Source: an uncultured Clostridia bacterium | GTDB lineage: Bacteria; Acidobacteriota; Blastocatellia; UBA7656 | Length of the DNA: 64,000 bases | NCBI GenBank assembly: GCA_964468725.1 | Contig: CAYXVU010000002.1 | Location: forward strand, 993-64,992 | Reading direction: 5' to 3' | Part shown: positions 1 to 64,000 of the stretch, one piece after another | Numbering within the stretch: the stretch's first letter is position 1 | Layout: each line of letters begins with the position of its first letter | The notes under the pieces: generated by a model | Seen by the model: the letters and a program-made list of their open reading frames with translations, nothing else | Database searches by the model: none | Told to the model about the DNA's origin: nothing | Made by a program: the position numbers and the translations under genes

Positions 1-1
1 C

Positions 2-1150
<1,149 letters not shown>

Positions 1151-1208
1151 GCGGGCATCGCGCAGTCAGCGTATAATCGTCACACGTTTATCGTTTGAGG
1201 CTGGCAGA

Positions 1209-1382
1209 ATGAGTTTTCTAATTGAGATTGAGCGAGAAGAGGGCGGACGCTGGGTGGCCGAAGTCACCGATCTGCCCGGCGTGATGGTGTACGGACAAAC
1301 CCGCGACAAGGCCATCGTTCGCGTGCAAACTCTGGCCTTGCGCATCGTCGCCGACAGACTGGAACAAAGAAACCTTGCATAG
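1209..1382 (+). CDS. Small HicB-family (UPF0150) protein of 57 aa, below the ORF-track cutoff
   Basis: Its translation is MSFLIEIEREEGGRWVAEVTDLPGVMVYGQTRDKAIVRVQTLALRIVADRLEQRNLA. The pattern (I.IE.E.GG..A.VPDLPG....G.T..EA) resembles the HicB-like antitoxin fold. It lies 8 nt upstream of the MTase gene. Confidence 0.45.
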   Translation: MSFLIEIEREEGGRWVAEVTDLPGVMVYGQTRDKAIVRVQTLALRIVADRLEQRNLA

Positions 1383-1390
1383 GATCATAG

Positions 1391-2377
1391 ATGTCTAAAA
1401 TCAAAGAACAAACTTCCACCTTCGGGCGCAACAAAGAAACGCCGAATTTTTTCGGGCAGCCATTACAGCAAGGCACGTATAGTCACCTGAAACCCGACGA
1501 TATTGATGTAGCAACGCCAACACTTTTCTATTCGCATCCTAATGGACAGATATGGATAGGCGACGCGGTTGGGTGGCTGCAATCTCTGAAATCAGAGTCA
1601 GTAGATTTGATATTTGCCGACCCTCCATACAACATTAGAAAAGCCGAATGGGATAGTTTCGAATCGCAAAACGAGTACGTCAACTGGTCAATGCGCTGGA
1701 TTGAGCAAGCGTCACGCGTCCTCAAAAAAACCGGAACACTCTACCTTTGCGGCTTTTCTGAAATTTTGGCTGATCTCAAACTTCCTGCCTCGCGCCACTT
1801 TCAGGGCTGCCGATGGATGGTTTGGCATTATAAGAACAAAGCGAATCTCGGTAACGACTGGGGGCGTTCGCACGAAAGTATTTTGCATTTTAGAAAGAGC
1901 AAACAATTTACCTTCAACCTAGATGATGTGCGAATCCCTTATGGAAATCATACGTTGAAGTATCCTGAGCATCCACAAGCGGAATCCAGTCAATATGGCA
2001 AAAGTAGAGCGAATAAAAACCAACTCTGGCAACCCCATCCGAAGGGCGCAAAACCTAGAGACGTTTTGGAAATCCCAACCACCTGCAACAGCATGCATGA
2101 AAAGACGGCACACCCAACACAGAAGCCGGAAGAGTTAGTAAGAAAATTCGTGTTGGCTTCATCGAATCCGGGCGATTTGGTCATTGACCCCTTTCTCGGC
2201 TCTGGCACAACAGCAGTTGTTGCGCAGCAATTGAAACGCCGATGGGAAGGATGCGATATCACAATGGAATACTGTCAATGGGCGGCCAAACGCGTTGAAC
2301 TAGTCGAAGACTGGCCGATTGAGAAATGGATTCGTTACGATCTGGAAAATGAGCAGCGAAGGAAATCGATCCGATGA
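1391..2377 (+). CDS. Site-specific DNA methyltransferase, beta class (N6-adenine or N4-cytosine)
   Basis: Motif IV DLIFADPPYN lies near the N-terminus and motif I VIDPFLGSGTT near the C-terminus, which is the beta-class order. GC is markedly lower than in flanking DNA. Confidence 0.8.
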   Translation: MSKIKEQTSTFGRNKETPNFFGQPLQQGTYSHLKPDDIDVATPTLFYSHPNGQIWIGDAVGWLQSLKSESVDLIFADPPYNIRKAEWDSFESQNEYVNWSMRWIEQASRVLKKTGTLYLCGFSEILADLKLPASRHFQGCRWMVWHYKNKANLGNDWGRSHESILHFRKSKQFTFNLDDVRIPYGNHTLKYPEHPQAESSQYGKSRANKNQLWQPHPKGAKPRDVLEIPTTCNSMHEKTAHPTQKPEELVRKFVLASSNPGDLVIDPFLGSGTTAVVAQQLKRRWEGCDITMEYCQWAAKRVELVEDWPIEKWIRYDLENEQRRKSIR

Positions 2378-3330
2378 AACCAACGTCGCTTGCCGATTTG
2401 CAGGCCAGTGTGCAAGACCGATTCGCGTTCAGCAGGCTGGAGGATTACTTCACTCTGGGTTGCGAATTCCTCCGGTTAATAGACAGGATGCAGCCCACTC
2501 GGATTATCTCTCCTTCGCACGCGAACTATATTTTCTACCAATACAGCGCAGCCTATCGAAATCGAATTACCCGCCCCCTGAATGTGAATTTGTTTATTGA
2601 GGAGGCAGAAGAACTTGTAGGAGCAAGCGAAAGATTTGTCAGCTTTCTCGACGATTTGAAGCACCACAAAGCGGCGATTGCGACACGAAGGGCAAGTCGA
2701 AAATATATCGCTTCTAAAGAAATCAACAAAGTCATCTATACCTTGCAGCAAGCCATTGGCAGCATTGGGGATTCGTTCGAGAATGCAAATCAGTGTAGAA
2801 AAAGAGTAGGACAATTATTTGAAAACTTGGTCAAACTCGTCATCCAACAAATTGGCTTGGTGTGTGAGCCCCGCACCGTCAACATCCCGATAGCAGGGTA
2901 TTCTGATCGCAAGATGTCTTATGAATTAGATGTAGTCTTTACCCGAAGCAAGGTGGTTGTCGCAGCAGAAACTCATTTCATCCATCCTTCAGAAGTTGTC
3001 GGTTCCGTTAAAACGACAAGCAAGGATCGAATAGACAAGATATTCCTCGACAAATTTTTACTGACGAAACTTCTCGGCAGAGATATTCCCGTTGTCGCTA
3101 TTTTTCTCCATGATGTTCAGCGGGCGAACAAAGGCAATAGCATCTTTGGCATCAATTCGACTTTCAAAAGCAATCACTTTCTTGGCTACACTGTCGCGTT
3201 AAATCGCTTGGATGGCGTTTATTATGTTGATCCTAGACCGGAAATGTTCGACAACGAACGGTTGCGGGAACAGATCAGCGATTTTCAAGCTTTTTTGGTG
3301 AACGACTTATGGACTCTTTCAAACCGGTAA
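2374..3330 (+). CDS. ORFan of 318 aa, translationally coupled to the MTase; putative Type II restriction endonuclease
   Basis: Its ATG overlaps the MTase stop (ATGA). It is AT-rich like the MTase. No known family motif was recognised. YELDVVF...SEVVGSVK may be a weak PD-(D/E)xK-like signature. Confidence 0.45.
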   Translation: MKPTSLADLQASVQDRFAFSRLEDYFTLGCEFLRLIDRMQPTRIISPSHANYIFYQYSAAYRNRITRPLNVNLFIEEAEELVGASERFVSFLDDLKHHKAAIATRRASRKYIASKEINKVIYTLQQAIGSIGDSFENANQCRKRVGQLFENLVKLVIQQIGLVCEPRTVNIPIAGYSDRKMSYELDVVFTRSKVVVAAETHFIHPSEVVGSVKTTSKDRIDKIFLDKFLLTKLLGRDIPVVAIFLHDVQRANKGNSIFGINSTFKSNHFLGYTVALNRLDGVYYVDPRPEMFDNERLREQISDFQAFLVNDLWTLSNR

Positions 3331-3378
3331 GTTTGTCGAGTGGGGTTGCCTTGGCTCGTCGAAGTGCAATCGGTAAGG

Positions 3379-3430
3379 GTCAAACCGCAACCGCCTTCGC
3401 GCGGGCGCATCGGCGGCATCGAGATTTAAG
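3379..3430. repeat. Right copy of the 52-bp direct repeat; a non-coding duplicate of the HerA-like gene 3' end
   Basis: Perfect identity to 1100..1151. It flanks the low-GC cassette on the right side. Confidence 0.9.
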
Positions 3431-3607
3431 ATTTCAGCACGACCACGTGACGAGTTTTTGAGGGAAAAGAGAGTGCTGAGTTGATGATTGATTACGATGT
3501 GGCAGTTGCGAAGGTCGCAACCTACACGGTTAAAAAAGTTGATCTCGATTACTTTGACGAACTATAACCCGATTTAACGTTGTGCGAGTGCATCGGCAGC
3601 GTTGTGT

Positions 3608-4531
3608 CTAATAGGCACAGCGGTAATTGTAAAACTCATAGACGCGGCTCCACGCGCTGCCTCTCCTTTTGTAAATCCGATACGTGATGCCCTCAAAGCT
3701 GGTGTCGGCGATGATGACTTCCGATAAGCCGTCGCCGTCGAGGTCAAGATGGTCTACCAGAATTTGCGCCAAGACCTCTTCGCCGATTTGATCAATGCTT
3801 GCCCCTGACATCAAATCCTTTTCCGTCACCGCACCGTATTGCGACAGGGTGACTTTGAACTCTTTCCCCTTCGGCTCGGCAAAGAGTAAGAGCAAATAGG
3901 CTGCATCCACACCGCGCTGTTTTTTGATGACAAACGTGCCGATAATCTCGTCACGGCCATCGCCGTTTAAGTCAACAGCCGTGACGTTGAGCTGTTTGAC
4001 CGCAGCGAGCAAGTTTTCGGCTACGCCTTTTTGGTGATAAGTCTTCTGCGCGAGTTCGAAAATCGCTCTGCGTTCAGTGGCGGTCGGCTGCCGCCGCGAA
4101 ATGGTTTTGCCGCCGAGCCTGGTTGCATTGGTGGCAATCGCCATCACGCGGTCTTTGAGCCGCGCTGCGCCCGCGCCTTTGGCTTCGACGCGCGCTTGCG
4201 TGCGCGCACATTCGGCATCCTTGCCCATCCATTTTTTGACGGTGATGTCGCCCGCTGCGCCGCCGCCGAAGATCAGCCGGTATTTCTGCCCGGCGCGATA
4301 GTAGTCGCGCGCCATCCTGGTCAGCGCCGCCACCTCAGAGGTTCCCGAAGGCGGTTGCGTAAAGCGCCCTTTATTGATGATGACGATGGGGTCAATCAAA
4401 ACACCGGCAGGCGTTTTCGAAACGGCAAAGAGAACGGTTTTCTGATTGCTAACCGGCGCTTTGTTCTGTGCTCCTACGGGCAGAAGCAGCAAGACTGTGA
4501 TGAGAGGGGCAAAAATTTTGTTCAAGACCAT
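3608..4531 (-). CDS. Secreted protein with FG-GAP/VCBS-like calcium-binding loops
   Basis: A signal peptide MVLNKIFAPLITVLLLLPVGAQ follows an internal Met, so the ORF-track start at 4618 is probably too long. The motifs DLNGDGRDEI and DLDGDGLSEV are present. Confidence 0.5.
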   Translation of the reverse strand: MVLNKIFAPLITVLLLLPVGAQNKAPVSNQKTVLFAVSKTPAGVLIDPIVIINKGRFTQPPSGTSEVAALTRMARDYYRAGQKYRLIFGGGAAGDITVKKWMGKDAECARTQARVEAKGAGAARLKDRVMAIATNATRLGGKTISRRQPTATERRAIFELAQKTYHQKGVAENLLAAVKQLNVTAVDLNGDGRDEIIGTFVIKKQRGVDAAYLLLLFAEPKGKEFKVTLSQYGAVTEKDLMSGASIDQIGEEVLAQILVDHLDLDGDGLSEVIIADTSFEGITYRIYKRRGSAWSRVYEFYNYRCAY

Positions 4532-4686
4532 CACCTCGAGTTCAGATTCGTTGCTTGATAGTAGCACATCATTTATTATCGTTCGTGCCTGTTTGATGAG
4601 GGACTCCACATTCCGCACGGGAGGACTTCTCAGCGCCGCTTCCTAAACCTAGGATTTGAATCTCTCTTCGCAAAGGGATTGTCGGT

Positions 4687-6615
4687 ATGTACAAAAAGTT
4701 GATGATCGTCGGTTTGCTGATCGGCTGGTTGTCGGGCTTCGCCTTCGGGCAGCAAGCCGAACGCGATATGGAGAAAGAGAAGGCCATCTGGCAGGCCTTG
4801 CAGGCCATTGCGCCGAAAACGGTCGAAGATTTCAAAGCGGCGACGGCAGCGATGGATGAAGGCAACTACGAACAGGCCGCTCAGCTTTATGAAAAGGTGT
4901 TAGCCAAAGCGCCGGATTATGATGTTGTGCAGCGTCGCCTCGGAGTGTGTCTGAGCGAAACGGAGCGCACGGCAGATGGCCGCTCCTTTTTGGAACAAGC
5001 GCTGGCAACCAAACGCTCACCGGAAAACCTGGGCGCGCTCGCCGCCGCTCTCGCCTTTCCCGGCAAAGGCAGAGTCGCGCCGAAACCGGACAAACAACGT
5101 GCCCTGACGCTGATTAAATCGGCCTTTCAGGCTGATGCCGAAAACGATCCTTATTACGCGCTGTTGCTGGCGCAAATCAGTCTGGAAGCCGAGTCGCCGA
5201 ACGATTTTCGCGAAGCCGTCCGCACGCTGTCGCAAAAACACCCGCAGTTGATGGCGACTCACTACTTCAGCGCCGTTGCTGCCGCGATGGATGAAGACTG
5301 GTTGAAGGCGGTAGCCGAGATCAACGTGGCGCAGAGTTTAGGATTGCCAGCAGAGCAGGCAAAAGCGTTTCTCGATTCCGGCGTGCAATCGAGAGCGACC
5401 GTTTGGCGCTATGTCTACTACTCGCTGGCGCTGACCGGCGTATGGGCGTTGGGATTGCTGACCCTGTTCGGACTTGGCAAGGCGCTTTCCAATCGGACGA
5501 TGCGTTCGCTGGAAACCTCCGACCCGAATGGTGCGGCCAGCGATCAAGAGGTCTCGCTGCGCAAGTTGTATCGCCGACTCATCAATGTCGCAGGCGTCTA
5601 TTATTACATCTCGCTGCCGTTCGTCGTCATCCTCGTCATCGCCGTCACGGCTTCCGTGTCCTATGCCTTCTTTGTCATCGGCTACGTGCCCATCAAATTG
5701 TTAATCGTGCTGGCCATCGGCGCGCTGGTGACGATTTACAAGATGATTCGCTCGCTCTTCGTGCGCGTCCAAGCGGAAGACCCGGGACGCCCGCTGCGTC
5801 CAGATGAAGCGCCGGGATTGTGGGCTATGACTCGCGCCGTCGCCGAAAGACTGGGCACGCGCCCGATTGATGAGATTCGCATCACCCCCGGAACCGATCT
5901 GGCCGTCTATGAGAAAGGCAGCTTCAAAGAACGCGCGCAGGATCGCGCGCGGCGCATCCTCGTATTGGGTGTCGGAGTGTTGAACGATTTTCAGCAAGGC
6001 GATTTTCGCGCCGTGCTGGCGCACGAATACGGTCACTTTTCGCACCGCGATACGGCAGGCGGCGATGTCGCCCTTCGCGTGCGCTCCGACATTATGAAGT
6101 TTGCCGAAGCGATGGTCTTGAGCGGGCAAGCGGTGTGGTGGAACATGGGGTTTCAGTTTCTCCATGTCTATGACTTTATCTTTCGCCGCATCACCCATGG
6201 CGCGACGCGTCTGCAAGAGGTGCTAGCTGATCGGGTGGCGGCGCGCCAGTACGGCGCTGACCACTTCGAAGGCGGATTGCGCCACGCTATTCGACGCACC
6301 ATCGAATTCGAAGATATTGCCTATTGGGAGATTGATGGCGCGGCCAAAGAGCGGCGCAACCTGGCCAATCTCTACGATATGGCCGCCAACCCGAACAATG
6401 CGATTGAAGAGAAGTTTAACGAGGCAATCAATCGCCCGACGACCCAAGACGATACGCATCCGAGCCCGGTCGAACGCTTTCGATTGACGAAGAAGATCAT
6501 CAGTCGGGAGGTGTCACCTGCTGCCGGAACCGTATGGGAATGGTTCACAGATCGAGAAGCCTTGACGAAGGAGATGAGCGCGTTGATAGATTCCTACTTG
6601 AGAGCGGCGCACTGA
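4687..6615 (+). CDS. M48-family zinc metallopeptidase with an N-terminal TPR-like domain and transmembrane segments
   Basis: HEXXH motif LAHEYGHFSHRD, a signal peptide, TPR-like N-terminus and internal hydrophobic helices. Confidence 0.6.
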   Translation: MYKKLMIVGLLIGWLSGFAFGQQAERDMEKEKAIWQALQAIAPKTVEDFKAATAAMDEGNYEQAAQLYEKVLAKAPDYDVVQRRLGVCLSETERTADGRSFLEQALATKRSPENLGALAAALAFPGKGRVAPKPDKQRALTLIKSAFQADAENDPYYALLLAQISLEAESPNDFREAVRTLSQKHPQLMATHYFSAVAAAMDEDWLKAVAEINVAQSLGLPAEQAKAFLDSGVQSRATVWRYVYYSLALTGVWALGLLTLFGLGKALSNRTMRSLETSDPNGAASDQEVSLRKLYRRLINVAGVYYYISLPFVVILVIAVTASVSYAFFVIGYVPIKLLIVLAIGALVTIYKMIRSLFVRVQAEDPGRPLRPDEAPGLWAMTRAVAERLGTRPIDEIRITPGTDLAVYEKGSFKERAQDRARRILVLGVGVLNDFQQGDFRAVLAHEYGHFSHRDTAGGDVALRVRSDIMKFAEAMVLSGQAVWWNMGFQFLHVYDFIFRRITHGATRLQEVLADRVAARQYGADHFEGGLRHAIRRTIEFEDIAYWEIDGAAKERRNLANLYDMAANPNNAIEEKFNEAINRPTTQDDTHPSPVERFRLTKKIISREVSPAAGTVWEWFTDREALTKEMSALIDSYLRAAH

Positions 6616-6658
6616 GCCGTTGGCATTGTCACACAAGAAGACTTGACAGAGTTACCGG

Positions 6659-9004
6659 ATGAAAAAGCCCCGATCATTCCATCAGCTTCCAACTGCCGGT
6701 CTGCTGCGCACTGTGGCCTTGATCGTCGCTGTGCTCACCCTGGCGGTATGGCAGACGACAGAACCTGCGAGCGCAGCGCCATACGCCATCGAACCGCCGC
6801 CTGGGTGGGTTCAATCGGTGCCGCTGCCCGACGCGCCTACTGCCGATTCGCAAAGCGGGCTGGCTTTTCTGTTGGGCGATTATCAATACCGCGTCGGCAG
6901 CAAAACCGTCGAACGCTATTACCGGCACGTCAAAAGGGTGATGTCGACATCGGGGCTGAAGCGCATTTCACAACTGAGCTTCGAGTTCGAACCCTCTTAC
7001 CAACGACTCGTCATCCATCATCTACAGATTCAGCGCGGCGCCGAGACGATCAACGCGTTGCGCCCCGGCGAAATCAAAATCATTCAGAAAGAGGCCGATC
7101 TCGATCAACAACTCTACAACGGCCTGTTGTCGGCCTTGATCATTCTCAACGATGTGCGCGTCGGCGATACGGTGGATTACGCCTATTCGGTGGTGGGCGA
7201 TAACCCGGTACTCGGCGGACGCTACGCGGACAGTTTTCGACTCGCCACCTACGAGCCGGTACAACGCTTGCGGTTTCGCCTGCTATGGCCGTCAAACCGC
7301 ACCTTGCACTATCGCACGCAGAACCGAGAGGTGCAGCCGGTCATGACGCCTTTGGCGGGCGAAGCCCAGTATCTATGGGAACAGGAGAATGTCAAAGCCG
7401 TCGAATTCGCAGCGCAATCGCCGAAATGGTTCGACCCCTTGCCCACCCTCTATCTGAGCGAGTTCGGCAGTTGGCAAGAGGTCGTCCGATGGGCATTGCC
7501 GCTCTACCGCGTGCAACGCCCGCTCGCGCCGCAACTGGCCAGGCAGATCGAACAATGGCGCGCGGCCAGCGATCAGGTAGAAGAGCGCGTGCGCGCGGCT
7601 TTGCGCTTCGTCCAAGATGATGTGCGCTACATGGGAATCGAGATGGGACCGAATTCCCATCAACCCACGCCGCCGCCGCTGGTTTTGCAACGCCGCTTCG
7701 GCGATTGTAAAGACAAATCTCTGCTGCTGCTAACCGTGCTCAGCGAATTGGGCGTCACCGCCTACCCGGCCCTCATCAACACGGAAGCGAAGTGGCAACT
7801 GGACAAATGGGAACCTTCGCCTTATGCCTTCGACCACGTCATCGTGCAAGCGACAGTCGGCGATAAGACTTACTGGTTCGACCCCACCATCAGCTTTCAA
7901 CGCGGCAGTTTGAGCGAACGCTACAACCCCGATTACCAACGTGCCCTCGTCGTGCGCGAAGGCAACGCCGATCTGGAAACGATTCCGCAGGAGATGAGCA
8001 GCGAACCGACGACGATCATCAACGAAACCTATAGGGTCAACAGCGATGGCAGCGCTACCCGGACGCTCGTCAGCACCTATCGCAGAGCCGATGCCGATGG
8101 CATGCGCCACCTGCTCGACGACCAAACGCCGCAAGAGTATGGCAAAGCGAAGCTGGATTACTATGCGGAAAGCGAAATGAACATCGAGGCTGAAGGCGTG
8201 CCGAGCGTGACTGACGATCAAGAGGCGAACCGCTTGGTTCTCACCGAACAGTATCGGTTGCCCTCGTTTTGGCAAGATGGCGTTCATCACGTCTATTCGG
8301 ATGCCATCTATAATCAACTACAAACCCCTGACAGCAGCCAGCGAGACGCCCCTCAAGCCATCGCGCATCCGGTCAATATCCAACAGGTCATCGAATTGCG
8401 GTTGCCGCAACGAGTGCCGGTTGCAAACGATTCCGGCACTCTGGAAGATGATGTCTTGCGCTTTCGTTATCAGGTCGAAAACAGCGGCAACCTGGTGCGC
8501 TTACACTGCGAGTTGCAGACCCGAAAAGACCATGTGCCCGCCGCTGCGCTTGCCCGCCATACGGCGCTGCTCGAACGAATCGGTGACAGCCTCAGTCTGA
8601 CCCTTTACCGAGACGGCGCGCGGACGTCTGCGCGGCGCGGTACGAATTGGACAACGATTCTGGTCTACAGTCTGGTCTTCGGGCCGTTTCTGGTCTTTGG
8701 GTTGCTGAAGTTCGTGCAAAGTCGCCGAGCGCAAGGGCGACAAACGGAATTCAAAAAGAAGTTTGCCGTCGCCCCCGGCGAAGTGCCGGAAACCGCCATC
8801 GAATTACCCGACGGCCAAGAGTTGTCTTCACATCTCGCCGCCCTCACCTGTCCCTGCGGCACACCATACTATGAAGCGGGTGACCGGTTCGAACAAGCTT
8901 CGGGCATCTTTGACGGGCGACGACTGCTTGTGGTGGGACTGAAGTGCGCGACCTGCCGCAACCAACGAGACGTCTATTTTATGCCGCCACAGCCGTCTGC
9001 TTAA
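6659..9004 (+). CDS. DUF3857/transglutaminase-like cysteine peptidase superfamily protein with a C-terminal TM helix and Cys-rich tail
   Basis: A Cys-His-Asp core: GDCKDKS, FDHVIV, WFDPT. A signal peptide is present, and the C-terminus carries CPCG...CATC. Confidence 0.55.
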   Translation: MKKPRSFHQLPTAGLLRTVALIVAVLTLAVWQTTEPASAAPYAIEPPPGWVQSVPLPDAPTADSQSGLAFLLGDYQYRVGSKTVERYYRHVKRVMSTSGLKRISQLSFEFEPSYQRLVIHHLQIQRGAETINALRPGEIKIIQKEADLDQQLYNGLLSALIILNDVRVGDTVDYAYSVVGDNPVLGGRYADSFRLATYEPVQRLRFRLLWPSNRTLHYRTQNREVQPVMTPLAGEAQYLWEQENVKAVEFAAQSPKWFDPLPTLYLSEFGSWQEVVRWALPLYRVQRPLAPQLARQIEQWRAASDQVEERVRAALRFVQDDVRYMGIEMGPNSHQPTPPPLVLQRRFGDCKDKSLLLLTVLSELGVTAYPALINTEAKWQLDKWEPSPYAFDHVIVQATVGDKTYWFDPTISFQRGSLSERYNPDYQRALVVREGNADLETIPQEMSSEPTTIINETYRVNSDGSATRTLVSTYRRADADGMRHLLDDQTPQEYGKAKLDYYAESEMNIEAEGVPSVTDDQEANRLVLTEQYRLPSFWQDGVHHVYSDAIYNQLQTPDSSQRDAPQAIAHPVNIQQVIELRLPQRVPVANDSGTLEDDVLRFRYQVENSGNLVRLHCELQTRKDHVPAAALARHTALLERIGDSLSLTLYRDGARTSARRGTNWTTILVYSLVFGPFLVFGLLKFVQSRRAQGRQTEFKKKFAVAPGEVPETAIELPDGQELSSHLAALTCPCGTPYYEAGDRFEQASGIFDGRRLLVVGLKCATCRNQRDVYFMPPQPSA

Positions 9005-9039
9005 TAGCCTGCTCGTTAGCCAGCCGAGTGGACAGATAG

Positions 9040-10581
9040 TCAACGAAGCTGTGACAAGAACTCGCGCACCACTTCCTTAACCTCGCGGCCTTCGCCATCA
9101 ACCGCGTAATTGAGGCGGCGCATGTCTGCGTCGGTAATTCTGCCAGTCAATGCGTTGATCGCTTCTCTGACTTGCGGGAAACGCGCAAGTGTTTCCCGGC
9201 GCACGACGGCAGCCGCTTCGTAAGGCGGGAAGTAGTGCCGATCATCTTGCAACTGCACAAGACCAAGTTTGTCAATCAACCCGTCCGTCGAATTCCCGGC
9301 GATCAAGTCAACCTGCCCCGCAGCCAATGCCCGATAAGAGAGCGACAAATCCATCTCGCGCGGCGTACCGGCAAACTGCAAGCCGTAGGCGCGCGCAAAG
9401 CCCGCATAGCCATCTGCGCGTGACATGAAATCCTGCCCGAATCCGGCTTGCCATCGCGGCGTCAGGCGGGCGGCATCCGAGATCGTTTGCAAATTGAATC
9501 GCCGCGCATCATCGCCGCGCACCAAAATCGCAAAGGTGTTTTCGAACCCCAACGGCGCTAGCCATTCAAGGTCGAACTGCTCGGCATACTCGCGCTTGGT
9601 CTGTTCGTAGACAGCGCGCGGGTCGGTGATGGGCGGATGTTTGAGAATCGCGGCGAAGGCTGTGCCCGTATATTCGACATAGGTATCCATCGTTCCCGCC
9701 AACAGAGCGCGATGGCACAAATCTCCGCCGAGTTCGAATTGGCGTTCGACCGCAAGGCCGCGCGCTTCGAGAGCTTGCGCAAGCACTTCGCCGAGAATGA
9801 TCTGTTCGGTGAAGTCTTTCGAGCCGACAACAATGCGCGTCGAAGAGGGCGACGCGCCGCCGAAGAGAGAGGCCGTAAGCGAGACAACGACGGCAAGCAT
9901 GACCGAAACGATTGCCCACTGTGCGACTTGCCGCCGCCGCCGCGTCGCGCCGGGGGCGAGCGAGCGTTCGACCCAACCAAGCGCGAAATCTGCCGCCAGC
10001 GCCATCAGCGCCGCTGGAATCGCACCGGCCAGAATCAAGGTGTTGTCATTCATCCGCAGGCCGCGAAAGATGTACATCCCCAAACCACCAGCACCGATGG
10101 CCGCAGCAATGGTTGCCGTGCCAACCGAAATCACCGTCGCTACGCGCAGACCCGCGATGATGACGTTGAGCGCTAACGGCAACTCGACTTGTATAAGCAT
10201 CTGCCAATCGGTCATGCCCATGCCGCGCGCCGCTTCGCGCACGCCGCGATCTACGCCGCTGATGCCTGTGAAGGTGTTGCGAATGATGGGCAGCAGCGAA
10301 TACAGAAACAGCGCGATGATGGCGGGCAGTCGCCCGATGCCGTAGGCGCCGAGCAACGGAATGAGAAAGCCGAACAGAGCAAGTGACGGAATGGTCTGCA
10401 AGATGTTGGCGACGGCGAGGGCAGGTTTGCTGAGCGCCGGTTTGCGAGTCAGCAAGATGCCGATGGGGATGCCGACCAGCGCGGCGGCCAGCGTGGCGAT
10501 GGCAACCAACAACAGATGCTCCAGCGTCAGTTGCAACACCTCGTTACGATGCGTGGTCAGAAAAGCGATCAGCTTGGTCAT
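9040..10581 (-). CDS. Glycine betaine/choline-type ABC transporter, fused permease plus periplasmic substrate-binding domain (OpuCB/OpuCC-like)
   Basis: The N-terminal half is a multi-TM permease with EAARGMGMT and a signature loop. The C-terminal half is OpuAC-like, with motifs such as GSKDFTEQIILGE. Confidence 0.65.
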   Translation of the reverse strand: MTKLIAFLTTHRNEVLQLTLEHLLLVAIATLAAALVGIPIGILLTRKPALSKPALAVANILQTIPSLALFGFLIPLLGAYGIGRLPAIIALFLYSLLPIIRNTFTGISGVDRGVREAARGMGMTDWQMLIQVELPLALNVIIAGLRVATVISVGTATIAAAIGAGGLGMYIFRGLRMNDNTLILAGAIPAALMALAADFALGWVERSLAPGATRRRRQVAQWAIVSVMLAVVVSLTASLFGGASPSSTRIVVGSKDFTEQIILGEVLAQALEARGLAVERQFELGGDLCHRALLAGTMDTYVEYTGTAFAAILKHPPITDPRAVYEQTKREYAEQFDLEWLAPLGFENTFAILVRGDDARRFNLQTISDAARLTPRWQAGFGQDFMSRADGYAGFARAYGLQFAGTPREMDLSLSYRALAAGQVDLIAGNSTDGLIDKLGLVQLQDDRHYFPPYEAAAVVRRETLARFPQVREAINALTGRITDADMRRLNYAVDGEGREVKEVVREFLSQLR

Positions 10582-10596
10582 AGGGTGAGAAAATGG

Positions 10597-11355
10597 TTAT
10601 TCGGAGGCCTGCATCGCGGCGTAGAAAGCGCGCGCTTCCGGGTGTTGCGAACGGGCGAACTCCGATGGCACGGCTAATTCGATGAGTCGTCCGTCTTGAA
10701 AGAGTCCAATGCGCGTGCCGAGCAAGAAGGCTTCGCGCAGGTCATGCGTGACGAAGACAATCGTTTTGTTGAGTCCTTTGGCAAGCGCCGCAAATTCGCG
10801 TTGCAACTCGGCGCGGGTGATCGGATCGAGCGCTCCAAAGGGTTCGTCCATCAAGATGATCGGCGGATCGGCGGCCAGCGCCCGTGCGACGCCGACGCGT
10901 TGACGTTGACCGCCGGATAGCTCTTGCGGATAACGTGCGGCAAAGGTGTCGCCATCGAGGCCGACCAGTTGCAAGAGTTCGCGCACCCGATGGTGAATGC
11001 GCTCCGCCCCCCATCCTTCGAGTCGCGGCACCAGCCCGATGTTCTCTTCGACGGTGAAGTGCGGAAAAAGGCCGGTCTCTTGAATGACATAGCCGATATG
11101 ACGGCGCAAGCGAATCATATCCCATTCGGTGGTGGCTCGATTTTCGACGAGAATCGAGCCAGCGGTCGGTTCAAGCAAGCGGTTGATAAGTTTGAGGGTG
11201 GTCGTTTTGCCCGATCCGCTGCGCCCTAACAAGACCAGGGTTTCGCCACGCGCAATATCGAGAGTGAGCGCCGTGACCGCCAGTTTTCCGCGATACTGCA
11301 AACTGACATCGCGGAAGGCAATCACCGATTCGATTGGAGAAAGCTCGGTTGACAT
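10597..11355 (-). CDS. ABC transporter ATP-binding protein (OpuCA/ProV-like)
   Basis: Walker A GRSGSGKTT, signature LSGGQRQRV and Walker B ILMDEPFGALD. The start was reassigned to MSTELSPIES at 11355, because the longer upstream extension is low-complexity. Confidence 0.75.
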   Translation of the reverse strand: MSTELSPIESVIAFRDVSLQYRGKLAVTALTLDIARGETLVLLGRSGSGKTTTLKLINRLLEPTAGSILVENRATTEWDMIRLRRHIGYVIQETGLFPHFTVEENIGLVPRLEGWGAERIHHRVRELLQLVGLDGDTFAARYPQELSGGQRQRVGVARALAADPPIILMDEPFGALDPITRAELQREFAALAKGLNKTIVFVTHDLREAFLLGTRIGLFQDGRLIELAVPSEFARSQHPEARAFYAAMQASE

Positions 11356-11675
11356 TTGGCGGCAACTCCATTGAGTCGGGCGAAACCGGAATCTTGATAG
11401 CAGCCAGCCCCTTGACAGACCAAATTGCAAAGCAAGGTGCGCGGAACTGTGCAGCGCGGTTTGCCGGACTCCGTAGGGCATTATGCGCTCTCTGCGGCGA
11501 TGGCTCAAAGGCGCAAGGGAGAAAATAGTATTGCCCTTACGGGTGACATCGCATATCTTTGGAACACCCCGCCCCGCAACACGATAGCTGCCCGGCGGTG
11601 CCCCTATTCCGATCATCAAACCCCTGCGAAAAGGCAACCTCTCGATTCGTCTTCAACTTCGCAGCAGGAGACCGA

Positions 11676-12878
11676 ATGAGTTTCTTCGACCTTCACCCGA
11701 TACTCGAAAAGATGCTGGCCGTCGCCGACAATATCTCGGATCTGAACTTTTCCGTGGGACGACCGCCGCAGGTCGAAATCAACGGCAAACTCTCGCCCGT
11801 CGAAGTCAAAGGATTGCGCACGCTGACCCCCTATCAAACCGAGATCATTGCTATGTCCTTGATGGAAGGCAACACCGATGCGGCTCGGCGGTTTGTCCAA
11901 ACCGGCTCGGCCGACATCAGCTATTCGGTGCAAAACAAAGTCCGATTTCGCGTCAACATCTTCAAGCAGAAAGGGGCAATTTCAATCGTCATGCGGGTCA
12001 TTCCGACTTACATCCCGACGATTGAAAGCTTGGTGTTGCCGCCGCAACTAGGCGAGGTCTCGAATCTGAAAAACGGCATTGTGCTACTGACCGGCCCGAC
12101 CGGATCGGGGAAATCTTCGACGCTGGCTGCCATCATAGACAAAATTAATAACGAGCACAGCTATCATATTGTTACCATCGAAGACCCGATTGAATTTCTG
12201 CATTCGCACAAACGCTCGACCATCAATCAACGCGAGTTGGGAACCGACACGCCGACCTTCGCGCTCGGCTTGCGTGCCGCGCTCAGACAAGCGCCGAAAG
12301 TGATTCTCGTCGGCGAGATGCGCGATATGGAAACAACGGAAATCGCTCTGGAGGCTTCGGAAACCGGCCATCTGGTCTTGTCCACGCTGCATACGACCGA
12401 TGCTTCAAAGACCGTCAATCGCATCATCGGCATCTATCCGAAATCCGAAGAGCACGTCATTCGCACACGCATGGCACAAGCCTTTCGCTACATCGTCTCG
12501 CAACGCCTGATTCCGCGCGCCGATGGCAACGGGCGGATTGCCGCGGTCGAGATTTTGAAATCAACGGCGCGCACCCGCGAATACATCGAACAAGGCGAGA
12601 TCGAAGGCCGTACGTTGCTCGAAGCTATGCAAGACGGCGAGTTGGAAGGCATGCAACACTTCGATCAAGTCATCGAACGGATGATTCGCAGTGGCGTCAT
12701 CACCCAAGAAGATGGGCTCGCCTTTGCATCGAACTCCTCAAATCTGTTGTTGCGGTTGTCGGGGCTTGGCACCTCTGACGATATGCTGAGTCGCCGCGAA
12801 GAACGCCACTATATGCCGCCCAAATCGGTAGACAGCCTGCTGCGTATGCGGATTGGCGACCCGACCGTCGAACGATGA
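11676..12878 (+). CDS. pilT: Type IV pilus retraction ATPase PilT
   Basis: Walker A GPTGSGKSST and the PilT-family motifs HIVTIEDPIEF and VLVGEMRD. The start was placed at MSFFDLHPILEKM. Confidence 0.8.
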   Translation: MSFFDLHPILEKMLAVADNISDLNFSVGRPPQVEINGKLSPVEVKGLRTLTPYQTEIIAMSLMEGNTDAARRFVQTGSADISYSVQNKVRFRVNIFKQKGAISIVMRVIPTYIPTIESLVLPPQLGEVSNLKNGIVLLTGPTGSGKSSTLAAIIDKINNEHSYHIVTIEDPIEFLHSHKRSTINQRELGTDTPTFALGLRAALRQAPKVILVGEMRDMETTEIALEASETGHLVLSTLHTTDASKTVNRIIGIYPKSEEHVIRTRMAQAFRYIVSQRLIPRADGNGRIAAVEILKSTARTREYIEQGEIEGRTLLEAMQDGELEGMQHFDQVIERMIRSGVITQEDGLAFASNSSNLLLRLSGLGTSDDMLSRREERHYMPPKSVDSLLRMRIGDPTVER

Positions 12879-13020
12879 GGAGGACGGCTTCCGGTCTCTC
12901 GTTTCCGGTCGCTCCTCAAGCAAACCGGAATCGCGAGCGCGACGAATGCCCAAATAATCGGCAGCCGGAAACCGGAAACGAGCAACCAGAAATGAGCAAC
13001 CCGGAGAGTGGAGAAGACCG

Positions 13021-13731
13021 ATGATTGCAAATTGTCCGCAGTGCGGAATGAGCATGAATTTTGATGACGAGCGGTTGCCAACCGATTCGTTCAATGTCCT
13101 GTGTCCACGCTGTCGGCAAAACGTGACCGTCACGCCGCCGCCGAAAGAGGAGCCGCGTTTGCCGGGAACGACCGGCGCCCTTGAACCGCTGCTTGATGGC
13201 GCACCGCTGCCCGCCGATACTGACCCGCTGCGCACCTTAGTCGAGATGTTGCTCAAAGGCTTGGGACAAGGGCAACCGACGACGGGGCAGGCGACGAAGT
13301 TTCAACGGCGGCGCGTATTGCTCTGCTTCGATGATGCCAAACTGAGAGAGCAAGTGCGCAGAGCCTTGGAGGCGACGCGCTACGAAGTCTTTTCCGCAGA
13401 CCTTGCGCCCGAAGCCATCGAGATTCTGCACGAATCGCGCGCCGATGTGATCGTCCTCAGCCCGAACTTCGATTCCGAGCATCAGGGCGGCGGTGCGATG
13501 ATGCATTATGTCAACAGCCTGACGCCGCAAGCGCGTCGCCGCACCTATGTGGTGTTGGTATCGCCGCAACTGAGAACCCTCGATACCTACCTTGCCTTCG
13601 CCAATGGTGTGAATCTGACGGTTCATCCGGAGGACGCAGACGCCTTTCAATCCATCTTCGAACGCAGCGTCCGCGACTTCAACGAACTCTATAGGCCGCT
13701 CAATCAGGTGACGGCGGTGGCGCCGTTTTGA
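13021..13731 (+). CDS. MJ0042-type zinc-ribbon protein with a C-terminal pseudo-receiver (CheY-like) domain
   Basis: CPQCG...CPRC at the N-terminus. The receiver-like fold (RRVLLCFDD ... ADVIVLSPNFD) has Ser where the phospho-acceptor Asp is expected. Confidence 0.5.
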   Translation: MIANCPQCGMSMNFDDERLPTDSFNVLCPRCRQNVTVTPPPKEEPRLPGTTGALEPLLDGAPLPADTDPLRTLVEMLLKGLGQGQPTTGQATKFQRRRVLLCFDDAKLREQVRRALEATRYEVFSADLAPEAIEILHESRADVIVLSPNFDSEHQGGGAMMHYVNSLTPQARRRTYVVLVSPQLRTLDTYLAFANGVNLTVHPEDADAFQSIFERSVRDFNELYRPLNQVTAVAPF

Positions 13732-13841
13732 GGCCACGCCTTGACCGAGCTTTCGACTTCCCCTGTATGTTCCAGATGGTTTATGGTAGATTGCGTGAGC
13801 GCGAAAAGCCTCAACGTAGGGGCGATTGGCAAAGGCTGTAG

Positions 13842-13915
13842 GGGCCGTTAGCTCAGATGGATAGAGCACCGGTCTTCGGAACCGGGGGTCGGGGGTTCGA
13901 ATCCCTCACGGCCCG
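13842..13915 (+). tRNA. tRNA-Arg (anticodon TCG)
   Basis: A manual cloverleaf fold: acceptor GGGCCGT/ACGGCCC, D-arm GCTC/GAGC, anticodon stem CCGGT/ACCGG, loop CTTCGGA, T-arm GGGGG-TTCGAAT-CCCTC. Confidence 0.8.
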
Positions 13916-14076
13916 TTGCCCTCTTCTCAGCCGTTTGCAGGCTGCCCGATCTGTAAAGTCCTAAATGGAGTTTTGCGTTTCCCGCTGTGATCGGCGCGCA
14001 ATGAAGGGCAAGACGCGCGTTCAACAAATTGATTCAGCCTGACCCGGTACTTTGAAACCCTCCAAAGGAGGAGGCT

Positions 14077-15120
14077 ATGGCGAGCGGCAAACGCATTATC
14101 CTGTTGATCGGACTGGTCTGGTTGATTGGCTCTGCTCCGAGCGCGCTCGGTAAAGACCTGCAAAACAAAAACGTTAAAGAAAAGTTCTTTAACAACCACA
14201 ACGTGATTAACGTTGTAGACGATTTTCTCGCCTACTGGACGGTGGCCGAAGGTCAACCCCTGCGCTACCAACGACGCTTGTGGACGCAGATGGTCGAACG
14301 CAAGCACAAAGACTATTTTGAACGAGCGGTGTATCAAAATCTCGATCATTCTGCTCGGCGCGCCCTATTGGATCGGTTTCTCTTGCTGGTGCCGGAGCGC
14401 ATTGTGGCGATTCGCGAAATGAATCGCTTGCTCTCCGAGCCGAATTCCGGCCCGCTCGTCGAATCGCTCATCTATTTCTGCTGGCGCTATCCCGACTTTC
14501 GGCTCCAACGCGACATCTATATCGGATTGAGCCTGTTTCGCTTTGACGGTTCTGTGCGCCCGGTGGGCAACGAATTGGGCATCCCCGACACACTTTGTCT
14601 AGGGGTCGAAATGCTGACCGATTCCAAGCCGGAAAAGGTTCGCGTAACCGTCGCGCACGAACTGTTTCATCTCTATCACTTCGGCTTTCTCTTTCAAAAC
14701 CCGTTTGCCTACGACTTTCGCACGCCGCACATTCCGCTGATGGTCGAAGGGATGGCGGTTGCCGCAACCGAACATATCTACTTTGCGCAGCCGAACACCC
14801 TGTATCTGAACTTCTCCGAAGCCGAGTTGTTGCGCCAACGTGATTTGCTGGCCAAAAGCAGCGGCGAATACCTGAATCTGATTCGCGAAAACGCGCTGCC
14901 AGAGCGCTACGAGCAGTGGTTCATCAACCATCCGGTCGGCGACATCCCCTCGCGCGGCGGCTACTTGCTCGGTTATGAAATCGTCAAACGCCTGCTGCCT
15001 GCCTATTCGCTGGCGCAGATGGCGAGGATGAACGTCGCCGAACTGCGCGAACATTCCGAAGAGCAACTGCGCGCCATGTCGGGCAAGTCTGTGTTGGTTG
15101 TCGCTGGGGATCGCGACTAA
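14077..15120 (+). CDS. Secreted putative Zn-dependent peptidase (HExxH)
   Basis: Signal peptide, and motif HELFHLYHFGF. Confidence 0.45.
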   Translation: MASGKRIILLIGLVWLIGSAPSALGKDLQNKNVKEKFFNNHNVINVVDDFLAYWTVAEGQPLRYQRRLWTQMVERKHKDYFERAVYQNLDHSARRALLDRFLLLVPERIVAIREMNRLLSEPNSGPLVESLIYFCWRYPDFRLQRDIYIGLSLFRFDGSVRPVGNELGIPDTLCLGVEMLTDSKPEKVRVTVAHELFHLYHFGFLFQNPFAYDFRTPHIPLMVEGMAVAATEHIYFAQPNTLYLNFSEAELLRQRDLLAKSSGEYLNLIRENALPERYEQWFINHPVGDIPSRGGYLLGYEIVKRLLPAYSLAQMARMNVAELREHSEEQLRAMSGKSVLVVAGDRD

Positions 15121-15250
15121 CCTGCCGTACCGGCCTGCCTATTTGACTGGCCAATCACTGGCCGATACAATCCGCCTTCGCATTACCGCCAAATGATAAT
15201 CGCGGAGAGCCATTCTCCGACCATCCCGAACCGGCAAGGAGGAATCATCT

Positions 15251-16408
15251 GTGGACGAATTATTAACGAAAGAGAATTTGCAATACCGCGAGATGGCGCG
15301 CGAGATTGCGCAAAAACATGTGCGCCCGATTGCCGCCGAGCTAGACCGCACGGGCGAATATCCATGGTCGGTCATTCAAGCCCTGCAAGAGATGGGAATG
15401 ATGGGCATGTGGATTCCAAAGGATTACGGCGGGTCGAGTTCGGGGCTGCTCAATCTGTGCATCGTCTGCGAAGAGATTTCGCGCGCTTGCGGCGGCATTG
15501 GCTGCACCTATGTCGTCAATGCGCTCGGCTCCTTTCCCATTATCCTCGGCGGCACCGAAGAGCAGAAGAAGAAGTACTTGCCGGAGATCGCTGCCGGTCG
15601 CAAACTTATCTCCTTCTGTTTATCGGAGAAGAATGCCGGTTCGGATGCCGGAAGCCTCTCGACGCGCGCTGACCGCGACGGCGACGAATACGTCATCAAC
15701 GGCGATAAGAAATGGACGACCAATGGCGCGGCAGCCAGTCTCTACACCGTATTTGCCACCGTCAACCCTGAGCGCGGCACGCGCGGCGTGACCGGCTTCA
15801 TCGTCGAACGTGAAACGCGCGGCTTCACACTCGGCAAGCGCGAAGATTTGATGGGCATTCGTTGCGTGCCAGTCAACGAGACGCATTTCAAAGATTGCCG
15901 CGTGCCTGCTGATAATCTGCTCGGCGGGGCGGAAGGGCGCGGCTTCAAACACGCCATGATGACGCTTGATGTTGCGCGTCCGTTCGTCGCCGCGCAAGGC
16001 GTCGGCATCGCACAAGGCGCCCTCGATTTGGCGCTCGAATATACCAAAAATCGCCAGCAGTTCGGCCAGTCAATCGCTTCCTTTCAGGGCATTCAATTCA
16101 TGCTCGCTGATATGGCCACGCAGGTTGAAGCCGCGCGACAATTGGTCTATGCTGCGGCTCGCGCGGTCGATGCGGGTGCCAAAGATGTGTCAAAGATTTC
16201 GGCTATGTCGAAGGTCTTCGCAACCGATACCGCCATGCGCGTCGCTACCGATGCCGTACAGCTATTCGGCGGCTATGGCTACTGCCGCGACTACCCAGTA
16301 GAGAAATACATGCGCGATGCCAAGATCACGCAGATCTATGAAGGCACTAACCAGATTCAACGCATGGTGATCGGTCGCGCGCTGATCCGCGAAGGCGTAG
16401 CCGGTTAA
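15251..16408 (+). CDS. Acyl-CoA dehydrogenase (short/medium-chain type)
   Basis: ACAD family features throughout, including the C-terminal YEGTNQIQRMVI. It uses a GTG start. Confidence 0.8.
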   Translation: MDELLTKENLQYREMAREIAQKHVRPIAAELDRTGEYPWSVIQALQEMGMMGMWIPKDYGGSSSGLLNLCIVCEEISRACGGIGCTYVVNALGSFPIILGGTEEQKKKYLPEIAAGRKLISFCLSEKNAGSDAGSLSTRADRDGDEYVINGDKKWTTNGAAASLYTVFATVNPERGTRGVTGFIVERETRGFTLGKREDLMGIRCVPVNETHFKDCRVPADNLLGGAEGRGFKHAMMTLDVARPFVAAQGVGIAQGALDLALEYTKNRQQFGQSIASFQGIQFMLADMATQVEAARQLVYAAARAVDAGAKDVSKISAMSKVFATDTAMRVATDAVQLFGGYGYCRDYPVEKYMRDAKITQIYEGTNQIQRMVIGRALIREGVAG

Positions 16409-16733
16409 GCGGCCTTCGATTTTTCACTCTGTCCGGGCGCACAGCAAAACTAAAGTTTGCAAGAAAATGGAAGCGATACTATTTTTTGCTTTTTCAAGAG
16501 AGCCAGGTTCTCAAAAAAGAGTTTTTTGGTATAGTGCCGCGCAACTCGGCAACCATGAGGGAATTTGGATTGTGGCTGTCAAATAACCTCCTCTTCTTCT
16601 TTGGTTGAGGGACACAACCATTGAAGGGACGCAGAAAAACGGAAGCGGCAACTCGCCAGAGTAGCCCTTCCGTATTTTTTTGTAAAAAATTGAAAAACGC
16701 CGCCATGAATTATCTCCGCAAAAAAGCCTTTGA

Positions 16734-16762
16734 TTGACATTCACTAGGGGCAGTCCTAGAAT
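16734..16762 (+). promoter_or_regulatory. Near-consensus sigma70-type promoter, TTGACA-N17-TAGAAT
   Basis: It was read directly from the sequence. It lies about 300 nt upstream of the ATG at 17070. Confidence 0.45.
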
Positions 16763-17069
16763 TTTCCCACTCACTATGCGGCGGGGTACGTTTTCGGGCC
16801 GTTGACGAGCGCCAGCAAATCCGCAAGCCGAGGGGAAAGAGGTCAACCCCCACTCGCCGAACGTGAAACGCAGCACACAGCCGAGTGAAGTCCAAATAGG
16901 TCGTCAGCTAGGGCTGTTGCGAAGAGCGAAACGTGATTCAATGCGGGGCCCCTGAATCGAGCGAGTCGAGATCCGAAAGACCTTGAGCGCATTGAGTCTG
17001 CCAATTGGCAACCGTCGGGAATATCTCGACCGCTAAGGGTGGATTTCACAGACCGAAGGGATACTGATC

Positions 17070-18779
17070 ATGAAGCAAACGAGTATCGAGGTCGCCAAAT
17101 TGACCAGTGGATGTAGCCAGTTTTGTTATTTTGTTCAGGGGGCTATCCCGTCTCAACTGCACCGAGCTGCCAATCGGACGACTCGACAGCGCATCGCCCG
17201 GCGGCTCTTCGCCGCGCTGGCAGCCCTCGCCTTCGTTGCTGTGCTGGTAGGGACGCCCGCGTCATTGGCAAAGGCGGACACGGACAAACCGGAAAAAATT
17301 CTCAAGCAAGCGACGAAATCCATCCGCTCCGGCAAGTTCGAGCAGGCCATTGAACTTTACAAAACACTGTTGGCGCAGGACTCGCAAAACCTCTCCGCTC
17401 ATCTGGGAATCGCGCTCACCTATTTGAAGATGTTGGATTATGCCTCCTGCCATGAGCATGCCCAAGAGGCGTTAAAGATTGACGAGAAGAGTGCCCGCGC
17501 CCATGCTTTGGCGGGCATGGCTTTGTTGCGGTCGGGTTATGTTGCCAATGCCATTGTGCAACTGAACGAAGCCTTCAAATTCAACTCGAAAGAGTCATTG
17601 GCTTTTGGCGCGGCGGCGGAGATTGATTACTACGAAGGGCGCTCGAAAGATTCGCGCCAGAAAGCCCTTTTCGCTTATTACCTCGACCCCTACGAACCCG
17701 ATTTTCTTATCACGGTTGCCCGCGCCTCCTCCCGCCTTGAACTCTTTGCCGAAGCTGCCGAAGCCTATGACCGCTTTCTGCGCATTGCGCCACGCACCGA
17801 TGCGGAACGCCGGGATCGCATTCGCGGGCTGATCGAGTTTTATCGCCATCTGGCGGGGCTGCGCGTTCATCAGGTCAATGCGCCACCGGTTACCGATATT
17901 CCTTTCAAACTGGGCACCGATCGCCGCCCCTACTTGAAGCTCAAAATCAATGGCCGCGATGCCATATTTGTCATTGACACAGGGTCAGGGTTTACCGTCA
18001 TCTCCAAAGAGGCCGCGAAGAAGTTTGGCGTGTCGGAGATCGCGCGCGGCGGCAACTCGCAAGGGTTCGGCGGCACGGGCAAATTCCCTATCGTTTACGG
18101 ACTGATTAAATCGCTCGAAATGGGCGACGTAAAGATCAAATCCGTCCCCTGCTTTATCCGCGTCTTTCACGGCATGCAAGAGCGCCCGATTGACGAACGC
18201 GCTGATGGCTTTATCGGCCTTTCCATTCTCTCGCACTTCATCACCGAGTTGGATTACAAAGGCAACCTGATTCGGTTAGACACCAATGTTAACCAAGACA
18301 TCGCTGCGACTCCCTCTCCTGATGTGACGGTGGTGCCATTCCGCACGACGCAAAACGGTCTCATCAGCATCGAGACCCAACTCGATGGCGGACATCGGGT
18401 CAACGCCATACTCGATTCGGGAGCCAGCTCGACGGCCATTTCGATAGCGGCGATTGATCGTCTCAACCTGCGCAGCAACATTATCAAAGGCCAGTTTGCG
18501 CGCGTTAGCGGAGCTGCTGGCATCGCGGAGAATGTCGAATTGATCTTCTTACGAAATTGCAAAGTCGCCGACCTCGAACATAACAACGTGCGCGCGCTAG
18601 TGTTGGATTTTGGGGCAGTCAACGAGACCAGCGGCTTCGAACAGAGCGGCATTCTGGGCGGTGACTTTCTCAGAAACTTTCGGGTGAAGATTGATTTCAA
18701 TCGCACGCTCGTCGCCTTGCAACCACATACGCCGCTGCCGCCCAAGCCATTGCCCGACAAGCAAGAGAATGAGCCATAG
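17070..18779 (+). CDS. TPR-repeat protein with two tandem retropepsin-like aspartic peptidase domains
   Basis: A signal/TM segment and TPR repeats. There are two DTG/DSG active-site motifs, VIDTGSGFTVIS and ILDSGASSTAIS. Confidence 0.6.
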   Translation: MKQTSIEVAKLTSGCSQFCYFVQGAIPSQLHRAANRTTRQRIARRLFAALAALAFVAVLVGTPASLAKADTDKPEKILKQATKSIRSGKFEQAIELYKTLLAQDSQNLSAHLGIALTYLKMLDYASCHEHAQEALKIDEKSARAHALAGMALLRSGYVANAIVQLNEAFKFNSKESLAFGAAAEIDYYEGRSKDSRQKALFAYYLDPYEPDFLITVARASSRLELFAEAAEAYDRFLRIAPRTDAERRDRIRGLIEFYRHLAGLRVHQVNAPPVTDIPFKLGTDRRPYLKLKINGRDAIFVIDTGSGFTVISKEAAKKFGVSEIARGGNSQGFGGTGKFPIVYGLIKSLEMGDVKIKSVPCFIRVFHGMQERPIDERADGFIGLSILSHFITELDYKGNLIRLDTNVNQDIAATPSPDVTVVPFRTTQNGLISIETQLDGGHRVNAILDSGASSTAISIAAIDRLNLRSNIIKGQFARVSGAAGIAENVELIFLRNCKVADLEHNNVRALVLDFGAVNETSGFEQSGILGGDFLRNFRVKIDFNRTLVALQPHTPLPPKPLPDKQENEP

Positions 18780-18866
18780 TCGAACGGAACGAGAGTTTCT
18801 ACCTCGACCCCGCGCCGCGCTGTGTTAGAATTCACAGCGCGGCTTTGATTTTCTTGAGCGGATTTT

Positions 18867-19331
18867 ATGAAGAAGAGCCTGTATCTGGAGACCTCCGTCA
18901 TCGGCGCCTACCTCGACAACGGCGAACCTTTTCGCCGCGACTTGACAATCCGTTGGTGGGAGCACGAGTTGGCCGATTACCAACCCTTTATCTCTACCTT
19001 GGTAGTGCGCGAGTTGGAGCGTATGAAAGAGCCGCACCGCTCGGCTTATCTCAAATTGGTGCGCGATATGCCGCAATCGGAGATGAGCGATGAAGCCGCT
19101 ATTCTTGCAGAAGGCTATGTCTCGCGCGGCATCTTTCATCGCAAGTACATCAGCAATGCGCTCCACATTGCTGTCGCTTCGGTCAATAAAGCCGATATGC
19201 TGGTGACGTGGGATTTCGGCCACATCGCCAGCGTGCATCGGCAATCGCGCTTGCAGTTGTTCAATACGGTTGCCGGGTTCTTCATGCCGATGATCGTGAC
19301 GCCGGAATTTTTAGTGAAAGCGGAATTTTGA
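18867..19331 (+). CDS. PIN-domain protein (VapC-like)
   Basis: LYLETSVI near the N-terminus, and HIAVASVNKADMLVTWDFGHI near the C-terminus. Confidence 0.45.
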   Translation: MKKSLYLETSVIGAYLDNGEPFRRDLTIRWWEHELADYQPFISTLVVRELERMKEPHRSAYLKLVRDMPQSEMSDEAAILAEGYVSRGIFHRKYISNALHIAVASVNKADMLVTWDFGHIASVHRQSRLQLFNTVAGFFMPMIVTPEFLVKAEF

Positions 19332-19369
19332 ACCCGATTGATTGTCTGTCGTCCGTTGACGGTTGATCC

Positions 19370-19594
19370 ATGACCCTTGACCTTATGTATCGTAAACCGA
19401 GATTTTTGGAAGAACTGCATGCCATCCGCGAAGAGATGTCGCGCGAATGCGATTATGACGTAGACCTCTTTGTCGAGATGGTGCGCTCCGGGAAGCGACC
19501 TAACTATGGCCCGGTGAAAAATCTACGCGGCGTGCGCTTGCGCGCCCCCAAATTCACGGAAGAACAGACCTTTTCAGGTGGCGGCAATGATTAA
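19370..19594 (+). CDS. Small hypothetical protein of 74 aa downstream of the PIN gene
   Basis: ORF only. It overlaps the start of the next gene by 17 nt. Confidence 0.25.
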   Translation: MTLDLMYRKPRFLEELHAIREEMSRECDYDVDLFVEMVRSGKRPNYGPVKNLRGVRLRAPKFTEEQTFSGGGND

Positions 19595-20669
19595 ACGAAT
19601 GCTTTCGATCCTTACCCTGCTGGGGCTCGGTTACCTCACCGTTTCGGCTAACGACCTCTCGGCGCAATCGCGCGATGACCGTCCGGCTGCGTCGCAAGGC
19701 AAATATGTGCTGCTCGACATCACAGAGATTGCCGAGCGCGTCAATCAGGTCGTCGTCAACGTGCGTTCGACCTCCGACGAAGGAGAGAGTTTGGGCAGCG
19801 GCTTCATCATTGATAAAGCCGGACTGATTATCACCAACTTCCATCTGATCTCCATCACCCCCTCACGGCGAGGCCTGCTGCAACGCGAAGGCGACGCCGA
19901 CCGCACTGCGAAACTGGCGACCAGTATCTCTGTCACCCTCAACGACGGACGCCATTTTCAAGCTTCGGTCAAAGGCTACGATGAAGCGACTGACCTCGCG
20001 CTCTTGCAGATTGTGCCCGACAGCAAACCGTTGCCGGTCGCCGAACTCGGCGACAGCGACGCCCTCAAAGTTGGCGAATGGGTGATTGCCATCGGCAATC
20101 CTCTGGGGTTAGATCACAGCGTCACCTTAGGCATCATCAGCGCCAAAGGTCGCACCGGATTTGGCGGTCAGTTCGATGATTTCTTGCAGACCGATGCCGC
20201 CATCAACCCCGGCAACTCTGGCGGCCCGCTCGTCAACTCGCAAGGCAAGATCGTCGGCATCAATACGCTGGTATTGGAGCGTTCGCAGGGCTTGAGCTTC
20301 TCCATTCCCATCAACACCCTCAAATCCATCCTGCCGCAACTGGCCGAACACGGGCGCGTGGCGCGCGGCTATCTCGGTATCGAGACTGTAGATTTGAACC
20401 CGACCTTACGCAATAACCTCAAACTGGCAATGGATGCCAAAGGGGTTGTCGTGGCGCGCGCCGAACGCGGCACGCCGGGGGCGCGCGCCGGTTTGCGGCA
20501 AAACGATGTCATCGTCACAGTTGACCGCGAAGTGGTGACTTCCTACGTGCAGTTCAACCGCATCATCGCCGCCAAAGCGCCGGGCACGAAGGTCAACATT
20601 CAAATCGTGCGCGGTGGGCGCGAATATCCCTTGACAGTCGAAATCGGAGAAGAGGCCAAGTCGAAGTAA
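19578..20669 (+). CDS. HtrA/DegP-family serine endopeptidase with a PDZ domain
   Basis: Catalytic triad context HLIS..., D..., GNSGGPLVN. The C-terminal region is PDZ-like. Confidence 0.8.
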   Translation: MAAMIKRMLSILTLLGLGYLTVSANDLSAQSRDDRPAASQGKYVLLDITEIAERVNQVVVNVRSTSDEGESLGSGFIIDKAGLIITNFHLISITPSRRGLLQREGDADRTAKLATSISVTLNDGRHFQASVKGYDEATDLALLQIVPDSKPLPVAELGDSDALKVGEWVIAIGNPLGLDHSVTLGIISAKGRTGFGGQFDDFLQTDAAINPGNSGGPLVNSQGKIVGINTLVLERSQGLSFSIPINTLKSILPQLAEHGRVARGYLGIETVDLNPTLRNNLKLAMDAKGVVVARAERGTPGARAGLRQNDVIVTVDREVVTSYVQFNRIIAAKAPGTKVNIQIVRGGREYPLTVEIGEEAKSK

Positions 20670-20678
20670 AAGCTGAAA

Positions 20679-20713
20679 GGGTGAAGGGATGAGGGGATTA
20701 AGGGGTAAACGGG
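20679..20713 (+). repeat. Canonical G-quadruplex-forming motif, GGG-N4-GGG-N4-GGGG-N5-GGGG-N5-GGG
   Basis: It was read directly. It sits 10 nt downstream of the htrA stop. Confidence 0.6.
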
Positions 20714-20797
20714 TGAACAACTGGAAGAGGAGTGGCGAAGAGGTGATGGGATGATCCGAAAGGATGGTGGGCGGCAATAAATATTCTGACCTGTAAT

Positions 20798-20846
20798 CTT
20801 CAACTTCTCATTTTCAACCTCTAACCTTCAACCCTTGACCTTTGAA
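20798..20846 (+). promoter_or_regulatory. Three direct repeats of TTCAAC(C) at about 14-15 bp spacing, upstream of 20877
   Basis: CTTCAACttctcatTTTCAACCtctaaccTTCAACCcttgacc. This is a possible regulator binding array. Confidence 0.3.
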
Positions 20847-20876
20847 TAAAACCGGAAATCGGATAACCGAGGTGGC

Positions 20877-21665
20877 ATGACAGATCTGTTTGAGAGCATC
20901 GGCTTTGATGTGCCGGATGACGAAGCGTATGAATTTTTAGCGCGGTGCGCCGATTCGCGCGGCTCGCTGCATCAGGTGACGCGCGATGATATTTGTCTGC
21001 GCGGCAAGTGTTGGAAGATCAGCGAAGGGGTTGAAATCTGGTCGGTAGATTATGAAAAAGCTGGCACCGTCTATTATTCCGAGTGTCGCCCCGCCTTTCG
21101 AGGCAAGTATGTTTATCATCTCGAACCGTGGGAACTGGTCGAGTATGACGAAGACGGCGGCGCCATCCTGCGAGGTGTAATCGGACAAGGCGCACAAGTC
21201 TCCTTTGAACTACAGAATCTCTCCGAACTCGGCCTCGAACGCTTTCACGAGCCCCATCTGCACGTCTCGATGGCCGGACTGGCACGCAGCATCGCTGTGC
21301 AGGCGGCGGGCGAAGGTCCACCCGCAGGATTCGTACTGGCTGAGACGTTGCCCGAATACGCCAGCGAAGCCTGCGAAACCGATTTTTTGATCAGCGGACA
21401 GGTCTTGGCACGACGCGAAATTCATAACCCCTTTACCGAGAACTTGCTCACTTGGCTGTATGTGGATGTCGGCGAGATGGGGCTTGAGGTCTTGGTCAAC
21501 TCGCAAGTCATCGAAAGACCGATCCGCATCGGTGGTCACATTACGGCGGAGATTTGGTTGCAAGGACACATCTTGGAAGTCGAAGAAGTCTACGCGCGTT
21601 ATGAAGGGGTAGACCGCGAATTTCAGACCAGCGATTTTTGGGTTGGCCTTAAACGTGATAATTGA
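20877..21665 (+). CDS. Hypothetical cytoplasmic protein
   Basis: An ORF with coding-like composition. No family was recognised. Confidence 0.5.
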   Translation: MTDLFESIGFDVPDDEAYEFLARCADSRGSLHQVTRDDICLRGKCWKISEGVEIWSVDYEKAGTVYYSECRPAFRGKYVYHLEPWELVEYDEDGGAILRGVIGQGAQVSFELQNLSELGLERFHEPHLHVSMAGLARSIAVQAAGEGPPAGFVLAETLPEYASEACETDFLISGQVLARREIHNPFTENLLTWLYVDVGEMGLEVLVNSQVIERPIRIGGHITAEIWLQGHILEVEEVYARYEGVDREFQTSDFWVGLKRDN

Positions 21666-21673
21666 ACTTCAGC

Positions 21674-21715
21674 GTCAAATTGATTGAATCGGTAAGCCGG
21701 TTAAATCAATTTGAC
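21674..21715. promoter_or_regulatory. Perfect 12-bp inverted repeat (GTCAAATTGATT / AATCAATTTGAC) with an 18-nt spacer
   Basis: It was read directly. It lies immediately after the stop of 20877..21665. It could be an operator or a stem-loop. Confidence 0.4.
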
Positions 21716-21998
21716 AGTCAAAGCTCGCAACCGGTCGGTCAACCACCCCTCCTTACACATTTTATTCCAACTCTTACACCAGTTAGCCCTGCTCCATCCA
21801 GCCTTTCGCAAGCGGCACAAGTATTGATTAGAAAGCGCAGCACCCGGTGACGGCTTTTTGTAATTCTTGAAGTGCAGCGTTTTTCGCTTGGAGGCGACCG
21901 CAACCTGCCGGAGCGCGGCGCAGAAATCACATAGATCGTGCGGAGAGACGGTTTCGCCGTTGCACCCTGCCGAAATTCGCTGAAGGAATCCATAACGC

Positions 21999-23906
21999 GT
22001 GAAGCAGCTTCTGAAAAACGGAGGATTCGGCTGGCTGATTGCCTTGATAGGCTGTTTGCTGCTCGGTTATGCCCTGCACGCGCTCGTGGGCAGCCTAGCC
22101 GACCGCATCGTCTTTCTGTTGGCTCTCGCGCTGCTGGGAGCAGCGGCTTACCATCTCGTCTACGAAAAGTTCCGCCAGACCCGCGCGCGCATAGCCGCGC
22201 TCACCCAGTTGCGCTTTGCCACCATCGAATCGCTTTCGTCGGCCATTGATGCGCGCGACCCACTGACCAGCGGACACATCCAGCGGGTTCGGCAACTGGT
22301 AGAAGGATTGGCGCGCGCCGTCGCCTACCCGCAAGATCAATTGCAAGGGCTCATCGAAGCGGCGCTCCTGCACGACATCGGCAAATTGGCTGTGCCGGAA
22401 CACATCCTCAGCAAGCCGGGGCGCTTGAGCATCTCCGAATACGCCAAAGTGAAGATTCATCCGGCTATCGGCGCGGATATTTTGAGCGCCATCGAGTTCC
22501 CTTATGAACTCGTCCCCATCGTCAAACACCATCACGAACGCTTCGACGGCAAAGGCTACCCGATTGGCCTCAAAGGGGAAGAAATCCCACTGGGGGCGCG
22601 TATCCTGAGCATCGTGGATTGTTATGAAGCGCTGACCACCGACCGCCCTTATCGCCCGCGTTACGGGCGCGAGCAAGCCCTAGAGATCATGCGCATCGAA
22701 GCCGGACGGGCTTTCGACCCGACGCTCTTGAAAAAGTTTTTTGAGATCGTCAATACCATAGACCTGCCTGCGCCGCTCAGCCCAGCCCGACCCGCGCCGC
22801 CGGTGAACGCTGGTTTGCAAGGCTTGCAGGTGGCCGATCATCAGCCCTTATCCTATCGCCAGACGCGCACCGAGAAGGCCCTGCGCGACATCGCCGCCGC
22901 GCAACAGGAGATTTACTCGCTTTATGAGATCAGCCAGACGCTCGGTTCGACGCTGAAGCTGGCAGAGATTTTGCCCATTATCGCTGCCAAGTTGGAGAAT
23001 ATCACAGACTTTACGACGCTGGTCATTTCGCTGACGGACGATGAACGTTTGAGGGCAGCCTGCTGTAAAGGTCGGCACGCCGAAGCCTTAAAAGAAGCCG
23101 AGTTCAAGCGCGGCGAGGGGGCAATCGGCTGGGTGGTCAAACATCGTCAAACGCTCGTCGGCGGGCATCCGCAAACTGAACTGGAGCCGCTCATTGGGCA
23201 GCCGCAGGCAGCTCTCTATCACTCGATGGCCATCTTGCCGCTGCTGCGCGGCCCGTGTCTGATCGGCGTGTTGGCGCTCTATTCGGAGGCCGATCACGGC
23301 TATTCTGCTGATGAAGTGCGGTTGTTGGAGATTGTCGCCCACCATGCCGCTATCGCACTCGATAATGCGCTGGCCTTCGAGCGCACCCGCGAATCGGCGC
23401 TGACCGATAACCTCACCGGTCTGCCGAACTCACGCTATCTCTACAGCCTCTTTGACCAAGAACGTAGCCGTGCCGAGCGTCACGGTTATAGCCTCGCCCT
23501 GTTAATGATGGACCTTGACGACTTCAAGAAAGTCAACGACACCTACGGCCATGCGACGGGCGATGCGGTGTTGCGCCACATTGTTCAATTAGCGCGCGTG
23601 CAACTGCGTTCCGGCGATGTCTTGGTGCGTTATGCCGGTGATGAGTTTGTCATTTTGTTGCACCGCGCCTCGCCGGAAACCGCTTGGGAGTTGAAAGATC
23701 GGCTGCAATCGGCCATTGACGGATTTGTTTACGATGTTCGTCCCGGACGGCAAGCTCGCGTCGGAGTTTCGATTGGCTATGCTTCCTACGGGCCGGACGG
23801 TTATTCAATCAATGAGCTAATGGAGGTGGCCGACCAACGAATGTATGAAGATAAAATTGCGCGCAAAAGCGGTGCACTATCGCTTTATGCAGCACAGATG
23901 AAATGA
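21999..23906 (+). CDS. Multidomain c-di-GMP signalling protein with TM N-terminus, HD-GYP phosphodiesterase, GAF and a GGDEF-type cyclase
   Basis: HD...HDIGK and HHERFDGKGYP (HD-GYP). The cyclase core is RYAGDEFVILL, an A-G-D-E-F variant. It uses a GTG start. Confidence 0.7.
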   Translation: MKQLLKNGGFGWLIALIGCLLLGYALHALVGSLADRIVFLLALALLGAAAYHLVYEKFRQTRARIAALTQLRFATIESLSSAIDARDPLTSGHIQRVRQLVEGLARAVAYPQDQLQGLIEAALLHDIGKLAVPEHILSKPGRLSISEYAKVKIHPAIGADILSAIEFPYELVPIVKHHHERFDGKGYPIGLKGEEIPLGARILSIVDCYEALTTDRPYRPRYGREQALEIMRIEAGRAFDPTLLKKFFEIVNTIDLPAPLSPARPAPPVNAGLQGLQVADHQPLSYRQTRTEKALRDIAAAQQEIYSLYEISQTLGSTLKLAEILPIIAAKLENITDFTTLVISLTDDERLRAACCKGRHAEALKEAEFKRGEGAIGWVVKHRQTLVGGHPQTELEPLIGQPQAALYHSMAILPLLRGPCLIGVLALYSEADHGYSADEVRLLEIVAHHAAIALDNALAFERTRESALTDNLTGLPNSRYLYSLFDQERSRAERHGYSLALLMMDLDDFKKVNDTYGHATGDAVLRHIVQLARVQLRSGDVLVRYAGDEFVILLHRASPETAWELKDRLQSAIDGFVYDVRPGRQARVGVSIGYASYGPDGYSINELMEVADQRMYEDKIARKSGALSLYAAQMK

Positions 23907-23915
23907 GAGGAACCA

Positions 23916-24269
23916 ATGACCATTCTTACCGCAACCGACGGAGAGTTTGACTACGAATTTTCACCCTCACCGACCAGTACCGCTGCTGCCGGAGAAGGCC
24001 ACAAAGTCTTCGATCAGATGGCCGAAGCGCTTGAAGACGAAGCCGCCGTCTTGCGCATGCGCGCTGCCTTCATTGAAGACGAAGAGGAGACGCTCAACCA
24101 TAAACTCGAAGCCCACATGACCACCATGATGCGCTTGCAGATGCGTATGGAAAGCTTGCACGGCGAGCGCCAAGGATTGATTGAAAAAGTCGAAGCCTTG
24201 CATGCGGAGGCGCTCTCTCTGCGCCACGATCTGCACGCTGCCGCCTGCGCCGCAGGAGCGCGCGGCTGA
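23916..24269 (+). CDS. Small coiled-coil hypothetical protein
   Basis: Its start lies 10 nt after the upstream stop. Heptad-like LEAHMTTMMRLQMRMESLHGERQGLIEKVEALHAEALSL. Confidence 0.45.
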   Translation: MTILTATDGEFDYEFSPSPTSTAAAGEGHKVFDQMAEALEDEAAVLRMRAAFIEDEEETLNHKLEAHMTTMMRLQMRMESLHGERQGLIEKVEALHAEALSLRHDLHAAACAAGARG

Positions 24270-24566
24270 GCCGCCCGCTCGATCCTAAGCCGATACGAAG
24301 CTCGACTTGCCTGATGCTTAGGCGCAAGTCGCAACAACCCTGCGCCCTGACCAACTCGATGCCGCTTTGTCATAGACCGCCTGTTTTGACAAGGCTGAGT
24401 ACTAGTACCGAGTTGCGAATCAATCTGAGAAGGTTGAAAAGCGGTCTCTGACCGTCTCTCTGACATTGGGCAACGGCGGTCAAAGACCGCCTCTCAACGG
24501 CGTTTTCTCATTTTGTTGAGCAATTTGGTATAAGGCTTGAGGCGATTGCCTGAAGCGAAAGAGGGA

Positions 24567-24788
24567 ATTATGGCTTCATCCTCAGGGGGGAAAACGGAGC
24601 GCCGAAGCGGGCGCGAACGCCGCCAGCGCGAACGTCGTCATTCGATGCGGTATGCTTCGGACACGGTCATCATCGTTTCCGGCATCACCTGGGTGGATAA
24701 TGAAGGCACAGACCGGCGGCGGCGCGTGCGTCGTCGCGCCGACCGCGAAGCCCTCGCAGAGAAGATCATCAAAGGCTCGTTCGAATAA
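24567..24788 (+). CDS. Small Arg-rich hypothetical protein
   Basis: AGAGGGAA is an RBS-like sequence before the ATG. RRSGRERRQRERR...RRRRVRRR. It could equally be a chance ORF in GC-rich DNA. Confidence 0.25.
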   Translation: MMASSSGGKTERRSGRERRQRERRHSMRYASDTVIIVSGITWVDNEGTDRRRRVRRRADREALAEKIIKGSFE

Positions 24789-24946
24789 ACCTCACGGCTG
24801 CCGAACCGGATGCCTCGACGCCTCCCCAACGAAGATGCGTGCCGATGGGTTTGCCTGTCGGCTCGCGCTCGGTTGATCGGGCTTTTGGGCTTCTCACCCT
24901 TCGCCGAAGATTACTGAAGAGAGCGATAAGAGAATCGTGGCTGCCC

Positions 24947-27900
24947 TTACGAAACGCTGAGGCTGGTCGTGCTTTGCCTGACGGTTCGTATGGCTGTGAG
25001 CAGATCATCACGGCCAAACTCACCTTTCTGAATGAGGATAATTCTGCCGGTATCAAGCGCCAAACGCTCTTCGCGTGTGAGGTCGGCAGCGGTGACCAAA
25101 ACAATGGGTAACGCCTTCCCGCGCGCGCTGGCTGCCAAGCGATGGACAAATTCAAAGCCGTCCATTTCCGGCAACATCAAATCCAAGACGACCACATCGG
25201 GCTGAAATCGCTCCACCTCCTCAAGCGCCTGTTCCCCATCGCTTGCCGTGTGAACGGCTGCCGCATGGCCATCCAGCATAGTTACCAACAAGGTGAGGGT
25301 ATCCGGGTCATCTTCGACGACTAGCACGCGCTGAAATTCCGCTGCTCGCTCCGGGTTGAGCGCTTTGATAAGCGCCTCTCGGGTGAGCGGTTTGACGATA
25401 AACGCCGAGGCTCCGGCTTTGATTGCCGGTAATTCGTCGCTTGCATTGGACGAAATCGCGATCACTGGCTGGGCGGCGTTATGCGCGCGGATGCGCCGAA
25501 TCCCCTCCTGGCTCTTGACGATGGAATCGAGGTCGAAGACGATGGCGCGCGGTTCTGCCATCAGGGCAATCTCTACGCCGCTGACCCCATCCTTTGCTGC
25601 GGCGACGGCGTACCCGACTTCGGCTAAATACTTTTTGATGACATAGAAGGCTGAGGCATCGTTTGAAACGATCAACGCCGTATGTTCGGTATCGGCAAAC
25701 GCCAAGTCCGAGGCGTTGGTGCGAGCTTCTACGGCAAGCGGTAGGGTGACGGTAAACTGCGATCCTTGACCGGGCTGGCTGGTGACGGAAATTTCGCCGC
25801 CGAGCAATTGCACCAAGCGTTTAGTGATGGCCAGCCCCAACCCCGTGCCGGTGCGCTGCGCCCGATTTTGGTTGTCCGCTTGGCGGAACTCTTCGAATAT
25901 CTTCTCCAGATCGCTCGGCGCGATGCCGATGCCGGTGTCCGAGACGGAGATTTGCACCCCCTCTTCTCCCAGTTTGGCAGCCGTGACTTTGACTTCACCG
26001 GCGCGGGTGAATTTGAGGGCGTTAGAGAGCAGATTGAAGAGAATCTGTTGCAATCGGGTCTTATCGGTTTGCAGAGCGGGCAAGTCATTGGCCAGGTCTG
26101 TCCGCAGCGGAACCGGGCAGGCTTCTCTAATCCCTTCCAGCGCTCGCAAGGACGCCTGAATAATCTCGCGGACATCCATCTCTTCAACCTGTAACTCCAG
26201 GCGACCGGCATCCATCTTCGAAAGATCGAGCAGGTTATTGATGAAGGCCAGCAACTCGCGGGCATTGCGCGCCACCCGTTCCAGATTGCTTTGTTGAGCT
26301 TCGGCCAGCCGCAGCGCCGGGTCATCAAGCAGCAGGGAGGTGAAGCCGATAATGGCGTTCATAGGGGTTCGCAATTCGTGCGCGAGGTTTGCCATAAACT
26401 GCGATTTGCGACGGCTCTCGACAGCTAGTTGGCGATTCTGCTCGCGCAACAATTGATTGTATTGCGCGGTTTCCGCCTGCTCTTGTCCGGCTTCGTACAG
26501 AGCGGTCAGGCTGGCCTCCATTTGGACAATCTGCGCTTGAATGCTTTGCACTTCGCTGTGGAGATCGGCATTGAGCGTGTGCAGGCGGTCGCGCTCTTTC
26601 GCCAGTACGGCGTTTTGTTCCGCCGCTTTGCGATTGGCCTCGACTAATTGCTGATGGCCGTCCTGCCCGCGCGCGAGGGCTTCATCAAGGTGGAGAATCT
26701 TTTCCTGTAAAGCGGCGAGGACGGTCTTTTGGTAGCTGTTCTCTTCGGTCGCGCTCACCAGTTGTTGCTCAAGTTCGAGGCGGATCTCTTCGAGCTTCGC
26801 TTTGCTCTCGTCCTTGACCCGCAAGGTGCTTTGCAGATCATCGAGGCTCTCGCTTAAGGTGGCATTCTGCTCGCGCAGCCGCTGATTTTCATCAGCGAGA
26901 AAGGACTGGCGATTCTGCACGGTTTGCGAACTCTCTTGCAGATTGAAGAGTTCCTCTTCGCGGCTCTCGATTTCGCTTCTCAGGGCTTCGATTTCACGCT
27001 CACGGTCGCTCAAACGCGAGTTGGCTGCTTCGATACGGTGGCCGTTTTTTGCAGCCTCCATCTCCAAGATATCAATGCGTGCGTTGAGCGCAGACTTCTC
27101 CTCTTCGAGTTGCTGGCGGAAGGCAGCCGCCTGCATCAGGGCCTCCGCCGCTGCGCGTTCCCGTTCTTGATATTGGAGGGTGAGTTGATGAAGTTGATCT
27201 TTGAGGTCGCGGTGTTTCTCTTCGAGTTGGATGGTTTGTTGCAAGACTTCGTTATCGGCTTGCAGCAATTTGTCGCGTTCCATCTGGGTCTGCACGACCT
27301 CGCGCGTCAACTGCGCGACGGCGGCCTGCAATTCAGTTTCGCGGTAGCTGGATGAGCGTTCTAGAGCCGCGAGCTTTTCCGTCTCTTTTTCCAAACGGGT
27401 GCGAAACAATTCACACCGCGAATTCAATTCAGCAACCCGAATGGCGGCGCTGGCTGCCGGAGCCAGCCGTCCCAAGGCAATGGCTTCCACCGCTTCGATG
27501 GCGCGGTGATTGAAGACGCCGATCAAGCCAATCGTACCGCTGGCGCCGCGCAGCGGATAGAGCAAGTAGGTATCGCGGCTATCGCCCGGTGCGCCATGTT
27601 GTAGGCCGAAGAGTTTATTGCTGGTGCCATGGGCCTCGTTGAAATCGAAGGTTCCGCCGCGCGCGATCAGTGAGGCATTCAAAATGGCCATTGGAATGCG
27701 CGGATACTCTTTGTCGAGGGCAGCGCCGCTGACCGCCGACAGATGTAGACACATCTGCCGGTTGCCGCAACTGTCAGCCAGCGGACAGCTTTCACAGATA
27801 TCGCCGCGTTTGACCACCCAGATTTTGCAGGTCGGCGCTTCCATATCAGCAGCGATCTGCTCGGCAACCAAGGTGAGCGCGCGATCCAGATTGGCGTTGC

Positions 27901-28045
27901 GTGCGATCTCTTCGAATACATCGCGGATTTGTTCTTCTCTTGCTGTGTCCATGGCGTATTGCAGGGAATCAAGCGATCTGTCTTCAGTTGCGAGGGCTGC
28001 CTGCCGAGTCAGGCTGATTCTAACCTTACTCGAAATCAGCGTCAA
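24947..28045 (-). CDS. Hybrid sensor histidine kinase with an N-terminal Cys-rich GAF, a long coiled coil, HisKA plus HATPase_c, and C-terminal receiver domains
   Basis: H-box HELRTPMNAI; G-boxes; at least two REC domains (DLMLPEMDGFEF). The start is uncertain between TTG at 28045 and ATG at 27952. Confidence 0.75.
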   Translation of the reverse strand: MTLISSKVRISLTRQAALATEDRSLDSLQYAMDTAREEQIRDVFEEIARNANLDRALTLVAEQIAADMEAPTCKIWVVKRGDICESCPLADSCGNRQMCLHLSAVSGAALDKEYPRIPMAILNASLIARGGTFDFNEAHGTSNKLFGLQHGAPGDSRDTYLLYPLRGASGTIGLIGVFNHRAIEAVEAIALGRLAPAASAAIRVAELNSRCELFRTRLEKETEKLAALERSSSYRETELQAAVAQLTREVVQTQMERDKLLQADNEVLQQTIQLEEKHRDLKDQLHQLTLQYQERERAAAEALMQAAAFRQQLEEEKSALNARIDILEMEAAKNGHRIEAANSRLSDREREIEALRSEIESREEELFNLQESSQTVQNRQSFLADENQRLREQNATLSESLDDLQSTLRVKDESKAKLEEIRLELEQQLVSATEENSYQKTVLAALQEKILHLDEALARGQDGHQQLVEANRKAAEQNAVLAKERDRLHTLNADLHSEVQSIQAQIVQMEASLTALYEAGQEQAETAQYNQLLREQNRQLAVESRRKSQFMANLAHELRTPMNAIIGFTSLLLDDPALRLAEAQQSNLERVARNARELLAFINNLLDLSKMDAGRLELQVEEMDVREIIQASLRALEGIREACPVPLRTDLANDLPALQTDKTRLQQILFNLLSNALKFTRAGEVKVTAAKLGEEGVQISVSDTGIGIAPSDLEKIFEEFRQADNQNRAQRTGTGLGLAITKRLVQLLGGEISVTSQPGQGSQFTVTLPLAVEARTNASDLAFADTEHTALIVSNDASAFYVIKKYLAEVGYAVAAAKDGVSGVEIALMAEPRAIVFDLDSIVKSQEGIRRIRAHNAAQPVIAISSNASDELPAIKAGASAFIVKPLTREALIKALNPERAAEFQRVLVVEDDPDTLTLLVTMLDGHAAAVHTASDGEQALEEVERFQPDVVVLDLMLPEMDGFEFVHRLAASARGKALPIVLVTAADLTREERLALDTGRIILIQKGEFGRDDLLTAIRTVRQSTTSLSVS

Positions 28046-28284
28046 TTATTGATGGTAGTCCGAGCGCAGTCGAAGGCCTTGTGAGTTCGGACTTGGCAAG
28101 ATAAACTTGTCGCTGGTCATGAGCAGATCAAGCGGCGCAAAAAAGACGAAGCGACTCTCAAGCGAGCCTTAATCCGAACGAGTTTGGTCAGCAGCAAAGA
28201 ACCGGAGACGACCGTCGTCATCTCTGGCCGGGTCGCTTTAAGCCGCGCGAGCATAGCTCGATGCCACAACCGATGGTGAGCCTT

Positions 28285-28758
28285 ATGGCAGAAGAGATTA
28301 AACAAAAGATTCAAGACGAGCTACGACAGTTGGAAGCCGAATTGCGAACCGAATTGCCGCAAGAACTCAAGAAGGCGGTTGCGATGGGCGACCTCTCCGA
28401 AAACGCCGAATATGAGGCAGCGCGCAACCGCCAGGACTATGTGCGCGCCCGGATCGCCAGTTTGCGCCAGCGACTAGCCGATCTGGCTATGCTGGATACC
28501 TCGCGCCTGCCAACCGACCGCGTGGCCTATGGTTCGACTGTCGAATTATATGACCTCGATGCGCAAGAGGAGATCACTTACATCTTAGTGATGGCCGAAG
28601 ACGCCGATGTTTCGAAAGGGAAGATCTCTACCACCTCCCCCATCGGGCGCGGGTTGATGGGCAAGGAAGAGGGCGAGGAGGTCGAAATCATCACTCCCAA
28701 CGGCAAGCGTCGCTTCGAAATCGTCAAGCTTCTGACCATCCATGATAGCCAGCGGTGA
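28285..28758 (+). CDS. greA: Transcription elongation factor GreA
   Basis: GDLSENAEYEAAR plus a C-terminal FKBP-like domain. The start was chosen at MAEEIK for a 157-aa product. Confidence 0.8.
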   Translation: MAEEIKQKIQDELRQLEAELRTELPQELKKAVAMGDLSENAEYEAARNRQDYVRARIASLRQRLADLAMLDTSRLPTDRVAYGSTVELYDLDAQEEITYILVMAEDADVSKGKISTTSPIGRGLMGKEEGEEVEIITPNGKRRFEIVKLLTIHDSQR

Positions 28759-28871
28759 GGCATACTTTTGCGCCCCGATTGCATCCATTGACCTGCGTCT
28801 TGACAAGGGAAAAGGCGTTTGCGATAGTAGCGCGTCGGTGGCGCGTTTAGGCCGAAAATAGGAGTCCCGTA

Positions 28872-29582
28872 ATGATTAGTGAGGCCATCGGGTCAGGGGC
28901 AAAACGTATCCTCGACGCCATCGTGCGCGGGCTGGCGCGCAAGAGCATCAACCCGAATGCGCTGACGTTCTTCGGCCTGTTGATCAACCTCGGCTGCGGC
29001 ATGCTCTACGGTTATGGTCGATTCTTCGCCGCCGGTTGGTTGCTCATCTTCGCCGCGATCTTTGATATGCTTGACGGGCGGGTAGCGCGCCTGCGCGGGC
29101 GGGTAACCCGTTTCGGCGCTTTCTTCGATTCCGTATTGGATCGCTATTCGGACATCGTTGTCTATGTCGGTATTATGGTCTTTTATGCGCGCGACACCGC
29201 CGCACACTCGGCGCTGTTGGTAGCGTTGACCGGGTTGGCGTTGGTCGGTTCGGTTTTAGTCAGCTATTCACGGGCGCGAGCCGAATCGCTGGCCATTGCC
29301 TGCAAAGTGGGATTTTTGGAGCGCCCCGAACGTATGGTGTTGTTGATTATTGCGTCGCTCACTTCGATTGGGCCGACGAGCAGTCCGTTCTTATACAAGA
29401 TGCCGCAGGTTCTGTGGGTGTTGGCGATACTCTCTCACTGGACCGTCGTGCATCGCATTTATCATACTTGGCGCGAACTGCGAGAACCGGATCGCGCTGC
29501 CATCGAGACGGCACGGGCGGAGAAACAAGAAGCCGCAAGAAACGAAGCCCTCATGCGAGCCGACTACTCTGTGCAGAATTGA
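28872..29582 (+). CDS. CDP-alcohol phosphatidyltransferase family protein
   Basis: Motif DMLDGRVAR...G...DSVLDR, and it is multi-TM. Confidence 0.65.
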   Translation: MISEAIGSGAKRILDAIVRGLARKSINPNALTFFGLLINLGCGMLYGYGRFFAAGWLLIFAAIFDMLDGRVARLRGRVTRFGAFFDSVLDRYSDIVVYVGIMVFYARDTAAHSALLVALTGLALVGSVLVSYSRARAESLAIACKVGFLERPERMVLLIIASLTSIGPTSSPFLYKMPQVLWVLAILSHWTVVHRIYHTWRELREPDRAAIETARAEKQEAARNEALMRADYSVQN

Positions 29583-29606
29583 GAGTAGCGGGGAGGAGAA
29601 AAGAAA

Positions 29607-30377
29607 ATGGTTTGTCCGTGTTGTGGCGGGAAACTGACTATCGAAGCGCGTATCTGTGAGTGCGGAGCGCGCTTTGTTGGAGAGCCGCTCATCAAACCTC
29701 ACACCCAAGTCAAACGATTCGGCCCGGTGATGTGGGCCTATACGATCTTCTTTGCTGTCCTTGCTGCCGCTCTGATCTTCACGAAATGGTTGGCGCTTGG
29801 TGCGGTCTTGGTATTGTGGACGGCAAGACGGGCGATGAACTTATCGCGTCAGAATGGTGAACTCTACGGCGGCTTGCGCGCGGCAACTGGTCTGTTATTG
29901 GTCACCGCTATTGCTGGAAGCGCAGCGGGCGGCTACGCCATTTCTTACATCCCGCGTTATCTGGATAACTACCAGGCTTATAAAGATGCGGTTGTCCTAT
30001 CAGAGATGCATCGAATTGCCGCGCGGCTGGAGGAGCACCGGCTTGCAGAAGGCACCTATCCGCCGGAGTCTGAGACCGGCGAGAAGATTTTAGGACAACC
30101 CATGCCGGTAGATTATTGGGGGAATCGCCTGAAGTATGAGCCGTTCACCGAATCCTATGCCGGAGCCTATCCTCCCAATTCCTATGAGAGAAATTTTTCT
30201 TTGGGATCGCAGAAAGTCGTTGGCATCAGAAAGACCAATAACCCCGTGCCGCTAACCAGCATCCCGATCAACAACTTCATTGTTCGCTCAGCCGGAGCTG
30301 ATGGGAAGTTCAATACTTCGGATGACATCGTCATGCGCGACGGCATCGTGATCTCCTCACTGGAGTTAAAGAAATAG
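29607..30377 (+). CDS. Membrane protein with an N-terminal zinc ribbon, two TM helices and a GspG/pseudopilin-like periplasmic domain
   Basis: CPCCG...CECG, then two TMs. EGTYPPES...DYWGNRLKYEP...SAGADGKFNTSDDIVM resembles the T2SS GspG C-domain. There is no GFTLIE prepilin leader. Confidence 0.45.
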   Translation: MVCPCCGGKLTIEARICECGARFVGEPLIKPHTQVKRFGPVMWAYTIFFAVLAAALIFTKWLALGAVLVLWTARRAMNLSRQNGELYGGLRAATGLLLVTAIAGSAAGGYAISYIPRYLDNYQAYKDAVVLSEMHRIAARLEEHRLAEGTYPPESETGEKILGQPMPVDYWGNRLKYEPFTESYAGAYPPNSYERNFSLGSQKVVGIRKTNNPVPLTSIPINNFIVRSAGADGKFNTSDDIVMRDGIVISSLELKK

Positions 30378-30435
30378 CGCGCAAGACCGGTCGCTTGATG
30401 AACGGGCGCGGTTTGGCGTCAACGAGAAGACAGAA

Positions 30436-30468
30436 ACGGGGCGGGCGTGACGGCTCGCCCCGTTTGAT
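30436..30468 (+). terminator. Rho-independent terminator candidate
   Basis: GC-rich hairpin ACGGGGCG-loop-CGCCCCGT followed by TTTGATT. Confidence 0.45.
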
Positions 30469-30566
30469 TCTATAAAGCAACAAAGCAGACGAAGAAGAGA
30501 CAAGGTGGATTAGGCGGGCAGGGCGCGCAGCCGGGTCGCCTCTCTTCAGGCAATCGAGATCGTCTT

Positions 30567-32084
30567 ATGTTTAAAAAAGTTCTCATCGCCAATCGCGGAG
30601 AGATTGCCGTTCGCATCGCCCGCGCCTGCCGCGAATTAGGGGTCTCGCCCGTTGCCGTCTACTCTGATGCCGACCGCGCGGCGCTGCATGTTCGCGTTGC
30701 CGACCAAGCCATTCATCTGGGCGCAGCGCCTTCGACGGAGAGTTACCTCTGTATTGAAAAGGTCATTGAGGCAGCCCGCCGCACGGGCGCGGAGGCCATT
30801 CATCCGGGCTACGGCTTTTTGAGCGAGAACGCCGACTTTGCCGAAGCCGTCGAACGTGCGGGGCTAATCCTGATCGGCCCTCCGGCAACAGCGATGCGAC
30901 AGATGGGGTCGAAGACCAGCGCGCGTCAGGCTGCTGCGTCTGCCGGTGCGCCAGTTGTACCCGGCACGACATCGCCGCTTGATACGGTCGGCGAAGCGCA
31001 ACGCATCGCCGCCGAAATCGGCTACCCGGTGATGCTCAAGGCCGCCGCAGGCGGTGGCGGCAAAGGGATGCGCTTGGTGCGGTCAGACGATGAGATGGTC
31101 AGCGCCTTTGTCATGGCGCGCTCGGAGGCCGAGTCGAGTTTCAAAGACCCTGCCGTCTACCTCGAAAAATTTATCGAACGCCCGCGTCACATCGAGATTC
31201 AACTGATCGGCGATCACCATGGCAATTTGGTCTATCTCGGCGAACGCGAATGCTCTTTGCAACGCCGCCATCAAAAGATTGTCGAAGAATGCCCATCGCC
31301 TGTTATTGACGAAGCCTTGCGCCGCCGCATGGGTGAGGCGGCGGTGCGCGTTGCACGCGCCGCCGGTTATGCCAACGCCGGAACCATCGAGTTTCTCGTT
31401 GATGAAGAGAAAAATTTCTACTTCCTTGAAATGAACACGCGCCTACAGGTCGAGCATCCGGTCACCGAACTAGTTACAGGCCGCGATCTGGTTCACGAGC
31501 AGCTACGGGTTGCCGCCGACGCGCGGCTCTCCTTTGCCCAAGACGACATTCAACTGCGGGGGGCAGCCATCGAATGCCGCGTCTATGCCGAAGACCCGTA
31601 CAACAATTTTCTGCCCAGTCCCGGACGCATTACCAAACTCAAATCGCCTGCCGGGCCGGGGGTGCGCGAAGACAGCGGCATCTACGAAGGTTGGGAGGTG
31701 CCGGTCTATTACGACTCGTTGCTTGCCAAACTGTGCGTATGGGCGGAGACGCGCGACTTGGCGATTGGGCGATTGGCGCGCGTGCTGGATGAATATGTCA
31801 TCGAAGGCATTCGCACTTCGCTGCCCTTCTTCCGCGCTATCGTCAATCACGAAAGCTTCCGGCGAGCGGATTTCGATACCGGCTTCATTGATCGAAACCT
31901 GACAACGTTGATGCAGACGGACGACCCAGGCGACGAAGCGCAGGCCAGGGAACTGGCCGACCTGGCTGCCATCGCCGCCGTGCTGCATGCCAAATCGCTT
32001 GCCGCGCATACGGTCGCACCGAGCCATCGCGAAGCCGAAAGCCGTTGGAAATTATCCGGGCGCTTGGCACAAAGAAGGTCGTAG
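30567..32084 (+). CDS. Biotin carboxylase subunit of an acyl-CoA carboxylase
   Basis: MFKKVLIANRGEIAVRI, the ATP-grasp motifs and the BC C-domain. Confidence 0.85.
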   Translation: MFKKVLIANRGEIAVRIARACRELGVSPVAVYSDADRAALHVRVADQAIHLGAAPSTESYLCIEKVIEAARRTGAEAIHPGYGFLSENADFAEAVERAGLILIGPPATAMRQMGSKTSARQAAASAGAPVVPGTTSPLDTVGEAQRIAAEIGYPVMLKAAAGGGGKGMRLVRSDDEMVSAFVMARSEAESSFKDPAVYLEKFIERPRHIEIQLIGDHHGNLVYLGERECSLQRRHQKIVEECPSPVIDEALRRRMGEAAVRVARAAGYANAGTIEFLVDEEKNFYFLEMNTRLQVEHPVTELVTGRDLVHEQLRVAADARLSFAQDDIQLRGAAIECRVYAEDPYNNFLPSPGRITKLKSPAGPGVREDSGIYEGWEVPVYYDSLLAKLCVWAETRDLAIGRLARVLDEYVIEGIRTSLPFFRAIVNHESFRRADFDTGFIDRNLTTLMQTDDPGDEAQARELADLAAIAAVLHAKSLAAHTVAPSHREAESRWKLSGRLAQRRS

Positions 32085-32151
32085 CCGTTAGCGGTCGAGT
32101 CTCGCTGACGCGGTCGTTTGCCGGTCGAGAGTGAATCGCTGAATTCGCACT

Positions 32152-32646
32152 ATGAAATACATTGCCGAAATCGAAGGGCATCAACTGAGCCTCGAACTGG
32201 ATGAGCGCGACACCAAGTTGCGCGGAACCGTCAACGACCGCTCGTATGAACTCCAAGTGCTATGCCCGGAAGCGGGCGTCTATCTCATCTTTTCGGGCGA
32301 GGAGGTTTATGAAGCGCGGGTATCATCGAGCGAACCTGGCAACTTCACTGTCCGGCTACGCGACCGTGTCTTTGCTGCGACGATCATTGATCGCAAACAT
32401 CGTCGTCACGGCGCGGACGCAAGCGAAGAGGGGCTAAAGACGCTGGTTGCGCCCATGCCCGGTAAAGTCGTGTGTCTCTTGCTCGGCGTCGGCGCGCCGG
32501 TCGAAGCCGGTCAAGGCGTTGTCGTCGTTGAAGCGATGAAGATGCAAAACGAGATCAAATCGCCGAAGTCGGGTCAGGTCATCGAGGTGCGCGTGCGAGA
32601 AGGCGACACCGTCAACGCTAATCAAGTTCTCGCTGTTGTCGAGTAA
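32152..32646 (+). CDS. Biotin carboxyl carrier protein (biotinyl domain)
   Basis: EAMKMQNEI biotin-attachment motif at the C-terminus. Confidence 0.75.
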
Positions 32647-32702
32647 CCGCGCGCAGTTATCAATACCGCGACGCGCAGACCGGTCTTTGCGGAGAAGAAG
32701 CG

Positions 32703-34298
32703 ATGCAACCGATCAAATCGCATATTGATAAAGCGTCAGAAGCCTACCAATCCAATTATCAAGCCAATGCCGCAAGCGTAGAGAGGCTGAAGGCCACACT
32801 GGCCAGCACTACGCAAGGCGGAGGCGAGTCTTACGTGAAACGCCATCTGGCCAAAGGCAAACTCTTGCCGCGTGAGCGCGTTGAGATGCTGCTTGACGAA
32901 GGCTCTTACTTTTTGGAGATCGCCCCGCTTGCCGGTATCGGCATGGAACGCGAGTTTCCCGGCGTCGGCGTCATCGGCGGCATCGGTCTGGTCGCCGGAC
33001 GCGAGTGCTTCATCACAGCCAACGAAGCGACGGTCAAAGGCGGCGCGGTCAGCGAAATCTGTCAGGTCAAGAATCGCCGCCTCGCAGACATCGTTGCCCA
33101 GAATCGTCTGCCTAGCATTTCGTTAGTCGAATCGGCGGGCGCTGACTTGCCCGTTCAAGCGAAAATCTTCGTGCCCGGCGGGCGCGGTTTTCGGGAGATC
33201 ACCCGACGCTCGAAAGAACGCATCCCCAGTATTGCCGTCGTCTTTGGCAACTCGACAGCCGGTGGCGCTTATCTGCCCGGCATGTCGGATTACGTGATTA
33301 TGGTCAAAAATCAGGCGCAGGTCTTTTTGGGCGGGCCGCCGCTGGTCAAGATGGCGACCGGCGAGATTGTTGACGAAGAGTCGCTCGGCGGCGCTGAGAT
33401 GCACTCGCGAGTGTCGGGACTATCGGACTATCTGGCCGAAGATGAATTGGATGGATTGCGACAGGCGCGTGATATCGTCAGCCATTTCGATGCTCCGCCT
33501 GCCAAACCGCGCCGTGCGCCGGTCGAAGAGCCGCTCTATGATGCGGATGAACTGCTCGGCATCGCAGCAGCGGATATTCGTGTCCCTTTCGAAGTGCGCG
33601 AAGTCATAGCGCGACTGGTTGATGGCTCGCGTTTCGATGAATTCAAAGCCAAATATGGCACAACCTTAGTGACTGGCTTTGCGCGTCTGCATGGCTTTTC
33701 GGTCGGCATATTGGCCAACAACGGCGTCTTGATCTCCGAATCGGCCAGCAAAGGCGCGCAGTTTATCCAGCTCTGCAATCAACAGAACATCCCGCTCATC
33801 TTTTTGCAAAACATCACAGGCTTTATGGTAGGCCGCAGCTATGAGGAGCAAGGCATCATTCGCAACGGGGCGAAGCTCATCAATGCAGTTTCGAATTCGA
33901 CGGTTCCGGCCCTTACCCTCATGATTGGCGGTTCGTACGGCGCAGGCAATTATGCCATGTGCGGACGCGCTTACGAGCCGCGTTTTCTCTTCACCTGGCC
34001 GAATCATCGCATCGCAGTGATGGGGCCGCAGCAGCTATCGGGGGTGATGGACATCATCAAACGCGAATCGGCGGCCAAGCAGGGACAAGCGGTTGATGAA
34101 GCGAAACTGACGATGATGAAGCAGGCATTGGAGCAGCAAATCGAATCCGAATCCGACCCCTATTTTGCTACGGCGCGTTTGTGGGATGATGGCATTATTG
34201 ACCCGCGTCAGACGCGCACAGTGCTGGCGATTTCATTGTCTGCCGCCTGCCATCGCCCTGTCGAAGGCAGCATGCAATGGGGCGTCTTCCGCCATTGA
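32703..34298 (+). CDS. Acyl-CoA carboxylase carboxyltransferase subunit (PccB/MccB family)
   Basis: Paired N- and C-carboxyltransferase domains, and the [15 protein letters not shown] start region typical of this family. Confidence 0.75.
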
Positions 34299-34729
34299 AG
34301 AGAAGTTGCGACTCCATTCGTCCCTTCCTTACCTATCACTCAAATTATCCCCGCAGCTTAGCAACAAAAGATTGCCCGGTTCAGTAATTCCCGGTCAGAG
34401 GCAGGGCTTTCGGGCAGGGCTCAAGCAGCAACTCTTCTGCCCGGCGATTTTCTTAGGCTGAGGCTTTGCAGAGGTTGAAGGGAGGAAAGATAGCAAAATG
34501 CAAAAACTCTGGCGACCGCTTGGCTTGTCTTCTTCCTTTACAGCCTCACCGAGAATCGCTGCCGATTCGCTTGTCCATAGCGCAATAGCACAAAGAATCC
34601 GTGCTCTGACGGCGGCAAAGTTTAAGGCTTTCGCCGGAACGTGGATGCGTGCTCACCGTCAGAGCAGGCTTCTTCATAGCCATACGCGCAGACGCGGCGA
34701 CGATTGAATCAGTGACCCGGCAGTTTTTC

Positions 34730-34775
34730 TGCAAAGAAAAAGCAGAGCCGCTGCGGGTTGCCAGCGACTCTGCCT
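34730..34775 (-). terminator. Rho-independent terminator for the TPR gene on the minus strand
   Basis: On the minus strand the hairpin GCAGAGTCGCTGG-loop-CAGCGGCTCTGC is followed by TTTTTCTTT. Confidence 0.5.
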
Positions 34776-34804
34776 GAAATTTTCGAAGGCGATGCACAAT
34801 GCCC

Positions 34805-36094
34805 CTAGCTGGCGAGCTTCTTCTTGGCTGCCATATAGGTCAAGGCGCGCTCGATAGAGATAGTATTGACCGCCACAACCTCTTCGTAGAGTTTGTGGGC
34901 GTTGGTTTGATCGCCCAGTCCTTCATAGGCGCGTGCCAAGAGGAATTTATGGAAGGGGTCGGTCATATCGGCCTGTTTGAGGTGTTCGACCGCTTTGGCA
35001 TAGTCCTTGTCTTCGAGCTTCAAATACCCGGCGATGTAATGGTAGGACGGCCAGAATTGCTTGCCTGCTTCGCCGCCGGTTTCAATCATCTGTTTGATGG
35101 TGTCGGCTTCTTTCCAAGCTTCTTCGCGTTTGCCCATCTTGGCCAGTGCGCGCCCGCGCCCGTGATGCAAGCGTCCCAGCCAAGGCAATTTTTGATCTTC
35201 CGGCAAGGAGCTATTCTTCACCGTCTCGTAGCCTTTCTCATAGAGCGTGATGGCCTCCGCCGGATTGCCATGTTCGAGTTTGACGCGCGCCATAGCATTC
35301 CAGATGAAGACGGCGGGGAAGCCTTGTGGTCCGCCGCTGCTATTATAGGCGTCCAGATATTGGCTCAACACTTTGTAGGCCTCGTCGGGTTTGCCTTCGT
35401 ACAGAAAGGTATGCGCCAGTCCGTTGTAAGGGCCAAAGGGCGCAACTCCACCTGTCGGGCTTTTACTGAGTGAGGATTTGAAGTGATCGCGCGCTTTGCC
35501 GTACTCGCCGCGCAGCAACAGAGCGTTGCCGAGAAAGGAATGAACGCGCGCCGTACTGCCATCGAGTTTCATCGCTTTTTCAAACGACGCTTGCGCTTCG
35601 GCAACCTTGCCCTGATTCATATAGGCCTGACCGAGCATCATTTTGATCATGCGCTCTTCGGGGTACTGCTTTTCGAGATCGAGAAACATCTTGATGGCTT
35701 CATCCGTTTTTTGTGTGCGTACCAGCACCACAGCATCAATGTAAAGGCGTTCGCCATCGGAAGCCTTTTTAGCCAATTCGATGGCTTTTCGCATGTGCTC
35801 CTGATTAGCGGGCGGCGGCGTGAAGGTGCCGACCAGATAGTGTGCAAAAGCGAATTCCGGGTCAGCGGCTACAGCCTTTTGAGCGACCTCCAGCATCGCG
35901 GGCGTTCCGCCTTGAAAATTTTCGATGCCGCGAATGGCTTGTTCAACCAACTGCACGGCCTCTTTCGATTTCGTGGTGAAGGTGATCTTTTTGCCGTTGG
36001 GATTGTTCGCCGCCGCCGACTGAACGGCCAAAGCGACGAGCAAAGCCAGTGCGCTTGTAGCGAATTGGAAAGTACGTCTAGGTTTCATTCGCAA
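34805..36094 (-). CDS. Secreted TPR-repeat protein
   Basis: A signal peptide, and multiple TPR-like A/Y/G/L-patterned repeats. Confidence 0.65.
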   Translation of the reverse strand: MRMKPRRTFQFATSALALLVALAVQSAAANNPNGKKITFTTKSKEAVQLVEQAIRGIENFQGGTPAMLEVAQKAVAADPEFAFAHYLVGTFTPPPANQEHMRKAIELAKKASDGERLYIDAVVLVRTQKTDEAIKMFLDLEKQYPEERMIKMMLGQAYMNQGKVAEAQASFEKAMKLDGSTARVHSFLGNALLLRGEYGKARDHFKSSLSKSPTGGVAPFGPYNGLAHTFLYEGKPDEAYKVLSQYLDAYNSSGGPQGFPAVFIWNAMARVKLEHGNPAEAITLYEKGYETVKNSSLPEDQKLPWLGRLHHGRGRALAKMGKREEAWKEADTIKQMIETGGEAGKQFWPSYHYIAGYLKLEDKDYAKAVEHLKQADMTDPFHKFLLARAYEGLGDQTNAHKLYEEVVAVNTISIERALTYMAAKKKLAS

Positions 36095-36307
36095 CTCCTC
36101 ATTGGATTGGTTTAGCTGACCGCAGTCAGCAAGACGAAAGGGTTTGCCATTGATTGCGACGCTTCGATCCGAGCCTCTCTAGGTCGTCGCGATAGACAAC
36201 TGTGCAAAGGATGAAAACTGAAATCATTGCACGAAATTATCAGAACGATGATTCTACGAGAATGGTTGCGGCAAGGCATCAGGCAAAGGGCGGTTTTTAC
36301 CGAATGA

Positions 36308-37435
36308 TTACATCTTTTGCTTTTCGGGTACAATTGCCAAATCCGAAGAATTGAACGCAAAACCGACGAACACCGGTTCGGGCCTCAACTCGACGCCAAA
36401 GGCATCCCTGACCCGCGCTTTGATCTCGTCGGCCAGTTCGAGCACCTCGCGCGCCGTCGCGCCGCCGCGATTGGTCAGCGCCAACGCGTGTTTGTGGGAG
36501 ATGCCGACCGCGCCGCGTTGGGTGCCGCGCCGCAGACCCGCTTGTTCAATCAACCACGCAGCCGATAGCTTCACCTTACCTTCTGATGTGGCAAAGCTCG
36601 GCAGCTTGTCTCTCTCAGCCCCGTAAGCTGCGCGCATCTTGATTGCTTCCAACTCCGCTTGCGTCACCACCGGATTGATGAAAAACGAACCGACGCTGCG
36701 CGAGTCCGCATCGCTTGCGTCAATCACCATCGCTTTGCGACGGCGAATGGCAATGACCGCTTCGCGCACTTGCGCCGCTGTCGGATGAGTGACGCCACAG
36801 CGCGCTAGTTCAGCTTCCAATTCAGCATAGCGAAGTTGCGGCTCGCCGCCGACGCGCAAGCGATAGGTGACCTGGGTAATGATGAAACGGTCGCGGTCGG
36901 TGGTCTTAAACCGGCTGGTGCGATAGCCGAAGTCGCATTCGGCGTTGTTCAAGGTCACCAGTTGGCGGGATAACAGGTCGAAAGCTTCCAGCCGCACCAG
37001 CGTCTCGCTGGTCTCCTGACCGTACGCGCCGACGTTTTGCATCGGAGTTGCGCCAACGTATCCCGGAATGCCGGACAGACATTCGACGCCCGCCCAATTT
37101 TGCGTTGCACAGATCGTCACCAGATCATCCCACACTTCGCCCGCGCCTGCCGAAACGATGGCCGCCTCCGATTCGATGCGCGTTTCGATGCCGCGAATTC
37201 GCATATGCAGCACCAGTCCGGCAAAGCCGCTGTCGGCGACAACGATATTGCTGCCGCCGCCGAGTATGAAGATCGGCAAGGCGCGCGATTGCGCCCACTC
37301 AACCCCTGCGCGCAAGCCATCTGCGTTGGCCACTTCGCCAAAATATCGCGCTGCCCCGCCGACGCCGAGCGTCGTAAATGGCGCGAGCGGCACGTTCTCT
37401 TTTATGTTCAATATTGAGGCAGCACGGTCAGACAA
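36308..37435 (-). CDS. murB: UDP-N-acetylenolpyruvoylglucosamine reductase MurB (with C-terminal extension)
   Basis: FAD-binding N-terminus LAPFTTLGVGGAARYF, and the MurB C-domain. Confidence 0.75.
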   Translation of the reverse strand: MSDRAASILNIKENVPLAPFTTLGVGGAARYFGEVANADGLRAGVEWAQSRALPIFILGGGSNIVVADSGFAGLVLHMRIRGIETRIESEAAIVSAGAGEVWDDLVTICATQNWAGVECLSGIPGYVGATPMQNVGAYGQETSETLVRLEAFDLLSRQLVTLNNAECDFGYRTSRFKTTDRDRFIITQVTYRLRVGGEPQLRYAELEAELARCGVTHPTAAQVREAVIAIRRRKAMVIDASDADSRSVGSFFINPVVTQAELEAIKMRAAYGAERDKLPSFATSEGKVKLSAAWLIEQAGLRRGTQRGAVGISHKHALALTNRGGATAREVLELADEIKARVRDAFGVELRPEPVFVGFAFNSSDLAIVPEKQKM

Positions 37436-37588
37436 AGAATACTCTCTTTCTCGGTTTTCGTTAGCCTACACGGCTTGACTCGTCAACGTCCAGAACTGAA
37501 GCGATCACCTTGTCGTTCGACGGACAGCATAGTAGGATGCGTAGCAGGCAACCGACAAAAAAGTTTAACCACCAGGACAACCGATTCG

Positions 37589-38554
37589 ATGAACCAAAAT
37601 GAGCAACGGAATCGAGCGCCTTCGGCCTCGTCGCCGGTGGCCTTGCGCTGCCAAGGATTGGTCAAACGTTACCCCGATGTCGTCGCCGTCAATGGGTTGG
37701 ATTTAGAGATTCAGGCGGGCGAGTGCTTCGGCCTGTTGGGGCCGAACGGCGCGGGCAAGACAACAACCGTTGAAATCCTCGAAGGTCTGACGCCCGCCGA
37801 TGAAGGGTTGGTCGAAGTTCTCGGCCAACACTGGGGCACAGCCAACGATAACGTGCTGCGCCAACGGCTCGGCGTGCAATTGCAAGAGACGCAACTTTCC
37901 GAAAAGGTCACCGTCGAAGAGACCCTACGCCTCTTTCGCAGTTTCTACAAACGCGGCCATGCGGTAGACGATGTGATTCGCAAAGTCGAACTCGAAGAGA
38001 AGCGCAGTGCCTTTGTCGGTAAACTGTCGGGCGGGCAGAAGCAACGCCTCGCCGTCGCCTGCGCCTTGGTCAACGACCCGGACTTACTCTTTCTTGATGA
38101 ACCGACGACCGGGCTTGACCCGCAAGCGCGATTGAAATTGTGGGAGATCGTCGAGCACTTCCGCGAAGAGGGCGGCACCATTCTGCTGACTACGCATTAC
38201 ATGGAAGAGGCGACGCGACTCTGCGACCGCGTCGCCATCGTGGATCACGGCAAGCGCATTGCGCTGGGCACGCCCGCCGATTTGATCGCCTCGCTCGGCG
38301 CGGATCAGATCGTCGAATTCAGCGTCAACGGCGCTGTGCAAGAAGAGCGGCTCGCCCAACTGGCCGGGGTGCGCAGCGTGCGTGAGCGCAATGGCGGATA
38401 CTCGCTCACGGTGACGGAGATCGGCTTGGCCTTGCCCGCTCTGCTGGCTGAAATTCAAGGCGAGCAGGCCGAATTGGTGACTCTGACGACACATCAGGCG
38501 ACGCTCGAAGATGTCTTCGTCAGCCTGACCGGGAGGATGCTACGAGATGGCTGA
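37589..38554 (+). CDS. ABC-2 type transporter ATP-binding protein
   Basis: GPNGAGKTTT, LSGGQKQRL and LLFLDEPTTGLD. The start was reassigned to MNQNEQ. Confidence 0.75.
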   Translation: MNQNEQRNRAPSASSPVALRCQGLVKRYPDVVAVNGLDLEIQAGECFGLLGPNGAGKTTTVEILEGLTPADEGLVEVLGQHWGTANDNVLRQRLGVQLQETQLSEKVTVEETLRLFRSFYKRGHAVDDVIRKVELEEKRSAFVGKLSGGQKQRLAVACALVNDPDLLFLDEPTTGLDPQARLKLWEIVEHFREEGGTILLTTHYMEEATRLCDRVAIVDHGKRIALGTPADLIASLGADQIVEFSVNGAVQEERLAQLAGVRSVRERNGGYSLTVTEIGLALPALLAEIQGEQAELVTLTTHQATLEDVFVSLTGRMLRDG

Positions 38555-39695
38555 AGCGCAAAAAGATTTTCTCATTGACGCCAGTAAGAGCGCGGAAAGA
38601 GAGCGGCGCAACACGGTGGGCGGCGATACCGGAGATGCGCGACTCAATCCGCTTGTTGAATTGACGCTGACGCGCATGCGCGAATTTTTGCGGCAGAAAG
38701 AGGCCGTCTTCTGGGTCTTCGTCTTTCCTGTCCTGCTTGCTTGCGCGCTCGGCATCGCTTTTCGCAACACCGCGCCGGAGGCCATCCCCATCGCGCTCGA
38801 AAGCAGCGGCGCGACGGCGGAGCTTGCTGAGTCGTTATCGCGTTCGGATAATCTGCGCGTGTTGGTGATGTCGGAGGCCGAAGCCGCACAAGCCCTGCGC
38901 ACCGGCAAGGTCGCCATCGTCATTCAGCCTCATCAAGCTTCAGAGGGAGCAACGCCGATGTCGAGCTTCGATTATCGCTATGACCCCACGCGACCCGACA
39001 GCCGCCTGGCGCGACTGGTCGTTGATGATGCCGTGCAACGCTCGCTCGGCAGAAACGATGTTGCCGAAGTCAAAGACAAGACTGTCACCGAGACCGGCGC
39101 TCGCTACATTGATTTTCTGATTCCCGGACTGGTGGGCTTGAATCTGATGGGCAGCGGCATGTGGGGGTTGGGATTCGTCGTCGTCGAATCGCGCATTAAG
39201 AAGCTGCTCAAACGTTTTGCGGCAACGCCGATGCGCCGGTCACACTACTTGTTGTCGTTCATGCTCTCGCGGCTCCTGTTTCTCGCCTTCGAAGTCGCCG
39301 CCGTACTGATCTTTGCGTGGCTAGTCTTCGATGTGCGCGTGCACGGCTCGATTCTCAACGTCGCCGTCGTGTCGTTGGTCGGAGCGGTTGCCTTTGCCGG
39401 ATTAGGGTTGCTCGTCGCGGCGCGACCGAAAACCATCGAAGGCGTATCTGGATTGATGAATCTGGTGATGATGCCCATGTGGTTGTTATCGGGAACCTTT
39501 TTCGCGGCGGCCAGATTTCCTGACGCCTTGCAACCGTTCATCAAAGCGTTGCCGCTCACGGCGCTCAACGATTCGTTGCGTTCGGTTATCAGCGATGGCG
39601 CGGGGATCGGAGCCAACCTTGCGCCGCTCGGCGTGATGCTGGTGTGGGGCATAGTCTGTTTTTTCATCGCCTTGAAAATTTTCCGCTGGCAATAA
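38547..39695 (+). CDS. ABC-2 type transporter permease
   Basis: It overlaps the ATPase stop, and it is multi-TM. Confidence 0.65.
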   Translation: MAEAQKDFLIDASKSAERERRNTVGGDTGDARLNPLVELTLTRMREFLRQKEAVFWVFVFPVLLACALGIAFRNTAPEAIPIALESSGATAELAESLSRSDNLRVLVMSEAEAAQALRTGKVAIVIQPHQASEGATPMSSFDYRYDPTRPDSRLARLVVDDAVQRSLGRNDVAEVKDKTVTETGARYIDFLIPGLVGLNLMGSGMWGLGFVVVESRIKKLLKRFAATPMRRSHYLLSFMLSRLLFLAFEVAAVLIFAWLVFDVRVHGSILNVAVVSLVGAVAFAGLGLLVAARPKTIEGVSGLMNLVMMPMWLLSGTFFAAARFPDALQPFIKALPLTALNDSLRSVISDGAGIGANLAPLGVMLVWGIVCFFIALKIFRWQ

Positions 39696-39760
39696 CGACT
39701 GTCCGTTGCGTGCTGCGGTAACCAGTTGCGCGCCAGATCAACAGACAAAGAAGCAGGTCT

Positions 39761-40435
39761 ATGAAGATCAACCTGACTGATAATCAAAGTGTGACGGCGA
39801 CGATCTATCCGGCAGCGGCGCGCAAGCGGTTGCGCGTCACTCTGCTGCTCGGACACGGCGCGGGAGCCGATCAGAAGAGCGCGTTTATGGTGAGCTTCGC
39901 AACCGAACTGGCCGCGCGCGGCGTTGATACGGTGACCTTCAACTTTCTCTACACCGAACAAGGACGCAATGCGCCCGATACCAAATCTCGACTTGAAGCC
40001 TGCTATCACGCGGCCATCGCCGCTGTGCGCAAGCACAAGCGGCTCGGCGGCAATCGCTTGGCAATTGGCGGCAAGTCTATGGGCGGACGCATCGCTTCAC
40101 AAGTTGCAGCAGAGGAGGCAAGCGGACTCTGCGGCTTGGTCTTTTTAGGTTACCCGCTGCACCCGCCCGGCAAACCCGAACAGCTTCGCATCGAGCATCT
40201 GCCGCGCATCGCTGCGCCGATGCTCTTCCTACAAGGCACGCGCGACCCTTTTGGTACGCCCGCCGAATTCAAGCCCATTCTCAAAAAGCTCAAAGGCAGA
40301 GCCACGCTTTACGCCATCGAAGACGGCGACCATTCCTTTACGGTTCTCAAGCGTTCGCAGAAATCGCAAGCCCAAGTCTACAGCGACGCGCAGGAGGAAA
40401 TCGTCCGTTGGCTTTCACAAACCGCCTGCGGATGA
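39761..40435 (+). CDS. Alpha/beta-hydrolase fold protein (small predicted hydrolase)
   Basis: Nucleophile elbow GKSMGGR, plus downstream D and H. Confidence 0.55.
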   Translation: MKINLTDNQSVTATIYPAAARKRLRVTLLLGHGAGADQKSAFMVSFATELAARGVDTVTFNFLYTEQGRNAPDTKSRLEACYHAAIAAVRKHKRLGGNRLAIGGKSMGGRIASQVAAEEASGLCGLVFLGYPLHPPGKPEQLRIEHLPRIAAPMLFLQGTRDPFGTPAEFKPILKKLKGRATLYAIEDGDHSFTVLKRSQKSQAQVYSDAQEEIVRWLSQTACG

Positions 40436-40447
40436 GGAACGAAGCAT

Positions 40448-40822
40448 ATGAGATTCAGTCGGTATCTGGCGCTCATTTTCGGTCTGTTGCTGCCGGTTGC
40501 GGAGACCATTCGGCGGTGGCACACCTGGCAAGAGTATCCGCCTGCGCTTTTCGATGATTATCTGATCGGCGCATTTCTCCTGTACGGCGCATGGCGTTGC
40601 CGACGCAATCTGCGCGACGGTCAGAAGTATCTGGCTGCCGCGTTGGCATTCGGCTGTGGCATGGGGTACATGAGTTTTTTCGGCCATCTGAAAAACCTCG
40701 ACGCGCCAGACCCTGCGCCCGTTCCGCATCTTTGGGTGACTGCCGTTATCGGCATCGGCTGGGGGTTGATGATTGCGGCGCTCATTCAAAGCCTCAAGCG
40801 ATTGCCGGAAAAGATCGCATAA
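40448..40822 (+). CDS. Small integral membrane protein
   Basis: Four hydrophobic segments. Confidence 0.4.
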   Translation: MRFSRYLALIFGLLLPVAETIRRWHTWQEYPPALFDDYLIGAFLLYGAWRCRRNLRDGQKYLAAALAFGCGMGYMSFFGHLKNLDAPDPAPVPHLWVTAVIGIGWGLMIAALIQSLKRLPEKIA

Positions 40823-40905
40823 CCGCGCAGCATTTCTCCGTTGTCATTGGCTTGCTATAATCACTTTGCCATTTTGATGATTATCTATAGCAAGGAGCCG
40901 TTTGC

Positions 40906-41445
40906 ATGCAGGATCAATCGTCTTCGACTCGTGAGAAGAAGCGCGAGCAGTTCACCCAGTCCGCCGCGCCGAAAGATAAGACCAAACTCATATTGACGCT
41001 CATCGCGGTCGCCTTACTTGCGGCTGCCGCCTACGCCGTCATCAGCAGTATGAGCGAGAGTGCTACGCCTGCGCCCGCGCCGCTGGCGACGACGCCGGTC
41101 GGCACGGACGTGCGCATCCCCATCGCCGACCTCAATGGCGGCAAAGCGAAATTCTTCGATTACACGGTCGCGGGCAACAAGGCCGTGCGCTTCTTCGCCG
41201 TCAAAAGCCCGGATGGAAAATACCGCGCGGCGATGGATGCCTGCGACACCTGCTATCACGCGAAAAAAGGCTACTCGCAACAAGGCGAAGACATGATCTG
41301 CAATCAGTGCGGCCTGAAGTTTCACTGCAACCTGATTAACGAAGTCTCCGGCGGTTGCAATCCCGTCGGCGTGCCGCTTGCCGTCGAAGGCGATAATCTC
41401 GTCATCAAAGCCAGCGAGTTGGAGAGCCGCAGCCGATATTTCTAA
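40906..41445 (+). CDS. Cys-rich membrane-anchored protein (DUF2318-like)
   Basis: An N-terminal TM helix, then CDTCYH...CNQCG...C, which is four or more cysteines. Confidence 0.4.
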   Translation: MQDQSSSTREKKREQFTQSAAPKDKTKLILTLIAVALLAAAAYAVISSMSESATPAPAPLATTPVGTDVRIPIADLNGGKAKFFDYTVAGNKAVRFFAVKSPDGKYRAAMDACDTCYHAKKGYSQQGEDMICNQCGLKFHCNLINEVSGGCNPVGVPLAVEGDNLVIKASELESRSRYF

Positions 41446-41610
41446 CACGAATCAAGAGGAGAAATCCGGGGGCAAGAATCAGCAGAAGCGCCCGTTGAGC
41501 GGCGGTCTTTGACCGCCGTCCTTTGGCCAGCCAGTTGGGGGTATATTGGCCTTGCTCAACACGCACAACACTACATCGGACATCTGAAACCTGACGCCTG
41601 TGATTTGCTT

Positions 41611-42846
41611 ATGAGAATTCGCACTATCGCGCTTGCCAATCTGAAACGCCGCAAAGGCAAAGCTCTCTTTCTGACTGCCGGGATTGCCATCGGCATCGGC
41701 ACGGTCGTCGCTCTGCTCAGTTTGAGCGGTCTGATTAGAGAAGAGATCGGCGCGCAGCTTGATCGTTTTGGCGCGAACATCATCGTGCTGCCGCAATCGA
41801 ATAATCTGACTCTCGATTACGGCGGCATCGCTGTGTCGGGCGTCTCCTTCGACGTGCAGCAACTCAAAAGCGAAGACGCTACACAGGTGCGCGACATCGA
41901 GTATGGGTATCGCCTCGCCGTCATCGCGCCCAAACTGCTCGGCGCTATCAAAATTGAAGACCGCGAAGTTCTGCTTGCCGGAGTAGATTTCGAAAGCGAA
42001 TTGAAACTCAAACGTTGGTGGCACATCGTCGGCAATACGCCGGAAAAAGAGACCGATGTATTGCTCGGTTATGAAGTCGCGCGCGCCTTATCGCTCATTG
42101 AACTGACGCCCCACACTGAACCTGCCGTGCATAGCGATGAGCATCACGGTGATGATGCCCATCATCCTTTCACCATCACGCGCGGGCGCGTGCAGATTGC
42201 CGGACGTGAGCATCGCGTTACCGGCGTGCTCGCGCAAACGTCGGGGCCGGAAGACCGCATGATTTTCGGTGCGCTTGCCCATGTTCAATCCCTGCTCAAC
42301 AAGCCCGCACAACTGAGCCTGATCGAAGTCAGCGCCCTGTGCAAAGATTGCCCGGTCGGAGACATCGTCGCGCAAATCGCTGCGCGCTTGCCGCACGCTA
42401 AAGTTTCGGCCATTCAACAGTCCGTGCGCGCCCGCGAACAGACGGTCGAGCGATTGACGCGTTTTTCGGCGGTTGTCTCCTTTGTCGTACTTGCCATCGG
42501 CGCGTTGATGATCTTCACCACCATGATGAGTTCGGTCATCGAACGCACCAAAGAGATCGGCGTCCTGCGCGCCATCGGCTTTCGCAAATCTCACATCATC
42601 AAAGAGCTGATGATCGAAGTCGCTACTATCAGCATCGCGGGCGGCCTGCTGGGTTGGACCATCGGCGTACTGGCAAGCTGGCTGGCGTTGCCCTACTTTG
42701 CCGAGACCGAAGTTCATTTCAACTTGAACCCGACCTTGGCGCTTGCGGCCATCGCGGCGGGGTTGGTCATCGGCACGCTCAGCAGCCTCTACCCCATCCT
42801 GCGCGCCTCGCGCCTCGACCCGTCCGAAGCCGTGCGCTACGTTTGA
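41611..42846 (+). CDS. FtsX/MacB-like ABC transporter permease
   Basis: A TM segment, a large periplasmic loop, and a C-terminal three-TM FtsX domain. There is a His-rich stretch HSDEHHGDDAHH. The start was reassigned to MRIRTIALANL. Confidence 0.65.
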   Translation: MRIRTIALANLKRRKGKALFLTAGIAIGIGTVVALLSLSGLIREEIGAQLDRFGANIIVLPQSNNLTLDYGGIAVSGVSFDVQQLKSEDATQVRDIEYGYRLAVIAPKLLGAIKIEDREVLLAGVDFESELKLKRWWHIVGNTPEKETDVLLGYEVARALSLIELTPHTEPAVHSDEHHGDDAHHPFTITRGRVQIAGREHRVTGVLAQTSGPEDRMIFGALAHVQSLLNKPAQLSLIEVSALCKDCPVGDIVAQIAARLPHAKVSAIQQSVRAREQTVERLTRFSAVVSFVVLAIGALMIFTTMMSSVIERTKEIGVLRAIGFRKSHIIKELMIEVATISIAGGLLGWTIGVLASWLALPYFAETEVHFNLNPTLALAAIAAGLVIGTLSSLYPILRASRLDPSEAVRYV

Positions 42847-42947
42847 AGCGGCGACCTTCTTGCAGTAAAGTATGCGCGCTTGCAAACGGCACGGGTTGAA
42901 AGCGGTTCATCTCAGCCCGCATCTCATCAAAGGGGATTAGAAAGATC

Positions 42948-43904
42948 ATGATTCGCAGAGTCGCCGCCATCGCTTGGGCAGTTTGTCTGCTGTGGAGTTC
43001 AACTATGACGATACGCGCAGAGCAACCGAACGCTTCAGAGGATAAGTTTCTCGGTCGTTGGGATGTCACCGTGCATGCGGCCAACGGAACCAACTACCCG
43101 TCATGGTTTGAAATTCAGCGCGAGGGCGACAAACTCGCGGGGCGCTTCGTCGGGCGCGTTGGCAGTCAACGCCCGCTCACCAAAGTCGAAATCAGCGGCG
43201 GCCAATTGAACATCGCGCTGCCCTCTCAGTATGAACGACAGATCATTACTCTCGGCTTCACCGGCAAGTTCGTCGGCAACAAGTTGATGGGCGACACCAC
43301 CGATGAGGAGCAGAAGCCCGCCAAATGGACGGCAACGCGCGCGCCTCTGTTGATGAACAAAAAAGCGCCGGTGTGGGGCAAGCCTGTCACGCTTTTTAAC
43401 GGGCGCGATTTGACCGGCTGGCAGTTGCGCGACCCCAAATCCGCAAAAGCATGGAAAGTCGAAGACGGCGTATTGGTCAACGAACCCGGTTCGACCGACA
43501 TCGTCAGCACGGCGAAGTTCAAAGACTTCAAACTGCACATCGAATTCAAAATGGTCGAAGGCAGCAACAGCGGCGTCTACACGCGCGGGCGTTACGAAGT
43601 GCAGATTCAAGACGACTTTGGCAAAGACCCCGATAGCCGTCGCATGGGCGGCGTCTATGGCTTCATCGCGCCGACCAAAAACGCCGCAAAGAGAGCGGGC
43701 GAATGGCAGACCTATGACATCACGCTCATCGGTCGCCGGATTACCGTCGTGTTGAATGGCGAGACGATCATCGAAAACGCCGAGATACCCGGCATCACCG
43801 GCGGCGCGCTCGACAGCGACGAAGGCGCGGCGGGCGCGATTATGATGCAAGGCGATCATGGCAAAATTTACTACCGCAACATCGTCATCACTCCCGCACG
43901 TTGA
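42948..43904 (+). CDS. Secreted DUF1080-type (3-keto-disaccharide hydrolase / LamG-like) domain protein
   Basis: A signal peptide, and the pattern TGW...W.VEDG.L...F.DF.L..EFK...NSGVY.RG..EVQI.D...GEWQTYDI...GI. Confidence 0.55.
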   Translation: MIRRVAAIAWAVCLLWSSTMTIRAEQPNASEDKFLGRWDVTVHAANGTNYPSWFEIQREGDKLAGRFVGRVGSQRPLTKVEISGGQLNIALPSQYERQIITLGFTGKFVGNKLMGDTTDEEQKPAKWTATRAPLLMNKKAPVWGKPVTLFNGRDLTGWQLRDPKSAKAWKVEDGVLVNEPGSTDIVSTAKFKDFKLHIEFKMVEGSNSGVYTRGRYEVQIQDDFGKDPDSRRMGGVYGFIAPTKNAAKRAGEWQTYDITLIGRRITVVLNGETIIENAEIPGITGGALDSDEGAAGAIMMQGDHGKIYYRNIVITPAR

Positions 43905-44084
43905 GCAAAACGAAAGCCATCTGAGCAACCGTGCTGCATTGCCAAACATTGCACGAATCTTCTCGCATCCGCAGGAACGTTTGCGAATGATTCGTGCCCG
44001 TTTCGTGTTACGCTAACAAACTTCCCCTGCTGCCAATCGAACCGCGCTTCGGTTGTAGAGGGGGGTGCGAGAGGAATATCGCGC

Positions 44085-45224
44085 TTGTTCAAAAAAGTTC
44101 TGGTGCTGTCAGCTTCGTCGGGAGCCGGGCATATGCGCGCTGCCGAAGCCATTGAACGTGCCTTCATCGAAACCGGCGCGGCTGCCGAAATCCGTCACGT
44201 TGATACGCTTCAGTACACCAACAAGCTCTTTCGCACGCTCTACTCGAAAGCCTACATTGACATGGTCAACAAAGCGCCCGACGTGCTCGGCTGGCTCTAC
44301 GATCAATTCGACAAGCCCTGGCAAAACGAACGCCGTCGTCTCGCTTTCGATAAGCTCAACACCCGCGCTTTCGTGAAGCTGCTTGAACAGGAGCAGCCAG
44401 ACATCACCATCTGCACCCACTTCCTGCCCGCCGAAATCATCTCGTGGCTCAAAGCTAAAGAGCGACTGTCCACACAACAAGCCATCGTCGTCACGGACTT
44501 CGATGTGCACGCGATGTGGTTGTGCCATCATTACGAGCATTACTTTGTCGCGCTCGACGAAACGCGCGCGCACCTCGAACATCTCGGCATCGCGGCTCCT
44601 AAGATCACCGTATCGGGCATTCCCATTGACCCCGTCTTTACTCGCTTAAAAGACAAACGCGAGATGCGCGCGAAACACGGGCTCGCGCCGGAGCGCACGA
44701 CCATACTGGTTTCGGCGGGCGGGTTCGGCGTCGGGCCGATTCAGCACTTGATGAGCTCGCTATTGGAACTCAAACATCCGGCGCAAGTCATTGCCATCTG
44801 CGGACGCAATGCGGAGATGAAAGCCGAAATCGAAACCGTAACCTCGCAAATTCCCGCCTCCCATCCCGTTGCCTTCAAAGTCGTCGGCTACACCACTGAA
44901 ATGGACGAATACATGGCGGCGGCAGATATTCTGCTTGGCAAACCGGGCGGGCTGACGACCTCCGAAGCGTTGGCGAGCGGCTTGCTCTTTGTCATCGTCA
45001 ACCCCATACCGGGGCAGGAAGAGCGCAACTCGGATCATTTGCTCGAAGAAGGCGTCGCCATTCGGTGCAACAATCTGCCGGTGCTGGCGTTCAAGATTGA
45101 TCGCTTGCTTGATGACCCGGCGCGCGTCGCCCGCATGCAGGAAAACGCCCGCAGGCTTGCCCGTCCGCGCGCCGCTTTTGACATCGTAAGCCGATTACTG
45201 GAGGTGAAAGATCGTCGTCCGTAG
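44085..45224 (+). CDS. MGDG-synthase / UgtP-like glycosyltransferase (GT28 family)
   Basis: The N-terminal VLVLSASSGAGHMRAAEAI, and the diacylglycerol glycosyltransferase architecture. It uses a TTG start. Confidence 0.65.
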   Translation: MFKKVLVLSASSGAGHMRAAEAIERAFIETGAAAEIRHVDTLQYTNKLFRTLYSKAYIDMVNKAPDVLGWLYDQFDKPWQNERRRLAFDKLNTRAFVKLLEQEQPDITICTHFLPAEIISWLKAKERLSTQQAIVVTDFDVHAMWLCHHYEHYFVALDETRAHLEHLGIAAPKITVSGIPIDPVFTRLKDKREMRAKHGLAPERTTILVSAGGFGVGPIQHLMSSLLELKHPAQVIAICGRNAEMKAEIETVTSQIPASHPVAFKVVGYTTEMDEYMAAADILLGKPGGLTTSEALASGLLFVIVNPIPGQEERNSDHLLEEGVAIRCNNLPVLAFKIDRLLDDPARVARMQENARRLARPRAAFDIVSRLLEVKDRRP

Positions 45225-45363
45225 CCCATCGTTCATTGCCCATCGTTGAGCTTGATGAACGGGCGCATCAAAAATGCAGACAACGATGGCAACAAACAAC
45301 GGATGACGACCCGGCCAATGAGTCGGCAACAAACGACGGACGACTGACAACGGACTTCTGTTC

Positions 45364-46059
45364 ATGAAGAATCGCATCCTCATTGCGGAAGATGACGCGA
45401 AGACGGCGGCTTCGATCAAACTCTACCTCGAACACGCGGGGTTTGCGGTCACGCTTGTCGCCGATGGGCGGCAGGCGCTTGCCCAAGCGCGCGCCGGACA
45501 GATTGATTTGATCGTGCTCGACTTGATGTTGCCGGAGATCAGCGGCCTGGAAGTCTGCCGCCTGCTGCGCGCCGAAGCGGCGACGCCCATCATTATGCTC
45601 ACCGCCAAGACGACGGAAGAAGACCGCCTGCGCGGCCTCGATCTCGGCGCGGATGATTACATCTCGAAGCCTTTCAGCCTGCGCGAACTCGTCGCCCGTG
45701 TGCGCGCCGTGTTGCGGCGCAGCGGGCAAAAACCGGATGCGGCATCGGAGCTTCGCTTCGCCGATTTGACCATTGATCGGCTGCGCCATGAGGTTCGCGT
45801 TGGCAGGCAATCGGTACAACTGACGCCGACGGAATTCGATCTGCTGGAAACCTTTTTGCAATCGCCCGGTCGCGCTTTCACGCGCCGCGAGCTTGTCGAA
45901 CGCGCTTTCGGTTGGGATTATGAAGGCATGGAACGCACCGTAGACGCGCACATTCGCAACCTGCGCCGCAAGATTGATCTCGATCCTGCGCGCCCTTCTT
46001 ACATAGCGACGGTCTTCGGCGTCGGCTACAAACTGGCAACCCAAGACGATGATGTATAG
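45364..46059 (+). CDS. OmpR-family two-component response regulator
   Basis: A receiver (DLMLPEISG) plus a winged-helix domain. Confidence 0.85.
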   Translation: MKNRILIAEDDAKTAASIKLYLEHAGFAVTLVADGRQALAQARAGQIDLIVLDLMLPEISGLEVCRLLRAEAATPIIMLTAKTTEEDRLRGLDLGADDYISKPFSLRELVARVRAVLRRSGQKPDAASELRFADLTIDRLRHEVRVGRQSVQLTPTEFDLLETFLQSPGRAFTRRELVERAFGWDYEGMERTVDAHIRNLRRKIDLDPARPSYIATVFGVGYKLATQDDDV

Positions 46060-47494
46060 CTTGCAAGTCAAATTCCTGCTCGTCACGCTGACGATTTCCG
46101 TGCTGGCCATCGGCGCAATCGCCTTCTTTTCGAATCGCTCGACGAAGACCGAATTTCGTCGCTTTATCGAAGCCAATGACGAAACGCGCATGGAACGCAT
46201 CCGCGACTTGCTGACCGAACACTACGCGAAGACCAGCGATTGGTCGCAAGCGCAAAGTGCGCTCGAACAGGTTGGCAAAATCGGCGGTCAACAACTCGCC
46301 TTGCTCGACGCGCAGGGTCAGATCATCGCCGCCTGGCCGCCGGAGTTGTTGCAAGCTGAGATTACGCGCTCGCCGGATAACCGGTTTACCATGCGCCGTA
46401 GGGTGGTGAAAGAAGAGGCGTCCGCCAACGAAGAGCGCGTGCGCGTCATCGGCGAAGAAGAGCTTGTATTGGTCAATCCGCCCCATTTGATCTTTTTGAA
46501 TGCGACGGGCGAACTGACCGCCACTCTCTACCTGTTGCCGCCACCGCCCACAGAACAGGCTGATGAGCAAAAGGTCTTCTTCGCTTCGGTGGATCGAGCC
46601 TTGATCGTTGCGGTGGTGAGCATCGCTTTGGCGGTCTTGGTGGCGACGCTGATCCTGTCGGGGCGCATTCTGCGTCCGGTCGCTTCGCTCACACGCGCCG
46701 CGCAGTTGATGGAAAAAGGCGATTTGGAGCAGCGCGTCGAGACGCGATCAAAAGATGAGATTGGCCAGTTGGCTCAGGCCTTCAACGCCATGGCCGATAG
46801 TCTGGCGCGCACCGAACGGTTGCGCCGCAATATGGTCAGCGACATCGCGCACGAACTGCGCACGCCGCTGACCAACATTCGCTGTCAGATCGAAACTTTG
46901 CAAGACGGACTGGCGCAAGCCTCACCTGCGATGTTGGCCTCGTTGCACGAAGAGGCGATGCTGTTGAATCACCTGATTGATGACTTGCAGGAGTTGGCGC
47001 TTGCCGACGCCGGACAACTTCGTTTGCACTGCGCGCCGCTCGGAATTGATGAAGCGATTGGCAACGCCGTGAGCGCGATCAAACAACAGGCGGATAGCAA
47101 AGAGGTGACCATCAACCTCGACTTGCCAGAGGAGTTGCCCGCCGTCCATGCTGACGACAAACGAGTCGGGCAAATCCTCAGAAACTTGCTCGCCAATGCC
47201 ATCACCTACACCCCCGCAGCAGGCCGTATTCGGGTTCAGGCGCGGCAAGCCGAAAGCGCCATCGCCGTCACCGTCGAAGACAACGGCGCGGGCATCGCCC
47301 CCGAACATCTGCCAAATATCTTTGAACGCTTCTATCGCGCCGATGGCGCGCGCGCCCGCGCTACCGGCGGTGCGGGGCTGGGGCTGGCCATCGTCAAACA
47401 ACTGGTTGAAGCGCACGGCGGACAAATCCGCGTGGAGAGCGCAGCCGGTAGCCGAACGGCGTTCACCTTCACCCTTCCCATTCATCAACCGTAG
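46049..47494 (+). CDS. Sensor histidine kinase (TM, HAMP, HisKA, HATPase_c)
   Basis: H-box HELRTPLT, and G-boxes. It overlaps the RR stop. Confidence 0.8.
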   Translation: MMYSLQVKFLLVTLTISVLAIGAIAFFSNRSTKTEFRRFIEANDETRMERIRDLLTEHYAKTSDWSQAQSALEQVGKIGGQQLALLDAQGQIIAAWPPELLQAEITRSPDNRFTMRRRVVKEEASANEERVRVIGEEELVLVNPPHLIFLNATGELTATLYLLPPPPTEQADEQKVFFASVDRALIVAVVSIALAVLVATLILSGRILRPVASLTRAAQLMEKGDLEQRVETRSKDEIGQLAQAFNAMADSLARTERLRRNMVSDIAHELRTPLTNIRCQIETLQDGLAQASPAMLASLHEEAMLLNHLIDDLQELALADAGQLRLHCAPLGIDEAIGNAVSAIKQQADSKEVTINLDLPEELPAVHADDKRVGQILRNLLANAITYTPAAGRIRVQARQAESAIAVTVEDNGAGIAPEHLPNIFERFYRADGARARATGGAGLGLAIVKQLVEAHGGQIRVESAAGSRTAFTFTLPIHQP

Positions 47495-47672
47495 CACCCT
47501 CTGGCTCATCCGCCTCAAACAAGCGACTGATACGCCATACATAATCGCCGCCTAACATTTGCGCGTCTCGGATCAGTCTTTTCCCTGACCTTCTCATCTT
47601 CATCATTTCTTCATAAGCGCATGCTAATCTCGCCACATGAAGAAAACCGAACAGCGACATTGGAGGTGCGGC

Positions 47673-48791
47673 ATGGTCAGGGGCAAACCGACCTACGCGT
47701 TCGTCCTGATTTTTACCCTCTCCATTTTTGCGCTTGCACAAACCGATGCAGCGACCATCAGCAAAGGCAAACTCGGAGCCGCGCTCGACGAAGTGATGAC
47801 CAAAGCGATGGCCGAAGGTTTTTCCGGCGCGGTCTTGATCGCCAAAAACGGCGAAGTGTTGCTCCGCAAAGGTTACGGGCAGGCGAACCGCGAAAAGCAG
47901 ATTCCGGTGACTTCGAAGACCGTCTTTGACATCGGTTCGGTGTCGAAAGTCTTCACGGTTGCCGCCATCCTGACATTAGAACAACAGGGCAAACTTACGG
48001 TCGCCGACACTCTCGGCAAATTCTTCTCCGCCGTTCCTGCGGACAAAAGCGCCATTACCCTCCATCAATTACTGACCCACACGTCCGGACTGTTGGAATA
48101 TCACGACACCGAGGGCGACTTTGAAGCGATGACGCGTGATGAAGCCGTGCGCCGCATCTTCGCGCAGAAACTACTGGCCGAGCCGGGCAAGCAGTTCGCC
48201 TATTCCAATTCCGGCATGACACTGCTGGCAGCCATTGTCGAAATCGTTTCCGGTAAGAGCTTTCCAACTTACCTGCGAGAAAAACTGCTTGACCCTGCCG
48301 GAATGAGGCAAACAGGATTCTATCGCCATCCGTTGTGGTCGGAAGCGGATGTCGCACACGGCTATAATGCCAACCGTTTCGGCACAGAGAATTCGCCGCT
48401 CGTATGGCCGCAGATTTCGTGGGCGCTAATGGGCAATGGCGGCATGGTCTCGTCGCCCGCCGATCTTTATCTGTGGCTGCGAGTCTTGAAGAGCGAGAAA
48501 ATTCTTTCCGAGAAGAGCAAGCAAAAGATGTTCGCGCAGCAGTTCTCGCTCGGCGACAAACGCGCGGTGGGGTACGGCGTCGGCAGCGCGATCACCGAGC
48601 GAGGCACGCGCGTACTCAGTCACGCGGGGGCCAATGAGTTCGGGTTCTTTGCCTTCTGGGTCTACTATCCCGATGAAGACGCCGCCATCTTGATTAGCAG
48701 CAATTCAGGTCGCGCCGTCAATGTCGGCGAATTGCAAAAGCAACTCGCTCGCCTGCTATTTACAGCTCCGGGAGCCAGCCCCAAATCGTAA
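47673..48791 (+). CDS. Beta-lactamase-family serine hydrolase
   Basis: Signal peptide, and an SxxK motif SVSK. GGAGGT RBS. The start was reassigned to MVRGK. Confidence 0.65.
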   Translation: MVRGKPTYAFVLIFTLSIFALAQTDAATISKGKLGAALDEVMTKAMAEGFSGAVLIAKNGEVLLRKGYGQANREKQIPVTSKTVFDIGSVSKVFTVAAILTLEQQGKLTVADTLGKFFSAVPADKSAITLHQLLTHTSGLLEYHDTEGDFEAMTRDEAVRRIFAQKLLAEPGKQFAYSNSGMTLLAAIVEIVSGKSFPTYLREKLLDPAGMRQTGFYRHPLWSEADVAHGYNANRFGTENSPLVWPQISWALMGNGGMVSSPADLYLWLRVLKSEKILSEKSKQKMFAQQFSLGDKRAVGYGVGSAITERGTRVLSHAGANEFGFFAFWVYYPDEDAAILISSNSGRAVNVGELQKQLARLLFTAPGASPKS

Positions 48792-48920
48792 CCGACCGAA
48801 GCCCTATCAGATTGCTGGAGGGTCTTCATTAAATCTTCACAACTAGGTGCTAGATTTTTCGACCGTGAGAGTCGGGTTATCACCTCGACTGAAACTTATA
48901 AGAAGAGAGGCTGACATAGC

Positions 48921-51107
48921 TTGAAAAAAGTTCTATTCATCGCATTCTTCGGGTTGCTGTTTGCCGCGCCCGCTTCCGGCATCATCATTCGTCACGACCG
49001 CGATGACGCGCAATACCGCGCTCTCGGCGCGAAGTATGCGGCGGTCGGATTTGTCGGGCGTGACGGCGAAAGCGTATTGATCGCTCCGGAGTGGGTGTTG
49101 ACCGCTGCTCACGTGGCTGCCGATATTCCGGCGGGCGCGCGTCACATCATCTTCGGAAACAAACCCTATCCCATTGCCAGCGTCTTTCTGCATCCTGAAT
49201 GGAAGCAGAGCCCGCAAAACGACATTGCGCTCATCAAACTTGCCGAGCCGGTCAAAACGATTACGCCGGTCGCCCTCTACACAGAGAAAGACGAAGCCGG
49301 AAAGATTGTCACCTTTGTCGGGCGCGGCGACACCGGGACGGGGCTGACCGGGCCGACAAAGATGGATAAACAAGTGCGCGGCGCGACCAACAAAGTAGAC
49401 AATGCCGATAATCAGTGGGTCTACTTTTCGTTCGATGATCCGGCGACAGCGACCGAACTGGAAGGCATCAGCGGGCCGGGCGATAGCGGCGGCCCGGCGC
49501 TGATTGAAAGAGACGGCAAACTCTACACGCTCGGCGTCAGCATCGCGGGAGCGCCGGGGAAAAATGGTCGCGGCACCTATGGCGCGAAAGAGTTCTATAC
49601 GCGCGTGTCACTCTACATTGACTGGATCAAGCAGACCCTGAGCGGCGCAACCGTTTCGTCTATGCCCGCGAAAGACGCGCCCGTCGCGCAGGTCGCAGCA
49701 ACCTCACAAGCGGCGAATTTGCCCGACACTCCGACGGGGCGCAGAGTTGCCGCTTACCTCAAAGCCTTCAGCACCGGCGATGCCGATGTGATGCGCCAGT
49801 TTTTCACCGACAACTTCACGGCAGGCGTGCCGATTGAAGACCGGTTGGCGCGCTATAAACAGATTTCCTCCGATCTCGGCAAACTCGAGTTGCGGCGCGT
49901 TGTGCAGGTCACGGACGATAGCATCACCATCATCGTGCAGGCCGCTGGTGGCGATGCGCTCCAGTTCCAATTCGATTTTGAAGCGCCGCCTTCGAGCCGC
50001 ATCAAAGGCATTCGCGCGCAAAATGCCGGGGAAGAGATGGCCACCGCGCCGAGCATCGAAGTCAAAGCTCCGGCAAGCGAGGCGGAACTGGTCGGAGCAG
50101 TTGACGGATACTTCAAAAAGCTGGTTGACGCCGACGAGTTTTCCGGCGCGGTGCTGGTCGCCAAACAGGGCAAGCCGGTTTATCAAAAAGCCTTCGGGCT
50201 GGCCAGCAAAGAGTTCAATGTGCCGAATCGGCTCGATACCAAATTCAACACCGGCTCGATAGACAAATCCTATACACAGATCGCTATCGGGCAGTTGATC
50301 GAGCAAGGCAAACTGGCGGCTGACGACACTATCGGAAAGCATCTGCCCGACTATCCGAACAAACAGGCGGCAGAAAAAATCACCATCCTGCACCTGCTCA
50401 CCCACACATCGGGTATTGGCGATTTTTTCAACGAACGCTATTTCGCAACTCCGAAGAATCAGCTTCGCAACATCGCGGACTTTCTCAAACTCATCGCCGA
50501 CAAGCCGCTTGAGTTCGAACCTGGCGCGCGGCAACGCTATTCTAACGGCGGCTATGCGGTGCTCGGCGCGATCATCGAAAAAGTCTCCGGACAGAGTTAT
50601 TACGACTATGTGCGCGAGCACATCTTCAAACCCGCGGGCATGATGAGCACCGATTTTTATGAAGCCGATGTGCCGACGCCTAATTTGGCGCGCGGCTACA
50701 CGCGACGCGGCAATCCGAATGGTGGTGAAGACAAAGAGCGCAAGAGCAATCTGCTCATCCTTCCGGCGCGCGGCAGTTCGGCGGGCGGCGGCTATTCAAC
50801 GGTCGAAGACCTCTTGAAGTTTTCGCTCGCCGTGCAAAATGCTACGCTGCTCAGTCCGGCAATGACCCGATGGGCGCTTAATGAACGCACCGAAAAGCCG
50901 CCGGTAAAGGGCGCAGCCCCGGCTGCGAGTCAGCCCGGTCAACCCGGCGGCATGGGAATCGCAGGTGGTGCGCCGGGTCTCAATGCGGCGCTCGAAGCCG
51001 ACTCTCAGAGCGGTTATACGGTGATTGTGATGTCGAACTACGATCCGCCGACCGCCGAACGCGCAGCCATGCAGATCATGCGATGGATCGGTCAATTCTC
51101 GCGCTGA
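48921..51107 (+). CDS. Secreted fusion of a trypsin-like serine peptidase domain and a beta-lactamase-family serine hydrolase domain
   Basis: LTAAHVAADI plus GDSGGPALI (S1 fold) at the N-terminus. TGSIDKSYT (SxxK) and the beta-lactamase fold at the C-terminus. TTG start; signal peptide. Confidence 0.55.
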   Translation: MKKVLFIAFFGLLFAAPASGIIIRHDRDDAQYRALGAKYAAVGFVGRDGESVLIAPEWVLTAAHVAADIPAGARHIIFGNKPYPIASVFLHPEWKQSPQNDIALIKLAEPVKTITPVALYTEKDEAGKIVTFVGRGDTGTGLTGPTKMDKQVRGATNKVDNADNQWVYFSFDDPATATELEGISGPGDSGGPALIERDGKLYTLGVSIAGAPGKNGRGTYGAKEFYTRVSLYIDWIKQTLSGATVSSMPAKDAPVAQVAATSQAANLPDTPTGRRVAAYLKAFSTGDADVMRQFFTDNFTAGVPIEDRLARYKQISSDLGKLELRRVVQVTDDSITIIVQAAGGDALQFQFDFEAPPSSRIKGIRAQNAGEEMATAPSIEVKAPASEAELVGAVDGYFKKLVDADEFSGAVLVAKQGKPVYQKAFGLASKEFNVPNRLDTKFNTGSIDKSYTQIAIGQLIEQGKLAADDTIGKHLPDYPNKQAAEKITILHLLTHTSGIGDFFNERYFATPKNQLRNIADFLKLIADKPLEFEPGARQRYSNGGYAVLGAIIEKVSGQSYYDYVREHIFKPAGMMSTDFYEADVPTPNLARGYTRRGNPNGGEDKERKSNLLILPARGSSAGGGYSTVEDLLKFSLAVQNATLLSPAMTRWALNERTEKPPVKGAAPAASQPGQPGGMGIAGGAPGLNAALEADSQSGYTVIVMSNYDPPTAERAAMQIMRWIGQFSR

Positions 51108-51181
51108 TGAGTTTGCGCTCGCAGCAATGACGAAGGCAATCGTTGATTGGTTTGTGCTCGCAGCGATAGTGAATGCTATAG

Positions 51182-51988
51182 TTGCGAGCACTCATGGAAT
51201 CTTCGGTCTTGCAAATCGCCTGCATCTTTGCCGCTGGCTTCCTCGCAGGTATGATCAATTCGGTTGCGGGCGGCGGCACGTTAATTTCGTTTCCCGTATT
51301 GGTCTGGTTGGGGCGCGATGCGCTGCTGGCCAACGCGACCAACGCCGTCGCCTTGTGGCCGGGTTCGTTGGCGGGGATGTTCGGTTTTCGCCACGATATA
51401 ACAGAGAGTCGTCGGTGGATGTGGCTGTTGGGGTTGCCTTCCATCATTGGCGCATTGCTTGGCGCAGTGCTGCTTTTGCTTACGCCCACCAAAATTTTTT
51501 CCGCCCTTGTTCCCTACCTGATTCTCTTTGCAACGCTGCTGTTTGCCTTTGGCGAACCGATTTCGAAACGGCTGCGCGTTTTGACGGCAGATGATGACGC
51601 TGCGCCGACAAGAGACGCGCCGACTCTGCGTGCCTGGGTTGTCGGAGCGATGGGGTTTCAATTCCTCGTCGCCACTTATGGCGGCTACTTCGGCGCAGGC
51701 ATGGGCATCTTGATGTTGGCGGCGTTGGGGCTAATGGGGCTGAGCGACATTCATCAGATGAACGGCTTGAAGAATTTTTTCGCCTTCGTCATTAACGGCG
51801 TGGCCTCGGTCTATTTCATCGCCTCCGGCAAGGTTTATTGGAGCGATGCGCTGGTGATGGCGGTTGGTGCGATGGCGGGCGGTTATGGCGGCGCGGGGTT
51901 GGCGCGCAGATTGGGCCGCAGTTTTGTGCGGCGACTGGTCATCATCATTGGCCTTGCAATGGCGATTTCGTTGCTCTTTCGGCGGTAA
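51182..51988 (+). CDS. TauE/SafE (DUF81) family membrane transporter
   Basis: Repeated GGGT...P motifs, and it is multi-TM. Confidence 0.55.
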   Translation: MRALMESSVLQIACIFAAGFLAGMINSVAGGGTLISFPVLVWLGRDALLANATNAVALWPGSLAGMFGFRHDITESRRWMWLLGLPSIIGALLGAVLLLLTPTKIFSALVPYLILFATLLFAFGEPISKRLRVLTADDDAAPTRDAPTLRAWVVGAMGFQFLVATYGGYFGAGMGILMLAALGLMGLSDIHQMNGLKNFFAFVINGVASVYFIASGKVYWSDALVMAVGAMAGGYGGAGLARRLGRSFVRRLVIIIGLAMAISLLFRR

Positions 51989-52094
51989 GCGTGGAAGCGC
52001 AAAACGCGCCTGCGCCCTTCAGGAAAAGGGTTCGTCGGCGCGCTTCGCGAGTTGAATCTTGCCGGTGAGGGATGCGAGGAAATGCGTTGCCCGT

Positions 52095-52604
52095 CTATTT
52101 TTTCGTGAACACGAAGTTGAATTCCTGCTCGCCGCGCGGGCTTTGCGTTTTGCGATGAACTTTCAGGACGCCGCCTTCGCCGAGTTCCCAATGTTCAACC
52201 GTCGTGATGGTGACCGGATTCCCTTGAAACTCCGCATTGGTCACGGAATTGAGTTCGAGCGTTTTGCCTTCGTTCATCCATTTGACTTTGCGGGTCGCTT
52301 TGCCGGTGGCTTGCCCTAAATTCACATCGGCAGTCGTTTCGCTGCCGTCGAGTTTATAGGTGACAGGTTGTCCGCCGCCCGGCCCTTGACCGCCGGTGAT
52401 CTGCGGTTCGATGACCAATTGCCCGCCCTCTTGTTTGACCATCCAAGTCACGCTTTCGGCATTTTGCCAACCTCGCGGCAATTCGCCGCTTTTGGCTTTG
52501 TCTAACACCCAAGTGCCCGCAAAGTTCGCATTATCGGCGCTTGCCGAAATAAGACTGGCGACGAAGATCGTCAACAGGCTGCTGATTGCAAAAAACTTTC
52601 TCAT
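52095..52604 (-). CDS. Secreted hypothetical protein
   Basis: A signal peptide. Beta-rich composition. Confidence 0.45.
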   Translation of the reverse strand: MRKFFAISSLLTIFVASLISASADNANFAGTWVLDKAKSGELPRGWQNAESVTWMVKQEGGQLVIEPQITGGQGPGGGQPVTYKLDGSETTADVNLGQATGKATRKVKWMNEGKTLELNSVTNAEFQGNPVTITTVEHWELGEGGVLKVHRKTQSPRGEQEFNFVFTKK

Positions 52605-52903
52605 CTCATCTGCCCTTTCTATTGTGGTGGGGATGCGATTGAATTGCCGATCAACTCAATAACGTCCGCCATCATAGACGTTCGCGCACTATGGCGCGGT
52701 TACAACGAATCCGTGAGGCTTCGCATTGTCAAAAGTTCGATCCGAAGTGTTAGACTTGCGGTTGCCCCGAAAAGCCTGTTAAAGCCGTGAACAGTGACCG
52801 GCGAGGGGCGGTCAGAAGCAGGGGATTTCACAACGTTCGATCTTCAGGCTTCCGCACCTAACTGGTTTGCTATCGAGATTGTCTGAATAAGGAGAATAGA
52901 GAC

Positions 52904-53809
52904 ATGAAGCGCACCGCATTGGCTTTTTGCTTGCTCATTGGTTTTCTTTCCATCAACGCCCGCGCCGCCGATATGTCCGATTTCGAGAAGCGCGTCGAAC
53001 ACGGTTATGCCGACAACAACGGCGTGAAGATTCATTACGCCAGTCTCGGACAGGGGCCGTTGGTAGTGATGATTCACGGCTTCCCGGATTTTTGGTATTC
53101 GTGGCGGCATCAGATGGAAGGGCTTTCGGCCAACTTCCAAACCGTCGCCATTGACCAACGCGGCTACAACCTCAGCGACAAGCCCAAAGGCGTAGAAAAT
53201 TACGACATGCGGTTGCTGGTCAGCGATGTCATCGCGGTCATCAAACATTTGAAACGCGATAAGGCCATCATCGTCGGCCACGATTGGGGTGGCGCGGTCG
53301 CCTGGGCGTTCGCCATGTCGCAGCCGCAGATGACGGAAAGACTCATCATTCTGAATCTGCCGCATCCGCGCGCCTTGTCGCGCGAATTGGCTAATAACCC
53401 GCAGCAACAGAAGAACAGTCAGTATGCGCGCAATTTTCAACAAGAAGGGTTTCACCAGAACCTCAAAGCCGAGCAACTCGCCTTTTGGGTCACCGATGCG
53501 CAGGCCAAAGAGAAGTATATCGAAGCCTTCAAACGCTCGGACATCGAAGCCATGCTCAACTACTACAAGCGCAACTATCCGCGCGAGCCGTACAAAGAAG
53601 ACACCTCGCCGGTAATCAAAGTTCAATGCTCGGTGCTGATGATTCACGGCTTGAAAGACACCGCTTTGCTCTCCAGCGGGTTGAACGGCAATTGGGATTA
53701 CATCGAAAAAGATTTGACGCTGGTCACGGTTCCCGAAGCCGGTCACTTTGTGCAACAGGACGCCGCCGAGTTCGTCACTCGCACCATGAAGATGTGGCTG
53801 GGGCGATAA
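52904..53809 (+). CDS. Secreted alpha/beta hydrolase (epoxide-hydrolase-like)
   Basis: [13 protein letters not shown], and the nucleophile motif GHDWGG. Confidence 0.65.
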
Positions 53810-53958
53810 AAGAGAGTAGCGAATGGCAAGCTACGCAGAAGAGTGAAGGATGATGGGGCGCGGTACATTGCTTTTCGGAGTTCTCATCCATCGTTCGGCA
53901 TTCTGCTTTCATCTCTCTGCCTAGCTCGCCGCTCGCCATTTTGTAGGAGGGAGAACCA

Positions 53959-54747
53959 ATGAGTGACGCGCCGATTCTCACCGAGGTCGCCGATAAGGTT
54001 GCAACCTTGACCTTCAACCGTCCTGACAAACTCAATGCCTTGAGCCGCGATTTGCTGACCCAATCTCTGAGGGTCTTGAGCGAGTGGAGCCGCGATTCTG
54101 AAGTCGGCGCTATTGTCGTGACTGGCGCAGGGCGTGCCTTTTGCGCGGGCGGCGATGTGTCGAGCATGGCGAGCGCCGCTGAATTGACCCTCGAACAACG
54201 CATTGACCAACTGCGTTTCGGACACGAACTCTCGTGGATGCTCTATAACATTCCGAAGATCACTGTGGCTGCCGTCAATGGCTTTGCGATGGGGGCGGGG
54301 CTTGGCGTCTGTCTCGCTTGCGATCTGCGCTACGCCTCGACACAGGCAAAGTTCGGCACGGCGTTCGCCAAAGTCGGCTACAGCGGCGATTTCGGCACGA
54401 CCTGGTTGCTGACGCGCTATGCCGGTGCACCCAAAGCGAAAGAGTTGCTCATCCTCGGTGATGTCCTCGAAGCAAGCGAAGCCGAGCGTATCGGCCTCGT
54501 CAATCGCGTTGTCGAAGCCGATACGCTCCGCGCCACGGTACACGAAGTCGCGGCGCGCATCGCCAGCGGGCCGCTCACCAGCTTTCGTTACATGAAAGCT
54601 AACGTCAACTTATCAATGGCCGCCGATTTTCGCAGCGCGCTCGACCGCGAAGCCGAAACCCAAAGCCGTTGCGGCCTGACCGACGATCATCAAGAAGGCG
54701 TGCGCGCCTTTATGGAAAAACGCGCGCCCGTGTTTACCGGCAAGTAA
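53959..54747 (+). CDS. Enoyl-CoA hydratase/isomerase (crotonase) family protein
   Basis: The crotonase fold motifs AFCAGGD, and an oxyanion-hole region. Confidence 0.75.
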   Translation: MSDAPILTEVADKVATLTFNRPDKLNALSRDLLTQSLRVLSEWSRDSEVGAIVVTGAGRAFCAGGDVSSMASAAELTLEQRIDQLRFGHELSWMLYNIPKITVAAVNGFAMGAGLGVCLACDLRYASTQAKFGTAFAKVGYSGDFGTTWLLTRYAGAPKAKELLILGDVLEASEAERIGLVNRVVEADTLRATVHEVAARIASGPLTSFRYMKANVNLSMAADFRSALDREAETQSRCGLTDDHQEGVRAFMEKRAPVFTGK

Positions 54748-54756
54748 CAACTGTCT

Positions 54757-55956
54757 ATGCCTTTCCTGCTTGCCAAGCTTGCGCTCTTCAGTCTGCTGGT
54801 TCCGACCGGCGAGCAGGTTGAATGGGTACGGGTCGGACTCTTCAGTCTGTTTAAGCCGCAAATTTTGCACGTGCAGGTGGCCGATCAAACTGCAACGATT
54901 GATACCGGCAGCCTGACCCTCTCGCTGGATGTCGGTGAAGGGTTGCGCGTGACGCTCAGTGGCTCACAACTGCACGTCCTGCTGATTGACCGCTACGGGC
55001 GCATCAAACAGTCGCTCAACGCGTCGCACCTCAAACTGACAGGCGTCGGGGCGACCGCTTTCGAACTCAGCATCCCGCAAAAGATCCGGCGCACCGTGCG
55101 CGGTGACCTATTGATTGCTGCGCCGACGGCGGCATCAACAGGGTTGCGCATCATCCTTTCGACCGCCTTTGAATCTGCTGTCGCGTCGGTGACCGCCGCA
55201 GAGATGCAAGGGCAACAGCAGACGGAAGCGATCAAAGCCCTGTCGGTCATCGCGCGCACCTATATGCTCGCAAACCTTGGGCGACACCATGATGAAGGGT
55301 TTGACTTTTGCGACACCACGCATTGCCAACTCTATCGCGGCGAGCAGGACTTATCCGCAGAGCTTGCCGCACCGCTGATGGCGCGCGCCGTTGCGGCGAC
55401 GGCAGGCGAATATCTGGCCTTTCAGAACCAAGCGGTTGATGTCTATTTCACGGCTGTGTGCGGCGGGTTATCGGCGACGCCAGAGATGGTATGGGGAGGC
55501 GCGAGTCGCTACCCCTATCAACGCATCGCCTGCGATTGGTGCAAACCGTCCGAGTATGCGCATTGGCAACGGCAAGCAGCCGCGTCGTCAGTGGTTGCCG
55601 CACTCTCGGCGGCGACGGGCGCGCGCCTGTCGCAAAATGTGAAGCTCACGGTTGAGAAATATGCTAACAGCGAAGTGGCGCACGCTGTCGTCCTCAGCGA
55701 TAGAGGGCGGCAACTGCGGTTGACCGTCGAGGAGTTTCGTCGTGCTGTGGGTCGTAAACTGGGATGGAATCGCGTGCTCAGCCCTTCGTTCGAGGTGGAG
55801 CGGCGCGGCGAGCGGTTCTTTTTTCGAGGGCGGGGATTCGGTAGTCAGGTGGGATTTTGTTTGATAGGCTCAGTGGCGCAAGCGGCGGCAGGGCGCGGCT
55901 ACCGCGACATACTCGGTTTTTATTTTCCCGAAACGACGATCAGAACGAGGCCGTGA
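54757..55956 (+). CDS. SpoIID/LytB domain protein
   Basis: ALSVIARTY...FDFCDTTHCQLYRG. Confidence 0.55.
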   Translation: MPFLLAKLALFSLLVPTGEQVEWVRVGLFSLFKPQILHVQVADQTATIDTGSLTLSLDVGEGLRVTLSGSQLHVLLIDRYGRIKQSLNASHLKLTGVGATAFELSIPQKIRRTVRGDLLIAAPTAASTGLRIILSTAFESAVASVTAAEMQGQQQTEAIKALSVIARTYMLANLGRHHDEGFDFCDTTHCQLYRGEQDLSAELAAPLMARAVAATAGEYLAFQNQAVDVYFTAVCGGLSATPEMVWGGASRYPYQRIACDWCKPSEYAHWQRQAAASSVVAALSAATGARLSQNVKLTVEKYANSEVAHAVVLSDRGRQLRLTVEEFRRAVGRKLGWNRVLSPSFEVERRGERFFFRGRGFGSQVGFCLIGSVAQAAAGRGYRDILGFYFPETTIRTRP

Positions 55957-55957
55957 A

Positions 55958-56590
55958 TTGATATTTCTGACCATGACAGTTTCGCTCTTTGGTATCAAAA
56001 GCTGGCTCACCTCTTTGGCCAATTGGTTGATGACCTTTGGCGCGCTCGGTCTATTCGGCATCGCGCTGCTCGATTCCGCACTGCTGCCGATGCCGAGCGG
56101 CCCGGATCTGATTTTAATTACCCTGAGCACACTCAATCCTGCGCGTATGCCGTTGTATGTGCTCGCTGCGACGACGGGGTCAACCATCGGCTGCACCTTG
56201 CTCTACCTGATGGCCAGACGCGTCGGCATCAGCGTACTCAATCGCGTCAGTCAAGCGCGGCGCGACAAGATTGAAAACCTGCTCGGTCGTTACGATATGC
56301 TGGCGGTAATGATTCCGGCGATTTTGCCGCCGCCCTTTCCGTTCAAACCCTTCGTCTTGTCAGCAGGAGTGTTCAAACTCAAACTCAGCCGCTTTATCTT
56401 GGCGATCTTCATCGGGCGCGCCATACGGTTTTTCATAGAAGGATGGCTGGCCATCGAATTCGGCGATGAAGCGGTGCAGATCATCAAACAGCATGGCGTA
56501 AAGGTCTTGATTGGCGTGGCTCTGATTGGGCTTGGTTGGCTAGCGTGGCGCTATTTTCGTTCCCGACAGATTCCATCTGATGTAAATTAA
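55958..56590 (+). CDS. DedA/YqaA-type (SNARE-associated) membrane protein
   Basis: A multi-TM protein with the conserved G..F/P motifs. TTG start. Confidence 0.45.
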   Translation: MIFLTMTVSLFGIKSWLTSLANWLMTFGALGLFGIALLDSALLPMPSGPDLILITLSTLNPARMPLYVLAATTGSTIGCTLLYLMARRVGISVLNRVSQARRDKIENLLGRYDMLAVMIPAILPPPFPFKPFVLSAGVFKLKLSRFILAIFIGRAIRFFIEGWLAIEFGDEAVQIIKQHGVKVLIGVALIGLGWLAWRYFRSRQIPSDVN

Positions 56591-56700
56591 GTGAACGGAT
56601 CAGCCCTCAGATAGTTAGAACCTTTTGGAAAAGTTTCTTTTCCGCTTTTAGCCCCATGTGCTAGCATTAGCAGCTTGTATGGAAGTGAGTCACCGAATTC

Positions 56701-57180
56701 ATGAATAAACTCTTGTTGACAGCCTTGATTCCCCTGCTGATGTTCACGGGGTTCGCTCAAACACGAACTTGCTTGCGCATACTACCAATGGACGAGTTGA
56801 CGCGCGCCTCGGCAGTCATCGCGCGTGTGAAAGTTGTGCGGGCACGCGCCGGGTCGTATCAGGGCACCTACGGTCAGTTTGCCATCCTACAACCGGTCGA
56901 AGTAATTCAAGGCAACTTTTCGATCAAAGAACTCTACGTGTTGGCGCAGTCGAATGTCCCGTGCGCTGATGACCGCTACCTCGAAAAACAAGAGTTCCTC
57001 GTCTTTCTCGAACCCGAAGCCAGTCTCTTTCACACCGTCAATTATCAATACGGCCAGTTCCTTATCGAAGGCGAGATTGTCAAAGGCTGGCGCGATAAAA
57101 ACGGCGCGGCCAGCGACCGCCCCTTTGTTGAAGTCCGGCAGGAGATTTTACGTTATCTGAGCGGCAACCCGCCCGAATAA
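56701..57180 (+). CDS. Secreted hypothetical protein
   Basis: A signal peptide. Confidence 0.4.
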   Translation: MNKLLLTALIPLLMFTGFAQTRTCLRILPMDELTRASAVIARVKVVRARAGSYQGTYGQFAILQPVEVIQGNFSIKELYVLAQSNVPCADDRYLEKQEFLVFLEPEASLFHTVNYQYGQFLIEGEIVKGWRDKNGAASDRPFVEVRQEILRYLSGNPPE

Positions 57181-57348
57181 ACGGCCAACCCGGCACCACC
57201 GCCACAGACCTGCCCACCGTTATAGAAAGCTTTGTGAACGAGTTTCGAAAGATTTTCCTTCTCAACTGACTGTATCTCGTCCGCCAATCTGTGCTAGAGT
57301 CCCGACAGCCGGAAATTTTCAACACTCATCGGTTCTTCGCAACAGGGG

Positions 57349-58380
57349 ATGAAATTTATTTTGCATAGCAGCCCAAAATCCAAACCGCGTTTGACGATTC
57401 ATCACTTGGTCAGTTCGCGTGACACTGGCAGTTTTGCCGATGATGTGCGCGCCGGACTCATCGCCTATCCCAAGTTTCTCTTGCCGAAATACTTTTACGA
57501 TGAACTCGGTTCGCGGCTTTTTGAAGCCATCTGTTGCCTCCCCGAATACAGCGTGACGCGCGACGAAAGCGAAATTCTTCGTCAGCACACGAACGAGATT
57601 CTGACGCGCATCGAACCGCAGGGCGCGCGCCCCATTCGCCTCATCGAACTCGGCAGCGGCAGTTCATCCAAAACGCGCTACGTGATCGAAGCTCTCCTCG
57701 CCCGGCAGTCGGAGTTGTACTATGTGCCGGTAGATATCTCGCCGGAGATTTTAGAACTGAGCGCACAAGAGTTGTTGCGGAAATATGTGGCTCTGCGGAT
57801 TACCGCCTATGCTGCGGATTACACGACCGCTTTTCGCACCTTGGCCAGCGACGAGACGACGCACACTGAGCGCAACGTCGTACTGTTTCTCGGTTCGAGC
57901 ATCGGCAATTTCGACCCGGCAGATGCGCAGTCGCTTCTCAAAGACATTCGTAACGCTTTGCGGGTCGGTGATGCGCTTTTACTCGGCACGGATTTGAAGA
58001 AGTCCGCCGCTTACCTCGAAGCCGCTTATGACGATGCATTGGGAGTGACGGCAGCATTCAATTTGAACCTGCTGGCGCGCATCAACCGCGAACTTGATGG
58101 CGATTTCGCCATCAAACAGTTTCAACACCGCGCCGTATATAACGAACTGGAAGGGCGAGTCGAAATTCATCTGGTCAGTCGCGTCGCGCAAACCGTGCGC
58201 GTCGGCGCCATTGGTTTGACGGTGAATTTCGAGGCAGGTGAAACGATTCACACGGAAAACTCCTACAAGTACGATGCCGAACAAATCTGCGAATTGGCGC
58301 ACAGCGCAGGCTTCGCAGCCAAACAGAGTTGGCAGGATAGCCAACAGCGATTCCGTTTCAATCTGCTCGTCGCTGAATGA
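57349..58380 (+). CDS. egtD: L-histidine N-alpha-methyltransferase EgtD
   Basis: [28 protein letters not shown] and [10 protein letters not shown], which match EgtD-family motifs. Confidence 0.65.
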
Positions 58381-58454
58381 AGCGCAGGAACATTCCCCCT
58401 TACGTCGGTGTCAAACCTCGATAGAGCGCTCACCAAATTTCGAGGTCTATCGTC

Positions 58455-58871
58455 TTGCCAAACCCGACTTCACGAACCCGCGCGGCGCGCGTTGCACCGA
58501 CAATCAATGTCACGCCGCTTGTTGATGTACTGCTTGTGCTGTTGATCCTCTTTATGATCGCGCAACCGAAACGCGAGCAAAAGCTTCCGGTCACAACTCC
58601 GCAACCGGCGGTGGAAGACAGCCCCTCACCTCCGGAGATGTTGATGCTCACCGTGTCAGAAGATTTTCAACTGGCGCTCAATTCACAGGCGATTCGAATG
58701 GAAGAATTGCTACCTCTGCTCAGCCGTTTGATGGAAGAACGGCAAGTCGAAGCGCGCGCACTCTTTATCAAAGCACCGCCGCGCGCTGCCTATCACTCTG
58801 TCGTATTATTGATTGATCTCGCCAAAGGCGCGGGCGTCAAGACCATTGGGTTACTAGCCGATGAGAGTTAG
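58455..58871 (+). CDS. ExbD/TolR-family biopolymer transport protein
   Basis: INVTPLVDVLLVLLILFM TM helix, followed by a periplasmic domain. Confidence 0.65.
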   Translation: MPNPTSRTRAARVAPTINVTPLVDVLLVLLILFMIAQPKREQKLPVTTPQPAVEDSPSPPEMLMLTVSEDFQLALNSQAIRMEELLPLLSRLMEERQVEARALFIKAPPRAAYHSVVLLIDLAKGAGVKTIGLLADES

Positions 58872-58979
58872 CTCAGCACGCGGTTTCATAAGCTAAGAAC
58901 AGATCGCCAAGAGATGTAACCTTGGGTAATTTTTCTTGCGCTCTCGGTGACGAGGCGGTGAGAAGATTACGGAGGCTTT

Positions 58980-60509
58980 TTATGCGATCTTTCGCAAGCC
59001 CATTTTATAGAGCAGCTTCATCAAGCCTTTGAATCGCGCATACCAACGCTCAGTGTAGGGGAACCACCAGAAGTTGCTCGGCATCGGCAGCAGGTCCCAA
59101 TTGATATGTTTCATGCGCACGAACTCCAATAGCCCCGCGCTGCCATGCGTCACCCCCATCCCGCTCTCTTTCACCCCAAACCAAGGGGTGCGCGCCGAGC
59201 CATGCGTATAAATCGCGTCATTGATAATCACGGTACCGGCTTCGATGCGGCGCGCGATGCGACGACCTTTGTCATTATCGGAAGTCCACACCGACGCGAG
59301 CAGACCGTAGCGTGTATGGTTGGCTTCACGGATGGCTTCCTCTTCATCCTTGACGACGATGATGGGCAAGACCGGGCCGAAGGTCTCTTCGGTTACGACT
59401 TTCATGGAGTTGTTGACATCAACGAGTACGGTCGGCTCAAAGAAGAAGCCGCCGAGGTCATCACGACGTCTACCGCCGGTCAATACCCGCGCCCCGCGCG
59501 CGACGGCATCGGCAATCTGCTCGTTGACGATGTTGAGTTGCGCTTCATTCGCCAGCGGGCCGATGTCGGTTGCGCACCCTGAAGGCGCGCCGATGCGCAG
59601 TTTCTTCACCTCTTCGACCACTGCAGGGATGAACTTTTCCGCCAACGGTTCGACGACGTAGAGCCGTTCGACCGACGCGCACACCTGTCCGCAGTTGGCA
59701 AACGCGCCCCACACTGCGCCTTTGACGGTGCGTTCGAAGGGCGCATCTTCACAGACAATCATGGGGTCTTTGCCGCCAAGTTCTAACACGACTGGCAATA
59801 AGCGTTTGGCTGCACTTTCGGCAATCTTTTTGCCGGTGCGCACCGAACCGGTGAAGAAAATTTTGTCTACTGATGATTCGACCAGCGCCGCGCCGGTCGA
59901 GCCATCGCCTTGTAAGACTTGAATGAGGCCTTCGGGAAATCCGGCTGCCGCCATCAGTCGTTGAATGGCATCGGCCACCAGCGGCGTGTATTCGGAAGGC
60001 TTCAAGATCACCGCATTCCCGGCCATCAGCGCCATAATGATTTCGCCCATCGGAATGGCGAAGGGGAAATTCCATGGGCTGATGATGCCGACGACGCCGA
60101 GCGGTTCATAGGTAATCAGCGAACGCTTATTGCGAAATACGGCGAGGGTGAAGCGCTCGTCGCGCAATACGCGCTCGGTCTTGGCGGCAAAATGGCTCAT
60201 CAAATCGGCGACCGGAAAGACTTCGGTCGTGAGCGCTTCGAAGCCGGGTTTGCCGGTTTCGTCCGAGAGGATGCTGATGATTTCGTTCTGTCGGTCATAG
60301 AGTGCGCGGCGGGCTTTGAGCACATAGCGCGCGCGATTGCGATACGAGAGCGCCGCCCACCCCGGTTGCGCGGCGCGCGCCCGCGCCAGAGCCGCATTCA
60401 CATCTTCAGCGGTGGCAATCGGGAAGCGTCCCAACTCTTCGAGAGTTGATGGGTTCAGGGATACGATTTCAAGTCTGTGCGCGTTGACGTTTGCTAGCCT
60501 TGCAGTCAT
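58980..60509 (-). CDS. NAD(P)-dependent aldehyde dehydrogenase family protein
   Basis: LELGGKDP, and the catalytic Cys region GQVCASVER. Confidence 0.8.
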   Translation of the reverse strand: MTARLANVNAHRLEIVSLNPSTLEELGRFPIATAEDVNAALARARAAQPGWAALSYRNRARYVLKARRALYDRQNEIISILSDETGKPGFEALTTEVFPVADLMSHFAAKTERVLRDERFTLAVFRNKRSLITYEPLGVVGIISPWNFPFAIPMGEIIMALMAGNAVILKPSEYTPLVADAIQRLMAAAGFPEGLIQVLQGDGSTGAALVESSVDKIFFTGSVRTGKKIAESAAKRLLPVVLELGGKDPMIVCEDAPFERTVKGAVWGAFANCGQVCASVERLYVVEPLAEKFIPAVVEEVKKLRIGAPSGCATDIGPLANEAQLNIVNEQIADAVARGARVLTGGRRRDDLGGFFFEPTVLVDVNNSMKVVTEETFGPVLPIIVVKDEEEAIREANHTRYGLLASVWTSDNDKGRRIARRIEAGTVIINDAIYTHGSARTPWFGVKESGMGVTHGSAGLLEFVRMKHINWDLLPMPSNFWWFPYTERWYARFKGLMKLLYKMGLRKIA

Positions 60510-60552
60510 GCCGCCTCCTTCAAAAGTGACGAGTGACGAGCAAAGGAGGGAT

Positions 60553-61209
60553 TCACTCGTTCGGGTTACCGACCATACGAATCAAATCCTGTGGGGAATC
60601 GAACAAATGATCCGGCGCGTGCGACATCAGTCTTTCACGATTCACGCCGCTCCACAAGGCAGCGGCGGTGCGCGTGCCTGCGCGTTGTCCCATCAAAATG
60701 TCGGACGGACTATCGCCAATGACCAGCGTGCGCTGCGGGTTAGCATCGAAATGGCGGAGGGCGCGCAGCACGCCATCGGGTTCGGGCTTCGGGTTGTCCA
60801 CGTCATCCCCCCAGATGGCCAGTTCGATATGCCCTGCCAGCCCGGTGATGTCCAGTTCGAGTTCGCCAGCGCGGCGCGGCTTGAGCGAAACGATGGCCAG
60901 ATGCGCCGCCCGCCGGTTCAATAGGTCAAGCGCTTCGATAATGCCTTCATAAGCGATCAGGTGCAGGTGATGGTTAGCGTAATAATGCTCTTCGAAACTG
61001 AGCAACAGATCATCGAGAGTCGCTTCCCCGTAGCGCCGCAAAACCTCTTGTGGCGTCAGATTCCAGTATTCCCGAAACTCCGCCTCGTCAATGATCTGTC
61101 CGGTGTGTCGTCGGATGGTGTGCGAGAAGGCCGCGTTATAGGCGTCCTCCGAACGCGCGAGCGTGCCATCGAAATCGAAGATGAAGCAATCGAACGAAGT
61201 CATAAACAA
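60553..61209 (-). CDS. HAD-superfamily hydrolase (phosphatase)
   Basis: FDFDGTLA motif I, and motif IV GDSPSD. Confidence 0.7.
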   Translation of the reverse strand: MFMTSFDCFIFDFDGTLARSEDAYNAAFSHTIRRHTGQIIDEAEFREYWNLTPQEVLRRYGEATLDDLLLSFEEHYYANHHLHLIAYEGIIEALDLLNRRAAHLAIVSLKPRRAGELELDITGLAGHIELAIWGDDVDNPKPEPDGVLRALRHFDANPQRTLVIGDSPSDILMGQRAGTRTAAALWSGVNRERLMSHAPDHLFDSPQDLIRMVGNPNE

Positions 61210-61257
61210 ATGAGGATGGAAGAGAGCAGCAGGGAACGAGTTTGCCTTGCGCCTTCT

Positions 61258-62169
61258 TCAGTCAGTTTTCTGAATCTCTTGATACTCGCCCATAACCCGG
61301 AATTTATCGTGGCGTTGTTGCACAAGTTGGTCGCCGCTCAGGTGGCGCAGCGAATTGAGCGATTCGAGTAAGTAATGATCGAGGGTTTCGGCTGTCTTTT
61401 GGTGATCAGTGTGCGCGCCGCCCGGAGGTTCGGGAACGATCTTATCAATCAGCTTGAACCGGAGGAGGTCGGGAGCCGTCAGCTTCAAAGCTTCCGCCGC
61501 CTGTTCCGCATAGGCCGGGTCGCGCCAGAGAATCGAGGCGCAACCTTCGGGCGAGATGACCGAGTAGATCGAATTCTCCAGCATCATCACGATATTGCCG
61601 ACGCCAATGGCCAGCGCTCCGCCCGAACCGCCTTCGCCGGTTACGGTGACGATGACCGGCACTTCGAGTTTGGCCATCTCGCGTAGGTTGTAAGCGATAG
61701 CTTCGGCCTGTCCGCGCTCCTCCGCGTCAATGCCGGGATAAGCGCCGGGCGTGTCAATAAAGGTGAAGATAGGGCGATGAAACTTATGCGCCAGTTTCAT
61801 GATGCGCAAGGCTTTGCGATACCCTTCCGGTTTGGGCATGCCAAAATTGCGTTGCTGACGCTCTTTCGTGGTGCGGCCTTTTTGATGGCCGATGACGACG
61901 CACGGTTCATCATGAAAGACGGCCAGCCCCGCGATCATTGCCGGATCATCGCCAAACCGGCGGTCGCCGTGCAGTTCGATGAAGTGGGTAAAGATCAGCT
62001 TGATATAGTCGAGGGTGTAAGGGCGATCTGAATGCCGCGCCAGTTGCACGCGCTCCCAAGCGCTGGGCGGGCGCTCGGCTGTGAGATTCGCAGATTCGGA
62101 TTCTTGTAATCGGCGGTGAATCTCGTCAATCGAGTCGTCTTCGCTTGCAGCCATGTTTCGTTCAGCCAT
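61258..62169 (-). CDS. accA: Acetyl-CoA carboxylase carboxyltransferase alpha subunit
   Basis: [10 protein letters not shown]...[12 protein letters not shown]. The start is uncertain (62169, 62154, or the longer 62295). Confidence 0.75.
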
Positions 62170-62387
62170 GTTTCGCTTCCAATAATTTGACCGCCACGCG
62201 CCTGGCGAACCAAACAGGTGGTTGACCGGCAAGCGCGAAACGAAGAAGGCTGTCGTGCGCTTGTTGCTGACCGCCTCTTTCTGCTCGCGCCTCACTTTGC
62301 CGCCTATCTTGACACTCTTTGCACCGCCTTGCTACATTCCGCCCGCTTATCATTTCACTCTGCGTTTGACAAAGGAGAGCAAGCATT

Positions 62388-63773
62388 ATGGCGATGTTCA
62401 ATGGTATAGAAGTTCCCGCAGATGGTCAAAAGATTACCGTCGAAGGCGCAAAGCTCCATGTGCCTCCGCATCCTGTCATCCCGTTTATCGAAGGGGACGG
62501 CACCGGACGCGACATCTGGCGCGCATCGCAGCGCGTTTTCGATGCAGCAGTCGAAAACGCCTATGGCGGCCAGCGCCGCGTCGTCTGGTATGAAATCTTC
62601 GCCGGAGAGAAGTGCTTCAATCAGTTTGGCGAATGGCTCACGGAGGATTCCGTCAAAGCCATCGCCGAATACGTCGTCGCCATCAAAGGGCCGCTCACCA
62701 CTCCTGTAGGCGGCGGCATTCGCTCGCTCAACGTCACCCTGCGCCAAGTGCTCGACCTCTACGCTTGTGTGCGCCCCGTGCGTTACTTTGACGGTGTGCC
62801 CTCGCCGGTCAAACGCCCCGATAAAGTGGACATCGTCATCTTCCGCGAAAATACCGAAGACGTGTATGCTGGCGTCGAATTCGTCTCCGGCAGCGAGCGC
62901 GCAGGAGAGATTATCGGCCTGCTAAATGACAAGTTCGGCTACAAGGTTCGCACCGATAGTGGCATCGGCATCAAACCCATTTCGCCGACCGGAACCAAAC
63001 GCCTGGTGCGCCGCGCCATCAATTACGCGCTCGAATTCAAACGCCGTTCGGTGACCTTGATGCACAAAGGCAACATCATGAAGTTCACCGAAGGCGCATT
63101 CCGCGATTGGGGATACGAACTGGCGAAAGAGGAATTCCGCAAACACATCGTCACCGAACGCGAGACCTGGATATTAGATAATCTCGACAAAAATCCGAAT
63201 CTCTCAGCCGAAGAGAACGCGCAAATGATCGAGCCGGGATTGGGGCAAATGTCGGAAAACCAGCGCAACGATGTCATTGCAGAGATCAATCATACGATTG
63301 CGGCCATCGGCCAATCGCATGGCAACGGCGCGTGGAAAGGGAAATTGCTCATTCAAGACCGCATCGCCGATTCGATGTTCCAACAAATCCTGATTCGCCC
63401 CGACGAGTATTCGGTCGTGGCGACGCCGAACCTCAATGGCGATTACTTCTCCGATGCGGCGGCAGCGCAAGTCGGCGGACTCGGCATGGCTCCGGGGGCG
63501 AACATTGGCGACAACGCAGCGGTCTTTGAAGCGACCCATGGCACGGCTCCCAAATATGCCGATAAAGATGTCATCAATCCGTCATCGGTGATGTTATCGG
63601 GCGTGATGATGTTCGATCATATGGGTTGGCGCGAAGCCAGCGAGTTGATTATCAGCGGGCTGACCAAAACGATTCAGCAAAAGCGTGTGACCTACGATTT
63701 GGAACGCCAAATGGAAGGCGCAACTAAAGTCAAAACCAGCGAATTCGCTTCGGCCATCATCGAGAATATGTGA
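62388..63773 (+). CDS. icd: NADP-dependent isocitrate dehydrogenase
   Basis: The IDH motifs GDGTGRDIW and NLNGDYFSD. Confidence 0.8.
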
Positions 63774-64000
63774 AGCGGTCAACGCCGTCGCGCCCTTTGC
63801 CAATAACCGCACAGCCTTTTCAGAGAAGAGGGTTGCCCTGAATTGCGCCTCTTATCCCGAAGGCCCGCGAATGATTCGTGTGGTTCTCGGTCTCTCCGGG
63901 TTTTCATTCCATCGCAACTTACCTGTACTCTTAACAGCCTATGACTTCATATTGGCGGCGATGCGTCTGACCATCGTCGCCAAAAAGAAGCAGACGACGC

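Follow-up and report, generated by a model that had tools for sequence, protein, structure and literature searches.

A Kpn2I-like nuclease of the CCGG family, predicted to cut T/CCGGA, in a probable two-gene mobile restriction unit

What is encoded by a reading frame that overlaps the stop codon of a DNA methyltransferase gene and finds no family in Pfam? The question is raised by a frame of 318 amino acids with an ATG start (2374..3330, plus strand) in a 64,000-nt stretch of DNA, which we refer to as the window. A sequence-only reading of the window had called this frame an ORFan and a plausible new restriction endonuclease, or else another DNA-targeting effector partnered with the methylase. 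Its description of the frame, of the ATGA overlap with the methylase stop and of the low-GC cassette is confirmed from the sequence: GC content is 0.43-0.50 over positions 1500-3500 and 0.56-0.61 in the flanks (0.47 for the insert as delimited below and 0.56 for the adjoining 3 kb on either side). We consider it very likely that its product is the nuclease of a type IIP R-M system of two genes, that it belongs to the CCGG family, with T/CCGGA as its most likely site, and that the two genes were acquired horizontally as a minimal mobile unit.

Judged by its relatives, the frame is a real gene and no chance reading frame: a search at E<=1e-3 brought up at least 1667 homologues, the majority about 318 aa long. 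The best 120 of these are around 70% identical and of the same length, and 397 representatives were matched in a library clustered at 50%. Their hosts include Chloroflexota, Thermodesulfobacteriota, Acidobacteriota, Cyanobacteria, Verrucomicrobiota, Planctomycetota, Bacteroidota, Gammaproteobacteria and others. The earlier statement that no known family could be recognised holds for Pfam and NCBIfam, scans of which assigned the protein to no family (the top Pfam entry, DUF6286 at E=0.11, lies below the cut-off), but it does not hold for the REBASE-derived R-M profiles of PADLOC-DB or for the PDB. The PADLOC REase_II profile PDLC03436 matches at E=1.6e-57 (193 bits) along the full length of the protein (residues 13-314 against profile positions 9-297 of 300), and it also covers the orthologue from Chloroflexus aggregans (3e-62) and a homologue on Lactiplantibacillus plasmids (3e-87). 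Among the characterised enzymes, we take BspEI and AccIII, which recognise TCCGGA and are blocked by overlapping Dam methylation, to be candidate seeds of this profile. With so many homologues, a profile of this strength and a relative of solved structure, the protein is neither an ORFan nor family-less; that label stems from the coverage of Pfam and NCBIfam and not from a gap in knowledge. Since these two collections have no model for the family, the copies in GenBank are all named 'hypothetical protein', and more than 1600 such entries can now be given a name, as Kpn2I-like CCGG-family restriction endonucleases of an m6A-protected TCCGGA system.

The solved relative is Kpn2I from Klebsiella pneumoniae RFL2, an enzyme that cuts T/CCGGA and whose structure (PDB 6EKR) is unpublished (PMC6344858). 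A phmmer search of the PDB sequences with the single sequence gave one marginal match, 6ekr_A, at E=0.007; a shallow profile of close homologues found Kpn2I at E=0.002; and a profile of 57 diverse relatives (alignment A2, 25-72% identity) returned 6ekr_A as its sole match, at E=9.1e-26 and over nearly the full length. With this diverse profile, HMMER detected no sequence similarity in the PDB to PspGI, PfoI, AgeI, BsaWI, EcoRII-C, Ecl18kI, Bse634I, Cfr10I, NgoMIV or SgrAI, enzymes that differ in their flanking-base specificities and oligomeric states. Structure prediction behaved in a similar manner. A first AF2 model, for which 32 close homologues (about 70% identical) were used, had a pLDDT of only 59.6, and Foldseek found no significant match with it; the model built from the diverse alignment reached a pLDDT of 94.3 and a pTM of 0.93, and a Foldseek search of the PDB with it, the very check for a nuclease core that had been suggested, matched Kpn2I at E=8.6e-11 (TM 0.68/0.71) and also PspGI. 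The predicted structure has the PD-(D/E)xK fold common to the solved members of the CCGG family. Profile, sequence and structure comparisons converge on the assignment of the protein to this family, with Kpn2I as its nearest solved relative.

Does the protein also carry the residues on which cleavage and recognition depend? Enzymes of the CCGG family recognise sites that contain CCGG or CCNGG and cleave ahead of the first C, leaving 5' overhangs of 4 or 5 nt; many of them, though not all, have a conserved N/Q contact to GG in the minor groove. The active site of the family is permuted and comprises a glutamate on a helix, the aspartate of the 'PD' motif, a lysine and, 12-13 positions further on, an acidic residue, while CCGG is read in the major groove by an R-(D/E)R motif with which the next helix after the lysine begins (PMC6344858, PMC5389614). 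The motifs noticed earlier (GQLFENLV with E150, YELDVVF with D186 and GSVK with K213) are present, and the three residues that had been proposed from them as a weak PD-(D/E)xK arrangement turn out, by alignment to Kpn2I, to be catalytic residues of this family (Table 1). In the model, the aligned residues all lie on the secondary-structure elements where the family would have them, E150 on helix 138-159 and D186 on strand 176-190; the residue before D186 is a leucine, so that the motif reads 'LD' instead of 'PD'. Together with D226, these residues would form a complete permuted active site, as far as alignment can tell. The recognition motif is found where the family has it, with K217-D218-R219 lying directly before model helix 220-234, at its N-terminus and after the catalytic lysine. 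Its first residue is K and not R, a K-D-R variant that is also known from EcoRII (PMC6344858).

Table 1. Features of the locus in window coordinates
Feature	Position	Strand	Basis or remark
Left copy of perfect 52-nt direct repeat	1100..1151	.	last 48 nt and stop codon of HerA-like gene, plus 1 nt
HicB/UPF0150-like ORF, 57 aa	1209..1382	+	inside the duplicated borders; ends 8 nt before the MTase start
Cognate beta-class N6-adenine DNA methyltransferase (MTase)	1391..2377	+	Pfam N6_N4_Mtase, PADLOC MTase_II
ATGA overlap of MTase stop and REase start	2374..2377	+	sequence; M before R
Predicted REase gene	2374..3330	+	type IIP, CCGG family, Kpn2I-like; predicted specificity T/CCGGA
E150 codon, helix glutamate (= NgoMIV E70)	2821..2823	+	HMMER alignment to Kpn2I; >=90% conserved in A2
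D186 codon, 'PD' aspartate	2929..2931	+	invariant in A2; aligned with Kpn2I 'vstDivi'
K213 codon, catalytic lysine	3010..3012	+	invariant in A2; aligned with K of Kpn2I 'plKITTRERI'
K217-D218-R219 codons, R-(D/E)R variant	3022..3030	+	K217 invariant, D218 and R219 >=90% in A2
D226 codon (K213+13), second acidic residue	3049..3051	+	aligned with Kpn2I Q; D is the majority in A2
Right copy of perfect 52-nt direct repeat	3379..3430	.	48 nt past the REase stop; 100% identity

The gene upstream provides the natural partner. Its product matches N6_N4_Mtase of Pfam (PF01555, E=1.8e-53) and MTase_II of PADLOC (4.4e-67), and both its catalytic motif DPPY (aa 77-80, nt 1619-1630) and its AdoMet-binding motif FxGxG (FLGSG, aa 268-272, nt 2192-2206) are intact. 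The TGA of the methylase occupies positions 2375-2377 and the ATG of the nuclease positions 2374-2376, and a Shine-Dalgarno-like AAGGA lies within the methylase gene about 9 nt 5' of the nuclease start; a scan of positions 1000-3700 for promoters and terminators gave nothing beyond shuffled expectation. This arrangement is widespread. Of 83 related loci from many phyla, 82 encode a homologous methylase (64-81% identity) directly upstream in the same orientation; it usually ends at the nuclease start, and the junction ...CGATGA... recurs. The order of M before R is kept even in the Lactiplantibacillus plasmid homologues, which are only 34% identical. The earlier view of the protein as a restriction endonuclease partnered with the methylase is supported by this linkage. 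The small HicB-like frame in front of the methylase gives weak Pfam matches (DUF1902 at 0.01, HicB_lk_antitox at 0.029). It was considered as an analogue of a controller protein, but it is missing from all 83 related M-R loci and is therefore not counted among the conserved parts of the system; nor was a homologue found in the HerA loci described below.

One might instead suppose that the protein is a PD-(D/E)xK effector of some other defence system, for example a signal-activated, NucC-like one, and that the methylase is merely its neighbour. We regard this as extremely improbable. The match to the Kpn2I fold is far stronger and extends over the entire protein, the motif for reading CCGG is conserved, and the methylase is the only constantly linked gene; the HerA-like gene is not enclosed by the duplicated borders, and about 65 relatives have it without the pair. 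The protein is a clear homologue of Kpn2I, and another type of DNA-targeting effector need not be invoked.

A different concern is that the gene might be a decaying or inactive remnant that no longer cleaves, leaving the methylase solitary. Inactivated R genes are common among R-M systems, and one related locus, L005, shows that the pair can break up: here the nuclease is intact and the adjoining methylase is only a fragment, which would be unexpected for an active enzyme unless the site is protected by another methylase. At the window locus, against this, the frame is of full length, none of the family-invariant residues for catalysis and recognition has been lost, and the ATGA coupling is intact; moreover, perfect 52-nt repeats and a foreign GC content mark the insertion as recent. 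A remnant is thus a distinctly improbable reading, and the protein is probably an active restriction endonuclease.

Which sequence would such an enzyme recognise? The best guide is C. aggregans DSM 9485, where an orthologous pair (M 75% and R 70% identical to those of the window, joined by the same 4-nt overlap) is found, with the methylase at 5006-6004 of locus L001. Three M-R pairs follow one another there, this one coming first, and the nuclease of the second is weakly NotI-like and that of the third BglII-like; the window pair, by comparison, follows a HerA gene. SMRT sequencing of this strain identified Cagg_2238 as M.CagVI, a type II enzyme that makes m6A in TccggA and had methylated 99.4% of the sites, with CagVIP as its partner in REBASE naming; Cagg_2240 is M.CagORF2240P, with a partner nuclease, and Cagg_2242 is M.CagIII, an m4C methylase of RGATCY with the partner CagIIIP (Blow et al. 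2016, PMC4752239 supplement). From gene order and approximate coordinates we infer that Cagg_2238 and Cagg_2239 are the orthologues of the window pair: the three pairs of L001 agree both with the way in which the locus tags alternate and with the pairing of an RGATCY methylase and a BglII-type nuclease. A restriction enzyme of this kind is not new, REBASE already listing CagVIP beside M.CagVI (PMC4752239 supplement); CagVIP is itself a putative nuclease, as its suffix 'P' denotes.

By transfer from this pair, at 75% and 70% identity, we predict T/CCGGA as the specificity of the window nuclease and TCCGGm6A as the protected form; the prediction agrees with the facts that an adenine methylase needs an A in its site and that the nearest structural relative cuts TCCGGA. 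Palindrome avoidance is uninformative as a guide to the site. TCCGGA is moderately depleted in the 64,000-nt window (5 observed, 18 expected, O/E 0.28), but this is not special, as many other palindromes are far more depleted, and when pooled over 82 homologous loci the hexamer is not specially depleted either (O/E 0.58, rank 15 of 64). That TCCGGA is not singled out in this way leaves some room for a CCGG-family enzyme with another site, such as W/CCGGW, A/CCGGT or a longer or interrupted sequence containing CCGG. Members of the family with one and the same fold read many different flanks (PMC6344858), and the window family has a further motif, D247-V-Q249-R250, which is invariant in A2 and has no counterpart in Kpn2I, so that the outer base pair may be read differently. 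We consider such a deviating specificity improbable, and hold to T/CCGGA. The motif itself may perhaps have a role in reading the outer base pair.

The comparison with Kpn2I is instructive because the two systems resemble each other at the level of the nuclease and differ around it. The nucleases are only 16-18% identical and belong to separate PADLOC clusters, Kpn2I falling into PDLC03502 (E=1.2e-218), a profile matched by Kpn2I-type genes on small enterobacterial plasmids, and the window protein into PDLC03436. At the acidic position after the catalytic lysine, Kpn2I carries Q (PMC6344858), whereas the window protein has D226; the recognition motif is R-E-R in the former and K-D-R in the latter; and the DVQR motif is confined to the window family. 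The Kpn2I system resides on a small plasmid and includes an HTH controller gene, and its methylase is a C-5 cytosine enzyme (PF00145) encoded convergently with the nuclease, whereas the window system has a co-directional, overlapping N6-adenine methylase and no controller protein. As a restriction enzyme, the window protein would add little, belonging to a well-understood family and having a predicted site already served by commercial enzymes. A pair of families that are predicted to share a site while differing in methylase class and in the DVQR motif would, however, offer a useful comparison for how the outer base pair is read.

How might the system work? We envision that TCCGGA in the host DNA is methylated by the upstream enzyme to TCCGGm6A on both strands, a modification shown for the 75%-identical orthologue. 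The nuclease, by homology to Kpn2I, would read the central CCGG through K217-D218-R219, which open a helix lying in the major groove, with E150, D186 and D226 holding Mg2+ and K213 serving as the catalytic lysine, and it would cut before the first C (T^CCGGA) to leave 5'-CCGG overhangs. Methylation of the outer adenine would block the nuclease, and TCCGGATC sites in DNA from a dam+ host are predicted not to be cut. The order of M before R, the ATGA overlap and the AAGGA stretch probably couple translation of the nuclease to that of the methylase; because of such coupling through the overlap, the nuclease would not be made without the methylase.

How did the pair come to this place? The insert (1152-3378) is bracketed by the two copies of the 52-nt repeat, the first of which contains the end of the HerA-like gene, and a gene of the FG-GAP type follows the cassette. 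Among some 70 metagenomic HerA relatives, a single one, locus L084 (HerA 80% identical in amino acids), has an empty site, with the HerA gene followed directly by the FG-GAP gene. We envision that the pair arrived by horizontal transfer and inserted at the 3' end of the HerA-like gene under duplication of a 52-nt target. This would be an instance of the 'insertion with long target duplication' described for R-M systems (Furuta, Abe and Kobayashi 2010, PMC2853133). Like the units of that study, the cassette is an M and R pair without a recombinase gene, has a GC content unlike that of its host and is flanked by a direct repeat of more than 30 bp in which the 3' end of the adjoining gene is duplicated; in terms of the criteria used there, both R and M lie inside, the insert is shorter than 20 kb and holds no other mobility gene, and the duplication exceeds 30 bp. 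It departs from them in that the empty site is seen only in the distant relative L084, no genome of the same species having been found to carry one; an exact-pattern search of metagenomes for the empty insertion site likewise found nothing.

The same position has been entered elsewhere. In locus L085 (HerA 77% identical), a homologous M-R pair sits at the same place within a 78-nt flanking repeat that ends at the HerA stop. Its genes resemble those of the window less (R 70%, M 72%) than they resemble their counterparts in Anaerolineae and Thermodesulfobacteriota MAGs (R 78%, M 83%), and for this reason the two insertions look independent. It is tempting to take the M-R pair for a self-sufficient mobile unit that prefers the 3' ends of genes and has entered that of HerA twice independently, a notion that we put forward as a doubtful one. 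The four cassettes with clear duplications share no conserved terminal sequences or inverted repeats, and no CCGG site occurs in the duplicated targets. If the nuclease or the methylase were to take part in integration, the system would provide a tractable model for the unexplained mechanism of long target duplication. Repeated insertions with such duplications would in any case supply many natural examples of a poorly understood form of R-M mobility: the two variants at the HerA site, with their 52-nt and 78-nt duplications, are only about 70% identical, and elsewhere the pair is tightly bracketed by long repeats of 185 nt (97%) in L003 and 129 nt (93%) in L021. Overall, long flanking repeats were found in about 5 of 74 usable loci, as compared with 2 of 108 control segments, the count starting from 8 loci at E<=1e-3 and excluding one coordinate artefact and two matches of 15 nt.

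[quoted passage not shown] The presumed target matches Pfam DUF87 (1.6e-24), NCBIfam HerA models and the PADLOC HerA model (1e-32). At the metagenome locus L085, whose HerA gene is 77% identical to that of the window, a different variant of the M-R unit occupies the same HerA position. Its genes share 70% (R) and 72% (M) identity with those of the window, and up to 78% (R) and 83% (M) with genes from MAGs of other phyla. A further relative, L084, provides an empty site. The comparison suggests that two independent M-R insertions, in the window and in L085, occurred at one HerA target.

Are such repeats confined to HerA genes? Three further family members (L003, L021 and L054) are also closely bracketed by long direct repeats, albeit at unrelated targets, and in L021 the repeat, like that of the window, is the 3' terminus of the upstream gene. 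No conserved cassette ends were found when the repeat-flanked M-R units were compared.

Coordinates of features at the M-R loci
Feature	Locus	Coordinates	Strand	Remarks
HerA-type ATPase gene	window	23-1150	+	truncated by window start; Pfam, NCBIfam and PADLOC matches
Direct repeat, 52 nt	window	1100-1151 / 3379-3430		perfect
TATAAT	window	1173-1178		perfect; upstream of HicB-like ORF
HicB/UPF0150-like ORF, 57 aa	window	1209-1382	+	weak Pfam matches only
Duplication, 78 nt	L085	6051-6128 / 8112-8189		metagenome contig Ga0187893_10002723
Empty site	L084	6040-6180		metagenome contig Ga0307468_100000003; HerA 80% identical to window's
Flanking direct repeat, 185 nt	L003	4758-4942 / 6991-7175		97%
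Flanking direct repeat, 129 nt	L021	4759-4887 / 7014-7142		93%
Flanking direct repeat, 27 nt	L054	4030-4056 / 7089-7115
Intact nuclease and methylase remnant	L005	5831-6951		Anaerolineae MAG JBGLNJ010000001.1
Second and third M-R pairs	L001	7172-10813		Chloroflexus aggregans CP001337.1
Kpn2I copy	L161	1607-2512		Klebsiella grimontii plasmid NZ_CP058116.1; 99% identical to crystallised enzyme

The HicB-like ORF sits between the two copies of the duplication, with its end 8 nt 5' of the methylase start. It is found in none of the 83 related M-R loci, and no HicA partner is present.

In L005 the nuclease is intact and keeps all motifs, while the methylase is reduced to its last ~57 codons, which adjoin an oppositely oriented ORF of 1071 aa; the arrangement represents either an unprotected nuclease, or protection by a methylase encoded elsewhere, or an assembly artefact. 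In Chloroflexus aggregans (L001), the orthologue of the window pair is the first in a run of three consecutive M-R pairs, followed by an N6_N4 methylase with a weakly NotI-like partner and then by an N6_N4 methylase with a BglII-like one; the REBASE names M.CagORF2240P and M.CagIII (RGATCY, m4C) fit these following pairs. The plasmid-borne Kpn2I copy is labelled 'hypothetical protein' in RefSeq, which shows that the annotation gap reaches characterised family members too.

The host of the window seems to have had long past exposure to many R-M systems. Measured against a maximal-order Markov expectation, numerous 6-bp palindromes show extreme depletion over the full length of the window (1-64000): GCCGGC (observed 0 versus expected 41.8), CGATCG (1 versus 28.2), CGGCCG (1 versus 27.3), CCGCGG (2 versus 27.7), ATCGAT (1 versus 18.3), GTCGAC (1 versus 15.2) and CTCGAG (2 versus 21.6).

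Follow-up and report, generated by a model that had tools for sequence, protein, structure and literature searches.

A TPR-fused Blastocatellia protein with two retropepsin-like lobes is a candidate single-chain, pepsin-shaped aspartic protease

Can two retropepsin-like domains carried on one bacterial chain pack against each other into a single pepsin-like active site? The question is raised by a gene at positions 17070..18779 (+ strand, stop codon included) of the window, the whole stretch of 64,000 nucleotides that was analysed. The open reading frame list and the Pfam matches describe a 569-aa protein in which a hydrophobic N-terminal segment is followed by about five TPR repeats and then by two Asp_protease_2 domains. 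A hypothesis dating from 1978, now standard in textbooks, derives two-lobed pepsins from an ancestor that had one lobe and acted as a dimer. We consider it very probable that the protein is an active single-chain pseudo-dimeric aspartic protease of clan AA.

The reading frame starts with an ATG, and an AAGGGA-type ribosome-binding site lies 9 nt 5' of it. A consensus scan, giving pattern matches only, found a promoter-like site, TTGACA-17-TAGAAT (11/12; 16734..16762, +), about 310 nt 5' of the ATG if the sigma-70 consensus is assumed for Acidobacteriota. The same kind of scan placed a terminator-like hairpin with an 11-bp stem (9 G-C pairs) and a T-rich tail 35 nt past the stop codon (18814..18853, +), which suggests that the protease gene may form its own transcription unit. 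The long intergenic region 5' of the gene gave no match in Rfam. NCBI contains a protein identical to the product of the 569-aa frame.

After a 35-aa N-terminal tail comes a putative export signal or signal anchor (aa 36-69; 17175..17276, +), delimited by hydropathy, orthologue comparison and an AlphaFold (AF2) model, which consists of the basic RTTRQRIARR, the hydrophobic core LFAALAALAFVAVLVG and TPASLAKA. The single hydrophobic stretch (aa 45-61) lies between RTTRQRIARR and the TPASLAKA that precedes an Asp; its Kyte-Doolittle 15-mer mean peaks at 2.95 (aa 46-60), and the AF2 model is helical at aa 37-59. Almost every full-length orthologue has a similar hydrophobic 15-mer among its first ~50 residues; 30 of 56 orthologues begin with MK[VLAQ], often MKVKGIES, and continue with a spacer of variable length. 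The Sec-type elements (basic region, hydrophobic core and A-K-A before D) are present and conserved, starting at about aa 36. As the hydrophobic stretch begins ~44 residues into the protein, it could be a membrane anchor and not a cleaved signal peptide. Both forms fit a protein that is likely exported, and the label "secreted" in the original prediction is plausible.

The TPR domain (aa 72-261; 17283..17852, +) is made up of eleven predicted helices, about five TPR pairs and a capping helix, the last of which passes without a linker into the first protease lobe in the AF2 model. Pfam TPR_2 matched in three stretches with an E value of 3e-11, several TPR models matched at about aa 75-250, and NCBIfam gave generic TPR similarities for the N-terminal part. 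A role in pilus assembly was considered and rejected: the 'PilF/TadD/CcmH' names of JGI orthologues reflect generic TPR similarity only, and a T2SSE ATPase gene located 4 kb upstream has no synteny in other genomes.

The original prediction had placed two active-site motifs in separate domains behind a TPR region. This arrangement is borne out by the TPR_2 match, by Asp_protease_2 (PF13650), which matches in two separate stretches with 82.1 bits (E 4.9e-23) at a gathering cut-off of 24.3 bits, and by the motifs themselves at aa 303-307 and 449-453; the domain size of roughly 120 aa had been set too low, the lobes being about 140 aa long. Lobe 1 (aa 268-412; 17871..18305, +) was delimited by the first PF13650 stretch, by alignments with Ddi1 and by AF2. 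Its active-site string VIDTGSGFTVIS (aa 301-312) holds catalytic motif 1, D303-T-G-S-G (aa 303-307; 17976..17990, +). A beta hairpin (aa 322-351; 18033..18122, +) follows, with AF2 strands at 322-331 and 338-351, a Gly-rich tip GFGGTG, and low pLDDT confined to aa 333-335 of the tip. The psi-loop element is the hydrophobic-hydrophobic-Gly triplet F381-I382-G383 (18210..18218, +). Lobe 2 (aa 418-556; 18321..18737, +) contains the best PF13650 stretch (aa 440-533) and repeats this order: the string ILDSGASSTAIS (aa 447-458) with catalytic motif 2, D449-S-G-A-S (aa 449-453; 18414..18428, +), a beta hairpin (aa 471-494; 18480..18551, +) with strands at 471-481 and 484-494 and the tip SGAAG, and I528-L529-G530 (18651..18659, +) within an invariant GILGGDFL. 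A short linker (~aa 405-419) joins the lobes. Judged by their positions, as in retropepsins, both hairpins would be flaps. Each lobe thus carries the clan AA active-site motif (V-I-D303-T-G-S and I-L-D449-S-G-A) and the second hallmark of the clan, hydrophobic-hydrophobic-Gly; as a sequence pattern, the motif pair lies far beyond chance and is not a coincidence of two tripeptides.

Other profiles place the lobes among retropepsin-like proteins as well. The overlapping clan-AA Pfam models gag-asp_proteas (PF13975), RVP (PF00077) and Asp_protease also match. Lobe 1 is where the Ddi1 protease domains 4z2z and 2i1a align, at aa 288-404 in one search and, in a profile search, at profile positions 20-141 (E 4e-10); the profile search puts Toxoplasma Ddi1 (7d66) and Rickettsia APRc (5c9b) on lobe 2. 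The NCBIfam model TIGR02281 (clan_AA_DTGA) scored 52.0 bits, below its cut-off of 57.95, and membership of this PerP-like family was ruled out by the sub-threshold score. The Pfam model of pepsin family A1, PF00026, gave no match at E <= 1; the sole A1 trace is a weak profile match to candidapepsin-1 (E 1.9e-4) in which no stretch passes alone. PF20729 stayed far below its cut-off (E 0.086).

The two lobes are detectably related to each other. Compared directly by BLASTP, the two lobes gave no match, and orthologue profiles of the two aligned collinearly in hhalign over 130 columns with 21% identity (E 2e-4), pairing DTGSG with DSGAS and GFIGLSIL with GILGGDFL. An HMM built from either lobe recovers the other (i-E 9e-5 and 3e-3). 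When held-out lobe segments were scored against the HMMs of both lobes, 67 of 72 favoured the one built for their own position, from which it follows that the duplication is old and that the two positions have long been separate. The exceptions include bare cores (P0168, P0236), whose two lobes score almost equally against both lobe models, and PDZ-carrying proteins (P0252, P0258).

Whether the lobes pack with each other was approached through predicted structures. AF2 gave a pLDDT of 80.5 and a pTM of 0.75 for the full-length protein (32 orthologues), and 86.2 and 0.84 for the core alone (57 sequences). The full-length model has the eleven helices at aa 72-261 followed by two beta-rich lobes; lobe 1 has a pLDDT of ~90, whereas lobe 2 ranges from 56 to 88 in the full-length model and from 85 to 93 in the core model. 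The core model superposes as one rigid body on PDB 9IY9, a putative endopeptidase of Bacteroides fragilis (9iy9_A; score 25.3, 263 residues, 2.8 Å), on pepsin-family enzymes and inactive pepsin-fold proteins (14.6-17.9, 218-235 residues, 2.9-3.7 Å; mucoropepsin, penicillopepsin, proteinase A, plasmepsin X, BACE1 and the C-domain of Rv0977), and on the 203-residue single-chain covalent dimer of HIV-1 protease (3ka2_A; 14.4, 179/192 residues, 2.7 Å). Single-lobe proteins (APRc, Toxoplasma Ddi1, EIAV, the HIV monomer, Lpg0085 and PA0462) match over only ~90-115 residues with scores of 8-11.7. As the whole core superposes and single lobes match only about 100 residues, the reading of the protein as an intramolecular pseudo-dimer is supported. 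The pepsin-like pseudo-dimer of the original prediction, and the bilobal packing that it proposed to look for with AlphaFold, are thus what the models predict: a single-chain fold of pepsin type, in which D303 and D449 would be brought together at a common site, as the whole-body superpositions suggest.

The same models bear on a different pairing, in which like lobes meet between chains (D1:D1' and D2:D2', or by a domain swap) and a homodimer with two symmetrical retropepsin-type sites results. The characterised bacterial retropepsin-like enzymes are all homodimers, namely APRc (PMC4140852) and RloA/RimB (10.1101/2025.03.18.643919), and an AF2 model of a single chain leaves room for oligomers. 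Against this, the lobes of the monomer model are packed with confidence (pTM 0.84) across a short linker and in an arrangement that matches the covalent HIV protease dimer, and one crystal chain of 9IY9 superposes on the TPR domain and both lobes together (377 residues, and 263 in the comparison with the core model). The lobes are moreover asymmetric and keep their positional identity in 67 of 72 segments, as expected of obligate D1:D2 partners. Pairing between chains appears very improbable to us, and the intramolecular pseudo-dimer is the arrangement that we prefer.

Conservation of the predicted active site is strict. Hundreds of orthologues at 57-67% identity, named 'aspartyl protease family protein [Blastocatellia bacterium]', come from Blastocatellia/Acidobacteriota metagenome-assembled genomes. 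Degeneracy of one motif among orthologues, a possibility raised at the outset, was looked for, and 32 Blastocatellia orthologues showed no variation in either catalytic pentapeptide or in the psi-loop glycine of either lobe; the invariant positions, many of them in the flaps, include G327, G328, S330, Q331, G332, G334, G335, G337 and F339 in the flap of lobe 1, I472, G474, Q475, G481, A482 and G484 in that of lobe 2, and G380, F381 and G383 at the psi-loop of lobe 1. The catalytic motifs, psi-loop glycines and many flap positions are likewise invariant in the core of 57 orthologues (62-72% core identity; mean column identity 59%). Among 72 distant tandem relatives, down to 20% identity, 69 keep both Asp, with 65 DTG and 4 DSG in lobe 1 and 56 DTG and 13 DSG in lobe 2. 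Motif 1 reads D-T/S-G in 69/72, the motif 2 column holds Asp in 70/72, and the psi-loop glycines are conserved to at least 90% (the lobe 1 Gly being G122 of the core).

These counts are pertinent to the idea that the protein is catalytically dead, a pepsin-fold binding protein whose cleft and TPR domain hold a partner in the manner of TAXI or basic 7S globulin. The pepsin fold does host inactive binders, two of which, the xylanase inhibitor 3hd8 and basic 7S globulin 3aup, are among the structural matches. Yet both D-T/S-G motifs, the Thr/Ser of the fireman's grip and the psi-loop Gly are invariant in the 57 orthologues, and the retention of both Asp in 69 of 72 relatives is the usual sign of a working active site. 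We regard a dead binding protein as unlikely and favour an active protease, against which the three family members of 72 that lack one Asp are to be counted.

The genomic neighbourhood gives a further view of the gene. Downstream of the protease gene lie, in this order, the terminator-like hairpin, a 154-aa open reading frame (p154), a 74-aa open reading frame (p74), an HtrA/DegP-like trypsin-PDZ protease, a DUF3881-like protein and an HD-GYP + GAF + GGDEF protein, and this gene order is shared by about 45 of 66 Blastocatellia loci. Across loci, p154 is 77-84% identical, compared with 57-68% for the protease, and in a deeper clade in which the protease is at 39-44% identity, p154 and p74 still follow. 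No family match was found for p154 or p74 in any library searched. The genes upstream of the protease are not conserved in the Blastocatellia loci, and several genomes have a second paralogue lacking the conserved downstream neighbourhood. From this context, the protease gene sits stably in the chromosome, in a setting of envelope or signalling functions. The terminator-like hairpin argues against simple co-transcription with the neighbours, and as it separates the protease gene from them, a functional link is weak.

A gene matching gag-asp_proteas (PF13975) and RVP (PF00077), and having a single-domain relative (PDC-M08B) in a PADLOC candidate defence system, might also be a retroelement or mobile-element remnant, that is, a captured gag-protease-like domain. 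The Pfam matches reflect clan-level homology only. No reverse transcriptase or integrase was found nearby, the GC content of the gene is about that of its surroundings, and five downstream genes stay in order in about 45 genomes; the export signal, the TPR fusion and the strong purifying conservation speak against such a remnant as well. We give it hardly any probability and retain the reading of a host enzyme. Membership of a defence system was rejected separately, the PDC-M08B matches being domain-level similarity to a single-lobe protein.

All the above can be assembled into a proposed mechanism. The protein would be an exported endopeptidase, whether periplasmic, surface-located or membrane-anchored, whose two diverged lobes (aa 268-412 and 418-556) pack with pseudo-two-fold symmetry like the subunits of a retropepsin dimer or the lobes of pepsin. 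Each lobe would contribute one catalytic Asp, one fireman's grip Thr/Ser, one psi-loop element and one flap hairpin; D303 and D449 would form the dyad, T304 and S450 the fireman's grip, and the Gly-rich hairpins at aa 322-351 and 471-494 the flaps. Hydrolysis would proceed through attack on the scissile bond by a water molecule lodged between the two carboxylates. Lobe 2 has an Ala after the Gly (D-S-G-A). Ala is found at the same position in renin, HIV protease and most bacterial A1 homologues and has been related to activity at near-neutral pH (PMC2761423), which by analogy would suit a periplasmic enzyme. The TPR superhelix most likely docks a protein partner or substrate, by pure inference, and the whole might act as a TPR-guided envelope protease, possibly in quality control or processing together with the conserved neighbours p154, p74 and the HtrA-like protease. 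The docking and quality-control parts are much less certain than the protease itself. What the gene gains is a well-supported annotation as a predicted exported, TPR-guided, pepsin-shaped aspartic endopeptidase of Blastocatellia, and its tightly conserved neighbours (two small proteins, the HtrA-like protease and a c-di-GMP enzyme) offer a possible lead to the substrate.

The architecture had been called uncommon in bacteria, and in this respect the original prediction does not stand. The two-lobe core was run exhaustively with HMMER against 1.84 billion cluster representatives (50% identity clusters); 5360 proteins matched at E <= 1e-3, of which 348 reached E <= 1e-10 and 29 reached E <= 1e-30. 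The matches come from several phyla, and for one TPR plus two-lobe member a crystal structure has been deposited. Many of the best 150 matches span both lobes at 23-31% identity. PF13650 matches all 72 distant tandem relatives, of which 28 have TPR in front of the core and 6 have PDZ at the C-terminus; many consist of the bare core alone (~275-290 aa). Named tandem members belong to Acidobacteriota, Candidatus Thiodiazotropha (Gammaproteobacteria), Marinimicrobia and, through 9IY9, Bacteroides (Bacteroidota), and weaker single-lobe matches occur in Saprospiraceae and Bacteroidales genomes (27-32% identity over ~105-120 residues). A homologue search with a distant bare-core profile returned essentially the same Blastocatellia orthologues and did not deepen the alignment. 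Family members are routinely annotated as 'aspartyl protease family protein', and a literature search on tandem retropepsin-like bacterial proteases found no paper, biochemical study or assay. The tandem family is large, catalogued and structurally sampled, and the protein described here is one more member of it.

What gives the finding wider interest is pepsin evolution and the conserved neighbours, not the rarity of the gene, whose own practical value is smaller. In the literature considered here, arguments on the origin of pepsin rest on bilobal bacterial A1 homologues (PMC2761423) versus single-lobe bacterial enzymes (PMC4140852). A large family of single-chain pseudo-dimers, whose lobes are still retropepsin-like by sequence, is obvious material for testing the hypothesis. 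That this family represents a prokaryotic lineage of the duplicate-and-fuse step, sister or ancestor of A1 and not an independent convergent fusion, is a speculative idea to which we attach a small but real chance. If it were true, the tandem proteins would be living intermediates, having retropepsin-like lobes that are still similar to each other and yet forming an asymmetric bilobal enzyme, and the subgroup of ~275-aa bare cores, in which the lobes are almost symmetrical, would stand nearest to the duplication.

Among known systems, the BepA-type periplasmic proteases also combine a protease domain with TPR in the cell envelope, where TPR serves to dock the enzyme on its partners. The catalytic part of BepA is an M48 zinc metalloprotease that has no homology to the Blastocatellia protein, and its TPR domain lies at the C-terminus; by analogy, docking could plausibly be what the TPR domain described here does. 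The PecA/PE-PGRS C-terminal aspartic protease of Mycobacterium (PDB 4EHC, PF20729) belongs to another phylum and carries an N-terminal PE domain where the present protein has TPR. The single-domain homodimers, comprising Ddi1 (A28), Rickettsia APRc, Pseudomonas RloA/RimB, the Caulobacter PerP-type TIGR02281 proteins and the retroviral proteases (A2), have one domain per chain and depend on homodimerisation, whereas here the predicted dimer is hard-wired in one chain and its halves are asymmetric. APRc (PMC4140852) and RloA/RimB (10.1101/2025.03.18.643919; PMC11957791) are the characterised bacterial single-lobe homodimers of clan AA.

With pepsin family A1 (pepsin, plasmepsins, renin, shewasins), the Blastocatellia protein shares a bilobal single-chain fold, as predicted. 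It differs in having no PF00026 match, shorter lobes (~140 aa) and a fused TPR domain, and in an inter-lobe sequence similarity that is detectable here but confined to the motifs in A1 (PMC2761423). A flap hairpin is apparently present in both of its lobes, whereas pepsins have one. True bacterial A1 homologues are the shewasins (PMC4814920, PMC2761423), and bacterial A1 homologues have been described as having no signal peptides (PMC2761423).

The remaining comparison is with 9IY9, the 'Exported protein' or putative endopeptidase of Bacteroides fragilis, whose crystal structure was released on 2025-08-06; a literature search found neither a publication nor activity data for it. It comes from another phylum, has 420 aa and a shorter helical domain, and is only 15-17% identical to the Blastocatellia protein. 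The TPR plus two-lobe architecture is nevertheless the same, both lobes are collinear, the bare-core profile matches across both of them (E 2e-15), and FDTGAG and FDTGNS stand at the motif positions. 9IY9 is the closest known object to the Blastocatellia protein. By sequence, the lobes of the latter belong to the bacterial retropepsin-like group (PF13650), and the whole protein, as modelled, is pepsin-like and not a member of A1 by sequence.

The protease, encoded at window positions 17070-18779 on the forward strand, is followed by two small open reading frames on the same strand: p154 (154 amino acids, 18867-19331), directly 3' of the protease gene, and then p74 (74 amino acids, 19370-19594). 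Across about 45 Blastocatellia loci the position of both is constant, with identities of 77-84% for p154 and 55-83% for p74, and their conservation exceeds that of the protease itself; p154 is still 62-68% identical where the protease drops to 39-44%. Neither p154 nor p74 has a match among Pfam, NCBIfam, PADLOC or PDB sequences. Inspection by eye picked out LYLETSVIG... and NALHIAVA...D.LVTWD in p154 as candidate PIN-like motifs. Between the protease and p154, pattern matching placed a terminator-like hairpin behind the protease gene; a promoter-like site just 5' of p154 (TCGACC-16-TAGAAT with TG, from a consensus scan) overlaps this hairpin. The region 18804-18843 could be a compact terminator/promoter junction that lies between the two conserved units.

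Further downstream, a conserved forward-strand block at 19578-23906 encodes an HtrA/DegP-like trypsin-PDZ protease, a DUF3881-like protein, and a protein with HD-GYP, GAF and GGDEF domains. Most of the orthologous loci show this block in synteny with the protease, and its presence suggests a setting of envelope stress or c-di-GMP. Several MAGs carry two TPR plus tandem-protease paralogues (for example the locus pairs L004/L039, L020/L048, L023/L061 and L046/L066; loci considered here: L039, L043, L044, L046, L048-L052, L061 and L066), and the p154-p74-HtrA neighbourhood lies beside only one paralogue per genome. A Blastocatellia-type protease with 56-67% identity is found in the MAGs of L017, L019, L045 and L050-L053, and the complete syntenic block in L017, L019, L045 and L053. 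The record titles of all seven read 'uncultured Clostridia bacterium', a label that is probably wrong.

Upstream of the protease lies an unusually long intergenic region of 660 nt (16409-17069), which had no match in Rfam. A near-consensus promoter-like site, TTGACA-17-TAGAAT (16734-16762), was found there by pattern matching under an assumed sigma-70 consensus; as it lies about 310 nt before the ATG, a long leader is implied. In the L001 and L002 genomes an Ogg-like gene adjoins the protease in place of the spacer, which is thus specific to the window locus.

At the protein level (window 17070-17201, alignment columns 1-100), 30 of the 56 orthologues start with MK[VLAQ], often as the octapeptide MKVKGIES, where the window protein has MKQTSIEV. 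The spacer from this conserved N-terminus to the hydrophobic export segment is very variable (about 8-50 amino acids). A conserved extreme N-terminus before a signal-like helix is an unusual arrangement, and it may represent a cytoplasmic tail with a signal anchor or a translational feature.

Among the 72 distant tandem relatives, loss of one catalytic Asp or of both is seen in three (P0131, P0141 and P0229), with GSSSG/DIETV, STDSS/GTGSS and STGLN at the motif sites. These three are likely pseudo-proteases inside the tandem family. Other distant tandem proteins (P0168, P0233, P0236 and similar ones) are bare cores of about 275 amino acids without TPR or PDZ domains. Their lobes are nearly symmetrical, and the lobe-1 and lobe-2 HMMs give them almost equal scores (for example 107.9 versus 105.6 and 115.9 versus 110.7). 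Of the family, these bare-core proteins may stand nearest to the original duplication; alternatively, they may represent a later, separate one.

Follow-up and report, generated by a model that had tools for sequence, protein, structure and literature searches.

A GspG-like domain lacking a prepilin signal on a zinc-ribbon membrane anchor in Blastocatellia

The C-terminal half of the protein encoded by ORF X, together with the transmembrane (TM) helix that precedes it, is homologous to the major pseudopilins of type II secretion systems (T2SS). The first-pass annotation had called the architecture of this protein atypical, and the family bears this out: an N-terminal zinc ribbon, a TM hairpin and a GspG-like head without a prepilin leader are conserved as one unit. 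We propose that X is an integral inner-membrane protein derived by exaptation from a GspG-type pseudopilin, and that it now acts as an accessory in envelope-lipid or, more generally, envelope biogenesis. We consider this proposal as a whole somewhat better than an even bet. Its anatomical and evolutionary part is very probably correct, while the role of X as a lipid partner, taken by itself, is tentative and rather doubtful.

By definition, pilin-class proteins carry a class III signal and polymerize. A conserved lineage of GspG relatives without this signal would mean that ordinary membrane proteins, too, can recruit the pseudopilin fold as an ectodomain. In X, the GspG module is placed on a zinc-ribbon membrane anchor and has been kept beside a lipid-synthesis gene instead of a secretion system. 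For a specialist in pili or T2SS, the protein is moderately surprising and provides a useful correction of annotation; it resolves no long-standing question.

Open reading frame and expression signals

ORF X is located in a stretch of 64,000 nucleotides that was analyzed as a whole (the window). The first-pass annotation gave the coordinates of the reading frame exactly, and all of the motifs that it quoted are present in the sequence. The frame is on the plus strand and has an ATG start codon and a Shine-Dalgarno sequence (Table 1). A consensus scan identified a promoter-like site ahead of the upstream gene, which encodes a CDP-alcohol phosphatidyltransferase (CDPOH), and a terminator-like hairpin after X. 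The hairpin weakly suggests that X closes a transcription unit ahead of accC, and the two sites together may hint at a bicistronic CDPOH–X unit.

Table 1. Coordinates of ORF X, its predicted elements and the flanking features within the window.
Feature	Residues	Coordinates	Strand	Remarks
CDP-alcohol phosphatidyltransferase gene (CDPOH), PIP-synthase-like		28872..29582	+	Stop codon 24 nt before X
Shine-Dalgarno sequence GGAGGAG		29592..29598	+	8 nt before the ATG of ORF X; direct sequence reading
ORF X	1-256	29607..30377	+	256 aa; ATG start, 24 nt downstream of the CDPOH stop codon; predicted to comprise a zinc ribbon, three TM helices and a GspG-like periplasmic domain
Cytoplasmic zinc-ribbon motif (predicted)	1-28	29607..29690	+	C3-P-C-C6-G ... 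C17-x-C19-G-A-R-x-V-G-x-P-L
TM helix 1	39-57	29721..29777	+	Hydropathy; H39-57 in the AF2 model
TM helix 2 and cytoplasmic extension	59-82	29781..29852	+	Hydropathy, alignment and AF2 model
Conserved cytoplasmic loop	84-93	29856..29885	+	P-x-x-[YF]-G-G-x-[RK]-x-A; directly precedes TM3
TM helix 3	90-113	29874..29945	+	Equivalent of pilin α1N; without Gly-1, Phe+1 and Glu+5
Periplasmic GspG-like α/β domain	114-250	29946..30356	+	
Variable low-confidence loop	182-222	30150..30272	+	pLDDT 47-56; alignment gaps
Putative Ca2+-binding-loop motif		30285..30329	+	R-S-A-G-x-D232-G-x-x-x-T237-x-D239-D240-I; HMMER alignment to PulG
Terminator-like GC-rich hairpin with weak T tract		30443..30470	+	Downstream of X; consensus scan only

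Relationship to T2SS major pseudopilins

Taken alone, the sequence of X falls below the cut-offs of the curated family models, with E 0.09 and 13.3 bits against Pfam PF08334 (cut-off 21) and E 0.068 and 13.2 bits against TIGR01710 (cut-off 88.85), although some of its homologues score better. A phmmer search of the PDB with the single sequence gave chance matches only, such as TIM-barrel and NHE3 proteins. Since single-sequence searches left the similarity to GspG sub-threshold, family profiles were needed.

A search of 5.8 billion proteins returned only 18 relatives, which are 36–45% identical to X and all share its architecture, and PF08334 is matched by all 17 of the intact close relatives (best E 5e-6). 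A profile built from 17 sequences matched GspG from EHEC (PDB 3g20, E 3.7e-6) and also PulG (PDB 5wda), and a 58-sequence profile matched the same two structures with E values of 1.2e-6 and 1e-5, respectively; weak matches of the family profile to geopilin and PilA were also observed. An exhaustive HMMER search of 1.84 billion representative sequences gave 715 matches at E ≤ 1e-3, with canonical prepilins bearing a GF[ST]L[LV]E site emerging at E values of ∼1e-9 to 1e-8. The X family was also aligned by hhalign with eight short prepilin-type relatives, four of which bear the textbook GF[ST]L[LV]E site, over 120 columns with a probability of 99.5% and an E value of 1.1e-22. The resemblance to GspG is clearly well beyond chance at the level of the family, but not for the single sequence.

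The AF2 model computed from 58 sequences (mean pLDDT 81.9, pTM 0.61, with pLDDT of 92–96 in the core of the head) supersedes a first model from 17 sequences (pLDDT 61.7) and has the α/β globular fold expected of GspG. The top three Foldseek matches of the first, poorer model were GspG/PulG. With the better model, a Foldseek search of the PDB gave nothing significant and did not recover GspG; the Shewanella pilin 4d40 was among these non-significant matches. The first-pass annotation, which had proposed a GspG-like globular domain in the C-terminal half, would have given it up had modeling revealed nothing resembling a pseudopilin fold. The domain is supported by profile searches, by hhalign and by structure prediction, and a resemblance of this kind was seen on modeling, the non-significant Foldseek result for the better model notwithstanding; the pseudopilin finding therefore stands.

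Putative calcium-binding loop

The side chains of D117, T122, D125 and possibly D124, together with two backbone carbonyls, provide the Ca2+ ligands in OutG and PulG (PMC13081927). The loop motif of X aligns with S113...D117...S122..D124-D125-I126 of PulG, so that D232, T237, D239 and D240 occupy the OutG/PulG ligand positions in the HMMER alignment, and the ligand set is thus present at the level of sequence. G230 and D240 are invariant in the 58 sequences, D232 and D239 are at least 90% conserved, and the same holds for T237 among the close relatives. The head of X therefore belongs to the GspG (endopilin) type specifically, rather than to pilins in general, and is predicted to bind Ca2+. 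It differs from GspG in a variable loop insertion of 20–40 residues and in a conserved V-M-R-D-G extension past D-D-I. The variable loop at residues 182–222 is longer in X than in most of its homologues.

The class III signal region

GspG, PulG, EpsG and OutG (PF08334, TIGR01710) carry a short basic leader followed by Gly-1, Phe+1 (Phe or Met in the general class III signal) and Glu+5, none of which is found in X. Instead, X has ∼90 additional N-terminal residues, comprising the zinc ribbon and two TM helices, ahead of the α1N-equivalent helix. The hhalign register sets L97-L98-V99 of X opposite L-L-E(+5) of a canonical GFSLLE prepilin, and the canonical G-1/F+1/E+5 positions correspond to T94/G95/V99. 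Among the 58 homologues, the columns at these positions vary and are hydrophobic, with R, A, V, L or T in column 94 and L, A, V, I, T or M in column 99; none has an acidic residue at the +5-equivalent position, and a motif of the G[FM][ST]L[IL]E type was found in no family member. The lack of a class III signal peptide, remarked upon in the first reading of X, is thus a property of the whole family, and the aligned columns indicate that the signal has been lost. G89, which we considered as a relic of Gly-1, precedes the canonical Gly-1 position by ∼5 residues in this register, which weakens that assignment.

N-terminal zinc-ribbon module

The two cysteine knuckles at the N-terminus, with four potential Cys ligands, are conserved across the homologues. 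C17 and C19 are invariant (58/58 aligned sequences), C3, P4 and C6 are kept in all 52 homologues whose N-terminus is covered, and conservation reaches 90% or more at G20, A21, V24, G25 and P27. The motif and the membrane hairpin are retained in every full-length homologue, in agreement with the cytoplasmic zinc ribbon that the first-pass annotation had placed at the start of X. The conserved cysteine pattern suggests that this module binds zinc. Pfam zinc-ribbon models gave only weak, sub-threshold matches to X and its homologues.

X resembles zinc-ribbon/TM-hairpin proteins of the zinc_ribbon_2/DUF4190 type, which begin with two cytoplasmic cysteine knuckles (CxxC...CxxC) and continue into two TM helices. 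In contrast to these, it has a signature of its own (CPCCG...CxCGARxVGxPL) that falls below every Pfam zinc-ribbon threshold and was found only with a GspG-like C-terminus in a profile search. In this search, a profile of the N-terminal 96 residues was run against 5.8 billion proteins and returned 155 proteins, and every one inspected has the same architecture, including forms of ∼300 residues, e.g. from Pyrinomonadaceae. Within the sensitivity of that search, we therefore reject the idea that the module is a generic anchor that also carries other ectodomains. The search for homologues of like architecture that had been suggested for X thus shows that this architecture is common to its relatives. 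An assignment as a zinc-binding anti-sigma factor (ZAS) was also rejected, as X contains no H-x3-C-x2-C motif and no sigma factor gene is adjacent.

An unrelated protein, P0147, has a CxxCG...CxxCG ribbon and two TM helices, followed by a textbook pilin helix (AAIAIPNF) and a head. It shows that a similar ribbon/pilin-like fusion exists elsewhere, probably of independent origin.

Membrane topology

The first-pass annotation had counted two TM helices. The two-helix hairpin is indeed present, but hydropathy, the structural model and the profile alignment agree on a third TM helix, the α1N equivalent, which brings the total to three. In the family-profile alignment, TM3 corresponds to residues 5–26 of full-length PulG (5wda), and P116 is the equivalent of the pilin Pro22. 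TM3 runs without a break into the periplasmic helix in the AF2 model, forming a single helix of ∼59 residues (H90–148), such that the hydrophobic α1N equivalent is continuous with α1C, as expected of GspG. A loop of ∼45 residues is inserted between TM1 and TM2 in the ∼300-residue relatives of the Pyrinomonadaceae type.

Lysine and arginine residues number six in residues 1–38, one in the TM1–TM2 turn and four in residues 74–91. This distribution fits a topology with the N-terminus inside, three TM helices and the C-terminus outside, which would place the zinc ribbon and the basic loop in the cytoplasm and the pseudopilin head in the periplasm. The loop preceding TM3 is itself well conserved, with Tyr or Phe at position 87 in 56 of the 58 sequences, and G89 and A93 each in 55 of 58. 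Residue 87 makes a β-bridge in the AF2 model, and this loop may pack against the strands of the zinc ribbon.

Like type IV pilins and minor (pseudo)pilins (N_methyl, PF07963), X has the shape of a "lollipop", with a membrane-embedded α1N and a globular head. However, those proteins require processing by prepilin peptidase and Glu+5 for assembly, both of which X lacks, and the α1N equivalent of X belongs to a predicted three-helix membrane bundle.

Genomic context

The order of genes around X in the window is hybrid histidine kinase (on the minus strand), GreA, CDPOH, X, biotin carboxylase, BCCP and carboxyltransferase. The CDPOH is closest to the models of archaetidylinositol-phosphate and phosphatidylinositol-phosphate (PIP) synthases, with scores just under their cut-offs (NF040950, 160.5 bits against 180; NF045883, 149.6 bits against 170), and its catalytic motif D-G-x2-A-R...G-x3-D-x3-D is intact. 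It is located directly upstream of X and in the same direction in every locus examined, and the order GreA–CDPOH–X–AccC–BCCP is found in all of the ∼50 loci with enough flanking sequence. Across these loci, X is 22–45% identical, compared to 51–87% for its neighbors, and X is thus the fast-evolving member of the cluster. The distant relatives of ∼300 residues hold the same position after CDPOH, and in one lineage GreA has been swapped for other genes while the CDPOH–X pair was retained.

A survey of 80 metagenomic loci based on the transferase showed X directly after CDPOH in all 37 loci of the nearest clade whose downstream sequence extends for 300 nt or more, and in none of 30 loci from more distant CDPOH clades. 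An unrelated PGPGW-like membrane protein of 142 residues and a DUF3592 protein fill this slot in six of the 16 distant loci with listed downstream ORFs, and unrelated genes follow CDPOH in others. The GreA–CDPOH–…–AccC synteny is kept in Acidobacteria without X.

Genes for T2SS or type IV pili (gsp, pil) adjoin X neither in the window nor in any of more than 90 related loci, and X is not part of a gsp cluster with GspD, GspE, GspF and minor pseudopilins. The only gene of this type in the window encodes a T2SSE-family ATPase 17 kb upstream. The first-pass annotation had looked to T2SS or type IV pilus genes as neighbors of such homologues; the conserved neighbor is instead the PIP-synthase-like CDPOH.

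One protein of 461 residues, P0045, joins CDPOH and X in a single chain. We rejected it as a Rosetta-stone fusion and regard it as a frameshift read-through, because the C-terminus of its CDPOH is out of frame and its linker holds the start region of X itself.

Distribution and naming

With each species represented by a single genome, a scan identified 49 loci, essentially all of them in metagenome-assembled genomes (MAGs) of Blastocatellia, including Chloracidobacterium. A few of the MAGs with X are labeled "uncultured Clostridia" and have the Blastocatellia gene order; they are probably mislabeled. X is single-copy and confined to Blastocatellia.

The source databases nearly always name the relatives of X "hypothetical protein". 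At NCBI, one relative goes by "type II secretion system protein GspG", and at JGI two are called "pseudopilin PulG"; these names are misleading because the proteins have neither the class III signal nor a context of secretion genes. Such automatic names would point, wrongly, to a T2SS component in the genomes of Blastocatellia. In the searchable literature we found no account of a GspG-like protein that is leaderless or anchored by a zinc ribbon, which does not prove that none exists, and literature on Blastocatellia and pili yielded general pilin papers only.

Functional implications

As it lacks both a cleavage site and Glu+5, and as its α1N equivalent is predicted to pack against two other TM helices in a three-helix bundle, X should be neither extractable from the membrane nor polymerizable. 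We infer that it remains uncleaved and is unable to polymerize. X would then be a static, Ca2+-stabilized periplasmic module, rigidly joined by the ∼59-residue helix to a cytoplasmic zinc-ribbon domain. In a final step, which is the weakest, X would belong to the biogenesis of the envelope or its lipids, as a membrane subunit with an accessory or partner role, and not to a secretion pseudopilus. A role in lipid or envelope biogenesis appears the most likely one because X is single-copy, restricted to Blastocatellia and always co-directional with, and downstream of, the PIP-synthase-like CDPOH.

The only observation that may point to the lipid role itself is this strict co-directional adjacency across deep divergence. 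Its force is reduced by the occurrence of the surrounding synteny without X and by the rapid evolution of X, which one would not normally expect if X were an obligate subunit of such a housekeeping enzyme, and the link to CDPOH may simply be inherited synteny. At its most specific, the proposal would make X a dedicated membrane partner of the PIP-synthase-like enzyme, with the pseudopilin fold at work outside the world of secretion and pili; we regard this version as unlikely. The enzyme would be co-transcribed with X and touched by its zinc ribbon and three-helix bundle, and the Ca2+-stabilized GspG-like head would act at the periplasmic face, for example by recognizing or organizing an inositol-type lipid or a downstream component of the envelope. 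If true, this would be the first non-filament role, in lipid biogenesis, for a domain of the type IV pilin class. The conserved pairing of X with a PIP-synthase-like enzyme is a concrete starting point for tests in Acidobacteria subdivision 4, whose envelope and lipid biology is poorly known.

X could also be a non-polymerizing mimic of a pseudopilin that serves a type IV pilus or T2SS-like machine encoded elsewhere in the genome. It might offer pilin subunits or assembly-platform proteins a place to dock, act on them as a decoy or inhibitor, or serve as a primer or anchor. Its position beside a lipid gene would then be a historical accident. This is improbable, but it accommodates several of our results: the head has kept the GspG core and the Ca2+ loop, the closest relatives outside the family are canonical prepilins, and the genome has at least one T2SSE-family ATPase. 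Moreover, the slot after CDPOH is filled by unrelated small membrane proteins in other Acidobacteria, and position alone therefore need not imply function. Against it, X adjoins pilus or secretion genes in none of the more than 90 loci, and its α1N lacks the Glu+5 used in canonical pilin–pilin and pilin–platform contacts.

Far less probable is a reading of X as a prepilin whose giant leader is embedded in the membrane and cut at or near [YF]-G-G89 by prepilin peptidase or another intramembrane protease. Such a cut would yield a pseudopilin without Glu+5 and a separate zinc-ribbon membrane protein of ∼89 residues; we know of no leader of this giant zinc-ribbon, two-TM kind. The conserved G89 is placed suitably, at the predicted cytoplasmic face and just N-terminal to the α1N-like helix, where prepilin peptidase cuts. 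In work by Strom and Lory from 1991, Gly-1 was reportedly the main determinant of cleavage and Glu+5 was dispensable for it, which would also favor this possibility. However, G89 is out of register with the canonical Gly-1, whose own position is variable in the family, and without an acidic residue equivalent to +5 the assembly of the product would be impaired. In addition, the conserved motif P-x-x-[YF]-G-G-x-R-x-A exceeds a cleavage site in length, and the bridge from residue 87 to the zinc-ribbon strands in the model suggests a structural role for the loop.

It is most improbable that X is a true T2SS major pseudopilin (GspG/PulG) that is processed by the peptidase and polymerized into a pseudopilus. 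The names given to a few relatives at NCBI and JGI, the GspG-like fold with its Ca2+ loop and the T2SSE-family ATPase in the window would agree with such an identity, but the aligned positions show no Gly-1, Phe+1 or Glu+5, and the α1N equivalent comes only after ∼90 residues that include a zinc ribbon and two TM helices. X also reaches only 13 bits against the cut-off of 88.85 of TIGR01710, which is an equivalog model, and gsp or pil genes are adjacent in none of the more than 90 loci. As X lacks three defining properties of the GspG family, namely a class III signal, a place in a gsp operon and a score above the family cut-off, it should not be filed as GspG.

There is only a negligible chance that the architecture stems from a mis-called start, from a sequencing error that fused two genes or from a pseudogene in decay: P0045 illustrates that such artefacts do arise at this locus, but X has a good Shine-Dalgarno sequence and ATG and a confident AF2 model, and more than 100 independent sequences, from isolates' MAGs and metagenomes, share the uninterrupted architecture, with invariant residues in all three modules.

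Gene content between the phosphatidyltransferase and biotin carboxylase genes

Related Acidobacteria without X, the zinc-ribbon protein with the GspG-like periplasmic domain, carry two small genes in the slot between the CDP-alcohol phosphatidyltransferase (CDPOH) and biotin carboxylase genes (loci L091, L092, L112, L118, L119 and L123); these encode a small membrane protein of 139–142 aa and a DUF3592 protein of ~95 aa. The small membrane protein of L092 (one copy) has a sub-threshold match to PGPGW. DUF3592 is also present in L057 and L062, two loci of the distant ~300-aa X subfamily, where it follows X. The slot after CDPOH seems to collect small membrane proteins.

Six loci with the Blastocatellia-type order GreA–CDPOH–X–AccC–BCCP (L008, L016, L017, L039, L047 and L049) come from MAGs titled "uncultured Clostridia bacterium", and their X neighbours are 58–82% identical to the window counterparts. 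The Clostridia label of these MAGs is probably wrong.

An apparent fusion of the transferase with X was found in P0045 (461 aa; named "phosphatidylglycerophosphate synthase" by JGI). Since the C-terminus of the transferase is out of frame and the intergenic region is read through as a linker, P0045 is most likely a frameshift artefact and was rejected as a Rosetta-stone fusion.

Proteins with similar architecture or motifs

In P0147 (234 aa), another match of the X-family profile, a CxxCG...CxxCG zinc ribbon is combined with a TM pair resembling DUF4190, a pilin helix of canonical appearance (AAIAIPNFLNAQ) and a pilin-like head. A prepilin leader is absent from P0147, as from X. The two proteins share the zinc ribbon and leaderless pilin domain, but their ribbons differ, and P0147 is probably an independent occurrence of this architecture.

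In eight giant proteins (P0064, 2618 aa; P0068, 4137 aa; P0097, P0103, P0118, P0129, P0134 and P0150), the X-family match is confined to the C-terminal Ca2+-loop motif, F-x-L-R-S-x-G-P-D-G-x-x-G-T-x-D-D-I. Because each of them contains 5 to 26 matches to this motif, we suggest that the GspG Ca2+-loop sequence is also a tandem repeat unit of very large proteins.

Other genes of the window

The T2SSE-family ATPase, located 17 kb from X, is the only pilus/secretion-type gene in the scanned parts of the window, and no other pilus genes were found around it.

Coordinates of the features discussed (window positions unless a locus is named)
Feature	Position	Strand	Match
HerA-like helicase domain protein	23-2377	+	DUF87, E 1.6e-24
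ORF beyond helicase/methylase	2374-3330	+	no family match
ORF beyond helicase/methylase	3608-4618	−	no family match
T2SSE-family ATPase, PilT/PilB/GspE type, 439 aa	11559-12878	+	PF00437, E 1e-45
Hybrid histidine kinase, 1032 aa	24947-28045	-	
Carboxyltransferase	32703-34298	+	mmdA/PCC-β-like subfamily, E 9e-92, below cutoff
Example of X-less slot: small membrane protein and DUF3592 region	L112:4461-5176		

Downstream of the HerA-like helicase gene near the window start come a gene for an N6/N4 DNA methylase (E 1.8e-53) and the two ORFs without a family match; this region may represent an island for restriction-modification or defence. The hybrid histidine kinase, encoded divergently upstream of greA and kept there at roughly half of related loci, contains two receiver domains and a coiled-coil-like, Q/E/L-rich region of ~300 residues ahead of its HisKA domain. 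The biotin carboxylase gene is followed by those of BCCP and the carboxyltransferase; as a trio, these resemble the genes of an acyl-CoA carboxylase rather than those of the housekeeping AccABCD.
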